Both the position numbers and the translations under genes were made by a program. The notes under the pieces are model-generated. The model was not told the origin of the DNA and ran no database searches. It was given only the letters and a program-made list of their open reading frames with translations. This document shows, piece by piece, positions 1 through 24,000 of a DNA stretch of 24,000 nt. Where the stretch lies: assembly GCF_018917865.1 (NCBI RefSeq), contig NZ_JAHLPM010000017.1:33896-57895 (forward strand). The letters are read 5' to 3'. The DNA is from Tissierella simiarum (GTDB lineage: Bacteria > Bacillota > Clostridia > Tissierellales > Tissierellaceae). Each line of letters opens with the position of its first letter. Position 1 is the stretch's first letter.

Positions 1-163
1 CTGTTATCTCTATTACAATAACGTCTTCAATATCTCTACCTGGAATCTTTATTTCTATTTTAATAAGCAAGAAAAATCTGTCATCTATCCGCGCTACACA
101 TGTCGCACCTATCCTAATTGGCTCATTGCATCTTGCTGCATCAATCCCTTGATTATAATCCAT
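1..163 (-). CDS. hypothetical protein, N-terminal part only (continues past the left edge)
   Basis: ATG at 163 follows an AAGGAAGG Shine-Dalgarno (complement of 173-180). The frame stays open to position 1 (MDYNQGIDAARCNEPIRIGATCVARIDDRFFLLIKIEIKIPGRDIEDVIVIEIT...). Absent from the ORF track because it is truncated. No family recognised. Confidence 0.4.
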   Translation of the reverse strand, partial: MDYNQGIDAARCNEPIRIGATCVARIDDRFFLLIKIEIKIPGRDIEDVIVIEIT

Positions 164-228
164 TATTCTCGCCTTCCTTTACCTTATATTAGGAAAGTAA
201 CTTGTTGCTCTTCTTCTTTCCCAGTACA

Positions 229-258
229 AGTATATTACGGACCAGTAAAAGTTGTTAC
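229..258 (-). promoter_or_regulatory. putative promoter, copy A (GTAACA-N18-TATACT in minus sense) upstream of the ORF starting at 163
   Basis: Minus-sense TAGTAACA...AATATACTTGTA block is duplicated at 561-589 with about 80% identity. Hexamer spacing of 18 nt here and 17 nt in copy B fits a sigma-A-like promoter. Confidence 0.35.
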
Positions 259-340
259 TACAATATAAAATCTAAACTTAAATTTCTATCTTATAAATTT
301 TCTATGTAAAATTAAATAAAAAAGTTTCAAAAGATAAAAA

Positions 341-364
341 AGACTAGGAAATTAATCCTAGTCT
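341..364 (-). terminator. rho-independent terminator hairpin (9-bp stem agactagga/tcctagtct) followed by a U-run in minus sense
   Basis: Perfect 9-bp stem with a 6-nt loop. The A-run at 335-340 gives a U-tract on the minus transcript. It lies immediately after the stop of the 49-aa ORF (367). A paralogous hairpin at 622-645 differs by a compensatory base-pair change. Confidence 0.6.
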
Positions 365-366
365 CG

Positions 367-516
367 TTAATAAGGATATGGTTGGAAATGTCCTACTTTA
401 TTATTTCTTTTTATCCGTTTTGAGGTATTTATTAATGCTATATTAATAGCTATTAGTACAATTCCTATAGAAAGAAGGGAAAAGCTTATTTTTATATTTT
501 TAGCAGGAGCAAGCAT
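367..516 (-). CDS. possible small single-pass membrane protein (49 aa)
   Basis: Hand translation: MLAPAKNIKISFSLLSIGIVLIAINIALINTSKRIKRNNKVGHFQPYPY. It has one 20-residue hydrophobic stretch and a basic tail. It is bracketed by the copy-B promoter-like block and the 341-364 terminator. No convincing Shine-Dalgarno, hence the low confidence. Confidence 0.3.
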   Translation of the reverse strand: MLAPAKNIKISFSLLSIGIVLIAINIALINTSKRIKRNNKVGHFQPYPY

Positions 517-560
517 GTTCTTAGTATTTAAAGTTACTTAATGTTTTACTCCATACTACA

Positions 561-589
561 AGTATATTCTAGATTGATAAAAGTGTTAC
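561..589 (-). promoter_or_regulatory. putative promoter, copy B (GTAACA-N17-TATACT in minus sense)
   Basis: Duplicate of the 229-258 block, located about 40 nt upstream of the ATG at 516. Confidence 0.35.
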
Positions 590-621
590 TATAATATAAA
601 CTTTATGCCACAAATCAAAAA

Positions 622-645
622 AGACCAGGAACTTAATCCTGGTCT
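622..645 (-). terminator. rho-independent terminator hairpin (agaccagga/tcctggtct), paralog of 341-364
   Basis: Perfect 9-bp stem with a 6-nt loop; the A-run at 617-621 gives a U-tract in minus sense. Relative to 341-364 the stem carries T>C and A>G at paired positions, so pairing is preserved. Confidence 0.6.
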
Positions 646-892
646 AATTAATAAGAGGTCGTTTAAAAAAATGGCTTGTTGTTATTTCCTTTTGCTTACT
701 ATTCAATCTTCCTTATACCCTAATAGGTCTTTCCCTTACTTTAAGTACTCTTTTAAATACACAACCCCATCCTCTATTAGTGTATCCAATTCTTTTTTAG
801 ATATTAATATTTTTAGTATAGGGTTTACTAAAGTTTAACGTATTATTTTCATTATTACCTAAACAAAAACAGGACGTTTAAAACGACCTCTT

Positions 893-1183
893 TTATTTAC
901 TTTTCTCTGCTTTAGGATCTACTATCATTTCATAAGTACCTGTACTAGCTATAGTAATTAATACTGCATTAATAATAGTTAAAACTATACCTTGTAATCC
1001 TTGTCCACTTCTAGCAAATATAAAAGTAAGGATTAAGGATATTATAAAAGCATATAATCTCACTGCAGAGTCATCAAACTTTTTCTTTACTATAGATTTA
1101 GTAAATTGGACAATCACAGATACCGTCATTACTAATCCTGCAAACGTCGCTAATATTTCTAGTGTAATAAATTCGTTTAACAT
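893..1183 (-). CDS. phage holin-like small membrane protein (96 aa)
   Basis: ORF track. It has two or three hydrophobic helices and a charged C-terminal tail (DPKAEKSK). Its start is 1 nt from the stop of the amidase gene, suggesting translational coupling. The holin call rests on size, topology and context only. Confidence 0.55.
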   Translation of the reverse strand: MLNEFITLEILATFAGLVMTVSVIVQFTKSIVKKKFDDSAVRLYAFIISLILTFIFARSGQGLQGIVLTIINAVLITIASTGTYEMIVDPKAEKSK

Positions 1184-1184
1184 A

Positions 1185-1856
1185 TTATTTTACCTTCCTT
1201 TCTATATAATCTAATGCTTTATCTACAAGAGCCATAGCTTCCCCTCGTGTAATTTTATCGTCAAAACGCTTGTCTGTAATGTTGATTATACTTTTAAGAT
1301 TGTTGTAATGTTCCTCTGCCCAATGTTTTTTATCAGTCAATGCTTTAGCCTCCTTAATAAGCATAATTTTATCTAATCTTGTACCTGGACAAGTCTTAGT
1401 TACTCCTGGACCTTCTCTATGAAACTTTATGGAATCTTCTCCATACTTATTTATAAAATATCTCATTAGCTTTAATATTTCCTCTCTCTGCTTACCTTGT
1501 AAAAGATCATATCCTAGATCATTTATAGCTCCTGTTCCTGGTATATCAAAGTTGCCTATCATTTCTACAGCTAATGCTCCTGTATTCCAACCCTTTATAC
1601 TTGCTGGAGCTATATTAAAAGGTCTACCGGTTACCCAAGCACCATCTGGAAATAGTGTTAAATGTTGCCCTATGTCACTCCATCCATTTGAATTTACATG
1701 ATAGTTATACATAGATTGTTGGATTGCTATATGATTATTGCCAGTAAAACTTTTATGAGCAGGCTTCCAAGTATGATGTATATGGAGCTGCTTGAATTTA
1801 TATTTATCTAATTCTTTTATAAGATTATCAAAGTTAAGCATTCTAAAGTTCCCCAT
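1185..1856 (-). CDS. N-acetylmuramoyl-L-alanine amidase (Amidase_2/PGRP-type endolysin)
   Basis: ORF track. HIHHTW near the N-terminus plus H-x-EGPGVTKTCPG fit the T7-lysozyme-type zinc ligand pattern (His, His, Cys). Flanked by holin-like genes. Confidence 0.8.
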   Translation of the reverse strand: MGNFRMLNFDNLIKELDKYKFKQLHIHHTWKPAHKSFTGNNHIAIQQSMYNYHVNSNGWSDIGQHLTLFPDGAWVTGRPFNIAPASIKGWNTGALAVEMIGNFDIPGTGAINDLGYDLLQGKQREEILKLMRYFINKYGEDSIKFHREGPGVTKTCPGTRLDKIMLIKEAKALTDKKHWAEEHYNNLKSIINITDKRFDDKITRGEAMALVDKALDYIERKVK

Positions 1857-1867
1857 CTCATTACCTC

Positions 1868-2074
1868 CTAATTCTTAAATATATATTTTTTAATGTCTTT
1901 AACATCTTCCTGAACATTCTCTATTATATTAAACTTCTTGGATAGTTCCTCTATAATTGATTGATAATTAACTTCTCTTTTACTATTTTCTTTTAACACA
2001 TAAAACAGCGGGTAGACAAATAGTACCGCAAATATCCCTTGTGTAATTACATATTTTAATATTTCATTCTCCAT
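1868..2074 (-). CDS. BhlA/UviB-family holin-like peptide (68 aa)
   Basis: ORF track. The N-terminal TQGIFAVLFVYPLFYVLKENSKRE matches the BhlA/UviB signature (TQGPFAVLF...FYV.K.S..RE) as I remember it. GGAGGTG Shine-Dalgarno upstream. Confidence 0.7.
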   Translation of the reverse strand: MENEILKYVITQGIFAVLFVYPLFYVLKENSKREVNYQSIIEELSKKFNIIENVQEDVKDIKKYIFKN

Positions 2075-2101
2075 CCCACACCTCCGAATTTTACATTAAA
2101 A

Positions 2102-2128
2102 AGAACCTGGGTTTAAAACCCAGATTCT
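2102..2128 (-). terminator. rho-independent terminator after the 44-aa peptide gene
   Basis: 11-bp stem (agaacctgggt/acccagattct) with one position that is a G-U wobble in minus sense, and a 5-nt loop. Flanked by A5 (2097-2101) and T4 (2129-2132), so it may act in both directions. Confidence 0.6.
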
Positions 2129-2137
2129 TTTTAATTG

Positions 2138-2272
2138 TTAATATATAGATTTTATTAGCGTTATAATAAACGCTAGATACGCTACCATAAAGCCCATTCT
2201 TGTAAAACCTTCTTCATTTAACTTTACAAAACAAACTAATCCTAATCCGATTAAAATAACTAATAAGAACAT
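2138..2272 (-). CDS. small hydrophobic peptide, 44 aa (not in the ORF track)
   Basis: Hand translation: MFLLVILIGLGLVCFVKLNEEGFTRMGFMVAYLAFIITLIKSIY. GGAGGGG Shine-Dalgarno lies 6 nt before the ATG. It has its own promoter (2305-2332) and terminator (2102-2128). Two hydrophobic segments are separated by NEEGFTR. Confidence 0.5.
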   Translation of the reverse strand: MFLLVILIGLGLVCFVKLNEEGFTRMGFMVAYLAFIITLIKSIY

Positions 2273-2304
2273 AATAATCCCCTCCTTTTTAATGTGATAC
2301 TGGC

Positions 2305-2332
2305 ATTATACATACTAAAAAGGGGAAATCAA
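2305..2332 (-). promoter_or_regulatory. sigma-A-type promoter TTGATT-N16-TATAAT for the 44-aa peptide gene
   Basis: Minus sense reads TTGATT (2332-2327), a 16-nt spacer, then TATAAT (2310-2305), about 30 nt upstream of the ATG at 2272. Confidence 0.5.
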
Positions 2333-2560
2333 ATTTTCATCCTATTTTCTAATACGCATTTCCAACCTAGTTACAATATCCTTGTTGTTGTCAATATAAT
2401 AACAAGTTGTCTGCTTTGGGTTTTCGGATCCACGAGGATTATATGCAAATCCTACGTCGACACCCCTATTACTTGTTGTTGTTAAAAATATAAAACTAGT
2501 ATCTAGATCAACATTTAGATCAAAATCCTCCTTAAAAACTAAACTTCCTAATTAAATATT

Positions 2561-2597
2561 AAAAGGTATCTAATCTATGACAAATTAGATACCTTTT
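2561..2597 (-). terminator. rho-independent terminator downstream of the PTS IIA gene
   Basis: Perfect 14-bp stem (aaaaggtatctaat / attagatacctttt) with a 9-nt loop, 19 nt after the IIA stop, followed by AT-rich sequence in minus sense. Confidence 0.7.
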
Positions 2598-2615
2598 AAT
2601 ATAATAGAAAAACTA

Positions 2616-2927
2616 CTATTTCGAATACTTTTTATGTGTTAAAATCATTTCTTTAGTAATTTCTTTTAATGTTTCTGTTGCCATTAATTGATCTTCTGCA
2701 TGAATTAAAAGTAATGATATATTTACTAGTTCTCCAGAAGCTTCTTGATGAATTAATGAACTATGAAATTCATGGGCTTTTAGTAAACTTGTCTCTGCAT
2801 CTTTAACATAGTTTTCTGCATCATCAAATTTTTCTTCTCTAGATGCTTTTAAAGCTTTAAATAGAAATGCTCTTGCATCTCCAGCATTAGTAATTAATTG
2901 GAATAATATTAGTTCTAAATCTTGCAT
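2616..2927 (-). CDS. PTS lactose/cellobiose-family EIIA component
   Basis: ORF track. 103 aa and all-helical, with LITNAGDARA, AHEFH and LLLIHAEDQLM matching the EIIA-Lac/Cel pattern (..HAqDhlM). AAAGGAGA Shine-Dalgarno. Confidence 0.9.
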   Translation of the reverse strand: MQDLELILFQLITNAGDARAFLFKALKASREEKFDDAENYVKDAETSLLKAHEFHSSLIHQEASGELVNISLLLIHAEDQLMATETLKEITKEMILTHKKYSK

Positions 2928-3002
2928 ATATATGTCTCCTTTTCCTTATATTCTTTTTATAACTTATCCTTCTTTATCTTCTAACTAAGTTCGCAATATT
3001 TA

Positions 3003-3962
3003 TTAATCAAAAGTTATAGGAGATTTGATTCTCTCAATATATTTATCTAGCCATTCTTTACTTGCAACTTCATAAGTTGTTTTTCCATCTGTATTCTTAC
3101 ATACATAAACTGTAGGTTCTTGATTTTCTGTAACTAGAGAAAAAGAAAAACCATCAATATTTGTTGCTACACCAAATTCACCTTTATTATTTAAGCATAC
3201 TACTGATAAATCTCCTGATTTTCCTCTTCTTTTGGCTAAAACATTATTTAAATCTAAAACCGCTTTATCTGCAGCATCTTGAGGATGATATCCCTCTCTC
3301 ATTAATCTAACTATCTCATAAGAAATACAGCCCTTCATTAAATCTTCTCCAAGTCCTGTTGCTGTCGCTCCTCCTATTTCACTATCTACATAGAATCCTG
3401 AACCACATACTGGCGAATCACCAGCTCTACCTCTTTTTTTCATAAATAAGCCACTAGTTGATGTCCCTGCAACCATAGTCTTATTTCTATCTAACGCTAT
3501 CATACCAACTGTATCATGACCGTCATAAGGACTCAAGCCTTTTTCTATTGTTTCTTTAATTCTTTTTTCATAATGCTGTTTTGCTCTATCAGTTAACATG
3601 TTTTTTCTCTCAAAGCCATTTTTCTGAGCATATTCTTCTGCCCCGATTCCTACTAAAAAGCAATTAAACCTTTCTTCACTTAATTTTTTAGCTATACTTA
3701 TTGGATTTCCAAAATCTCTTATTCCAGCTACTGCCCCTATAGATAGTGTATCTCCATCCATGTATCCTGCATCTAATTCAACTATACCATTTTCATTTGG
3801 CAATCCTCCATATCCAACTGATTTATAGTAGGGATAGTCCTCAACCATCTTAATTGCTTTTTCTATTGCATTACCTGCCGACTCTCTATTTTCCAATAAT
3901 TTTGATGCTTCAGTTATTCCCTCAATTGCCATCCTCCATGTTGCTATCATTGCCCATTCCAT
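3003..3962 (-). CDS. Ntn-hydrolase of the glycosylasparaginase / isoaspartyl peptidase family (start re-set to ATG 3962, 319 aa)
   Basis: Autoprocessing motif GHDTVGMIALD, with the H-D-T codons at 3518-3510. GGAGGAG Shine-Dalgarno lies 6 nt before the ATG at 3962. The 23 extra N-terminal residues in the ORF track overlap the sigma-54 promoter, so they are probably not translated. Confidence 0.85.
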   Translation of the reverse strand: MEWAMIATWRMAIEGITEASKLLENRESAGNAIEKAIKMVEDYPYYKSVGYGGLPNENGIVELDAGYMDGDTLSIGAVAGIRDFGNPISIAKKLSEERFNCFLVGIGAEEYAQKNGFERKNMLTDRAKQHYEKRIKETIEKGLSPYDGHDTVGMIALDRNKTMVAGTSTSGLFMKKRGRAGDSPVCGSGFYVDSEIGGATATGLGEDLMKGCISYEIVRLMREGYHPQDAADKAVLDLNNVLAKRRGKSGDLSVVCLNNKGEFGVATNIDGFSFSLVTENQEPTVYVCKNTDGKTTYEVASKEWLDKYIERIKSPITFD

Positions 3963-4002
3963 AATATTCTCCTCCATTCCTAGTTCCTTAATGATATTAC
4001 AT

Positions 4003-4019
4003 ATGCAACAACTATGCCA
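4003..4019 (-). promoter_or_regulatory. sigma-54 (-24/-12) promoter TGGCAT-AGTTG-TTGCAT for the Ntn-hydrolase/IIA unit
   Basis: Minus sense reads TGGCATAGTTGTTGCAT, which fits the TGGCAC-N5-TTGCW consensus with correct spacing. The -12 element is about 40 nt upstream of the ATG at 3962. A sigma-54 activator gene is divergent and adjacent. Confidence 0.75.
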
Positions 4020-4233
4020 TTCGCAAACCATGGGTATATTTATACATTTACTTATGTTTTATTATATTTCTTTATCTAATAATTGATTTTCTACATTAAG
4101 TGTGTTATATAATAATAAATATGTATATTTATATATATTGAATTTAACACAGTATAACTTAATTTCACAATTATCTATACAATAATTAGGGATTAAATTA
4201 TACACATTATGGTTTACAAGGAGATAGTTTAAT

Positions 4234-5838
4234 ATGAAAAGAATAGATTTAGTTCACAATTCTATGAAAACGCTAGATAAAGGTGATGGAGTAACAACTA
4301 TTGAACTTAGTAGGTTTTTAGGTTTACAGAGATCTAATATAAGTAGAGACTTAAATATACTTGTTGAAAAAGGTTTTTTATATAAAAACAATTCTAGACC
4401 TGTAAAATACTTTTTAAATAATACTAATAACATAGATTTTACTGCTAAATCATCTATGGATAATTTATCCTATCTTTATCCTTCTTTAATTCCATCTATC
4501 AAACTCGCAAAAACTGCTATTCTTTATCCACCTAATGGAATGAATTGCCTGATTATTGGTGATACCGGTGTAGGTAAATCTATGTTAGCAAAGTTGATGC
4601 ATGAATATGCGAATTCACTAGATATCAGTAAGAATATGCCCTTTTTACATTTCAATTGTTCTGACTTTTCCAATAACCCTCAGTTATTAAGTGCCCATTT
4701 ATTTGGAGTTAAAAAAGGTACTTTTACTGGAGCAAATGAAGATAGACCTGGACTAATCCAGCAGGCAGATGGTGGTATTTTATTTCTAGATGAGATACAC
4801 AATCTTCCTAGTGAAGGACAGGAAATGCTTTTTGTCTTTATGGATACTGGATACTTTAAAAGATTTGGAGAAGTTACAACTAAAATTAAATCTTCTGCTC
4901 GAATAATATGTGCAACAAATAGGGATATAAGTTCTTCTCTTCTAGATACATTTATAAGGAGAATTCCAATAAAAATTTATCTTCCAAGGTTAGAGGAAAG
5001 ATTGTTAGAGGAAAGACTTACTCTTGTAGAATATTTTATAAAAAACGAAAGTATAAAGTTAGGTAAACCTGTTTCAGTTTCCTATAATGCAATGCTTTGT
5101 TTATTATCCTATCCTTGTCCATATAATGTAGGACAACTTAAAAATGATATTACTCTGGCTATTGCTAATGCATATTCAGAGTATTTTATCAATAATAAAA
5201 TACATATTAAAATCAACAGTCCTGATTTGCCAAAGGAATTAAGAAAAATGCTTAATACTCCATTGTTAGAAGAAAGGGCATTATTAGATTCTCTAGATAG
5301 TGTTGATTCCTACTTTACTTATGATGAAAACTCACAGATAACTAGTCATTCATTTTTAAAACAAAAACAGCTTATTCTTAACAGTTTTAAAAAGCTAATG
5401 ATGGATATTTCTAGAGTTACAATTAATAAAGAAACTGATAGCAGCTCTATAATTAATTTGTTTGGAGATTATTTGAGTATCATCAAAAATAATATTTCAA
5501 GCTATCAATATAGTCTAAATAGCTCTGCATATGAAGAAGTTTTATCTAACATATCTAGTCTGGATAATAAACTTAAGACATTTCTTAATGATGATATATT
5601 GAAAACTTTTTTTCATATTCATCTTGATATGATATATGATAGGATCAATTTAATAAATTTTGATTTTTTTCCTACTTTGAACAAGGTAAAATGTATTTTT
5701 CCAGAATACTATACTATTTCTTTAGGTCTAAAGTCCATTATAGAAAAAACCCATAATATAAACTTACTGAATACAGAAATATTGTTTCTGATACTTTTTA
5801 CAATATATTTACATAAGAACCAGATATCAATGGCATGA
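4234..5838 (+). CDS. sigma-54-dependent transcriptional activator (HTH - AAA+ - single C-terminal PRD; short LevR-like)
   Basis: ORF track. Walker A GDTGVGKS (aa 109-116), sigma-54 contact loop GTFTGA (aa 162-167, nt 4717-4734) and Walker B ILFLDEI. N-terminal winged-helix-like segment (TTIELSRFLGLQRSNISRDLNIL). The C-terminus has PRD-like histidines in FFHIHLDMIYDR and EILFLILFTIYLH. Confidence 0.85.
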   Translation: MKRIDLVHNSMKTLDKGDGVTTIELSRFLGLQRSNISRDLNILVEKGFLYKNNSRPVKYFLNNTNNIDFTAKSSMDNLSYLYPSLIPSIKLAKTAILYPPNGMNCLIIGDTGVGKSMLAKLMHEYANSLDISKNMPFLHFNCSDFSNNPQLLSAHLFGVKKGTFTGANEDRPGLIQQADGGILFLDEIHNLPSEGQEMLFVFMDTGYFKRFGEVTTKIKSSARIICATNRDISSSLLDTFIRRIPIKIYLPRLEERLLEERLTLVEYFIKNESIKLGKPVSVSYNAMLCLLSYPCPYNVGQLKNDITLAIANAYSEYFINNKIHIKINSPDLPKELRKMLNTPLLEERALLDSLDSVDSYFTYDENSQITSHSFLKQKQLILNSFKKLMMDISRVTINKETDSSSIINLFGDYLSIIKNNISSYQYSLNSSAYEEVLSNISSLDNKLKTFLNDDILKTFFHIHLDMIYDRINLINFDFFPTLNKVKCIFPEYYTISLGLKSIIEKTHNINLLNTEILFLILFTIYLHKNQISMA

Positions 5839-5868
5839 ATGGGTTAATTTTAACTCATCCATGCCATT
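5829..5868. terminator. hairpin between convergent genes (activator and M20 dipeptidase), probably a bidirectional terminator
   Basis: 17-position stem (aatggcatgaatgggtt / aactcatccatgccatt) with one mismatch and one wobble, and a 6-nt loop. It overlaps the activator stop codon. Confidence 0.5.
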
Positions 5869-5885
5869 ATATTTGATTAATTATG

Positions 5886-7271
5886 CTACCTAGCTAATTC
5901 ATAAATAGCCCTCGCATAGATTTGGATACATTTTTCAAGTAAAGAAACATGTATAAACTCATTAGCTTGATGAGCTAAGTTCTCATTATCTTTAAACAAA
6001 GGTCCAAAAGCTACTGTGTTGGGCATTAGCTTTGCATAAGTACCTCCGCCTGTTGATAATAATTCTGCCTCTTCACCTACTACCTCTTCATAAGCCTTTT
6101 TTAAAGACATCACTAATCTATGATCCTTTGGAAAATATAATGGAGCATTATGATTACCTTCATGGAATATAAAATTAGTATCTTTTATCTTATGCTTTAT
6201 ATTATTTAATATATCCTCATGAGATATAGTCACTGGGTATCTTATATTAAATCTCATACGTATTTCTGAGTTGTTTTCATTAATTACTCCAAGATTTAAT
6301 GTTAATGCTCCCGACTCTTCATCATAGAAATTTATTCCAAGTTTATTGCCATCCCAATCTTTTCCTATTAATTCTGAAAAATCTTCTAAAAACATAGTAA
6401 AATCATTTTTTAATTTTAATACCTTGTTTAAGTATAATAGTATATTAGCTATAGCATTTTCACCTAACTCTGGTGTGCTTCCATGAGAAGCTATTCCCTT
6501 ACTTTTTATTATTATATAATTTTCACTATATTCTAAGTCTATTTTATATATTTCTTTTAGACTTGTATCATTAAGTGCCATAATTAGCTGATTGTTATTA
6601 TTATGTATTATCTTACATTCACAATAATCAGGAACTATATTAGATCTTTTTCCTCCCTTAATATAATCAATTTCATAATCATCAAAGACATTTTCTAAAT
6701 TTTGTACTAATTCAAAAGTAAGAATTCCTTTTTCAGAAGTTACTATAGGAAAATAAGCATCGGGAGTAAAACAGTATAGTGGAGATTCTTCCCTCTTTAA
6801 GTAATAATCTATATCCTCTGTTCCAGATTCTTCATTAGTACCAAATATTACTCTAACTTTTTTAGATAATTTTATATTTGAATCCTTTAATAGTTTTAAT
6901 GCATAAAGTGCAGCTAGTAATGGTCCTTTATCATCTAAAGCTCCTCTACCATGGACTTTGCCATCTTTTATTATAGGTTCAAAGGGATTTGTACTCCAAC
7001 CATTCCCTTCTGGCACAACATCTATATGACCTAATACACCCACGTATTCATCGCCTTGTCCAAATTCTGCATACCCTATATAGTTATTTAAGTTAACTGT
7101 CCTAAACCCATATGACTTAGCTATGTCTAATATACAGTTTAAACCTTCTGTTATTCCCGCACCAAAAGGATGATCTTTAACAGAAACATCTTTTACTGTT
7201 TTTTTCCTTAATATGCTTTTTAAATCTATTAAAAACTCATCTTCTATTTTAATGTCCTTAATAAACACCAT
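5886..7271 (-). CDS. M20-family dipeptidase, PepV-like, full length (461 aa)
   Basis: ORF track. GHIDVVP, GRGALDDKGP, GTNEESG, FTPD and AHQANE correspond to the M20 metal and catalytic positions. The lid segment with KGIASHGSTPELGENA is present. Confidence 0.85.
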   Translation of the reverse strand: MVFIKDIKIEDEFLIDLKSILRKKTVKDVSVKDHPFGAGITEGLNCILDIAKSYGFRTVNLNNYIGYAEFGQGDEYVGVLGHIDVVPEGNGWSTNPFEPIIKDGKVHGRGALDDKGPLLAALYALKLLKDSNIKLSKKVRVIFGTNEESGTEDIDYYLKREESPLYCFTPDAYFPIVTSEKGILTFELVQNLENVFDDYEIDYIKGGKRSNIVPDYCECKIIHNNNNQLIMALNDTSLKEIYKIDLEYSENYIIIKSKGIASHGSTPELGENAIANILLYLNKVLKLKNDFTMFLEDFSELIGKDWDGNKLGINFYDEESGALTLNLGVINENNSEIRMRFNIRYPVTISHEDILNNIKHKIKDTNFIFHEGNHNAPLYFPKDHRLVMSLKKAYEEVVGEEAELLSTGGGTYAKLMPNTVAFGPLFKDNENLAHQANEFIHVSLLEKCIQIYARAIYELAR

Positions 7272-7321
7272 AAAATCACTCCCTAAGACATTTAACTTAT
7301 CTTAATATCATATAAATAAGA

Positions 7322-8425
7322 TTATCTATTAGTTGTTTTCATTTCTCTCAATAATTCTGAGTTTACTCTTTTACAAAATTCTGTAATAACTTCTACCGTT
7401 TGAATATAATCTTTACAATGAATTATTAGTCTAGGTGAATGCATATAACGTGTTGGTATAGAAAGTGTCATTGTAATAATCCCATCAAATGTTTTGTGTA
7501 TGATACCAGAATCTGTTCCTCCTGCAGTCATAAGGTCATAATTTATATCTAGCTTTAGCTCTTTACAAATTTCTTCTATTTTTTCAATTAATCCTCTGTG
7601 TGCTAATGCTGTAGAATCTAATACACTAAGTATAACTCCACATCCTAGCTTTATTTCACCTTTATCTACTGGTGTATCTTTAGCTGTTGTTACATCTAAT
7701 GCAAAGGCAATATCTGGTTTAATAATCTGGGTTGAAGTTCTAGCTCCCCTCAGTCCAACTTCCTCCTGAACCGTGCCAACTACATAAATATTTGCATCAT
7801 GCTCAATATTTTGTAGTTTCTTTAATACATCTATACCTACTGCTATACCTATCCTATCATCCCATGCCTTACCTAATAAATAATTTTGATTATTCATAAT
7901 AGAAAAGTTAACATTGGGAGTAATCATATCTCCTATTTGTATTCCCAAATCTTCCGCTTCTTCTTTTGTTGCTACTCCCAAATCTATGAATAAATCAATT
8001 GGTTTAATCACTTTTTCTTTTTCGGAATTTGACATTCCATGAGGTGCACGACTTCCAACAATACCATTAATCTTTTTACCTGCTGATGTGGTTATGGTCA
8101 TTTCTTGGGAAGGCAATACATGCCCCCACCATCCTCCTACAGGCAATATTTTTATATATCCATTACTATCAATATCTCTTACAACAAATCCTACTTCATC
8201 CATATGTCCAGCAATCATAATTTTAGGTCCATTCGGTTTACCTTTTTTTAATCCTATAATTGAACCTAAATTATCATATGAAATTTCATCAATATAATTA
8301 TTTAGATACTTTTTAACAACTCTACTAACTTCTTTTTCGCAACCTGATATACCGTCAGCTTCACTTAGTTCTTTTAGCATTTGTAAATCTATATTATGGT
8401 AAGTTACTTCTTTGTTTTTACTCAT
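7322..8425 (-). CDS. M42-family aminopeptidase (FrvX/YsdC/TET-like), ligand set intact
   Basis: ORF track. GHMDEVGF (H74), KAWDDRIG (D189/190), VQEEVGLRGA (E221/E222), ALDVT (D244) and RYMHSP (H329). Confidence 0.85.
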   Translation of the reverse strand: MSKNKEVTYHNIDLQMLKELSEADGISGCEKEVSRVVKKYLNNYIDEISYDNLGSIIGLKKGKPNGPKIMIAGHMDEVGFVVRDIDSNGYIKILPVGGWWGHVLPSQEMTITTSAGKKINGIVGSRAPHGMSNSEKEKVIKPIDLFIDLGVATKEEAEDLGIQIGDMITPNVNFSIMNNQNYLLGKAWDDRIGIAVGIDVLKKLQNIEHDANIYVVGTVQEEVGLRGARTSTQIIKPDIAFALDVTTAKDTPVDKGEIKLGCGVILSVLDSTALAHRGLIEKIEEICKELKLDINYDLMTAGGTDSGIIHKTFDGIITMTLSIPTRYMHSPRLIIHCKDYIQTVEVITEFCKRVNSELLREMKTTNR

Positions 8426-8480
8426 GAATCTTCCTCCAAGACTTTAAATTCTTATATTTTTTATACTAAATATAAATATC

Positions 8481-9557
8481 TTACCTATTTTCAGCTTTAA
8501 ATTTATTAATGCTTTCTGTGTTCAATGATTTTACAACATTAATGATTGCTTCTTTTGCGGCAATGTAATCATCAACGTCTATTATTGAACTATTAGTATT
8601 AATGTTTCTAGCACAAATACAAGTGGTTAAAGTTGGACATCCCACCAATAGTTTATGAATCCATCCAGCATCACTATCACCCATAGAATAAAAATACTGA
8701 TGTTTTATATGATTTGTTTTACAAATATGGATTAAATGCTGCAACAATGTTCTATTAGGCATCATTGATTTATCATAATAATTAATTAATATTCCTTCTC
8801 CTAGTTTTCCTACCGTATCATCACCACTTTTTATATCATTTGCTTGTAAACATTCCATTACAATTCCTAAATCTGGCTTAATTAAGTTAGTAGAAGTTTG
8901 AGCACCTCTTAATCCCACCTTATTTTGTACTGTAGAACCAATATATAAATCTACATCTAACTCTATATCCTTTAGTGCTTCTAATAATTCTATACCCATG
9001 ATACAGCCATAACGATTATTCCAAGCTTTAGAAAGAATTCTTTTACCTTTAGTTAGTACTTCAAATTGTCCATCAATAACAATTGAATCACCAAACTTTA
9101 TTCCTAACTCTGCAATTTCTTCTTTACTAGTTCCTCCAATATCCACTAAAATTTCACTAGCTTTTATTAATTTATCCTCGTCTGCTTGAGGATTAGGAAC
9201 AATTATACTTCCTTTAAATTCCTTTCCCTCATGATTTATCAATCTAACCCTTTGTGCTAATACAGTTTGATTTTGAATACTACCTAATGGCAAAACTCTA
9301 ATTAATCCTGTATCTGTAATTCCATTAACTACAAATCCAACTTCATCCATATGCCCACAAATTATAACTTTTTTAGCATTTTCTTTTCCACAACGCTTTA
9401 CCGCAAAAACAGAACCTAAATTATCAAAAATTATTTCATCTGTATATTTTTTATAATGCTTTTGTAATACTCTAGAAATATATTTTTCATTTCCTGAAAC
9501 TCCAATTATTTGAGTAATCTCTTCCATTAATTCTAATGTATTATCATTTAATTTCAT
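8481..9557 (-). CDS. M42-family paralog with substituted metal and catalytic residues (probable pseudo-peptidase)
   Basis: ORF track. It aligns by eye to the neighbouring M42 protein, but AWNNRYG replaces AWDDRIG, VQNKVGLRGA replaces VQEEVGLRGA, VMECL replaces ALDVT, and ARNINTN replaces TRYMHSP. Only the GHMDEVGF histidine is kept. Confidence 0.8.
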   Translation of the reverse strand: MKLNDNTLELMEEITQIIGVSGNEKYISRVLQKHYKKYTDEIIFDNLGSVFAVKRCGKENAKKVIICGHMDEVGFVVNGITDTGLIRVLPLGSIQNQTVLAQRVRLINHEGKEFKGSIIVPNPQADEDKLIKASEILVDIGGTSKEEIAELGIKFGDSIVIDGQFEVLTKGKRILSKAWNNRYGCIMGIELLEALKDIELDVDLYIGSTVQNKVGLRGAQTSTNLIKPDLGIVMECLQANDIKSGDDTVGKLGEGILINYYDKSMMPNRTLLQHLIHICKTNHIKHQYFYSMGDSDAGWIHKLLVGCPTLTTCICARNINTNSSIIDVDDYIAAKEAIINVVKSLNTESINKFKAENR

Positions 9558-9592
9558 AGTTCTTACCTCTTCTCTTTTATTGAGTTGCTTTC

Positions 9593-10717
9593 CTATTTTG
9601 CTAATTTATATATTGCCTGAGCAAATATTTTTGTATTTAATACTATATCGCTAATATCCATATATTCATTAGGATTGTGAGCAATTCCCTTTTGTCCTGG
9701 AAATGATGGACCAAATGGTACAATGTTGGGCATAATCTTTGCGTAAGTTCCACCAGTAGTTGTAACTGGAGTTCCATCTAAATTAGTTACTTCTTCATAA
9801 GCTTCTTGTAAAGATTTAACTAGAAAACAATCTTTTTTAAATTTAACTGGATTATAATTTTGTAATAGCTCTATGCTTAAGTTTCTACTCATTTTTGATT
9901 CTATCTGACTAATTATTTCATCTATCGTACATATTGCTGGATAGCTTAAATCAAACAGAAAATTTAAATGATTATCCTTAATATCCAAATTGTAATTTCT
10001 CATTTCCATAATCCCAAACTCTTTATCACTATAATTAATCCCTAACCTATCACCATTTGATTTACTTGATAGAAAATAACTATTGATAAAATTGAAAAAT
10101 TCTTGTGTAGATTCTTCATAATTTTCTTTATTTATATGGACTCTTATTTTAATTTTTGCTCTCCCTCGTTCACCATAAACTACTGGATACTTGCAATCAG
10201 GAGTAAATCCCATAATTGGAGGCTTTTCTCTATCTAAATAATGAGGTATGTCCTGGAATCCACTTTCTTCATCAGTACCAAATATAATACGTACTGGTTT
10301 TTTTAATTCTAATTTAGATTCTTTTATGGCGTATAATGCATATAATGCACTTATTATTGGTCCCTTGTTATCAAGTACTCCCCGACTATAAATCCTATCA
10401 TTTTCAACATGTCCACTAAATGGTGGATTAATCCACCCTTCTTCTGAAGGAACTACATCTAAATGTCCTACAACTCCTATATAATCATCACCATCACCTA
10501 ATTGTGCATATCCTACATATCCATCAATATTTTTCGTTTTGAAATTCAGTTTTTCAGATATTTCTAATGCTTTTAATAACGCATTATGGACATTTACTCC
10601 AAATGGAGCATCTACTATAGGTACATCTTTTACACTTGGTATCTTTACTATTTCAATAATATCCTTTATTAGCTGTTCTTTGAACTCATCTATTTTTTCA
10701 TTTAAAATTTGTTCCAT
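9593..10717 (-). CDS. M20-family dipeptidase, PepV-related but about 90 aa shorter (lid segment missing)
   Basis: ORF track. GHLDVVP, SRGVLDNKGP, GTDEESG, FTPD and AHNPNE are retained. The region corresponding to the ..GGKRSN....SHGSTPELGENA.. part of the 461-aa paralog is absent. No obvious Shine-Dalgarno before the ATG. Confidence 0.8.
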   Translation of the reverse strand: MEQILNEKIDEFKEQLIKDIIEIVKIPSVKDVPIVDAPFGVNVHNALLKALEISEKLNFKTKNIDGYVGYAQLGDGDDYIGVVGHLDVVPSEEGWINPPFSGHVENDRIYSRGVLDNKGPIISALYALYAIKESKLELKKPVRIIFGTDEESGFQDIPHYLDREKPPIMGFTPDCKYPVVYGERGRAKIKIRVHINKENYEESTQEFFNFINSYFLSSKSNGDRLGINYSDKEFGIMEMRNYNLDIKDNHLNFLFDLSYPAICTIDEIISQIESKMSRNLSIELLQNYNPVKFKKDCFLVKSLQEAYEEVTNLDGTPVTTTGGTYAKIMPNIVPFGPSFPGQKGIAHNPNEYMDISDIVLNTKIFAQAIYKLAK

Positions 10718-10794
10718 TGTTTGTCAGCAACTTGTAGTAAATATTTACTACAAAGCTTATTCACCCCTTAATATATATTTTTTGTTATCTAAAA

Positions 10795-10822
10795 AGGTAG
10801 CCTAATTAATTTTAGACTACCT
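10795..10822 (-). terminator. intra-locus hairpin plus U-tract directly after the GrdB-like gene (terminator or attenuator)
   Basis: Minus-sense RNA reads AGGUAGUC-(12 nt)-GGCUACCU followed by UUUUUAG: 8 bp including one G-U. It starts 6 nt after the stop at 10828. Confidence 0.5.
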
Positions 10823-10827
10823 ATTTT

Positions 10828-11349
10828 TTAATAGCATATTTCTTTTAAATACTCACTTATATCTTCCCCATCAACTTTCTTTCTAGCTAAAGAGCAAATA
10901 TTTCTAAGGGATTCACTTAATCCAGTTCCACCTTTTTTGGGCATAACTACAATATTCACTAAATCTTTATAATCTAAAATAGTTTGTTCATTTTCTTTAG
11001 ACATTGCAGCTATAGCTGGAATATTAGTTTTTTCATTAATTTCGTAAGCTAATACTGCACACATTTCTGCATATCCTGCATAGTTAAAAGCTGGTCCACA
11101 TATAACTATATCTGGATTAATTTTTTTCACCATAGCTGTCATTTTTAACTTTACTTCATCTCTATTATCTTTGAAAAAACCATCTCCGCAATATAAGCAT
11201 GCTACAACCTTCCCATTTACTTCCTTTAAAGCTGGTTCCAACATACTTGCAGATCCTATAGCCATAGATTTACCCCCTAATGGTAAATTAGGGTTTTCTT
11301 TGCCTCCTTGACCAGCCTGTACTTGATCGAATATCATTAAAACCTTCAT
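10828..11349 (-). CDS. stand-alone GrdB N-terminal-domain-like protein (173 aa), function unknown
   Basis: ORF track. The strings FDQVQAGQGGKE, CGDGFF, NPDIVICGPAFNYAGY and IPAIAAM parallel my memory of the N-terminal region of glycine/betaine/sarcosine/proline reductase selenoprotein B (..INQFF.GIGGEEKA.., ..CGD.Y.., ..NPDL.IAGPAFNAGRYG.., ..IP.V..M). AGGAGGTAAGG Shine-Dalgarno; the gene is tightly coupled to IIC. Confidence 0.55.
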   Translation of the reverse strand: MKVLMIFDQVQAGQGGKENPNLPLGGKSMAIGSASMLEPALKEVNGKVVACLYCGDGFFKDNRDEVKLKMTAMVKKINPDIVICGPAFNYAGYAEMCAVLAYEINEKTNIPAIAAMSKENEQTILDYKDLVNIVVMPKKGGTGLSESLRNICSLARKKVDGEDISEYLKEICY

Positions 11350-11360
11350 TTCCTTACCTC

Positions 11361-12710
11361 CTAAAAATCATCAAAAGATAAATCTTCAAAAGAAATATCT
11401 TCTTCCTCTTGCAGATTATTTTTTGCATCTTCTTCATCTTTTAGGTATTGTTTATCTAGCATCTTTATAAACGGATAATAAATTACACATCCCAGTACCA
11501 ATAATCCTATTTGCCACAATCCTGCGAACAAACTTCCCGTTGACAAGTATCCAGAAAATCCTATTGGAGTTGTCCACGGTAATGATACTCCTGTAGTATA
11601 AGGAATAATTCCTGCCTTAGTAGCAAATGTGGAAAGTATCAAATTTATTAGTGGAACACCAATAAATGGAACAATTAACACTGGATTTAATACAATTGGT
11701 AATCCAAAGATAATTGGCTCATTAATTCCAAAAATTCCTGGAACGATTGATAACTTACCTAATTGATTAATTCTTTTTGATTTACAGAAAAGTAACATAA
11801 CTATAACTAGCGAAAGAGTACTTCCTCCTCCTCCAAATCCTGTGAAGAAATTTGAAAAGGGATCTGTAAATATATTTGGTAACGGTAATCCAGCTTGGAA
11901 TGCTTCCAAGTTTTCAATAGTTAGTATTTTAGTAATTGGTGCAAATACTGTATTTGCAACTGCTGGACCGTTAATTCCAAAGAACCAAAATAGCGTACAT
12001 ACTATACTATATACAATTTGAGCTACCAATGTGTTTCCTACACCTTGTAACGGTGCCTGTAATACTGTATATATAAAGTTATGTGCTGTTTCAAAGGGTG
12101 TAAATTCAAATCCTATACGAATAAAGAAAAATAGTCCAATAACTATAGCACTTGGAATCAATGCTGCAAAAGAATCACATACTGCTGGCGGAACACCTTC
12201 TGGCATCTTAATCGTCCAACCTTTTCTATATGCCCAATTAAATACACTTACTGATGTTAAGGATATAATAAGAGCTAAAAATATACCATTAGAGCCTACA
12301 TACTCAAAGCCTAGTGCATTCATAGTGGCTGGTCCATCAACACCTTCAAACGGAATTCTTGTTGGCATCAAGATAATGAATGCGACTAAAGCCACAACTG
12401 CTCCTTGAATCTTATCACCTTTTATTTCTCTAGAATATGCATAGCCTGTCCCCACACAGGTCAACAAACCAATTATGTTAAAGGTTGCTCTTGAAACATT
12501 TATAAACCATAACTCCCAATCTACTCCAAGATATTTTGTCCAAAACTCAGACCAACCTGGAACTGGAAAATTTGCTATTAATAAAAAGATAGAACCTACA
12601 ATTAACAATGGTGTTGATATCAGAAAACCATCACGAATTGCAACTAAAACTTTATTTTTGCCTAGTCTATCAGCAATAGGCATTAGCACCTTTTCTAATG
12701 ATGCAAGCAT
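11361..12710 (-). CDS. PTS lactose/cellobiose-family EIIC permease (449 aa) with an acidic C-terminal tail
   Basis: ORF track. Polytopic membrane protein with the typical EIIC type-3 layout (N-terminal LEKVLMPIA..LG.N..L.AIRDG). AGGAGGAG Shine-Dalgarno. The tail is DEEDAKNNLQEEEDISFEDLSFDDF. Confidence 0.9.
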   Translation of the reverse strand: MLASLEKVLMPIADRLGKNKVLVAIRDGFLISTPLLIVGSIFLLIANFPVPGWSEFWTKYLGVDWELWFINVSRATFNIIGLLTCVGTGYAYSREIKGDKIQGAVVALVAFIILMPTRIPFEGVDGPATMNALGFEYVGSNGIFLALIISLTSVSVFNWAYRKGWTIKMPEGVPPAVCDSFAALIPSAIVIGLFFFIRIGFEFTPFETAHNFIYTVLQAPLQGVGNTLVAQIVYSIVCTLFWFFGINGPAVANTVFAPITKILTIENLEAFQAGLPLPNIFTDPFSNFFTGFGGGGSTLSLVIVMLLFCKSKRINQLGKLSIVPGIFGINEPIIFGLPIVLNPVLIVPFIGVPLINLILSTFATKAGIIPYTTGVSLPWTTPIGFSGYLSTGSLFAGLWQIGLLVLGCVIYYPFIKMLDKQYLKDEEDAKNNLQEEEDISFEDLSFDDF

Positions 12711-12721
12711 TTTATCTCCTC

Positions 12722-13045
12722 CTATTTTTTATTTTTTTTAATAAGAATAATTGCAGTTTTTAAAACCTTTTCTGCATTCATCATTCCATAGTCTTGTGAG
12801 TCAATTACTGCTATTGGAGTATTAATATCCTTGAATCTCTCTACTGTTTCATCATATAAGTACTTAACTTGTGGTCCTAATAGTATACAATCAGGATTAA
12901 GAGTTTCAACAATTTCTTCAAGTTTACCATGTGGAAAAGCTTTTACCTCAATTGGAAGCTCATGAGTATCTGCCACATCCTGCATCTTATTTGCTAATAA
13001 ACTTGTAGACATACCATGGCTGCAGAATAAATAAATCTTTTTCAT
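12722..13045 (-). CDS. PTS lactose/cellobiose-family EIIB component
   Basis: ORF track. 107 aa with the N-terminal IYLFCSHGMSTSLL active-site cysteine loop typical of EIIB-Cel. Confidence 0.9.
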   Translation of the reverse strand: MKKIYLFCSHGMSTSLLANKMQDVADTHELPIEVKAFPHGKLEEIVETLNPDCILLGPQVKYLYDETVERFKDINTPIAVIDSQDYGMMNAEKVLKTAIILIKKNKK

Positions 13046-13323
13046 CGTTTACACCTACTTTCTCTAATATTATTATTTTATTTGTTTAATAAAAACTTTG
13101 TTAACCTCTAGCTTATATTATCCTCTCATCTTAGCTGTTTATCAATGATAGATGCCAATCAATCTTTGTGGCAAACGTTCTCCTTAAAATTTTTATCCTA
13201 TTATTTTATGTACTCAGTAATTTTTTCTTATCTTTAATCATCACATCCTCCTATTTATAGAAAACATTAATTATAACACATAATTATATTAATCAATTTC
13301 TTAACTACCTTTATCTTTTATAT

Positions 13324-13340
13324 AGCAATTCTTATGCCAA
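13324..13340 (-). promoter_or_regulatory. sigma-54 (-24/-12) promoter TTGGCAT-AAGAA-TTGCT for the IIB-IIC-... operon
   Basis: Minus sense reads TTGGCATAAGAATTGCT, which fits TGGCAC-N5-TTGCW with correct spacing. It lies about 280 nt upstream of the IIB start, implying a long leader. Confidence 0.75.
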
Positions 13341-13772
13341 CTTTAAATTAGTGCTATAACCATATTGTTTTAGGATTCTCTTTATGATTTCTTGTATAGT
13401 TTTATCTTCAATTCTAAAAGTGTATCCTATTTCAACACACATCTTAAGAGTTTATTGGATTTGATTTTGATAGTGTATTGTTTTTTTTATATTTCATACA
13501 CTATTATCCTCAACTCAACACAATCAATATTAAAACAATATTCTTCCTTTTATCAGCATATATAATTAGAGCAGTTATTTGAAAATAGGGACTCAACAGT
13601 TTCTTATTATTTGACGTAAAATAATCTATATTTATATAAAAATAAATACTCTTTTCTGGCAAAAATTAAACAAAACCAAAAAAGAGTATATTATAAAAAA
13701 ATTTTAATAGAAATAATTTAAAATTGGGACTTACAGATTGATAGTTCCCTAAGAAATAATGATTATTAATTA

Positions 13773-14210
13773 TTACATCCATTTTTTTAGACTATTTAAT
13801 ATTCTATTCTTAAATTTATTAGTAGTCGATTTGGTTAATGATTCTTTAAGAATCTCAGGTTGAATGCTTATCAACTCCCATGAATTTCCCTCACATGCAT
13901 TTACAATCTCATGTACTATTTTTATATTTTCCCTATTTTCAGCTCCCCAGTCATGTAGCAATGTTCCACCCTTACCTCCGCTGATAACTACTTCTATTTC
14001 AGCTTCATTGTAATCAGTAAATTTTAGAATAATTACTGACATAAGCGTTGACCAAGTTCTTGCATAAAAGCTCTCTCTCATCAAGACTGCTATGTTTTCT
14101 GAACTATACACATGTGGTTTATTGTAATAATATTCATTTCTATAATTATATAAAATATCAATTATGTCTCTTATATTTTCTCCCTTCACAACTAAATTAG
14201 ACACTTTCAT
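13773..14210 (-). CDS. hypothetical protein (145 aa)
   Basis: ORF track, with a GGAGGA Shine-Dalgarno. It vaguely recalls small DUF-type proteins with an SGGKGG...WG motif, but I cannot name a family confidently. Confidence 0.6.
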   Translation of the reverse strand: MKVSNLVVKGENIRDIIDILYNYRNEYYYNKPHVYSSENIAVLMRESFYARTWSTLMSVIILKFTDYNEAEIEVVISGGKGGTLLHDWGAENRENIKIVHEIVNACEGNSWELISIQPEILKESLTKSTTNKFKNRILNSLKKWM

Positions 14211-14300
14211 ATATATCCTCCATTATTTTTATGGATCTACTTATATTGAATAAAGAATCTATTAACTTACTTTCTAAATCCAGAATTTCTTATAATACTA

Positions 14301-15134
14301 CTATAGTGTACTTAATTTTATGTTTTCTAACTTTTCCTGTATTATATAAAGATATTTACTACTTTTATCTTCTTTAAGAATTCTAAAATATAGACCTCTC
14401 AAAAAATTTTTTATATTAATATAAATATTATCATTTTTATCAGAATATTTCCCTAATTTTAAATTTTGTCTGAACCCCACTATCCAGCTTATTATCTCAG
14501 ATTCACTAAGCATTTCTCTATTCAATATGCTCATTACTGCCGTTATCATACGTTCATCTTCATCATGAATATATATATAATAATCTACTTCTACCTTTTC
14601 ATAAATTATATTAAGAATTTCTCTTAAATCCTCTTTATCTATTTCTGTACATTGTGCAATCTCATCTAAAGCATCAGATCCATGAGCAACACTATGTGCC
14701 CATCCTTTCTTATCTACATACCCTCGTAAATCTTTCTCTTTTCTCATATAGCAAATTAATTTATCCTTTACTATTCCTAAGTCTTCTTTAGTTAAAAAAT
14801 TGTTTTTTCTATGTGCATACAAAATTGCTGCTACTATTAGCATTGAAAAGCTTCGAGTAAATACTGAATCATCAATATTGCCTATATTGTAAAATAAATG
14901 ACCGTCATCTAAACTTATTCCTAAAATTTTGTATAATTCATCAACACTAAATACATCATTTACTATCCAATTTGACATTACAGAATATATCAAATCATCC
15001 CTTAGTTCACTATCTGTATCTCCTATATATCTTAACATTATCAATGCCAATTCTAATGCATTTTCTCCTTTACCCAACTTATATTCTTCTTTTTTTATTG
15101 TTCTCAATTTTTGTATTAAATAGCTTTTATCCAT
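14301..15134 (-). CDS. DUF2785-like protein (277 aa), function unknown
   Basis: ORF track, with an AAGGAGG Shine-Dalgarno. Helical-repeat-like sequence with GWAHSVAHGSDAL, which I associate with DUF2785. Assignment is from memory only. Confidence 0.55.
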   Translation of the reverse strand: MDKSYLIQKLRTIKKEEYKLGKGENALELALIMLRYIGDTDSELRDDLIYSVMSNWIVNDVFSVDELYKILGISLDDGHLFYNIGNIDDSVFTRSFSMLIVAAILYAHRKNNFLTKEDLGIVKDKLICYMRKEKDLRGYVDKKGWAHSVAHGSDALDEIAQCTEIDKEDLREILNIIYEKVEVDYYIYIHDEDERMITAVMSILNREMLSESEIISWIVGFRQNLKLGKYSDKNDNIYINIKNFLRGLYFRILKEDKSSKYLYIIQEKLENIKLSTL

Positions 15135-15286
15135 AGTTAACCTCCTTATATAGTATATTTAGGTTTTTAAATGATTTGAAATTCTCCCCATTTTAAATCA
15201 TTCCATACAAATTATTATTATAATTCTAATTGAAATCTTATACTACCTATTCAATACTTTTTATTAAATTCCTTCTTGAAAACAAA

Positions 15287-15337
15287 AAAGAGAACATCCT
15301 ATTATACTATCTAATGTAGTACAGAAATGTTCTCTTT
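15287..15337 (-). terminator. rho-independent terminator of hemZ
   Basis: Perfect 11-bp stem (aaagagaacat / atgttctcttt) around a 29-nt partly self-paired loop, followed in minus sense by UUUGUUUUC. It begins 19 nt after the TGA at 15356-15358. Confidence 0.6.
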
Positions 15338-15355
15338 ATGTCTAACATTGTATTA

Positions 15356-16837
15356 TCATAATATAAGTGCTTTTTTCTTTCTCTTAATTAATTCCTCTGT
15401 TCTTCCTAAATATTCTTTTAAATCTTTAAAATTAGGTACTCTTTCAATTCTATTTTCTTGTGGAAAAAAGATTTTTGATACAGATCCCATACCTACTGCC
15501 ATTATGGTTTCCTTTTCTTCCATAATTGCCATATTATAAATACACTCCATACCTTCTTTGCTATAACCTACGTTTTCAAAGTTTCCTAATATTTGTTTTT
15601 GTCTATATAGATAATAAGGTTCAAGATACATTCTATCTGCAAAGTTAACAGTTTCCTGTATCATCTCTTCTATAATATTTTGATCTTCAATACTATACTC
15701 ATCTATAGTTTCCTTAAATTTAGATCCTCTTTTAATAGCAAGAGTATGAACTGTTAAATTTTCTGGATTCAATTTTTCTATCTCCATAAGGGTCTTAATG
15801 ATTTCATTCTTTCCCTCAGAAGGAAGTCCAACTATTAAATCCATGTTTATAACCTTAAAACCAATTTCCTTCGCTAAATAATAAGCCCTTTTTATATCCT
15901 CACTGTTATGTTTTCTTCCAATTAACTTTAAAGTTTTATCATTCATAGTTTGAGGATTTATACTAATCCTATCTATATTATTTCTATTTAACATAGTTAA
16001 AATCTCTTGAGTTATAGTATCTGGTCTTCCAGCTTCTACAGTAAATTCCCTTATATTTTCTTTTCCAAAGGTTAAATAAATTGCTTCAATAATTTCTTCC
16101 AAATCTCTTGATGGAATAGCAGTTGGAGTACCACCACCAATATATACTGTATTAATAATTTTTCCTTCCATTAACTCTTTAACTTTTTTAATTTCATATA
16201 TAACTTTATCTTTATAATCTTCAATTAAATTCTTATATATATTTATAGGCACCGACGGAAACGAACAATAAATACATCTAGTGGGACAAAAAGGAATACT
16301 AACATAAAGACTAAATTTATCTCTATTTAAAGGATAAATATATTGTCTTTGCTTTTTACCTATATTTAAAATCAATTCTGCCTTATGGGGATGTAGCTTA
16401 TATTCTTTAACTAAAATATTCAGTATTTTTTCTTGATTGATTTCTCTATCTAAAAAATCGTGAACAATTTTAACAGGTCTAATACCTGTTAAAATCCCCC
16501 AAGGTACTTTCCTATCAATAATAGATAAAAGGGCTTCGTAAATAGATTTTTTTATACCAATCTTTATTGACTTTTCCATAGAATTTTTGCCTATATCAAT
16601 GTCATTAATATTTTCCGTTTTATCTATATAAAAAACTCCATTTAAGTAAAGAGTAGTTTTAGCATAAATTTTATTACCTTCTTTATGCAAAATGCTTTCT
16701 ATAAGATAGCCCTCTTCGTTATATTCCTTTTTGTCTTCTAAAAATAGAATTTCCTCATTAGGAAAAAACACTCTGGTCAGTTCAAACAAATCATATTTAA
16801 AATCATGTCCCCCTAAAAAAACATATACCATTTTCAT
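15356..16837 (-). CDS. hemZ: radical-SAM coproporphyrinogen dehydrogenase-like protein HemZ (start moved to ATG 16837, or possibly 16831)
   Basis: CPTRCIYCSF radical-SAM CxxxCxxC motif; length and layout fit the HemN/HemZ family. The ORF-track start at 16867 lies inside the upstream small ORF, whose stop is at 16845-16847. AAGGTGA precedes the ATGs at 16837 and 16831. Confidence 0.8.
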   Translation of the reverse strand: MKMVYVFLGGHDFKYDLFELTRVFFPNEEILFLEDKKEYNEEGYLIESILHKEGNKIYAKTTLYLNGVFYIDKTENINDIDIGKNSMEKSIKIGIKKSIYEALLSIIDRKVPWGILTGIRPVKIVHDFLDREINQEKILNILVKEYKLHPHKAELILNIGKKQRQYIYPLNRDKFSLYVSIPFCPTRCIYCSFPSVPINIYKNLIEDYKDKVIYEIKKVKELMEGKIINTVYIGGGTPTAIPSRDLEEIIEAIYLTFGKENIREFTVEAGRPDTITQEILTMLNRNNIDRISINPQTMNDKTLKLIGRKHNSEDIKRAYYLAKEIGFKVINMDLIVGLPSEGKNEIIKTLMEIEKLNPENLTVHTLAIKRGSKFKETIDEYSIEDQNIIEEMIQETVNFADRMYLEPYYLYRQKQILGNFENVGYSKEGMECIYNMAIMEEKETIMAVGMGSVSKIFFPQENRIERVPNFKDLKEYLGRTEELIKRKKKALIL

Positions 16838-16844
16838 TATCACC

Positions 16845-17012
16845 TTATCTATCTTTGTGAATTTCATCCATCATATCTATTACTTGTTTCTCAGATATTC
16901 CAAACTCCTTAGCTATTTCTTCTTTTCCTGCACCTAATTCAATTAATTCATATAAATCATGTAAATCTGTATTTTCATTATATCTATTTTTCAAATTCTT
17001 TTTATTTAACAT
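16845..17012 (-). CDS. small HTH-like protein, 55 aa (not in the ORF track)
   Basis: Hand translation: MLNKKNLKNRYNENTDLHDLYELIELGAGKEEIAKEFGISEKQVIDMMDEIHKDR. TAGGAGGTGG Shine-Dalgarno lies 8 nt upstream of the ATG at 17012. EEIAKEFGISEKQV resembles a helix-turn-helix. Confidence 0.5.
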   Translation of the reverse strand: MLNKKNLKNRYNENTDLHDLYELIELGAGKEEIAKEFGISEKQVIDMMDEIHKDR

Positions 17013-17063
17013 TATAATAGCCACCTCCTAAAGATAGCTTTCCCTAAAAGATGGCTTACAATT

Positions 17064-17693
17064 CTATCTTAAAAACGGATTTGAAGATTTCTCATTTTTA
17101 ATAGTAGAAGATGGTCCATGACCTGGATACACCTGTGTATTATCCGGATATATTACAAGTTTTTCTTTAATAGACTTAATAATTTCTTCATAGGAACCAC
17201 CAAGAAAATCTGTTCTGCCTATAGATCCTGCAAAAAGTGTATCTCCTGTAAATAAGTTATCACCTATTTTTAAACAAATTCCTCCTGGAGTATGTCCTGG
17301 AGTATGAATAACTTCTGCTGCTAAGCCTCCAAACTCTATTTTATCTCCATCTTTCAAAAGAACATCTGGCTCTATTTCTACAGTACCCATAGCCATTACA
17401 CTAGATAAATTCTTATCTCCATCAATAAGCAATTCTCTATCTTTTTCATGTATCATAACAGGTACTCCCAATTTATCTTTTAATCCTTTTACTCCTCCTA
17501 TATGATCTGCATGGCCATGAGTTAAAATTATATACTTAATATTTAAATCATTCCTATCAATAGCTGCAATAATATCTTCAACATCTCCACCAGGATCCAA
17601 CACTATACCTTCCTTTTTATCTTCTGGATAAATTATATAACAATTAGCAGCATATATTCCTGCTGGTATTCTAAGTATTTTCAAATATATCAC
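17064..17693 (-). CDS. MBL-fold metallo-hydrolase (glyoxalase II-like)
   Basis: ORF track. THGHADHIGG zinc motif plus downstream HTPGHTPG and a conserved D...H. Confidence 0.85.
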   Translation of the reverse strand: MIYLKILRIPAGIYAANCYIIYPEDKKEGIVLDPGGDVEDIIAAIDRNDLNIKYIILTHGHADHIGGVKGLKDKLGVPVMIHEKDRELLIDGDKNLSSVMAMGTVEIEPDVLLKDGDKIEFGGLAAEVIHTPGHTPGGICLKIGDNLFTGDTLFAGSIGRTDFLGGSYEEIIKSIKEKLVIYPDNTQVYPGHGPSSTIKNEKSSNPFLR

Positions 17694-17695
17694 TC

Positions 17696-18145
17696 CTAAA
17701 ATATTTTTTTACTATCTAACATTATAGTTACTGGTCCATCGTTTATAAGTCCGACTTTCATATAAGCACCAAAAACGCCTTTCTCTGTTTTTACCCCTTT
17801 TTCGATACACCTATTTATAAACTCATTATATAATTTTTCAGCAATATCCGGTTGAGCTGAGCCGCTAAAATTAGGTCTTTTACCTTTTCTAACATCCCCG
17901 TATAAAGTAAATTGAGAGACTACTAAAAGTTCGCCTTCCACATCTAATAAAGATAAGTTCATCTTTTCCATATCATCTTCAAATATCCTTAAGCCTAATA
18001 CTTTATCAACTAGATAATCTAAATCCTTATTATCGTCTCCTTCTCCTACACCAAGCAAAACTAACAGACCTTTGCCTATTTCCCCAACCACTTCTCCTTC
18101 TACTTTAACGTAAGCCTCTGTTACCCTTTGTACTACTGCTCTCAT
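17696..18145 (-). CDS. dtd: D-aminoacyl-tRNA deacylase
   Basis: ORF track. MRAVVQRV start, SQFTLYGD and KGKRPNF motifs, about 149 aa. Confidence 0.9.
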
Positions 18146-18160
18146 TTAATTTCTTCCTTT

Positions 18161-20332
18161 CTATACTGTAACTCTATATACATCAATGACACCTTTTATT
18201 CTCTTAATCTTTCTCATTAAATCTCTTAATTGTTCTATGTCTTTAATTTCTAAAGTAATATTTATAATTACTAATTTTTCTTTATTCGTTCTAGCATTTA
18301 AAGATAGTAATCCTAAGTCAGAGTCTGTAATTTTCTGAGTTATTTCTGTTAATAATCCAGATTTATCAGTAGCCTTGATTTGTATCTCAGCTGGATATGA
18401 AGCTTTTTTATGGAAATCCCATTCTACCTCTATAAATCTTTCTGTTCCGTCAACATCACTGACATTAGGACAATCAGTTCTATGAACAGAAACTCCTCTA
18501 CCTCTAGTTATATATCCAACTATATCATCTCCAGGTACTGGATTACAGCACTTTGAAAATCTAACTTTTATATTATCTAGCCCTTTAATAGTAACTCCTT
18601 GGGTAGGTTTTTTCTCTTTCTTCTGAGTACTTTGTTGAATCTTACTTTCAACAAATCCTTTCTCATCTTTAATTTTATAGTAATCATTATAATATTCTTT
18701 AAGCTTACTTAATACTTGGTTTACTGTAATACTTCCATATCCTAAGGCTGCGTATAAATCTTCTACTGAGTTTATACTAAGCTTATTGGTAGTTCCTTTT
18801 ATCCACTCATCCTTTAAAATTTCCGTCAATTTATAACCCTGACGTTTAATTTCTTTTTCTAATATTTCTTTGCCTCTGGTAATATTTAAGTCTCTTTCCT
18901 TTAACTTAAACCATTGTCTTATCTTGTTTTTTGCTTGATTACTTTTAACAATTTTAAGCCAATCTCTACTAGGACCATTGCTATTAGTAGAGGTGATTAC
19001 TTCTACAATATTTCCATTTTTAAGTTTATAATCTAAAGGTACAATTCTTCCGTCAACTTTAGCTCCAACACAGTTGTTTCCTACTGCAGTGTGGACTCTA
19101 TAAGCAAAATCTACTGGTGTAGATCCATTAGGTAAATTAATAACATCTCCTCTAGGAGTAAAAACAAAGACTTCATCAGTAAAAAAGTCTATCTTTAGAG
19201 TTTCCATAAATTCTTTAGGATCTTTTAAATCTTTCTGCCATTCTAGAAGTTGCCTTAGCCAAGTTAGCTTCTCATCAAAATTATCTGCTTTCACTACTCC
19301 TTCTTTATACTTCCAGTGAGCAGCAATACCGTATTCTGCTGTTCGATGCATTTCCCAAGTACGTATTTGTACTTCAAATATTTCTCCCTGTGGACCTATA
19401 ACTGTTGTATGAAGAGACTGATACATATTTGGTTTAGGCATGGCAATATAGTCTTTAAAACGACCGGGTATAGGTTTCCACATAGTGTGAACTATACCTA
19501 AAACACCATAACAGTCTTTTATATTATCTACTATAATTCTAATTGCTGTCAAATCAAAAATTTGTTCAAAGCTTTTTCCTTGATAAACCATTTTCTTATA
19601 TATACTATAAAAGTTTTTTGGTCTACCACTTATTTCGTAACTGATATCCATTTCATCTAATTTCTTACTTAAAGATTCAATTAACTTTTTGACATACGCT
19701 TCCCTTTCCCTTCTTCTCTTAGAAACCTTTTCTACTAAATCATAATATCCAGCAGGGTCTAAATATCTTAGAGATAAGTCTTCTAGTTCCCATTTAATCT
19801 TAGAAATTCCCAGTCTATGAGCTAAAGGAGCATATATTTCTATAGTCTCTAAGGCCTTTTCTTTTTTCTTAGCATCGCTCATATATTCAAGAGTTCTCAT
19901 ATTGTGAAGTCTATCGGCTAATTTAATTATAATTACTCTAATATCTTTAGCCATAGCCATAACCATTTTTCTTAAATTCTCCGCTTGGTTTTCTTGTTTA
20001 GTTTTATATTGAAGTTTCTTTAGCTTAGTCACGCCTTCGACTAAATCAGCTATTTCAGTTCCAAATTCTTCTACAACTTTTTCGTAAGTCGTATTTGTAT
20101 CTTCTATAATATCATGAAGAAGTCCAGCTATTATAGTAGCTGTATCCATATTTAAGTCAGCTAATATCATTGCCACATTAAAAGGATGTATAAAGAATCT
20201 CTCTCCAGAGTTTCTTGCTTGACCTTCATGAGCTGATTCAGCAAAATTATAAGCCTTTATTATTTGTTGCAAATCTGCTTGTGGGTTATATTGCTCTATT
20301 TTTAATAGTAAATTCTCTAACATGATATTCAC
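18161..20332 (-). CDS. relA: bifunctional (p)ppGpp synthetase/hydrolase RelA/SpoT (Rel)
   Basis: ORF track. HD hydrolase motif (LLHDIIEDT), a RelA_SpoT synthetase region (YRSLHTTV-like QSLHTTVIGP), and TGS and ACT-like C-terminal domains; 723 aa. Confidence 0.95.
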   Translation of the reverse strand: MNIMLENLLLKIEQYNPQADLQQIIKAYNFAESAHEGQARNSGERFFIHPFNVAMILADLNMDTATIIAGLLHDIIEDTNTTYEKVVEEFGTEIADLVEGVTKLKKLQYKTKQENQAENLRKMVMAMAKDIRVIIIKLADRLHNMRTLEYMSDAKKKEKALETIEIYAPLAHRLGISKIKWELEDLSLRYLDPAGYYDLVEKVSKRRREREAYVKKLIESLSKKLDEMDISYEISGRPKNFYSIYKKMVYQGKSFEQIFDLTAIRIIVDNIKDCYGVLGIVHTMWKPIPGRFKDYIAMPKPNMYQSLHTTVIGPQGEIFEVQIRTWEMHRTAEYGIAAHWKYKEGVVKADNFDEKLTWLRQLLEWQKDLKDPKEFMETLKIDFFTDEVFVFTPRGDVINLPNGSTPVDFAYRVHTAVGNNCVGAKVDGRIVPLDYKLKNGNIVEVITSTNSNGPSRDWLKIVKSNQAKNKIRQWFKLKERDLNITRGKEILEKEIKRQGYKLTEILKDEWIKGTTNKLSINSVEDLYAALGYGSITVNQVLSKLKEYYNDYYKIKDEKGFVESKIQQSTQKKEKKPTQGVTIKGLDNIKVRFSKCCNPVPGDDIVGYITRGRGVSVHRTDCPNVSDVDGTERFIEVEWDFHKKASYPAEIQIKATDKSGLLTEITQKITDSDLGLLSLNARTNKEKLVIINITLEIKDIEQLRDLMRKIKRIKGVIDVYRVTV

Positions 20333-20500
20333 CTGCTCAAAGTTTATTGGTAGTTTAATATTATCTAAATTTTTTATAATGATTATATAAATACCATTTT
20401 ATACAAGTATTTAATTAAATCTTTAAAATATTATAAATGTATTTAACTTATATTAAATATCATTTTACAATCTATTTCAACTAATATTTTAAAATTTTTA

Positions 20501-22270
20501 TTATGACCATCTATAGTTTTGAATTATAACTTGTAAAGTTGTATTTCCCATATATTCATTTACAGATGGTGTAAATAATATATCCATATTTAATCTGTTA
20601 TTCAATCCATCGTATAACTTTGCTATTTCCTCTTTTCCATATTTGCGATTTATACTTTCTTCAAAATCTTCAATATTTCCAAAATACAAGCCATCAATAG
20701 TCTTCCCACTATTAGATTCCAATATTAACTTAAGTACATTTCTATTATTTCCAAAAACAAATCCTCTTTTAACTTTTAAGCCCTTTTCACCAAATATTGG
20801 TTTATTGTTCCCTTTTCCAAAAGGTTCTAATAACTTTAATTCTTCTATTAAATTAAAATTAATAAAATCTAAAGGAAGCTGCATATCTATATATACTTTC
20901 GGAATTAAATCATCATCTGTTAAGCTAGTTTCCTTATTTAACCTATCTCTAAGAATATCTATATTACAGGGGTCTAAGGATAATCCTGCTGCCATTGGAT
21001 GACCACCAAATCTATTTAATAAATCTTTACATTTTGATAGTTCTTCAAACATATTATATTCTTCAATAGACCTGCCTGATCCTTTAACACCTTGTTCTCC
21101 CTCTGTAAGTATAATGGTTGGAACATAATATTTATCTTTAATTCTTCCAGCAATTATTCCTGCTATGCTTTCATGAATCTCTGGCTCATAAATAACGAAA
21201 ACCTTATCATCTTTTAAATTAGAATTCTCAATTATATCGACAACCTTTTCTACACCTTTTATAGTCATATATTTTCTTTCTTCATTAAGCTCCTTAAGAT
21301 CTCTTGCTAAATCTATAGCTTCATCCACATCATTGCTAAGCAATAGTTTTAAAGATAATAGAGCGCTATCCAACCTACCTGATGCATTTATACATGGTCC
21401 AATAATGAACCCTAAATGATATACTCCTAAGTCCTTCCCCTCTATGCTAGTTTCTTTTATAAGTGCTTTTAAACCCATATTATTAGTATTATTTATAAGT
21501 TCCAATCCTTTCTTAACTATAACTCTATTTTCATCAATTAGATCTACAACATCACAAACCGTTGCAATTGCCACATATTCTAACAGTTGATAAGACTCTT
21601 CAAAGGGTAGATTCATTGCTTTATAAAGCTGTTGTATCAATTTAAAAGCAACTCCTGCACCACATAAACTCTTAAAAGGATATCTACATTCTAATTGTTT
21701 TGGATTTACAACAGCATCAGCTTCTAAAGATATGTACTTCTTATGGTTTTCTTCATCTATAATGAAGGGAATATCATGATGATCAGTAACTATTATTGTT
21801 AATCCTATTTCTTTTGCTAATTTTACTTGCTCTATAGCAGCTATTCCATTATCACATGTAATTATAGTATCTATTCCGTCTAACTTTGCTTTCTCTATAA
21901 TTTCGTTGTTTATACCATAGCCATCCTTAACTCTATCAGGTATAACATAGTCTACAACTCCACCACATTTCTTTATACTAGTATAAAGAATAAATACACT
22001 AATTACACCATCTACATCAAAATCTCCAACTATACGAATTCTTTTCTTCTCATATATTTTATCTCTAATTATATCTACTGCTTTTTCTAGATCTTTCATT
22101 AAAATTGGATTATAAAGTTTATTTAGTTGAGGACTAATAAATCTATCTATTAGATCATAATCCGTTATATCTCTGTTTACAAGTAGTTTAGATACAAATG
22201 GACTAATACCTAAGTCCTTTGCTATCTTTCTATGATCTACCTTTTTATTTTTTATAAACCATTTCTCCAA
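20501..22270 (-). CDS. recJ: single-stranded-DNA-specific exonuclease RecJ
   Basis: ORF track. DHH motifs (GDFDVDG, DNG, VTDHHD) and DHHA1 GGHPMAAG; 589 aa. Confidence 0.9.
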   Translation of the reverse strand: MEKWFIKNKKVDHRKIAKDLGISPFVSKLLVNRDITDYDLIDRFISPQLNKLYNPILMKDLEKAVDIIRDKIYEKKRIRIVGDFDVDGVISVFILYTSIKKCGGVVDYVIPDRVKDGYGINNEIIEKAKLDGIDTIITCDNGIAAIEQVKLAKEIGLTIIVTDHHDIPFIIDEENHKKYISLEADAVVNPKQLECRYPFKSLCGAGVAFKLIQQLYKAMNLPFEESYQLLEYVAIATVCDVVDLIDENRVIVKKGLELINNTNNMGLKALIKETSIEGKDLGVYHLGFIIGPCINASGRLDSALLSLKLLLSNDVDEAIDLARDLKELNEERKYMTIKGVEKVVDIIENSNLKDDKVFVIYEPEIHESIAGIIAGRIKDKYYVPTIILTEGEQGVKGSGRSIEEYNMFEELSKCKDLLNRFGGHPMAAGLSLDPCNIDILRDRLNKETSLTDDDLIPKVYIDMQLPLDFINFNLIEELKLLEPFGKGNNKPIFGEKGLKVKRGFVFGNNRNVLKLILESNSGKTIDGLYFGNIEDFEESINRKYGKEEIAKLYDGLNNRLNMDILFTPSVNEYMGNTTLQVIIQNYRWS

Positions 22271-22416
22271 AAATATTCACTCCTATAAATTCTAATAAAA
22301 AGTATAATATAATAAAAAGACTTCTATAAATATAGATTAAATTAATGAAGTCCTTGTTAAAATTCATTCTAGGTTAAGTTTATACTAAGAAATTTAGATG
22401 TCTCTATATGTTATAA

Positions 22417-22450
22417 AAAATTTAGATACCTATGCAGATATCTAAATTTT
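22417..22450 (-). terminator. A/U-rich hairpin downstream of the LapA-domain gene (weak terminator)
   Basis: 10-12 bp stem (aatttagata / tatctaaatt) with a 10-nt loop, flanked by A and T runs. The stem is almost entirely A-T, so predicted stability is modest. Confidence 0.4.
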
Positions 22451-22471
22451 ATCATTTTATAATAACTAATT

Positions 22472-22825
22472 CTAGTTAATATTATCTATTTCTTCATTAT
22501 TGCTATCTGTCATCTTATTATTCTTTAATTCTCTAATTTCGTCTTCCTTTTCCCCTATCATGATAGTCAATTTATTTCTTTCTTCTTCTATTGAATTTAA
22601 CTTTTTATTTAAATCCTTAATTTCTTTCTTAAACTTTAAATTATTTACCCAACCTAATAAGGCTACCACTACTGCTCCTAAAATTGCAGAAGCAAAGATA
22701 ATTATAGCTTGAGATATTTCTACTTTAGTGAAAATAAAATCTATAAGTACTTTATCTCCATTATTTAGAGCAAAAATAGCAACTATTGCTGCAAAGATTA
22801 AAGAAAATATAAAACCTTTTTCCAC
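22472..22825 (-). CDS. LapA-domain (DUF1049-like) membrane protein with a coiled-coil tail
   Basis: ORF track. Two N-terminal TM helices are followed by a KE-rich helical segment. The family call is from the general pattern only. Confidence 0.55.
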   Translation of the reverse strand: MEKGFIFSLIFAAIVAIFALNNGDKVLIDFIFTKVEISQAIIIFASAILGAVVVALLGWVNNLKFKKEIKDLNKKLNSIEEERNKLTIMIGEKEDEIRELKNNKMTDSNNEEIDNIN

Positions 22826-22882
22826 AGCTACACCCCCATAATATCCATATTGTTCCTTATAAGATTTTTACCCAAAATTCAA

Positions 22883-22914
22883 GTACAAAAACTGCTAAAT
22901 AGCAGTTTTTGTAC
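22883..22914 (-). terminator. rho-independent terminator overlapping the secF stop codon
   Basis: Perfect 14-bp stem (gtacaaaaactgct / agcagtttttgtac) with a 4-nt loop. The secF stop codon (22895-22897) lies at the stem-loop junction of the hairpin. Confidence 0.65.
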
Positions 22915-23764
22915 TCTCTCTATTTTTTAAATCATACCATAAAGGGCTAGCTATAAATAAAGATGAATAAGTTCCAGAAATTATCCCTATAATTAATGGG
23001 AAAGCTAGTACTCTAACGTCTTCAACACCCAATATATATAATACAGTTATAGAAACTAAAGTAGTTAAGGATGTATTAATAGTTCTCCTTAAAGATTGTT
23101 TAATACTGTTATTTATAATATTATCAATAGACTCTTTAGGATTTAATTTTAAGTTTTCTCTTATTCTATCAAATATAACTATTGTATCGTTTATAGAGTA
23201 ACCAAGAATAGTTAATATTGCAGCTATAAAAGCACTATTAACTGGTATTCTAAATATAGCATAAACTGATAAAGTAATTAATACATCGTGAACTAATGCT
23301 ACAATTGCTGCTATACCAAACTTAACTTCAAATCTCCAAGATATATATATTAACATGGCAACTGTAGCTATAAGAGCAGAAAGCAATGCTTTACTTCTTA
23401 TTTCCTTGCCCATAAATGGTCCAAATTTTTGAGATTGATAGTTCTTATTTTCTATATTATATTTTTCCACAAATTTATCAATGATATTAGTTATGTCATC
23501 ATTGCTAAGGTCTAAAGTACTCTTAATAATAATCTCATCTTTTTCAGCACCAGCATGTAAAATGCTTGCATTCTTATCATATTCATCTACTATTTCCTTG
23601 GCTTCATCTACAGTAATGGTTTTACCAATTTTTATTTGAATTAAAGTACCTCCTGTAAAATCAATACCATAATTAAATCCTTTCGTTAAAAGCATAACCA
23701 TACCAACTATTATTATTGCTAATGAAATACCTAAAAATATCTTCTTATTCTTAATAATATTCAT
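22895..23764 (-). CDS. secF: protein translocase subunit SecF
   Basis: ORF track. GIDFTGGT motif, six TM segments, and it follows secD. Confidence 0.9.
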   Translation of the reverse strand: MNIIKNKKIFLGISLAIIIVGMVMLLTKGFNYGIDFTGGTLIQIKIGKTITVDEAKEIVDEYDKNASILHAGAEKDEIIIKSTLDLSNDDITNIIDKFVEKYNIENKNYQSQKFGPFMGKEIRSKALLSALIATVAMLIYISWRFEVKFGIAAIVALVHDVLITLSVYAIFRIPVNSAFIAAILTILGYSINDTIVIFDRIRENLKLNPKESIDNIINNSIKQSLRRTINTSLTTLVSITVLYILGVEDVRVLAFPLIIGIISGTYSSLFIASPLWYDLKNRESTKTAI

Positions 23765-23779
23765 ATTGTCACCCCTTTT

Positions 23780-24000
23780 CTACGCTCCATAAAGCTTAGT
23801 ATTTTTTCCACCAGTTATTGATACCATAAGTTTTAATAAATATTTAGTTATGAAAACTGCTGTTATCATGGAAGCAACGATACCAAGAATTAAAGTAACT
23901 CCAAATCCTTTAATTGGTCCAGTACCAAAATAATATAAAACTACACCCGCAATTAAGGTAGTAATATTTGAATCTAGTACTGATGTTAATGCTCTTTTAA
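23780..24000 (-). CDS. secD: protein translocase subunit SecD, C-terminal part only (continues past the right edge)
   Basis: Hand translation of the minus strand: ...KRALTSVLDSNITTLIAGVVLYYFGTGPIKGFGVTLILGIVASMITAVFITKYLLKLMVSITGGKNTKLYGA, with the stop at 23780-23782. The GPIKGF motif is typical of SecD, and secF starts 16 nt downstream. Confidence 0.85.
   Translation of the reverse strand, partial: KRALTSVLDSNITTLIAGVVLYYFGTGPIKGFGVTLILGIVASMITAVFITKYLLKLMVSITGGKNTKLYGA

Follow-up and report, generated by a model that had tools for sequence, protein, structure and literature searches.

GlcNAc-asparagine (GlcNAc-Asn) is the stub that remains once endoglycosidases and proteases have degraded N-glycoproteins. 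The core of a bacterial system for its use, ega (enterococcal glycosylasparaginase), is already known and was published in 2023, reportedly in a primary paper by Combret et al. (Res Microbiol 175:104169). In Enterococcus faecalis, GlcNAc-L-Asn is handled by a PTS of the cellobiose family (PMC11976118), and the ega locus encodes a GntR regulator, a dipeptidase, EgaG, IIB, IIC and a GrdB-type 'oxidoreductase' (PMC11549559). The PTS plus glycosylasparaginase route that the preliminary description of the present DNA had named for this organism thus exists in the literature (PMC11976118, PMC11549559). Furthermore, the L. casei alf-2 cluster serves the use of fucosyl-alpha-1,6-GlcNAc-Asn, growth on which does not require PepV (PMC6960285). 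Lactose/cellobiose-family PTS operons are also known to be controlled by sigma-54 activators with PTS regulation domains (PRDs), as by CelR in E. faecalis (PMC11976118) and, as far as the citing article conveys, by CelR in C. acetobutylicum (Nie et al. 2016, cited in PMC6615313).

Gene content of the Tissierella locus

The window is a stretch of 24,000 nt from the gut anaerobe Tissierella simiarum (GCF_018917865.1, contig NZ_JAHLPM010000017.1, 33,896-57,895, forward strand), and the locus occupies positions 2616-13340 of it. Families were assigned with Pfam and NCBIfam profiles, which placed all ten genes where, and in the families in which, they had previously been described:

2557..2601, minus strand: strong intrinsic terminator of the hydrolase-IIA unit (20-bp stem, T-run)
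2616..2927, minus strand: PTS EIIA, lactose/cellobiose family, 103 aa (PF02255 E 2.5e-30; TIGR00823 90 bits)
3003..3962, minus strand: cytoplasmic Ntn hydrolase, glycosylasparaginase-type, 319 aa (Asparaginase_2; H149-D150-T151 at 3518-3510)
4005..4019, minus strand: sigma-54 promoter (-24/-12) of the hydrolase-IIA unit, TGGCATAGTTGTTGC
4100..4205, minus strand: upstream activator region of the hydrolase-IIA unit (GTGTRT/AYACAC half-sites at -86 and -186)
4234..5838, plus strand: sigma-54 enhancer-binding protein, 534 aa (weak HTH, AAA+ with GTFTGA, single PRD)
5886..7271, minus strand: full-length PepV-type M20 dipeptidase, 461 aa (NF005591 522 bits, cutoff 435)
7322..8425, minus strand: M42 (TET-type) aminopeptidase a, 367 aa (PF05343 E 1e-98)
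8481..9557, minus strand: M42 aminopeptidase b, 358 aa (PF05343 E 1.4e-74)
9593..10717, minus strand: short-lid PepV-like M20 peptidase, 374 aa (about 90 lid residues missing)
10795..10822, minus strand: conserved hairpin and T-run directly after the GrdB-like stop codon (-15 kcal/mol, z -5.6)
10828..11349, minus strand: GrdB-like protein without selenocysteine, 173 aa (NF041545 258 bits, cutoff 175)
11361..12710, minus strand: PTS EIIC, lactose/cellobiose family, 449 aa (PF02378 E 2e-58; TIGR00410 412 bits, cutoff 236)
12722..13045, minus strand: PTS EIIB, lactose/cellobiose family, 107 aa (PF02302 E 8e-18)
13325..13339, minus strand: sigma-54 promoter of the IIB-IIC-GrdB-like(-peptidase) unit, TGGCATAAGAATTGC
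13420..13501, minus strand: upstream activator region of the PTS unit (two inverted repeats GTGTRT..AYACAC at -101/-86 and -162/-139)

The profiles confirm a lactose/cellobiose-family PTS in pieces, with IIB and IIC together and IIA apart, and the Pfam search bears out that neither the locus nor its flanks hold a glycoside hydrolase, sugar kinase, deacetylase or isomerase. The NCBI names of the locus proteins are already correct. Clostridium sp. KNHs214 and C. cadaveris have exactly the same architecture.

The comparison with ega relies on published gene descriptions, with sequences of Enterococcus, Vagococcus and other relatives as stand-ins. Both systems combine a cytoplasmic glycosylasparaginase, lactose/cellobiose-family EIIB and EIIC, an M20 dipeptidase and a GrdB-type gene in one locus, and both require a cellobiose-family EIIA, which in E. 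faecalis is CelA1, encoded elsewhere, whereas in T. simiarum it lies inside the locus. The GrdB-like gene is a pseudogene in E. faecalis OG1RF but intact here, and T. simiarum has, beyond ega, the M42 pair and a second M20 enzyme, the full-length PepV. The M42 pair is also found in the ega-related locus of E. gallinarum. In L. casei alf-2, as in T. simiarum, a cytoplasmic glycosylasparaginase (AsnA2) is genetically linked to a PepV dipeptidase; however, uptake there proceeds through an MFS permease without phosphorylation, so that the pathway depends on a sugar kinase (SugK) and a fucosidase, while T. simiarum has a PTS and neither kinase nor glycosidase. The fate of aspartate is encoded nearby by AsdA in L. 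casei and by aspartate ammonia-lyase (AspA) and malic enzyme in relatives of the T. simiarum locus, although neither of these two, nor the CutC of some relatives, was found at the T. simiarum locus itself.

A census of 80 genomes, whose loci were found through the GrdB-like protein, showed the set of PTS, hydrolase, M20 and GrdB-like genes to be syntenic across them. The GrdB-like protein is a conserved companion of EIIC, its gene lying directly downstream of IIC in 77 of the 80 loci; its AF2 model (pLDDT 97) has a flavodoxin-like alpha/beta fold, and no solved relative was found. The hydrolase is present in 71/80 loci, across several families, and an M20 peptidase in 73/80. The hydrolase is usually accompanied by the short-lid M20 enzyme, which has orthologues of 343-399 aa in 63 loci and retains the catalytic-domain motifs HLDVVP, DNKG, DEESG, TPD and AHNPNE. 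Among PDB entries, M42 a comes closest to B. subtilis YsdC (1vhe, 346 bits) and M42 b to S. pneumoniae glutamyl aminopeptidase (3kl9, 212 bits). All loci with the M42 pair have an IIC subtype (A) at least 63% identical to that of T. simiarum (22/27 loci versus 0/49), a statistic inflated by the phylogenetic relatedness of the loci, although the pairing spans Clostridium, Erysipelotrichaceae, Lactobacillaceae and Enterococcaceae. Enterococcus loci have the order GntR-M20-hydrolase-IIC-GrdB-like-M42-M42, and a few loci (L027 and L051) have IIC-GrdB-like-M42-M42 with no hydrolase within 10 kb.

Two sigma-54 promoters and a short PRD activator

Exactly two perfect TGGCAY-N5-TTGC sites occur in the 24 kb, each on the coding strand and upstream of one transcription unit, and none was found in 100 shuffles, which upholds the proposed TGGCAT-N5-TTGC promoter ahead of both units. 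The IIB leader from its promoter measures about 280 nt. In seven of the eight activator-bearing architectures with the hydrolase directly downstream, the sigma-54 element stands 54-69 nt before the hydrolase start, and in the eighth (L013) it stands 199 nt before it. Relatives keep sigma-54 sites before the hydrolase, the PTS unit and aspA, and in C. baratii-type loci the element precedes a second GrdB-like gene. AspA would catalyze the next step for released aspartate, and its presence under the same promoter type in relatives supports a PTS that feeds a GlcNAc-Asn-type substrate to a glycosylasparaginase.

The predicted activator was also recovered, with an AAA+ domain (PF00158 E 2.5e-40) and one PRD (Pfam; residues 443-522), and its orthologues measure 527-533 aa. 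CelR systems and the T. simiarum locus share -24/-12 promoters before lactose/cellobiose PTS genes, an AAA+ activator with a PRD, and activator sites about 100 bp upstream. However, LevR/CelR activators are about 900 aa long, with EIIA-Man and EIIB-Gat domains between their two PRDs, whereas the 534-aa T. simiarum protein ends after the first PRD, its alignment to the DagR model (NCBIfam, 938 positions) covering positions 117-568. The regulon of this activator is absent from the 39 groups reconstructed for Clostridiales. The Enterococcus loci have a repressor-type GntR gene in place of the sigma-54 promoter pair and short HTH-AAA+-PRD activator. Across 21 related promoter regions, GTGTRT/AYACAC half-sites stand at conserved offsets, with about 11 per kb versus 0.9 in the window.

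The terminator of the hydrolase-IIA unit has a folding energy of -25.9 kcal/mol (z -7.4). The hairpin at 10822-10795, with a stem (GGTAGTCTAA..TTAGRCTACC) that six species share, stands between IIB-IIC-GrdB-like and the four peptidase genes and is likely a partial terminator or processing site, so the peptidases may be only partially co-expressed with the PTS.

The hydrolase and its likely substrate

The program-made open reading frame of the hydrolase (3003-4031) includes the sigma-54 promoter, and GGAGGAG precedes the ATG at 3962, to which the start was therefore corrected; the resulting 319 aa equal the length of homologues. No signal peptide was found in the protein. The H-D-T autoprocessing codons had been correctly located at 3518-3510, as Thr151 corresponds in the alignment to the first residue of the Flavobacterium beta chain. 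The glycosylasparaginase assignment likewise held when checked against isoaspartyl peptidases: the best PDB match is Flavobacterium glycosylasparaginase at 201 bits, compared with 111-118 bits for isoaspartyl peptidases. All 74 linked homologues keep the nucleophile and the catalytic and Asp-binding residues unchanged. NCBI names an identical protein N(4)-(beta-N-acetylglucosaminyl)-L-asparaginase, and some sources label homologues 'isoaspartyl peptidase/L-asparaginase-like'.

Such labels might suggest an IaaA-like isoaspartyl peptidase/asparaginase in a general peptide-degradation regulon, beside an unrelated beta-glucoside or chitobiose PTS. The only NCBIfam match of the hydrolase is indeed a beta-aspartyl-peptidase model, and IIC comes near the cellobiose IIC model (412 bits, cutoff 434), but the former match, at 115 bits, is far below its cutoff of 567, solved glycosylasparaginases score about 85 bits above IaaA or ASRGL1, and the HDT site, GYGG-P motif and TW motif (residues 8-9) are of the glycosylasparaginase type. 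This beta-aspartyl salvage is highly improbable, given also the PTS-hydrolase synteny across families, the one activator and one promoter type shared by both units, and the lack of a 6-phospho-beta-glucosidase in or near the locus. It is somewhat less improbable, though still unlikely, that the true substrate is another sugar-amino-acid conjugate (an N-glycosyl or Amadori-type compound, such as glucosyl- or fructosyl-asparagine or a piece of a bacterial glycoconjugate), with GlcNAc-Asn as a side activity. In T. simiarum, Met replaces the sugar-contact Phe13 of the Flavobacterium enzyme, the TWRMA signature of the subfamily is invariant, and neither the GrdB-like protein nor the CutC of relatives has a role in a simple GlcNAc-Asn scheme. 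However, orthologous Enterococcus-type loci agree with the T. simiarum locus in signature and gene content, and GlcNAc-L-Asn is what the E. faecalis system acts on; moreover, Pfam and NCBIfam detected no fructosamine-type deglycase or kinase.

The hydrolase scores, E. faecalis ega and synteny instead support the earlier reading, in which a lactose/cellobiose PTS supplies a GlcNAc-Asn-type substrate to a cytoplasmic glycosylasparaginase, and the locus is probably an ega-type system for GlcNAc-asparagine use. The Phe-to-Met exchange and the few loci that carry the M42 pair but no nearby hydrolase speak against it. Gene identities, synteny, promoters and residue conservation come from this analysis and the E. 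faecalis function from the literature; what we infer is which substrate T. simiarum uses, where it is phosphorylated, what the peptidases do and how the PRD operates. EIIA, EIIB and EIIC would bring in GlcNAc-Asn in phosphorylated form, with the phosphate presumably on O6 of the sugar. The glycosylasparaginase would cleave itself at His149-Asp150-Thr151, and the mature enzyme would split the Asn-sugar amide into L-aspartate and 1-amino-GlcNAc-6-P, which would decay to GlcNAc-6-P and ammonium. General NagA/NagB encoded elsewhere could finish GlcNAc-6-P, which would make a kinase or glycosidase in the locus unnecessary. The divergent HTH-AAA+-PRD protein would activate both promoters from the putative GTGTRT/AYACAC sites, its single PRD presumably letting the PTS phosphorylation state report substrate availability.

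The most likely task of the short-lid M20 enzyme, the M42 pair and the full-length PepV is to remove residues that flank Asn(GlcNAc) on arrival, so that its alpha-amino and alpha-carboxyl groups become free; they may also feed on accompanying peptides. A possible, though doubtful, extension compatible with GlcNAc-Asn use is that the PTS, at least with this IIC subtype, imports not just the free glycoamino acid but short N-glycopeptides, for instance X-Asn(GlcNAc) or Asn(GlcNAc)-X-Ser/Thr. Trimming by the M42 pair and two M20 enzymes would then be obligatory before the hydrolase acts. The frequency of M20 beside the hydrolase and the restriction of the M42 pair to one IIC subtype favor it, as do Lac-family EIICs that carry larger substrates given accessory proteins (CelC2 with CelGHI; PMC11976118). 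On the other hand, no PTS is known to move a peptide-bearing sugar, five subtype-A loci have no M42 genes, the M42 counts are not independent, and the hairpin may keep the peptidase genes from being expressed together with the PTS genes. The dispensability of PepV in L. casei also suggests that the T. simiarum peptidases may be dispensable for the free glycoamino acid.

M42 genes also adjoin PTS genes in E. coli frv and sgc (frvX, sgcX), whose PTSs are of the fructose and galactitol types. We know of no substrate shown to link M42 with the PTS in those loci, which, unlike T. simiarum, have no glycosylasparaginase. The T. simiarum context suggests a concrete candidate substrate class for the M42-PTS pairing.

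Gene content of the locus and the identity of the hydrolase

All of the genes named in the preliminary description were recovered by ORF listing and profile searches of the window, including adjacent EIIB and EIIC genes of the lactose/cellobiose family and a cellobiose-type EIIA gene that is encoded within the locus itself (2616-2927).

Genes of the locus
12722-13045, minus strand: EIIB, lactose/cellobiose family (profile search)
11361-12710, minus strand: EIIC, lactose/cellobiose family (TIGR00410, 412 bits, cutoff 236)
10828-11349, minus strand: GrdB-like protein, 173 aa, without selenocysteine (NF041545, 258 bits, cutoff 175)
9593-10717, minus strand: PepV-like M20 peptidase, 374 aa, "short M20" (NF005591, 362 bits, cutoff 435)
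8481-9557, minus strand: M42 aminopeptidase b (PF05343, full-length match)
7322-8425, minus strand: M42 aminopeptidase a (PF05343, full-length match)
5886-7271, minus strand: full-length PepV (NF005591, 522 bits, cutoff 435)
4234-5838, plus strand: sigma-54 activator, 534 aa, with a weak N-terminal HTH, an AAA+ domain and one PRD (PF00158)
3003-3962, minus strand: Asparaginase_2 Ntn hydrolase, 319 aa (profile search)
2616-2927, minus strand: EIIA, lactose/cellobiose family (profile search)

A strong terminator follows the IIA gene at 2601-2557. The upstream flank consists of core genes (DUF2785, a radical SAM protein, an MBL hydrolase, dtd, relA, recJ and secF), and window profile searches found no sugar-processing enzymes in the flanks. 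The locus is followed directly, on its downstream side, by a phage-type lysis remnant (893-2074, minus strand).

Genes of the lysis remnant
1868-2074, minus strand: BhlA/UviB-like protein, 68 aa (phrog_2429)
1185-1856, minus strand: Amidase_2 endolysin
893-1183, minus strand: membrane protein, 96 aa, holin-like by position only

The longest ORF of the hydrolase (3003-4031) contains its own promoter, TGGCATAGTTGTTGC, at 4019-4005. The corrected start is the ATG at 3962, which has a GGAGGAG ribosome-binding site in front of it and gives a product of the same length as the homologues. In a search of all solved structures, the hydrolase matches the Flavobacterium glycosylasparaginase at 201 bits (E 2e-58), as compared with 111-118 bits for human ASRGL1 and the guinea-pig and E. 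coli isoaspartyl enzymes, which places it nearer to characterised glycosylasparaginases than to IaaA/plant-type asparaginases; human AGA scores 60 and 71 bits, its two chains being scored separately. The H-D-T codons had been correctly located at 3518-3510, and T151 aligns with residue 1 of the beta-chain of the Flavobacterium enzyme. Across 74 aligned homologues linked to a PTS and a GrdB-like gene, the nucleophile triad H149-D150-T151 and T169 are invariant, as are the aspartate-binding residues R179, D182, T202 and G203, which correspond to Flavobacterium Arg180, Asp183, Thr203 and Gly204. The sugar-stacking Trp11 of the Flavobacterium enzyme is retained as W9, and its sugar-contact Phe13 is replaced by Met inside an invariant TWRMA motif, a change that marks the whole cytoplasmic Firmicutes subfamily; seeming TWG exceptions to this motif were a regex artefact. 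No signal peptide was found in the hydrolase, consistent with a cytoplasmic location. The scores and motifs reject the reading of the protein as an isoaspartyl peptidase, and by sequence it is a cytoplasmic glycosylasparaginase-type enzyme (EC 3.5.1.26), in line with the name that it already carries at NCBI, N(4)-(beta-N-acetylglucosaminyl)-L-asparaginase (exact-sequence look-up). The same look-up assigns the proteins to Tissierella simiarum (Tissierella sp. MSJ-40). Arg10 of TWRMA was also considered as a 6-phosphate ligand specific to PTS-linked enzymes, an idea that was dropped because essentially all cytoplasmic Firmicutes homologues have Arg10; since the motif is common to the whole subfamily, the arginine is not read as evidence for a phosphorylated substrate.

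A widespread cassette and its known relatives

A PTS-plus-glycosylasparaginase route for GlcNAc-Asn in Enterococcus faecalis had been correctly named in the preliminary description: PMC11976118 and PMC11549559 both treat this system, citing Combret et al. (Res Microbiol 175:104169), and PMC11976118 names CelA1 as the EIIA of the GlcNAc-L-Asn PTS. Like ega, the E. faecalis glycosylasparaginase locus, as described in PMC11549559, the window locus carries genes for an M20 dipeptidase and a GrdB-type 'oxidoreductase'. In contrast to ega, profile searches found no GntR-family regulator in the window locus, where the sigma-54 activator takes the GntR position, and the peptidase set is richer. EgaG, the E. 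faecalis hydrolase, is absent from the best 120 matches of the protein search, and the loci of E. gallinarum (GntR-M20-hydrolase-IIC-GrdB-like-M42-M42), E. thailandicus (GntR-M20-hydrolase-IIB-IIC) and Vagococcus served as proxies for it in the comparison. In L. casei, fucosyl-GlcNAc-Asn is the substrate of a glycosylasparaginase and a linked PepV; it enters through an MFS permease, and the route needs a kinase (PMC6960285).

When one genome per species was scanned, the GrdB-like alignment gave 329 relatives, the best 80 loci of which were analysed.

Gene content of the best 80 of 329 related loci
IIC immediately upstream of the GrdB-like gene: 77/80
M20 peptidase: 73/80
Hydrolase within the locus: 71/80
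CutC-family gene: 54/80
M42 pair: 23/80
Sigma-54 activator: 12/80, all with the M42 pair

The commonest layout among these best 80 loci is IIA-IIB-IIC-GrdB-like-hydrolase-short M20-CutC, which is seen in Clostridium, Erysipelotrichaceae, Lachnospiraceae, Butyricicoccus, Catenibacterium, Romboutsia, Paraclostridium and Ligilactobacillus. The census shows the E. faecalis system to be one version of a cassette that is widespread in Firmicutes and is composed of IIA, IIB, IIC, the GrdB-like protein, glycosylasparaginase, short M20 and CutC. The gene order of the window (IIB, IIC, GrdB-like, short M20, M42, M42, PepV, the activator on the opposite strand, hydrolase, IIA) is shared with Clostridium sp. 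KNHs214, C. cadaveris and two MAGs. These relatives have cutC between the hydrolase and IIA, whereas the window has no cutC there (2928-3002), and they also have a gene for an RDD-family membrane protein, absent from the window, that separates the promoter from IIB. Such genes in relatives encode 166-188 aa (compare 7476-8305, 7536-8294 and 1954-2685 of census loci L006, L009 and L003, respectively). At this position (13045-13339) the window has only a 280-nt leader, with an 11-codon ORF, MIKDKKKLLST (13241-13206), behind a strong ribosome-binding site. In most related loci the CutC-family gene comes after the hydrolase or the short M20 (for example, L006 19137-19787), and a literature search on CutC and glycosylasparaginase returned nothing useful. 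The loci of C. paraputrificum and C. baratii additionally carry aspartate ammonia-lyase and malic enzyme, which fits aspartate as the product. One census locus, L007 (CABMKH010000005.1), is labelled Varibaculum timonense (Actinomycetota), and has a Clostridium-like locus with 82% protein identity and two IIC genes; its assembly is probably mislabelled or contaminated.

The small protein encoded after IIC, which NCBI names 'GrdB-related putative oxidoreductase' (exact-sequence look-up), covers the first 160-odd residues of selenoprotein B, matching positions 3-164 of the 347-position model. GrdB selenoprotein B of glycine/sarcosine/betaine reductase has about 430 aa and a selenocysteine-containing C-terminal half, whereas the window protein has neither this length nor the selenocysteine region, and scores above the cutoff of the no-selenium model NF041545. 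Q11, G13, G15, K17, C54 and G55 are among the residues invariant in all 63 aligned homologues, together with most of a PKKGG-GL motif, whose K138 and G140 are at least 90% conserved, as are D8, Q9, C84, N89, Y90 and C172. The AlphaFold model is a confident, flavodoxin-like alpha/beta fold (pLDDT 97), and neither sequence nor fold searches found a solved relative. By its fixed position after EIIC the protein recalls CelGHI, accessory proteins needed by another lac-family EIIC (CelC2) in E. faecalis (PMC11976118), although the sequences are unrelated. A second, divergent GrdB-like gene (35-43% identical) occurs in C. baratii-type loci (L003/L004 9462-9980; L011, L012, L016 and L018), directly upstream of the hydrolase and behind its own sigma-54 promoter.

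Sigma-54 promoters and the activator

The element TGGCAY-N5-TTGC occurs at exactly two sites in the 24 kb, as compared with 0 in 100 shuffles, and both sites lie on the coding strand ahead of the two units, as had been stated. The same element is found at three conserved positions in activator-bearing relatives. It heads the PTS unit, and it lies 54-69 nt 5' of the hydrolase start in seven of eight architectures with the hydrolase directly downstream (199 nt in census locus L013), or, in C. baratii-type loci, stands ahead of the second GrdB-like gene, which adjoins the hydrolase on its upstream side. It also precedes aspA (aspartate ammonia-lyase) in C. baratii, C. paraputrificum and C. disporicum (L001 6645, L003 203, L014 16176 and other relatives). 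With this promoter and the malic enzyme gene that is sometimes present, the regulon of the relatives reaches the breakdown of released aspartate, which shows that in some clostridia the cassette is wired to sigma-54 together with this breakdown; aspA and the malic enzyme gene are both absent from the window.

GTGTRT/AYACAC half-sites are found upstream of the promoters at about -86, -100, -139, -162 and -186, at a density of about 11 per kb as compared with 0.9 per kb in the whole window, and are likely candidates for activator binding sites. Walker A and Walker B motifs are present in the activator, whose AAA+ domain (PF00158) carries a loop of the GAFTGA type with the sequence GTFTGA. Control of lac/cel PTS operons by sigma-54 activators with PRDs is known from CelR of C. 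acetobutylicum and of E. faecalis (PMC6615313 and PMC11976118, respectively). LevR/CelR-type activators have two PRDs flanking EIIA-Man and EIIB-Gat domains, whereas the window protein has a single PRD (443-522), no second one, and its alignment to the DagR model (938 positions) covers only 117-568, which corresponds to the first half of LevR/DagR-type proteins. Its orthologues have 527-533 aa, so the short single-PRD form is shared among them and does not result from a truncation in this genome alone.

Neither Rfam (gathering thresholds) nor tRNA scans gave a match anywhere in the window, and thus no riboswitch or RAT-type antiterminator was detected in the 280-nt leader. A hairpin followed by a T-run lies directly 3' of the GrdB-like stop codon (10822-10795; -15 kcal/mol, z -5.6), with a stem sequence that is kept in six species, and because of it the four peptidase genes may differ in expression level from IIB-IIC-GrdB-like. 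Between this hairpin and the start codon of the short M20, which has no obvious ribosome-binding site adjacent to it, there is a perfect 22-bp palindrome, TTGTAGTAAATATTTACTACAA (about 10734-10755, minus strand), which is not conserved in relatives.

Peptidases and the proposed catabolic route

The short M20 lacks about 90 lid residues of PepV and retains the catalytic-domain motifs, and the same short form (343-399 aa) is seen among its orthologues in 63 other loci. A complete lid and a score above the NF005591 cutoff were found for 5886-7271 (522 bits) and not for 9593-10717 (362 bits). Both M42 proteins match solved M42 enzymes and fall under the cutoffs of the specific NCBIfam equivalogs. 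The M42 pair is restricted to loci whose IIC shares at least 63% identity with that of the window (22/27 loci vs 0/49; Fisher 1e-14, a statistic inflated by the non-independence of the loci), and this link holds across four families and within Enterococcus. In a few genomes (census loci L027 and L051), IIC-GrdB-like-M42-M42 occurs without a hydrolase or IIB within 10 kb, so this module can stand apart from glycosylasparaginase.

Gene identities, synteny, and promoter and residue conservation bear out the gene association first noticed, and support its reading as a PTS with a glycosylasparaginase for a GlcNAc-Asn-type substrate, with the function taken from the E. faecalis literature and the substrate here assigned by homology. 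In the proposed route, the PTS would take up and phosphorylate GlcNAc-Asn, and the self-processed hydrolase would free aspartate and 1-amino-GlcNAc-6-P, which would decay to GlcNAc-6-P and ammonium. The remaining steps would fall to housekeeping enzymes, which would explain why kinase, glycosidase, deacetylase and isomerase are missing from the locus. Binding of the activator at the GTGTRT/AYACAC sites would switch on both sigma-54 promoters, with the PRD presumably sensing the PTS phosphorylation state. The reading as an ordinary beta-glucoside PTS was rejected because of the synteny and because no phospho-beta-glucosidase lies in or near the locus.

Within the GlcNAc-Asn route, the most plausible task of the exopeptidases is to expose the alpha-amino and alpha-carboxyl groups of Asn(GlcNAc) when neighbouring residues are still attached to it. 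It is a more speculative and rather unlikely proposal that the IIC subtype accompanied by the GrdB-like protein and the M42 pair imports short N-glycopeptide stubs and not free GlcNAc-Asn alone, with the M42 and M20 enzymes trimming the stubs in the cytoplasm, and, linked to this, that the GrdB-like protein is required, as an EIIC accessory or as an enzyme that acts on the glycosylamine-6-phosphate product. If true, such glycopeptide import would make this the first PTS route by which a sugar bearing a peptide is taken up, and would offer a concrete reason why PTS operons contain M42 peptidase genes (frvX, sgcX), an association that has long been without explanation and on which a literature search returned nothing useful.

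The system is of a kind described in 2023, and its main pathway is already known. The remaining interest, modest in scope, lies in the conserved partners, namely the GrdB-like protein, the short-lid M20 and the CutC of the relatives, and in the association of the M42 pair with one EIIC subtype. Every degraded N-glycoprotein leaves GlcNAc-Asn as its final stub, and the route is therefore one way in which gut anaerobes would gain carbon as well as nitrogen from the glycoproteins of the host mucosa and of the diet.

Follow-up and report, generated by a model that had tools for sequence, protein, structure and literature searches.

The 173-aa GrdB-like protein encoded directly behind a PTS permease gene in the window, by which we mean the whole 24,000-nucleotide stretch of Tissierella simiarum DNA analysed here, is well supported as the clostridial orthologue of the GrdB-related component of glycosylasparaginase (ega-type) loci. 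Likewise well supported is its descent from selenoprotein B of the glycine, sarcosine and betaine reductases, namely from the N-terminal lobe, whose conserved loop residues have been kept while the selenocysteine/UxxCxxC half and all reductase partners were lost. Concerning its function, we tentatively favour, with a probability of about 0.4, a component of the ega locus that is not a reductase and may bind a small molecule and assist this EIIC as an accessory partner. The features of the locus are collected in Table 1.

Table 1. Features of the locus around the GrdB-like gene (positions in the window)
Feature	Position	Strand	Remarks
Sigma-54 type -24/-12 promoter-like site, TGGCATAAGAATTGCT	13324..13339	-	Predicted; about 280 nt upstream of EIIB
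PTS EIIB, lactose/cellobiose family, 107 aa	12722..13045	-	PF02302 E 8e-18; active-site FCSHGMSTS
PTS EIIC, lactose/cellobiose family, 449 aa	11361..12710	-	PF02378 E 2e-58; ega-type EIIC orthologue
Acidic-hydrophobic EIIC tail, EEEDISFEDLSFDDF-COOH	11364..11408	-	Outside the EIIC family model
Shine-Dalgarno AGGAGG of the GrdB-like gene	11357..11362	-	Overlaps the EIIC stop codon; 7 nt 5' of ATG
GrdB-related stand-alone protein, NF041545	10828..11349	-	Flavodoxin-like alpha/beta fold; without Sec, without His
Stem-loop (11 bp) plus U-run	10790..10822	-	5 nt after the GrdB-like stop codon
Short PepV/Sapep-like M20 peptidase, 374 aa	9593..10717	-	PF01546 E 7e-31
M42 aminopeptidase paralogue 1	8481..9557	-	PF05343 E 1e-74
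M42 aminopeptidase paralogue 2	7322..8425	-	PF05343 E 1e-98
Full-length PepV-type M20 dipeptidase, 461 aa	5886..7271	-	NF005591 PepV, 522 bits vs 435
Sigma-54-dependent activator with PRD (LevR/CelR-like)	4234..5838	+	Sigma54_activat E 2.5e-40, PRD E 5e-5
Second sigma-54 type promoter-like site, TGGCATAGTTGTTGCA	4004..4019	-	About 42 nt upstream of the likely asparaginase start
Glycosylasparaginase-like Ntn hydrolase (Asparaginase_2)	3003..3962	-	PF01112 E 1.6e-60
PTS EIIA, lactose/cellobiose family	2616..2927	-	PF02255 E 2.5e-30

The GrdB-like open reading frame starts with ATG; it ends with TAA and is free of in-frame stops, TGA included, as the earlier note had read it, and its product contains the motifs FDQVQAGQGGKE, CGDGFF, NPDIVICGPAFNYAGY and IPAIAAM. 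It is a real gene and not a chance reading frame, because the protein search returned 245 close homologues of about 173 aa and relatives are encoded in 329 reference genomes; nearly all of the close homologues listed measure 169-185 aa. The junction sequence bears out the position that had been described, 11 nt after the EIIC gene and behind its own AGGAGG: the EIIC stop codon is a TAG at 11363..11361, from which 11 nt lead to the ATG at 11349. A Shine-Dalgarno-like core is found upstream of 73 of 78 members of the family. What is observed between the two genes is a tight junction with its own Shine-Dalgarno sequence and no more than that.

The assignment of the protein to the N-terminal part of GrdB, made earlier by eye, holds in the profile searches, in which the Pfam family PF07355 (GRDB) was matched with an E value of 1.2e-27, over profile positions 3-164 of 347 and thus by its N-terminal part only. 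The NCBIfam model NF041545 (GrdB_like_no_Se), by comparison, was matched over its full length (residues 2-172 on model positions 1-171; 258.2 bits, cut-off 175), so that the profiles lead to a named but uncharacterised family and not to an unrelated one of known function. The cut-off of the loose subfamily model TIGR01918 is cleared as well (76.2 bits vs 65.45), which accounts for older annotations as 'selenoprotein B', whereas the equivalog cut-offs are far from reached (TIGR01917, 76 bits vs 602; GrdF, 92 vs 800; GrdH, 57 vs 775). Over the first ~165 residues it is homologous to GrdB, GrdF and GrdH (PF07355, TIGR01917, TIGR01918) with 25-30% identity, sharing the motifs NQ/DQ...G.GG, CGD, PD..I.GPAFN..RYG/GY and IPA...M..EN, and the positions common to the GrdB N-domain and the GrdB-like protein are Q9, G15, G32, C54, G55, D80, G85, P86, Y93 and E119. 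Features of its own, in contrast to GrdB, GrdF and GrdH, are K17, a PKKGGxGL loop and a C-terminal CY or CF.

Full-length selenoprotein B comprises ~430 aa, and the residues from ~170 to 430 are those which the 173-aa protein does not have. They include the redox motif of selenoprotein B, UxxCxxC (PMC13188914), be it with Sec or Cys. A tblastn search of the window and of all fetched loci turned up no C-terminal half of GrdB, and a GrdE-type proprotein, GrdA, GrdC/D and a thioredoxin system were all missing among the window ORFs and the recurrent neighbour clusters of the 80 loci. Unlike GrdB, GrdF and GrdH, the GrdB-like protein is never found in a grd or prd context.

The AF2 model of the GrdB-like protein (mean pLDDT 97.4) is a flavodoxin-like alpha/beta single domain, and a cytoplasmic protein of this fold is well supported. 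Alignment and model together place nearly all invariant polar and glycine residues after the beta strands. Searches for better-known relatives gave little: Foldseek against the PDB returned generic flavodoxin- and CheY-like matches only (TM 0.45-0.51, E 4e-3 or higher), the best PDB sequence match of the family profile had an E value of 0.013 and concerned unrelated proteins, and no nucleotide- or flavin-binding Pfam family rose above noise among the GrdB-like members. Weak Pfam matches of 27 members to ETF (best E 0.0012) and of 20 to PIG-L (best E 0.025) were rejected and are attributed to a common kPDvVi.G strand motif; for PIG-L, moreover, the zinc ligands are missing from a protein without histidine. 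Four apparent fusions, P0172 (EIIC C-terminus plus GrdB-like), P0143 (GrdB-like plus MupG), P0142 and P0188, were not accepted as true architectures and were judged to be deletion products or assembly chimeras, because the joins fall within domains.

The components by which an ega locus is recognised, namely a lactose/cellobiose-family (Lac/Cel) EIIC and EIIB, an Asparaginase_2 glycosylasparaginase and an M20 dipeptidase, are all present in the window, whereas a sigma-54/PRD activator stands in place of the GntR-type repressor EgaR; a GntR regulator was found in the Lactobacillales versions of the locus. The EIIC scores 412 bits against TIGR00410 (lacE subfamily; cut-off 236) and shares 69% identity with its counterpart in the ega-like locus of Enterococcus songbeiensis. 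The asparaginase, whose true start is likely the ATG at 3962 (MEWAMIATWRMA), is 60% identical to an L. curvatus protein that bears the PGAP name N(4)-(beta-N-acetylglucosaminyl)-L-asparaginase. The short M20 peptidase matches PepV models in two stretches. The activator gene is divergent from the asparaginase operon, and the promoter-like sites follow the pattern TGGCAC-N5-TTGCW, from which TGGCATAAGAATTGCT deviates by one mismatch. An RDD gene remnant was searched for upstream of EIIB and none was found.

Judged from this gene content, the locus is a clostridial form of the glycosylasparaginase (ega) locus of enterococci, presumably under sigma-54 control. For loci of this type, the import of glycoprotein-derived GlcNAc-L-asparagine by a Lac/Cel-family PTS is well supported, as are the trimming and splitting of the imported substrate by M20 and M42 peptidases and the glycosylasparaginase, and short glycopeptides are probably imported as well; GlcNAc-L-Asn is accordingly the predicted substrate of the PTS in the window. 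The earlier note had seen no obvious role for a reductase-derived domain in PTS sugar catabolism. The part of this statement that assumes ordinary sugar catabolism did not stand for an ega-type locus, and the domain is less out of place than first thought because the locus would serve a glyco-amino acid, GlcNAc-Asn.

The link of the GrdB-like gene to the permease extends far beyond the window. Our survey of 80 related genomes covered 82 GrdB-like copies and 78 clustered loci, and 76 of the 82 copies lie directly 3' of an EIIC gene on the same strand (median gap 13 nt), while none has grd or prd genes nearby. The tie to a PTS permease that had been suggested from one sequence is thus confirmed, with an enrichment in PTS neighbourhoods that is essentially total. 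Among the 78 loci, EIIC occurs in 77, the M20 peptidase (the cluster of the short M20) in 67, EIIB in 66 and the asparaginase in 65, and essentially every one holds the pair of EIIC and GrdB-like gene, which can be said of no other component. The gene is also present in the higher-GC loci (L044, L048 and L057), and one locus has EIIC and the GrdB-like gene without hydrolase genes nearby. The two genes also lie side by side, though in the opposite order, in those Lactobacillaceae loci that were examined. This arrangement was seen in L. curvatus, Pediococcus, Xylocopilactobacillus and one further locus (L094). Against a partnership with EIIC speaks the position of divergent GrdB-like paralogues, which precede the asparaginase gene and do not lie beside EIIC.

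Downstream, the gene is followed by a terminator-like hairpin (10822..10795; 11 pairs, then TTTTT) whose folding energy of -15.4 kcal/mol was reached by none of 200 shuffled sequences (z = -4.64). A stable hairpin was found after the GrdB-like gene at 47 of 68 junctions, compared with 7% or less at every other junction of these operons, and its position is kept across genera though the stem sequences differ. The proposal of a sub-unit of EIIB, EIIC and GrdB-like gene closed by a hairpin and U-tract is borne out by these counts, as a sub-unit of expression, and the hairpin putatively acts as a partial terminator or as an mRNA 3' stabiliser.

Taking these observations together, the GrdB-like protein would not be a reductase but a small-molecule-binding accessory of this particular EIIC, produced in step with EIIB and EIIC. 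The glycine/lysine-rich conserved loops at the C-terminal strand ends might hold the phosphorylated glyco-amino acid that comes in by an anionic part, which could be either the amino-acid end or the 6-phosphate. Kept at the transporter, possibly through the acidic EIIC tail, the protein might improve uptake or pass the product to the hydrolases, and it would be useful, but not essential, for GlcNAc-Asn itself. A bolder version, which we consider doubtful, would have the protein as a PTS component of a new kind, a fourth, cytoplasmic subunit that docks onto the conserved acidic EIIC end ...DDISFDDLSFDDL-COOH, grips the amino-acid end of phosphorylated glyco-amino acids or glycopeptides with its Stickland-reductase lobe and so couples uptake to processing by peptidases and glycosylasparaginase; in an enzymatic variant, it would be the missing enzyme for the disposal of the 6-phospho-glycosylamine.

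The tail itself is a consistent feature. The partner EIICs end in a conserved acidic sequence, ...DDISFDDLSFDDL, with the consensus (E/D)(D/E)DIS(L/F)DDLSFDDL, which was seen in 80 of 81 distinct sequences of the EIIC set; the exception is an unlinked EIIC paralogue of locus L032. It is also missing from six unlinked Lac/Cel EIICs and is limited to linked ones. Against a docking of the GrdB-like protein at the tail speaks L. sakei, in which the EIIC tail is out of frame and the GrdB-like gene is intact. The tail could serve the docking of EIIB instead, and overall charge does not mark the GrdB-like protein as its partner since EIIB is the more basic of the two (median pI 8.7 vs 6.5).

The densely set invariant polar residues of the family would suit an enzyme no less than they would a binding module. 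A soluble pathway enzyme would speed the conversion of 6-P-GlcNAc-1-amine to GlcNAc-6-P and ammonia by general acid catalysis through D8 or E119, an explanation that we hold to be unlikely on balance. It draws on D8, Q9, Q11, K17, N89, Y90, S117, E119, K138 and K139, all of them invariant polar residues in strand-end loops, and on the fact that glycosylamine breakdown, which is slow at neutral pH, is the one pathway step without an assigned enzyme; 1-amino-GlcNAc has been described as degrading non-enzymatically only, chiefly at acid pH (PMC6960285). Dispensability in E. faecalis would suit an accelerator of a spontaneous step, the paralogues that directly precede the asparaginase gene are compatible with it, and the release of ammonia by the reductase is credited to its GrdB subunit (PMC13188914). 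However, canonical copies always adjoin EIIC and not the asparaginase, the hairpin sets them off from the hydrolase genes, and some loci with EIIC and a GrdB-like gene have no asparaginase within 7-8 kb. Similarity to a known hydrolase or lyase was not found by PDB profile search, Foldseek or Pfam, and the chemical parallel to GrdB is loose, given that GrdH of betaine reductase retains the N-terminal domain and that imine formation is closed to quaternary amines, betaine among them.

It is rather improbable that the protein is a substrate sensor or regulatory partner, which, on binding the glyco-amino acid or its phosphate, would act on the regulators (PRD/sigma-54 or GntR) or on the phosphorylation of EIIB. 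Conserved ligand loops on small single-domain proteins are common among sensors, CheY-like receiver domains are the best structural neighbours and every locus has a dedicated regulator of the PRD, sigma-54 or GntR type. Yet the type of regulator varies with the lineage (sigma-54/PRD, Mga/PRD, GntR) while the GrdB-like protein is constant, and in E. faecalis EgaR itself reportedly binds GlcNAc-Asn directly. The Foldseek matches are weak (TM at most 0.51), and the resemblance to CheY-like receivers is one of fold only, since C/A/V84-G85-P86 occupies the position of the phospho-acceptor Asp.

A true oxidoreductase, in which cysteines or a cofactor would reduce a substrate bond, is very unlikely, although the protein is homologous to a reductase subunit, a flavin can sit in a flavodoxin-like fold, and the clostridial members share C54, C84, C152 and C172. 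None of the cysteines is invariant once the family is taken more widely (E. songbeiensis has Ser for C54, several members have A or V for C84, and L. sakei has Ile for C172), and the window protein has zero histidines; because of both, redox and phospho-relay roles are unlikely as far as the sequence tells. The absence of the selenocysteine/UxxCxxC half, of the reductase partner genes from the window and of the GrdB C-terminal half from every locus points the same way, as does the lack of a flavin- or nucleotide-binding Pfam match, and a redox step is not required by the known pathway. NF041545 carries the title "GrdB-related putative oxidoreductase"; we found no experiment on such an activity of its proteins in the literature, and the name oxidoreductase is probably misleading for this family.

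The earlier note had put forward a phospho-relay partner as a candidate role. In the form considered here, in which the protein would replace EIIB or EIIA in loci without them, such a role is scarcely credible and largely refuted by the sequence: several loci, all of the Lactobacillaceae type included, indeed lack a nearby EIIB or EIIA gene, EIIB of the lactose/cellobiose family also has a flavodoxin-like fold and there is a local profile match across the PD-x-V-x-x-GP strand, but in addition to the missing histidine and invariant cysteine there is no counterpart of the FCSxGMSTS loop (hhalign against the EIIB alignment gave 30% probability over 24 columns away from that loop), and missing components can be supplied in trans, as in E. 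faecalis, which uses the general EIIA CelA1 for its GlcNAc-Asn PTS (PMC11976118).

Ega-type loci open up the GlcNAc-Asn core of host N-glycoproteins as a food source for bacteria of the gut and of wounds. These loci are also said to matter for E. faecalis infection. Once learned, the role of the GrdB-like gene would fill the last gap in the ega pathway and would show the reuse of one selenoenzyme lobe without its redox chemistry. For annotation, it follows that the older labels "selenoprotein B", "glycine reductase" or "proline reductase" on these 173-aa proteins are no evidence of Stickland metabolism.

Among known systems, the ega locus of E. faecalis is the characterised GlcNAc-Asn PTS, and its GrdB-like gene lies directly after the EIIC gene, the same position as in the window, together with a glycosylasparaginase and an M20 dipeptidase (PMC11549559, PMC11976118). 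According to PMC11549559, OG1RF_10938/10939, a 'putative oxidoreductase', is a split pseudogene (Combret et al., Res Microbiol 175:104169, as cited there), and the GrdB paper by Wagner et al. 1999 is referenced for it. The gene in the window, in contrast to the split OG1RF pseudogene so described, is intact, and so is the gene at the same position in the matching locus of E. songbeiensis, which belongs to the NF041545 family; protein searches with the GrdB-like sequence gave no named E. faecalis match. The ega locus of OG1RF reportedly still supports the use of GlcNAc-Asn. Since it would do so with a split pseudogene, a strictly required transporter subunit is unlikely. Further differences concern regulation, where a sigma-54/PRD activator and two -24/-12-like sites stand against the GntR repressor EgaR of E. 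faecalis, and gene content, with an EIIA of its own, two M42 aminopeptidases and a second M20 peptidase. With the NF041545 family already curated and the gene previously pointed out in the ega locus of E. faecalis, the GrdB-like gene is less novel than had been judged at first.

The alf-2 pathway of Lacticaseibacillus casei, whose substrate is fucosyl-alpha-1,6-GlcNAc-Asn, resembles the locus in using a glyco-amino acid, in pairing the glycosylasparaginase AsnA2 with a PepV-type M20 peptidase and in yielding a glycosylamine product without an assigned enzyme (PMC6960285). It differs in that an MFS permease, AlfH, and a sugar kinase take the place of the PTS, and a GrdB-like gene is not reported in that operon (PMC6960285).

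Our working model for the role of the GrdB-like protein is the precedent of CelG, CelH and CelI of E. faecalis, whose genes always follow that of the EIIC CelC2 and on which transport by CelC2 depends (PMC11976118). In both cases, genes without an assigned function follow one Lac/Cel EIIC in an operon under sigma-54/LevR-like control (PMC11976118). CelGHI are, however, unrelated in sequence to the GrdB-like protein, they measure 64-136 aa with CelH described as a membrane protein (PMC11976118), and they are needed for transport, whereas OG1RF apparently manages without the GrdB-like protein as far as GlcNAc-Asn is concerned. Together with CelGHI, the GrdB-like protein would add to the growing evidence for dedicated accessory proteins of Lac/Cel-family PTS permeases.

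The gene described in the earlier note as a stand-alone GrdB-like gene behind a PTS permease is a new member of a family that already has a name, and it sits in a locus of known type. Every detail of that observation (the ORF, its junction with EIIC, the AGGAGG and the hairpin) was confirmed, and all of the claimed sequence motifs were found in the 173-aa product. The description was accurate, and the gene is less novel than the sequence alone implied. The gap between the EIIC stop codon and the ATG of the GrdB-like gene (11349) is 11 nt.

Features of the window and, by locus handle, the divergent paralogues in related loci
Feature	Position	Strand	Remarks
GrdB-like ORF	10828..11349	-	173 aa, ATG to TAA, no in-frame stop
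EIIC gene	11361..12710	-	stop TAG at 11363..11361
AGGAGG before GrdB-like gene	11362..11357	-	overlaps EIIC stop codon
EIIC C-terminal tail	11364..11408	-	tandem acidic-hydrophobic; beyond EIIC family model
Stem-loop, 11 bp, then TTTTT	10822..10795	-	5 nt after TAA
EIIB	12722..13045	-	same strand as EIIC and GrdB-like gene
Palindrome, 22 nt	10732..10753		14 nt upstream of short M20 start
Short M20 peptidase	9593..10717	-	374 aa
Tandem M42 aminopeptidases	7322..9557	-	paralogues
Sigma-54/PRD activator (LevR-like)	4234..5838	+	divergent
-24/-12 match upstream of EIIB	13339..13324	-	sigma-54-type, TGGCAT-N5-TTGC(T/A)
-24/-12 match upstream of asparaginase gene	4019..4004	-	sigma-54-type, TGGCAT-N5-TTGC(T/A)
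145-aa ORF	13773..14210	-	no Pfam match; upstream of locus
DUF2785 protein	14301..15134	-	upstream of locus
Divergent paralogue, L007	13106..13624		
Divergent paralogue, L008	12689..13207		
Divergent paralogue, L012	8430..8915		
Divergent paralogue, L014	12697..13182		

The protein matched the Pfam family PF07355 (GRDB) with an E-value of 1.2e-27, covering only positions 3-164 of the 347 in the profile, and the NCBIfam model NF041545 ("GrdB_like_no_Se") from end to end, with 258 bits against a cut-off of 175. The latter is a dedicated equivalog model described as "GrdB-related putative oxidoreductase", and the family is therefore already curated. The models of the true GrdB, GrdF and GrdH stayed far under their cut-offs (76 vs 602, 92 vs 800 and 57 vs 775). 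The loose subfamily model TIGR01918 was narrowly passed (76.2 vs 65.45), which explains why some homologues are named "selenoprotein B", "glycine reductase" or "proline reductase". A literature search for experimental work on the NF041545 family found none, its text matches being annotation tables only. Among the matches listed, nearly all close homologues were 169-185 aa long; their hosts are Clostridia, Erysipelotrichia and Lactobacillales (Vagococcus, Enterococcus, Latilactobacillus, Companilactobacillus, Pediococcus and others). Relatives are encoded in 329 reference genomes, and an exhaustive profile search returned only 622 clusters at 50% identity. In this search the top scores went to the stand-alone form, whose full-length members ranged from ~240 down to 125 bits; GrdB-type proteins reached ~95 bits or less, and many of them were truncated at ~350 aa, presumably the place of the Sec codon. 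The redox half is lost, and the C-terminal half of GrdB was found in no fetched locus. Apparent fusions in the representative protein library (P0143, P0172, P0142 and P0188), in which a GrdB-like N-half is joined to a MupG C-half or an EIIC C-terminus to residues 57 onward of the GrdB-like protein, seem to have arisen by deletion or through chimeric assembly and were rejected as real domain architectures.

Eighty related loci were fetched from reference genomes, their ORFs were called and clustered, and recurrent clusters were named with Pfam. The GrdB-like gene directly followed a same-strand EIIC gene in 76 of 82 cases, with a median gap of 13 nt. Two of the six exceptions were ORF-calling artefacts; the rest, four divergent paralogues (34-41% identical, several family-invariant residues missing), lie directly before the asparaginase gene in C. 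baratii, C. nitritogenes and relatives. All copies but these four paralogous ones are thus adjacent to an EIIC of this clade. The count of EIIC against grd/prd neighbours proposed in the earlier note came out wholly on the EIIC side, and no grd/prd genes were found among the window ORFs. The divergent paralogues carry LNHVQAGLGNE and TPNKGEDGL where the family motifs stand and adjoin a sigma-54 activator; the same genomes also have a canonical copy after EIIC.

Across 78 loci, the neighbours were EIIC (77), M20 (67), EIIB (66), Asparaginase_2 (65), RDD membrane protein (54), EIIA (48), CutC (47), PRD regulator (44), YitT (29), M42 (25), a MupG-like 6-phospho-glycosidase (18) and aspartase (7). 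The Lactobacillaceae loci examined have the order GntR-M20-Asparaginase_2-GrdB-like-EIIC, with EIIC still adjacent on the opposite side, and one locus holds regulator-RDD-EIIC-GrdB-like only. In 711 plasmids with an EIIC homologue, a single locus, from L. curvatus, pairs an EIIC >50% identical to that of the window with a stand-alone GrdB-like gene; the other three plasmid GrdB-like matches were weaker (27-31% identity), one of them annotated grdF. Clusters c7, c10 and c11 (CutC TIM-barrel, YitT/DUF2179 membrane protein and MupG-like; L015-L080) lie downstream of Asparaginase_2-M20 in many loci and are absent from the window. Their recurrence suggests substrates such as chitobiosyl-Asn and further pathway steps.

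With a free energy of -15.4 kcal/mol (z = -4.64), the stem-loop after the gene was matched in stability by 0 of 200 shuffled sequences. Counting -10 kcal/mol or better as stable, such a stem-loop immediately followed the stop codon at 47 of the 68 junctions behind a GrdB-like gene, whichever gene came next (asparaginase 26/42, M20 12/13, M42 9/13); each other type of intra-operon junction had one in 7% of cases or fewer. The stem sequences differ across lineages. Since a hairpin with a strong U-run was present at only 23 of the 68 junctions, some hairpins may be mRNA 3' stabilisers, not terminators. Whether the hairpin terminates or stabilises, EIIB-EIIC-GrdB-like behaves as an expression sub-unit, and the junction-specific hairpin bears out the earlier suggestion to this effect.

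The EIIC tail (...EEEDISFEDLSFDDF in the window) ends every EIIC linked to a GrdB-like gene; it takes the form ...DDISFDDLSFDDL-COOH, with the consensus (E/D)(D/E)DIS(L/F)DDLSFDDL-COOH and a shorter Lactobacillaceae version, DLDIDF(D/S)E(V/I), e.g. DLDIDFSEV. It is clade-specific: 80 of 81 distinct EIIC sequences carry it, the lone exception being an unrelated EIIC paralogue, and it was missing from the six unlinked Lac/Cel EIICs examined (Pantoea CelB, Klebsiella ChbC, Borrelia CelB, Priestia, an E. faecium plasmid EIIC and the second EIIC of locus L081). The tail resembles a motif on which a partner in the cytoplasm would dock. To our knowledge, neither the junction-specific hairpin nor the tail motif has been described before. 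In Latilactobacillus sakei (loci L083 and L084, ~7880..7980), EIIC is frameshifted just before the tail (…AEDISFDDLTEQT), which is readable in another frame; two independent assemblies agree. Locus L003, titled Varibaculum timonense (MGYG-HGUT-02421, an actinobacterial label), encodes a GrdB-like protein 82% identical to that of the window among clostridial-looking genes, and its label or bin is probably wrong. It also holds a second tail-bearing EIIC without a GrdB-like gene of its own.

An AlphaFold2 model built with 78 sequences (mean pLDDT 97.4, pTM 0.92) predicts a flavodoxin-like alpha/beta domain with strands at 2-7, 47-53, 81-84, 112-116 and 133-135 and helices between them. No close structural neighbour was found in the PDB, the best being CheY receivers (TM 0.45-0.51, E 4e-3 or higher), and a profile search found no sequence relative there. 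Invariant or near-invariant residues follow the strands (D8, Q9, Q11, G13, G15, K17; C54, G55; C84, G85, P86, N89, Y90; M116, S117, E119; P137, K138, K139, G140, G141, G143, L144); K69 and K76 lie on one helix. From the predicted topology, these residues would be at the usual ligand-site positions of a flavodoxin-like fold. Positions Q9, G15, G32, C54, G55, D80, G85, P86, Y93 and E119 are shared with GrdB/GrdF/GrdH, whereas K17, the PKKGGxGL loop and a C-terminal CY or CF are confined to the stand-alone family.

We propose, with a probability of roughly 40%, that this EIIC has in the GrdB-like protein an accessory partner that binds a ligand and does no redox chemistry. Production of the protein would keep pace with that of the transporter, the acidic tail might be its docking site, and it would bind an anionic part of the phosphorylated glyco-amino acid and assist uptake or hand-off to the hydrolases. 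A precedent is CelGHI, always encoded after the EIIC CelC2 and required for its function (PMC11976118). Against a strict subunit role, the GrdB-like gene of L. sakei is intact despite the out-of-frame EIIC tail, and EIIB, with a median pI of 8.7 against 6.5 for the GrdB-like protein, is the more basic of the two, so that the tail could serve EIIB instead. Furthermore, E. faecalis OG1RF is reported by Combret et al. still to use GlcNAc-Asn. In the ega locus of this strain the GrdB-like gene is a pseudogene (PMC11549559), which likewise speaks against a strict subunit.

The main rival, an enzyme for the breakdown of 6-P-GlcNAc-1-amine, the sole step without an assigned enzyme, appears rather unlikely. 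In its favour are the densely placed invariant polar residues, the apparent dispensability of the gene and the paralogues next to the asparaginase gene, but it leaves the constant EIIC adjacency and the hairpin unexplained; breakdown of the glycosylamine (1-amino-GlcNAc) is regarded as spontaneous and acid-favoured (PMC6960285). A role as a sensor is improbable, and one as a true oxidoreductase, in spite of the NCBIfam description, quite improbable. The wider family keeps no cysteine throughout (C54 is replaced by Ser in E. songbeiensis, C84 by Ala or Val in several members and C172 by Ile in L. sakei) and the window protein has no histidine, which argues against thiol/selenol redox, a zinc hydrolase and a PTS phosphocarrier. 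A phospho-relay component is hardly credible on these residues, and profile-profile comparison with an EIIB alignment gave only 30% probability, its 24 aligned columns lying outside the EIIB active-site loop. The GrdB-like gene is present in every locus examined and belongs to a pathway that bears on virulence and on colonisation of the gut, and the hairpin and the EIIC tail make the functional question experimentally testable.

In the window, the hairpin is followed on the same strand by a short M20 peptidase, two M42 aminopeptidases and a PepV-type M20; beyond the activator, the minus strand encodes an Asparaginase_2 protein, whose true start is probably the ATG at 3962, and then EIIA. The two sigma-54-type sites flank the activator gene, and the one upstream of EIIB leaves a ~280-nt leader. 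Transcription of the locus in this form probably depends on sigma-54, unlike that of the enterococcal one, which is GntR-repressed. The window lacks the RDD-family gene that lies just upstream of EIIB or EIIA in same-order relatives, without a remnant by tblastn, and the ~730-nt gap upstream of EIIB (13046..13772) holds short ORFs only. The 145-aa ORF and the DUF2785 gene did not recur in related loci, and the remainder of the window carries ordinary chromosomal genes (secF, recJ, relA, dtd and others).

The short M20 peptidase is PepV/Sapep-like; its length (vs ~466 aa) and its model match in two stretches suggest that part of the lid/dimerisation domain is missing. It is this short form that related loci conserve (cluster median 374 aa, 69 loci). 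Its gene has no obvious Shine-Dalgarno sequence, and the perfect palindrome before it (TTGTAGTAAATATTTACTACAA) may be an operator; alternatively, it may fold in the RNA as a second hairpin, placed between the terminator-like stem and the genes for the peptidases. The M42 paralogues lie inside a PTS locus; we know of no explanation for the role of the E. coli M42 genes in PTS operons (frvX, sgcX, ypdE), for which the glycopeptide trimming suggested here might merit thought.

By its gene order, the window locus is of the enterococcal glycosylasparaginase (ega) type. The enterococcal ega PTS imports GlcNAc-L-Asn with the help of the general EIIA CelA1, which it borrows (PMC11976118). In a second source, OG1RF_10933-34 encode a GntR regulator and a dipeptidase, and for the E. 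faecalis GrdB-like gene the reference given is Wagner et al. 1999, a paper on GrdB (PMC11549559). The Enterococcus songbeiensis locus reads GntR-M20-Asparaginase_2-EIIC-GRDB-M42-M42, and those of L. sakei and L. curvatus are close variants of it. The window asparaginase is 60% identical to that of L. curvatus, annotated N(4)-(beta-N-acetylglucosaminyl)-L-asparaginase, and the window EIIC is 69% identical to the enterococcal EIIC. This architecture and these identities point to a clostridial variant, sigma-54-controlled and rich in peptidases, of a known type of locus that handles glyco-amino acids from glycoproteins.
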